Shown in pieces: positions 1 to 373 of a DNA stretch of 373 nucleotides. Source of the stretch: a phage; sequence record OP360909.1; one strand, written 5' to 3'. The position numbers and the translations under genes are program-made. Within the stretch, counting starts at the first letter, position 1; each line of letters opens with the position of its first letter. The notes below the pieces were generated by a model. That model did not search any database. It was given only the letters and a program-made list of their open reading frames with translations, and was not told where the DNA came from.

Positions 1-373
1 TGACGGCTGACGTTCTGATTTACGATATCGAGGATGCGATGAACCACTACGACGTTCGTTCTGAGTACACCTCCCAGTTGGGTGAGTCTCTGGCAATGGC
101 TGCCGATGGTGCAGTTCTGGCTGAGATTGCTGGCCTGTGTAACTTGGCGAGCGCCTCTAATGAGAACATTGAGGGTCTCGGCACTGCAACGATTATCGAA
201 GCGTCTCAGACCAAGGCTGCTCTGACCGACCAAGTTGCTCTGGGTAAAGAGATTATCGCTGCCTTGACTAAGGCTCGTGCGGCTCTTACCAAGAACTACG
301 TTCCGGCTGCTGACCGCGTATTCTACTGTGACCCAGATAGCTACTCTGCGATTCTGGCAGCACTGATGCCCAA
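1..373 (+). CDS. 10A: Major capsid protein of a T7-like phage (gp10A homolog), internal fragment, 5' and 3' partial
   Basis: Seen in sequence: the frame with codons at positions 3-5, 6-8 ... 369-371 is open across the whole window (123 complete codons, plus partial codons at 1-2 and 372-373), while the other two + frames have early stops (tga at 1-3 and at 8-10). Established knowledge: the translation matches, from memory, T7 gp10A around residues 101-224 (LLTADVLIYDIEDAMNHYDVRSEY...RVFYCDPDSYSAILAALMPN). Codon usage is strongly biased toward preferred codons (CTG, GCT, GGT/GGC, CGT/CGC, AAC, TAC, GAC), as expected for a very highly expressed phage capsid gene in an enterobacterial host. Start and stop codons lie outside the window. 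Confidence 0.95.

What the first reader, a model, noticed from the sequence alone, without database searches (positions are those of the whole stretch)
144..212. Cluster of amino-acid substitutions relative to T7 gp10A in an otherwise near-identical segment
Compared with the T7 gp10A sequence as I recall it (...CNVESKYNENIEGLGTATVIETTQNKAAL...), this window encodes ...CNLASASNENIEGLGTATIIEASQTKAAL... That gives about eight substitutions (V>L, E>A, K>A, Y>S, V>I, T>A, T>S, N>T) confined to codons at 144-212, while the flanking ~100 residues appear identical. The changes removing charged or aromatic side chains (E>A, K>A, Y>S) are non-conservative. Such a local patch in a capsid protein may be a surface-exposed variable region (inference), but the comparison rests on my memory of the reference, not an alignment.
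Basis: partly seen in the sequence, partly recalled or inferred. Interest (0 to 1): 0.4.

Follow-up and report, generated by a model that had tools for sequence, protein, structure and literature searches.

The report
Variable loop in T7-like capsid gene
The window is part of the major capsid gene of a Serratia-phage-Pila-like relative of T7, and the cluster of differences from T7 sits in a stretch of the protein that varies naturally in this phage family, so it is ordinary and the same patch is already in a published phage.

Summary
In frame 3 the window encodes T7 gp10A residues 101-223, and it differs from T7 at exactly the eight residues listed (148, 149, 151, 152, 164, 167, 168, 170). The other 115 of the 123 residues (100 outside the 148-170 span, 15 within it) are identical (exact clustering P = 1.7e-5).

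"Near-identical" holds only for the protein. The DNA is 87% identical to T7, with 34 synonymous codon changes spread along the window. T7 is also not the nearest reference. Serratia phage Pila is 98.9% identical in DNA and carries the whole patch.

Across about 200 T7-group capsids, residues 142-190 form one of four variable, indel-tolerant blocks. Here dN/dS is about 0.4-0.5, against 0.03-0.16 in the flanks, and no site shows a significant non-synonymous excess.

The patch has two parts:
- **148-152:** LASAS is a common Teseptimavirus allele with identical codons in ESh2 and Yanou. T7's VESKY is the rare state.
- **164-170:** this allele was found only in the window and Pila. It lies in a short tract about 32% divergent in DNA, which points to mosaic recombination.

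The segment connects the spine helix to the A-domain. Surface exposure is plausible but could not be tested here. Verdict: already known, low interest.

The parts
3..371 (+). Open reading frame fragment of a T7-group major capsid protein (gp10A-like), equivalent to T7 residues 101-223
   Evidence: Translation has no stops. Pfam PF21703 Gp10A-like, E = 7e-43, 147.7 bits against a cutoff of 27. 98.9% nt identity to the Pila major capsid CDS and 87.3% to T7 gene 10A.
63..143 (+). Long helix (T7 residues about 121-147), assigned as the HK97-fold spine helix. No amino-acid differences from T7; synonymous changes only.
   Evidence: AF2 secondary structure: H18-46 of the fragment and H119-145 of homologue P0010, whose numbering is T7 minus 2. 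Block dN/dS for 101-147 is 0.03. The spine-helix assignment is inferred from HK97-fold order, and pLDDT is low for the N-terminal part of this helix.
144..158 (+). Sub-patch 1 (T7 residues 148-152): LASAS here, VESKY in T7.
   Evidence: Codons TTG GCG AGC GCC TCT are identical in the window, Pila, ESh2 and Yanou. LASAS occurs in at least 10 metagenomic capsids. Block dN/dS is 0.50. The alleles assort independently of the rest of the protein.
159..182 (+). Conserved motif N-E-N-I-x-G-L-G (T7 residues 153-160) that splits the patch in two
   Evidence: E154, N155, I156, G158, L159 and G160 are invariant in 73 unique capsids. Block dN/dS is 0.14. Predicted loop with low pLDDT.
183..221 (+). Sub-patch 2 (T7 residues 161-173): TATIIEASQTKAA here, TATVIETTQNKAA in T7. 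The other four substitutions. Predicted short beta-strand (164-167) followed by an indel-tolerant loop.
   Evidence: Strand E162-165 in P0010, pLDDT about 90. Indels at T7 167-174 in many relatives. The highest entropy block of the protein. Block dN/dS is 0.46. The I-A-S-T combination was found only in the window and Pila.
168..224 (+). Short tract of high nucleotide divergence (T7 residues 156-174): about 32% different from T7, ESh2, Yanou and UFV01, against 8-9% in the flanks, including synonymous sites. A probable mosaic or recombinant segment.
   Evidence: Segment identities. Scan statistic on synonymous differences only, against T7: 11 of 15 consecutive same-residue codons differ, position-corrected permutation P about 0.01. 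Window nt 168-190 matches the metagenomic contig L089 (P0010) with no mismatch (22 of 23 nt when nt 191 is counted), and 192-212 is unique to the window and Pila.
234..296 (+). Next long helix (T7 residues about 178-198), the first A-domain helix. Identical in protein to T7.
   Evidence: AF2 H77-99 of the fragment and H176-196 of P0010 with pLDDT 84-94.
261..263 (+). Codon 187, GCC (Ala). The only amino-acid difference from Pila (ACC, Thr). The window has the T7 state.

Best explanation
The window is a fragment of the major capsid protein gene (gp10A orthologue) of a natural Teseptimavirus very close to Serratia phage Pila.

The cluster of differences from T7 marks a naturally hypervariable segment. 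This segment is the connector that leaves the C-terminal end of the long spine helix, passes through a conserved N-E-N-I-x-G-L-G turn, forms a short beta-strand, and ends in an indel-tolerant loop before the first A-domain helix. Purifying selection is nearly absolute on the helices either side, where the amino-acid sequence does not change at all. It is several-fold weaker on the connector, so substitutions and small indels accumulate there. Short stretches of this segment are also exchanged between co-infecting T7-like phages by homologous recombination.

As a result, the patch in the window combines a common genus-wide allele (LASAS, residues 148-152) with a divergent allele (residues 164-170) seen only in the Pila lineage.

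Shown: the identity of the gene, the substitutions, their clustering, the family-wide variability, the dN/dS contrast, the shared codons, and the divergent tract.

Inferred: that the segment is solvent-exposed, that constraint is relaxed rather than selection being diversifying, and that recombination (not in-situ change) produced the divergent tract.
For: - **Gene identity:**
- **Exact substitutions and clustering:** P = 1.7e-5.
- **Same patch in Pila:**
- **Family-wide variability:** entropy peak at 142-190 in 73 unique capsids. Haplotypes are almost phage-specific, with length variation. Indels relative to T7 occur at only four places: about 20, 167-174, 254-280 and the C-terminus.
- **Selection, pairwise:** Nei-Gojobori dN/dS is 0.38 in the patch against 0.10 in the rest of the gene. 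Window versus T7 gives pN = 0 in the flanks and 0.175 in the patch.
- **Selection, tree-based:** block dN/dS is 0.50 / 0.14 / 0.46 for 148-152 / 153-160 / 161-173, against 0.03 and 0.16 for the flanks. No site has a significant non-synonymous excess.
- **Mosaicism:** sub-patch 1 has identical codons in the window, Pila, ESh2 and Yanou, while sub-patch 2 DNA is shared by T7, ESh2, Yanou and UFV01 but is about 33% different in the window and Pila. The synonymous-only scan statistic gives P about 0.01. The left part of the tract matches a different lineage, P0010. Sub-patch 1 alleles are uncorrelated with the backbone, r = -0.11. Synonymous changes per site on the backbone tree are about 1.5-fold higher in the patch.
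- **Secondary structure:** helix, coil, strand, coil, helix. The homologue model matches T7, Kp9 and E1004 capsid structures.
Against: - Solvent exposure was not measured. The AF2 fragment model is poor (pLDDT 51.5), and the full-length model is confident only for the A-domain part.
- The selection tests are simple: Nei-Gojobori, and parsimony on an NJ tree. Recombination in this segment violates their single-tree assumption, so weak or episodic positive selection cannot be excluded.
- The elevated synonymous divergence is significant against T7 and L007 only, and not against other references. The window length of the scan was chosen after seeing the data.
- No donor lineage for nt 192-212 was found.
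Confidence: 0.78

Rival explanations
1. The patch is under diversifying selection because it is an epitope sensed by host abortive-infection or immune proteins that recognise the capsid protein. T7 gp10 is a known co-determinant of PifA / F exclusion, and capsid proteins trigger CapRel, Lit, Pycsar, CBASS and SEFIR. On this reading the allele classes reflect an arms race.
For: - Capsid-protein mutations are a documented escape route from several defence systems, and T7 gp10 (with gp1.2) is implicated in PifA exclusion (papers read).
- Sub-patch 1 falls into a few discrete allele classes that reassort independently of the backbone.
- dN/dS is 4-15 times higher than in the flanks.
Against: - No block or site reaches dN/dS above 1, and no site has a significant non-synonymous excess.
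- The PifA-sensitive phages T7 and JacobBurckhardt (P0035) carry different patch alleles: VESKY...ETTQN and LTSTH...STTQN.
- The published work I could read attributes PifA sensitivity mainly to gp1.2 alleles.
- No residue-level mapping of any escape mutation to 148-173 was found.
Confidence: 0.12
2. The patch is an inter-subunit contact surface, for example part of the 'A-pocket' that receives the N-terminal hairpin of a neighbouring capsomer in mature T7. Its changes would then be compensatory, co-evolving with the partner segment.
For: [quoted passage not shown]
- The N-terminal hairpin (residues about 10-25) is also variable and indel-prone.
- The conserved NENIxGLG core between the two sub-patches suggests a structural role.
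Against: - Distances in sub-patch 1 are uncorrelated with N-hairpin distances (r = 0.07). Those of sub-patch 2 correlate no better with the N-hairpin (0.33) than with the backbone (0.46).
- Phage H5 is reported to have an insertion in the A-pocket relative to T7, but it has a one-residue deletion in the patch. Its insertions lie at 263-266.
- In the Bobi-like nomenclature the A-pocket equivalent (A4) is named after the A-loop (A3), which suggests a later position in the sequence.
Confidence: 0.08
3. The differences are an artefact: sequencing or assembly error, or an engineered T7 derivative.
For: None specific. The window is short and its source is unknown.
Against: - The reading frame is intact.
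- The same patch is present, codon for codon apart from one synonymous site, in an independently sequenced phage, Pila.
- Synonymous differences from T7 are spread across the whole window, as expected for a natural divergent relative and not a T7 construct.
Confidence: 0.02

Closest known systems
Major capsid protein of Serratia phage Pila (MN098329, QFG06806.1; Teseptimavirus)
   Same: 98.9% nucleotide identity over the BLAST-aligned nt 1-370 (368/373 over the whole window). 122 of 123 residues are identical. The whole 148-170 patch is identical, with one synonymous difference at window nt 176.
   Different: Five nucleotide differences (window nt 35, 176, 261, 287, 371). One is non-synonymous: Ala187 in the window and T7, Thr187 in Pila. 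The window is therefore a distinct isolate or variant, not Pila itself.
T7 gp10A major capsid protein (V01146; PDB 3J7V/3J7W/3J7X, 2XVR, 3IZG)
   Same: The same gene and HK97-type fold. 115 of 123 residues are identical, including every residue outside 148-170.
   Different: 87.3% DNA identity. Eight substitutions in 148-170. T7's VESKY at 148-152 is a minority allele in the family, and T7's DNA for 161-173 belongs to a different allele class from the window's.
Shigella phage ESh2 and Cedecea phage Yanou capsid proteins (Teseptimavirus)
   Same: LASAS at 148-152, encoded by the same five codons as in the window. 119 of 123 residues are identical.
   Different: T7-like VIETTQD at 164-170. About 67% DNA identity to the window over residues 161-173.
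Variable surface loops of HK97-fold capsid proteins (for example the A1-A4 loops and P-loop of actinobacteriophage capsids; the A-loop and A-pocket of T7-like phages)
   Same: Structural and sequence diversity is concentrated in a few loops while helices and sheets are conserved (paper read). The same pattern is seen here.
   Different: I could not establish which named loop, if any, corresponds to residues 148-173. Exposure in the assembled capsid was not measured.

Membership tests
Gp10A-like major capsid protein of T7-group phages (Pfam PF21703; HK97 fold) | Sequence match to the family profile above the curated threshold | tested here: met
   The window translation scores 147.7 bits (cutoff 27), E = 7e-43, covering profile positions 40-160 of 279.
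Gp10A-like major capsid protein of T7-group phages (Pfam PF21703; HK97 fold) | HK97-type fold matching solved T7-group capsid structures | tested here: met
   Tested on a 96%-identical full-length homologue (P0010), not on the window itself. Foldseek top hits are 3J7W (T7, E = 2.4e-30), 7Y23 (Kp9) and 9VVQ (E1004). Model confidence is good only for residues about 140-290.
Gp10A-like major capsid protein of T7-group phages (Pfam PF21703; HK97 fold) | Genomic context: scaffolding gene 9 upstream, tail tube genes 11 and 12 downstream, and a 10A/10B frameshift extension | not testable with these tools
   The window holds only 373 nt internal to the gene. The nearest relative, Pila, has this context.
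Hypervariable, relaxed-constraint loop segment of a capsid protein | Elevated amino-acid variability relative to the rest of the protein across relatives | tested here: met
   Mean entropy in residues 141-190 is 0.55-1.32 bits per 10-residue block (peak 1.32 at 161-170), against a protein mean of 0.36. The same pattern appears in a second set of 120 proteins.
Hypervariable, relaxed-constraint loop segment of a capsid protein | Tolerance of insertions and deletions | tested here: met
   Indels at T7 positions 167-174 in many relatives. This is one of only four indel sites in the protein.
Hypervariable, relaxed-constraint loop segment of a capsid protein | dN/dS raised relative to the flanks but not above 1 | tested here: met
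   0.38 against 0.10 pairwise. 0.46-0.50 against 0.03-0.16 on a tree.
Hypervariable, relaxed-constraint loop segment of a capsid protein | Solvent exposure on the assembled capsid | not testable with these tools
   No access to coordinates, and the primary structural papers are not held. There is only a secondary-structure inference that the segment is a connector.
Positively selected immune-evasion epitope (capsid-sensing defence systems such as PifA or CapRel) | Sites with a significant excess of non-synonymous change (omega above 1) | tested here: not met
   No site in 142-180 has P below 0.05; the lowest is 0.19, at residue 152. The method is crude and sensitive to recombination.
Positively selected immune-evasion epitope (capsid-sensing defence systems such as PifA or CapRel) | Known escape mutations or sensitivity phenotypes mapping to these residues | tested here: inconclusive
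   Papers state that gp10 contributes to PifA sensitivity but give no residues. The PifA-sensitive phages T7 and Bas65 (P0035) differ in the patch.
T7 'A-pocket' (receptor for the neighbouring N-terminal hairpin) | [quoted passage not shown] | tested here: inconclusive
   The patch lies at the P-to-A crossing. However, the reported H5 indel pattern does not fit, the loop naming order suggests a later position, and there is no covariation with the N-hairpin.

The most novel reading that the evidence does not exclude
The 5-residue motif at 148-152 (with discrete, freely reassorting allele classes such as LASAS, VESxY, LTSTL, LPDSS and LADAS) and the adjacent 161-173 loop could form a recognition surface of the unassembled or assembled capsid protein. 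A plasmid- or prophage-encoded abortive-infection sensor (PifA-like or other) would read this surface, so that short recombinational swaps of the cassette change the phage's sensitivity to defence.
Probability: 0.06. Interest if true: 0.55.

Novelty: already known. Interest (0 to 1): 0.1.

Why it matters
It matters little as a discovery. The gene is a textbook capsid gene, the exact patch is already deposited (phage Pila), and concentrated variation in a few loops is the usual pattern for HK97-fold capsid proteins.

There are two practical points.
- Comparison with T7 alone is misleading, because T7 carries the rare allele at 148-152.
- The segment is a natural place where T7-group capsids tolerate substitutions and one- to three-residue indels. 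That could guide loop engineering or display, or choosing sites for typing closely related Teseptimaviruses.

If the segment were shown to be read by a defence system, it would give residue-level insight into capsid sensing. Nothing here supports that beyond the general precedent.

Tried and rejected
1. **First protein search.** Searching the protein database with the 123-aa fragment returned only nine partial proteins. Folding the fragment with that shallow alignment gave a poor model (pLDDT 51.5). I replaced this with a full-length query and a model of P0010.

2. **Patch = A-pocket by elimination.** I tried to equate the patch with the T7 'A-pocket' using the indels reported for Klebsiella phage H5. 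My own alignment shows H5 has a deletion, not an insertion, in the patch, and no E-loop indel at all. The published labels cannot be mapped this way, so I dropped the argument.

3. **Primary papers.** I tried to obtain Guo et al. 2014, Ionel et al. 2011, and Schmitt and Molineux 1991. None is held.

4. **Other papers for residue-level placement.** These gave nothing usable: T7 simulations, Viral Phrenology, P-SCSP1u and its supplements, a search for E1004 and a last search. The Vibrio phage paper maps residue 156 of 3IZG to an 'F-loop' and 170-190 to the 'spine helix'. That conflicts with the predicted secondary structure and rests on an old low-resolution threading model, so I did not rely on it.

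5. **Exact-match scans.** Scans for the 69-nt patch in IMG/VR, the JGI metagenomes and the GTDB genomes found nothing.

6. **Rfam.** A scan of both strands found no RNA family. Short ORFs in other frames have no support.

7. **Positive selection.** The per-site test found no significant site.

8. **Covariation.** No covariation beyond the background was found between the patch and the N-terminal hairpin or the 253-287 loop.

9. **Donor search.** No donor was found for the divergent tract among 80 loci and three metagenomic contigs. Only the left third (nt 168-190) matches another lineage.

Full report
**What the window is.** The 373-nt window is open in frame 3 of the + strand and encodes 123 residues. 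These match the Pfam family Gp10A-like major capsid protein (PF21703) at E = 7e-43. Megablast against 50,697 phage records finds 266 T7-group records. The best by far is Serratia phage Pila (MN098329, Teseptimavirus) at 98.9% identity, the next best are at or below 88.8%, and T7 itself is at 87.3%. In both Pila and T7 the match lies inside the annotated major capsid gene, with scaffolding gene 9 upstream and tail genes 11 and 12 downstream. The first full codon of the window corresponds to T7 gp10A residue 101 and the last to residue 223. No Rfam family matches either strand. The short ORFs in other frames have no support.

**Check of the observation.** The other 115 of the 123 residues (100 outside the 148-170 span and 15 within it) are identical. 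Eight changes within 23 of 123 codons has an exact probability of 1.7e-5 under random placement.

"Otherwise near-identical" is true only of the protein. There are 48 nucleotide differences from T7, and 34 codons with synonymous-only changes are spread along the whole window. This is a diverged natural relative under very strong purifying selection outside the patch (pN = 0, pS = 0.33 in the flanks). It is not a T7 with a local lesion.

**An existing phage already has the patch.** Pila encodes the same CNLASASNENIEGLGTATIIEASQTKAAL. The window differs from Pila at five nucleotides (35, 176, 261, 287, 371). One is non-synonymous: Ala187 in the window, as in T7, and Thr187 in Pila. A tblastn of all phage records finds only Pila at or above 99%. 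ESh2 and Yanou differ at 4 residues, ESh6 at 5, several others at 6-7, and T7 at 8. Exact-match scans for the 69-nt patch in IMG/VR, the JGI metagenomes and the GTDB genomes found nothing. No protein in the large protein collection contains the window's 123 residues exactly.

**The patch is a family-wide variable segment.** I collected 80 full-length relatives from IMG/VR and 120 from the protein collection.
- In 73 unique capsids, the per-column entropy has peaks at residues 142-190 (maximum at 161-180), at 261-290 and at the C-terminus. Residues 101-140 and 221-260 are almost invariant.
- Nearly every phage has its own haplotype in 146-174. An invariant N-E-N-I-x-G-L-G core (153-160) splits the segment into two variable sub-patches.
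- Indels relative to T7 occur at only four places in the protein: about 20, 167-174, 254-280 and the C-terminus.
- For nearly every close relative, mismatches to the window concentrate in the patch. The phenomenon is not specific to the comparison with T7.

**Selection.**
- Among 13 close Teseptimavirus genes, pooled Nei-Gojobori dN/dS is 0.38 in 148-173 and 0.10 elsewhere. A sliding window shows ratios of 0.26-0.42 across 141-185, against 0.00 in 101-145 and 0.02-0.07 in 181-215.
- I also counted changes by parsimony on a neighbour-joining tree built from the conserved backbone of 80 unique genes. Block ratios are 0.50 (148-152), 0.14 (153-160) and 0.46 (161-173), against 0.03 (101-147) and 0.16 (174-223).
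- No site in 142-180 has a significant non-synonymous excess. The lowest P is 0.19, at residue 152.
- This is the signature of relaxed purifying selection. These simple methods give no evidence for positive selection, but they are sensitive to recombination.

**The two halves have different histories.**
- **Residues 148-152.** The window's LASAS is encoded by the same five codons in Pila, ESh2 and Yanou, and it occurs in at least ten metagenomic capsids. In the family, position 148 is L in 69 of 73, position 149 is A45/P21/E3, position 151 is S35/A20/T11/.../K1 and position 152 is V39/S24/Y4. T7's V-E-K-Y is therefore the rare state. The 'loss of charged and aromatic side chains' is more likely a peculiarity of T7.
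- **Allele classes.** Among the 40 closest capsids, the sub-patch 1 alleles fall into a few classes: LASAS-like, VESxY-like, LTSTL-like, LPDSS and LADAS-like. Their pairwise distances are uncorrelated with the backbone (r = -0.11) and with the other variable blocks. Those other blocks correlate with the backbone at 0.36-0.46.
- **Residues 161-173.** T7, ESh2, Yanou and UFV01 share almost the same DNA, while the window and Pila differ from them at about a third of the nucleotides, including synonymous positions of conserved residues.
- **Scan statistic.** Using only codons that encode the same residue, the window versus T7 shows 11 of 15 consecutive codons changed at residues 156-174, with a position-corrected permutation P of about 0.01. 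The result is similar against L007 but not significant against other references.
- **Finer mosaic.** Window nt 168-190 matches the metagenomic contig of P0010 with no mismatch (22 of 23 nt when nt 191 is counted). Nt 192-212 is unique to the window and Pila, with P0036 partly similar.
- **Synonymous rate.** Synonymous changes per synonymous site on the backbone tree are about 1.5 times higher in the patch.
- **Conclusion.** Together these results indicate short-tract mosaicism, which is common in T7-group phages. No donor for 192-212 was found.

**Structure.**
- The fragment alone folds poorly (pLDDT 51.5), but it gives helix 18-46, coil 47-70 and helix 77-99.
- A full-length model of P0010 (96% identical to Pila; numbering is T7 minus 2) is confident for residues about 140-290. 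It gives helix 119-145, a coil with a low-confidence stretch at 153-156, strand 162-165, a coil, and helix 176-196.
- This model matches the solved capsids of T7 (3J7W), Kp9 (7Y23) and E1004 (9VVQ).
- In T7 numbering: sub-patch 1 is the C-terminal cap of the long helix 121-147. I assign this as the HK97 spine helix from the order of elements in the fold, which is an inference. The conserved motif is a turn, and sub-patch 2 is a short strand plus the following loop leading into the first A-domain helix.
- Whether these residues face the exterior, the interior or a neighbouring subunit could not be determined. No coordinates were available and the primary papers are not held.
- The N-terminal tail, which is another variable block, is reported to lie on the outer surface of the mature capsid (paper read). 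The variable residues in the patch are small and polar, and indels are tolerated. These are indirect arguments for solvent exposure only.

**The A-pocket question.** T7-like capsids are described as having two specific features, the A-loop and the A-pocket. [quoted passage not shown] The patch sits at the P-to-A crossing, so I tested whether it is the A-pocket.
- Phage H5 is said to have insertions in the A-loop and A-pocket, and deletions in the N-hairpin and E-loop.
- My alignment shows H5 has a one-residue deletion in the patch, insertions at 263-266, a deletion at 278-281 and no E-loop indel.
- The loop nomenclature in actinobacteriophages suggests the A-pocket equivalent follows the A-loop in sequence.
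- The patch does not co-vary with the N-hairpin beyond the background.

The question remains open. I give the interface reading a low probability.

**Defence systems.** Papers state that T7 gp10, together with gp1.2, contributes to PifA-mediated F exclusion, and that capsid mutations allow escape from several defence systems. No residues are given. The PifA-sensitive phages T7 and JacobBurckhardt (P0035) carry different patch alleles, and later work attributes sensitivity mainly to gp1.2. This is a general precedent, not evidence about this patch.

**Verdict.** It marks a known kind of variable, recombining connector segment in a well-known capsid protein, and the exact allele is already public in phage Pila. 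'Surface-exposed' remains plausible but untested. The suggestion of unusual non-conservative change is an artefact of using T7, the outlier at 148-152, as the only reference. Interest is low.

Noticed in passing
window 35, 176, 261, 287, 371: The window is not identical to Pila. There are five single-nucleotide differences, four of them synonymous. The fifth (nt 261) makes residue 187 Ala, as in T7, instead of Pila's Thr. The window therefore comes from a distinct Pila-like isolate or variant that is absent from the collections searched.
   Followed up: partly
window 144-158 (T7 residues 148-152), compared across P0010-P0047: The five-residue motif occurs in a few discrete allele classes (LASAS-like, VESxY-like, LTSTL-like, LPDSS, LADAS-like). 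These assort independently of the backbone and of the other variable blocks (r about 0), as if exchanged as a mini-cassette or repeatedly re-evolved.
   Followed up: partly
L001 (Pila) capsid residues 17-22 and 148-152: Pila's N-terminal hairpin region reads G-A-S-A-S-D and its sub-patch 1 reads L-A-S-A-S-N, so the same ASAS tetrapeptide appears in two variable blocks. This is probably coincidence. The window does not cover the N-terminus.
   Followed up: no
outside the window: T7 gp10A residues about 10-25, 251-290 and 338-345 (L002 and relatives): Three further variable, indel-prone blocks have dN/dS of 0.29-0.44: the N-terminal hairpin, the long glycine-rich loop (probably the A-loop and A-pocket region) and the C-terminus. 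The rest of the protein has dN/dS at or below 0.16 (≤ 0.10 apart from 174-223, which adjoins the patch).
   Followed up: partly
hit H2 (MT350293.1): The second-best nucleotide hit (88.8%) is a 39,964-bp record named 'Enterococcus phage EFA-2' with host Enterococcus faecalis. It carries a T7-group capsid gene typical of enterobacterial Teseptimaviruses, so the host attribution looks doubtful.
   Followed up: no
P0002, P0007, P0113: T7-like capsid fragments or genes are filed under Cutibacterium acnes, Xylella fastidiosa and Clostridium sp. assemblies. They are most likely phage or reagent contamination in those assemblies rather than genuine residents.
   Followed up: no
L001 2237-2395 (Pila): Pila's annotation lists the gp10B frameshift extension as a separate 'minor capsid protein' CDS that starts at the stop codon of the major capsid gene, not as a joined frameshift product as in T7.
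   Followed up: no
literature: PMC4099482 against the model; PMC11481518 against the alignment: There are two inconsistencies in published descriptions. A paper using the old 3IZG model places T7 residue 156 in an 'F-loop' and 170-190 in the 'spine helix', whereas prediction puts the long helix at 121-147. The H5 paper reports an E-loop deletion and an A-pocket insertion relative to T7, but the sequence alignment shows no E-loop indel.
   Followed up: partly
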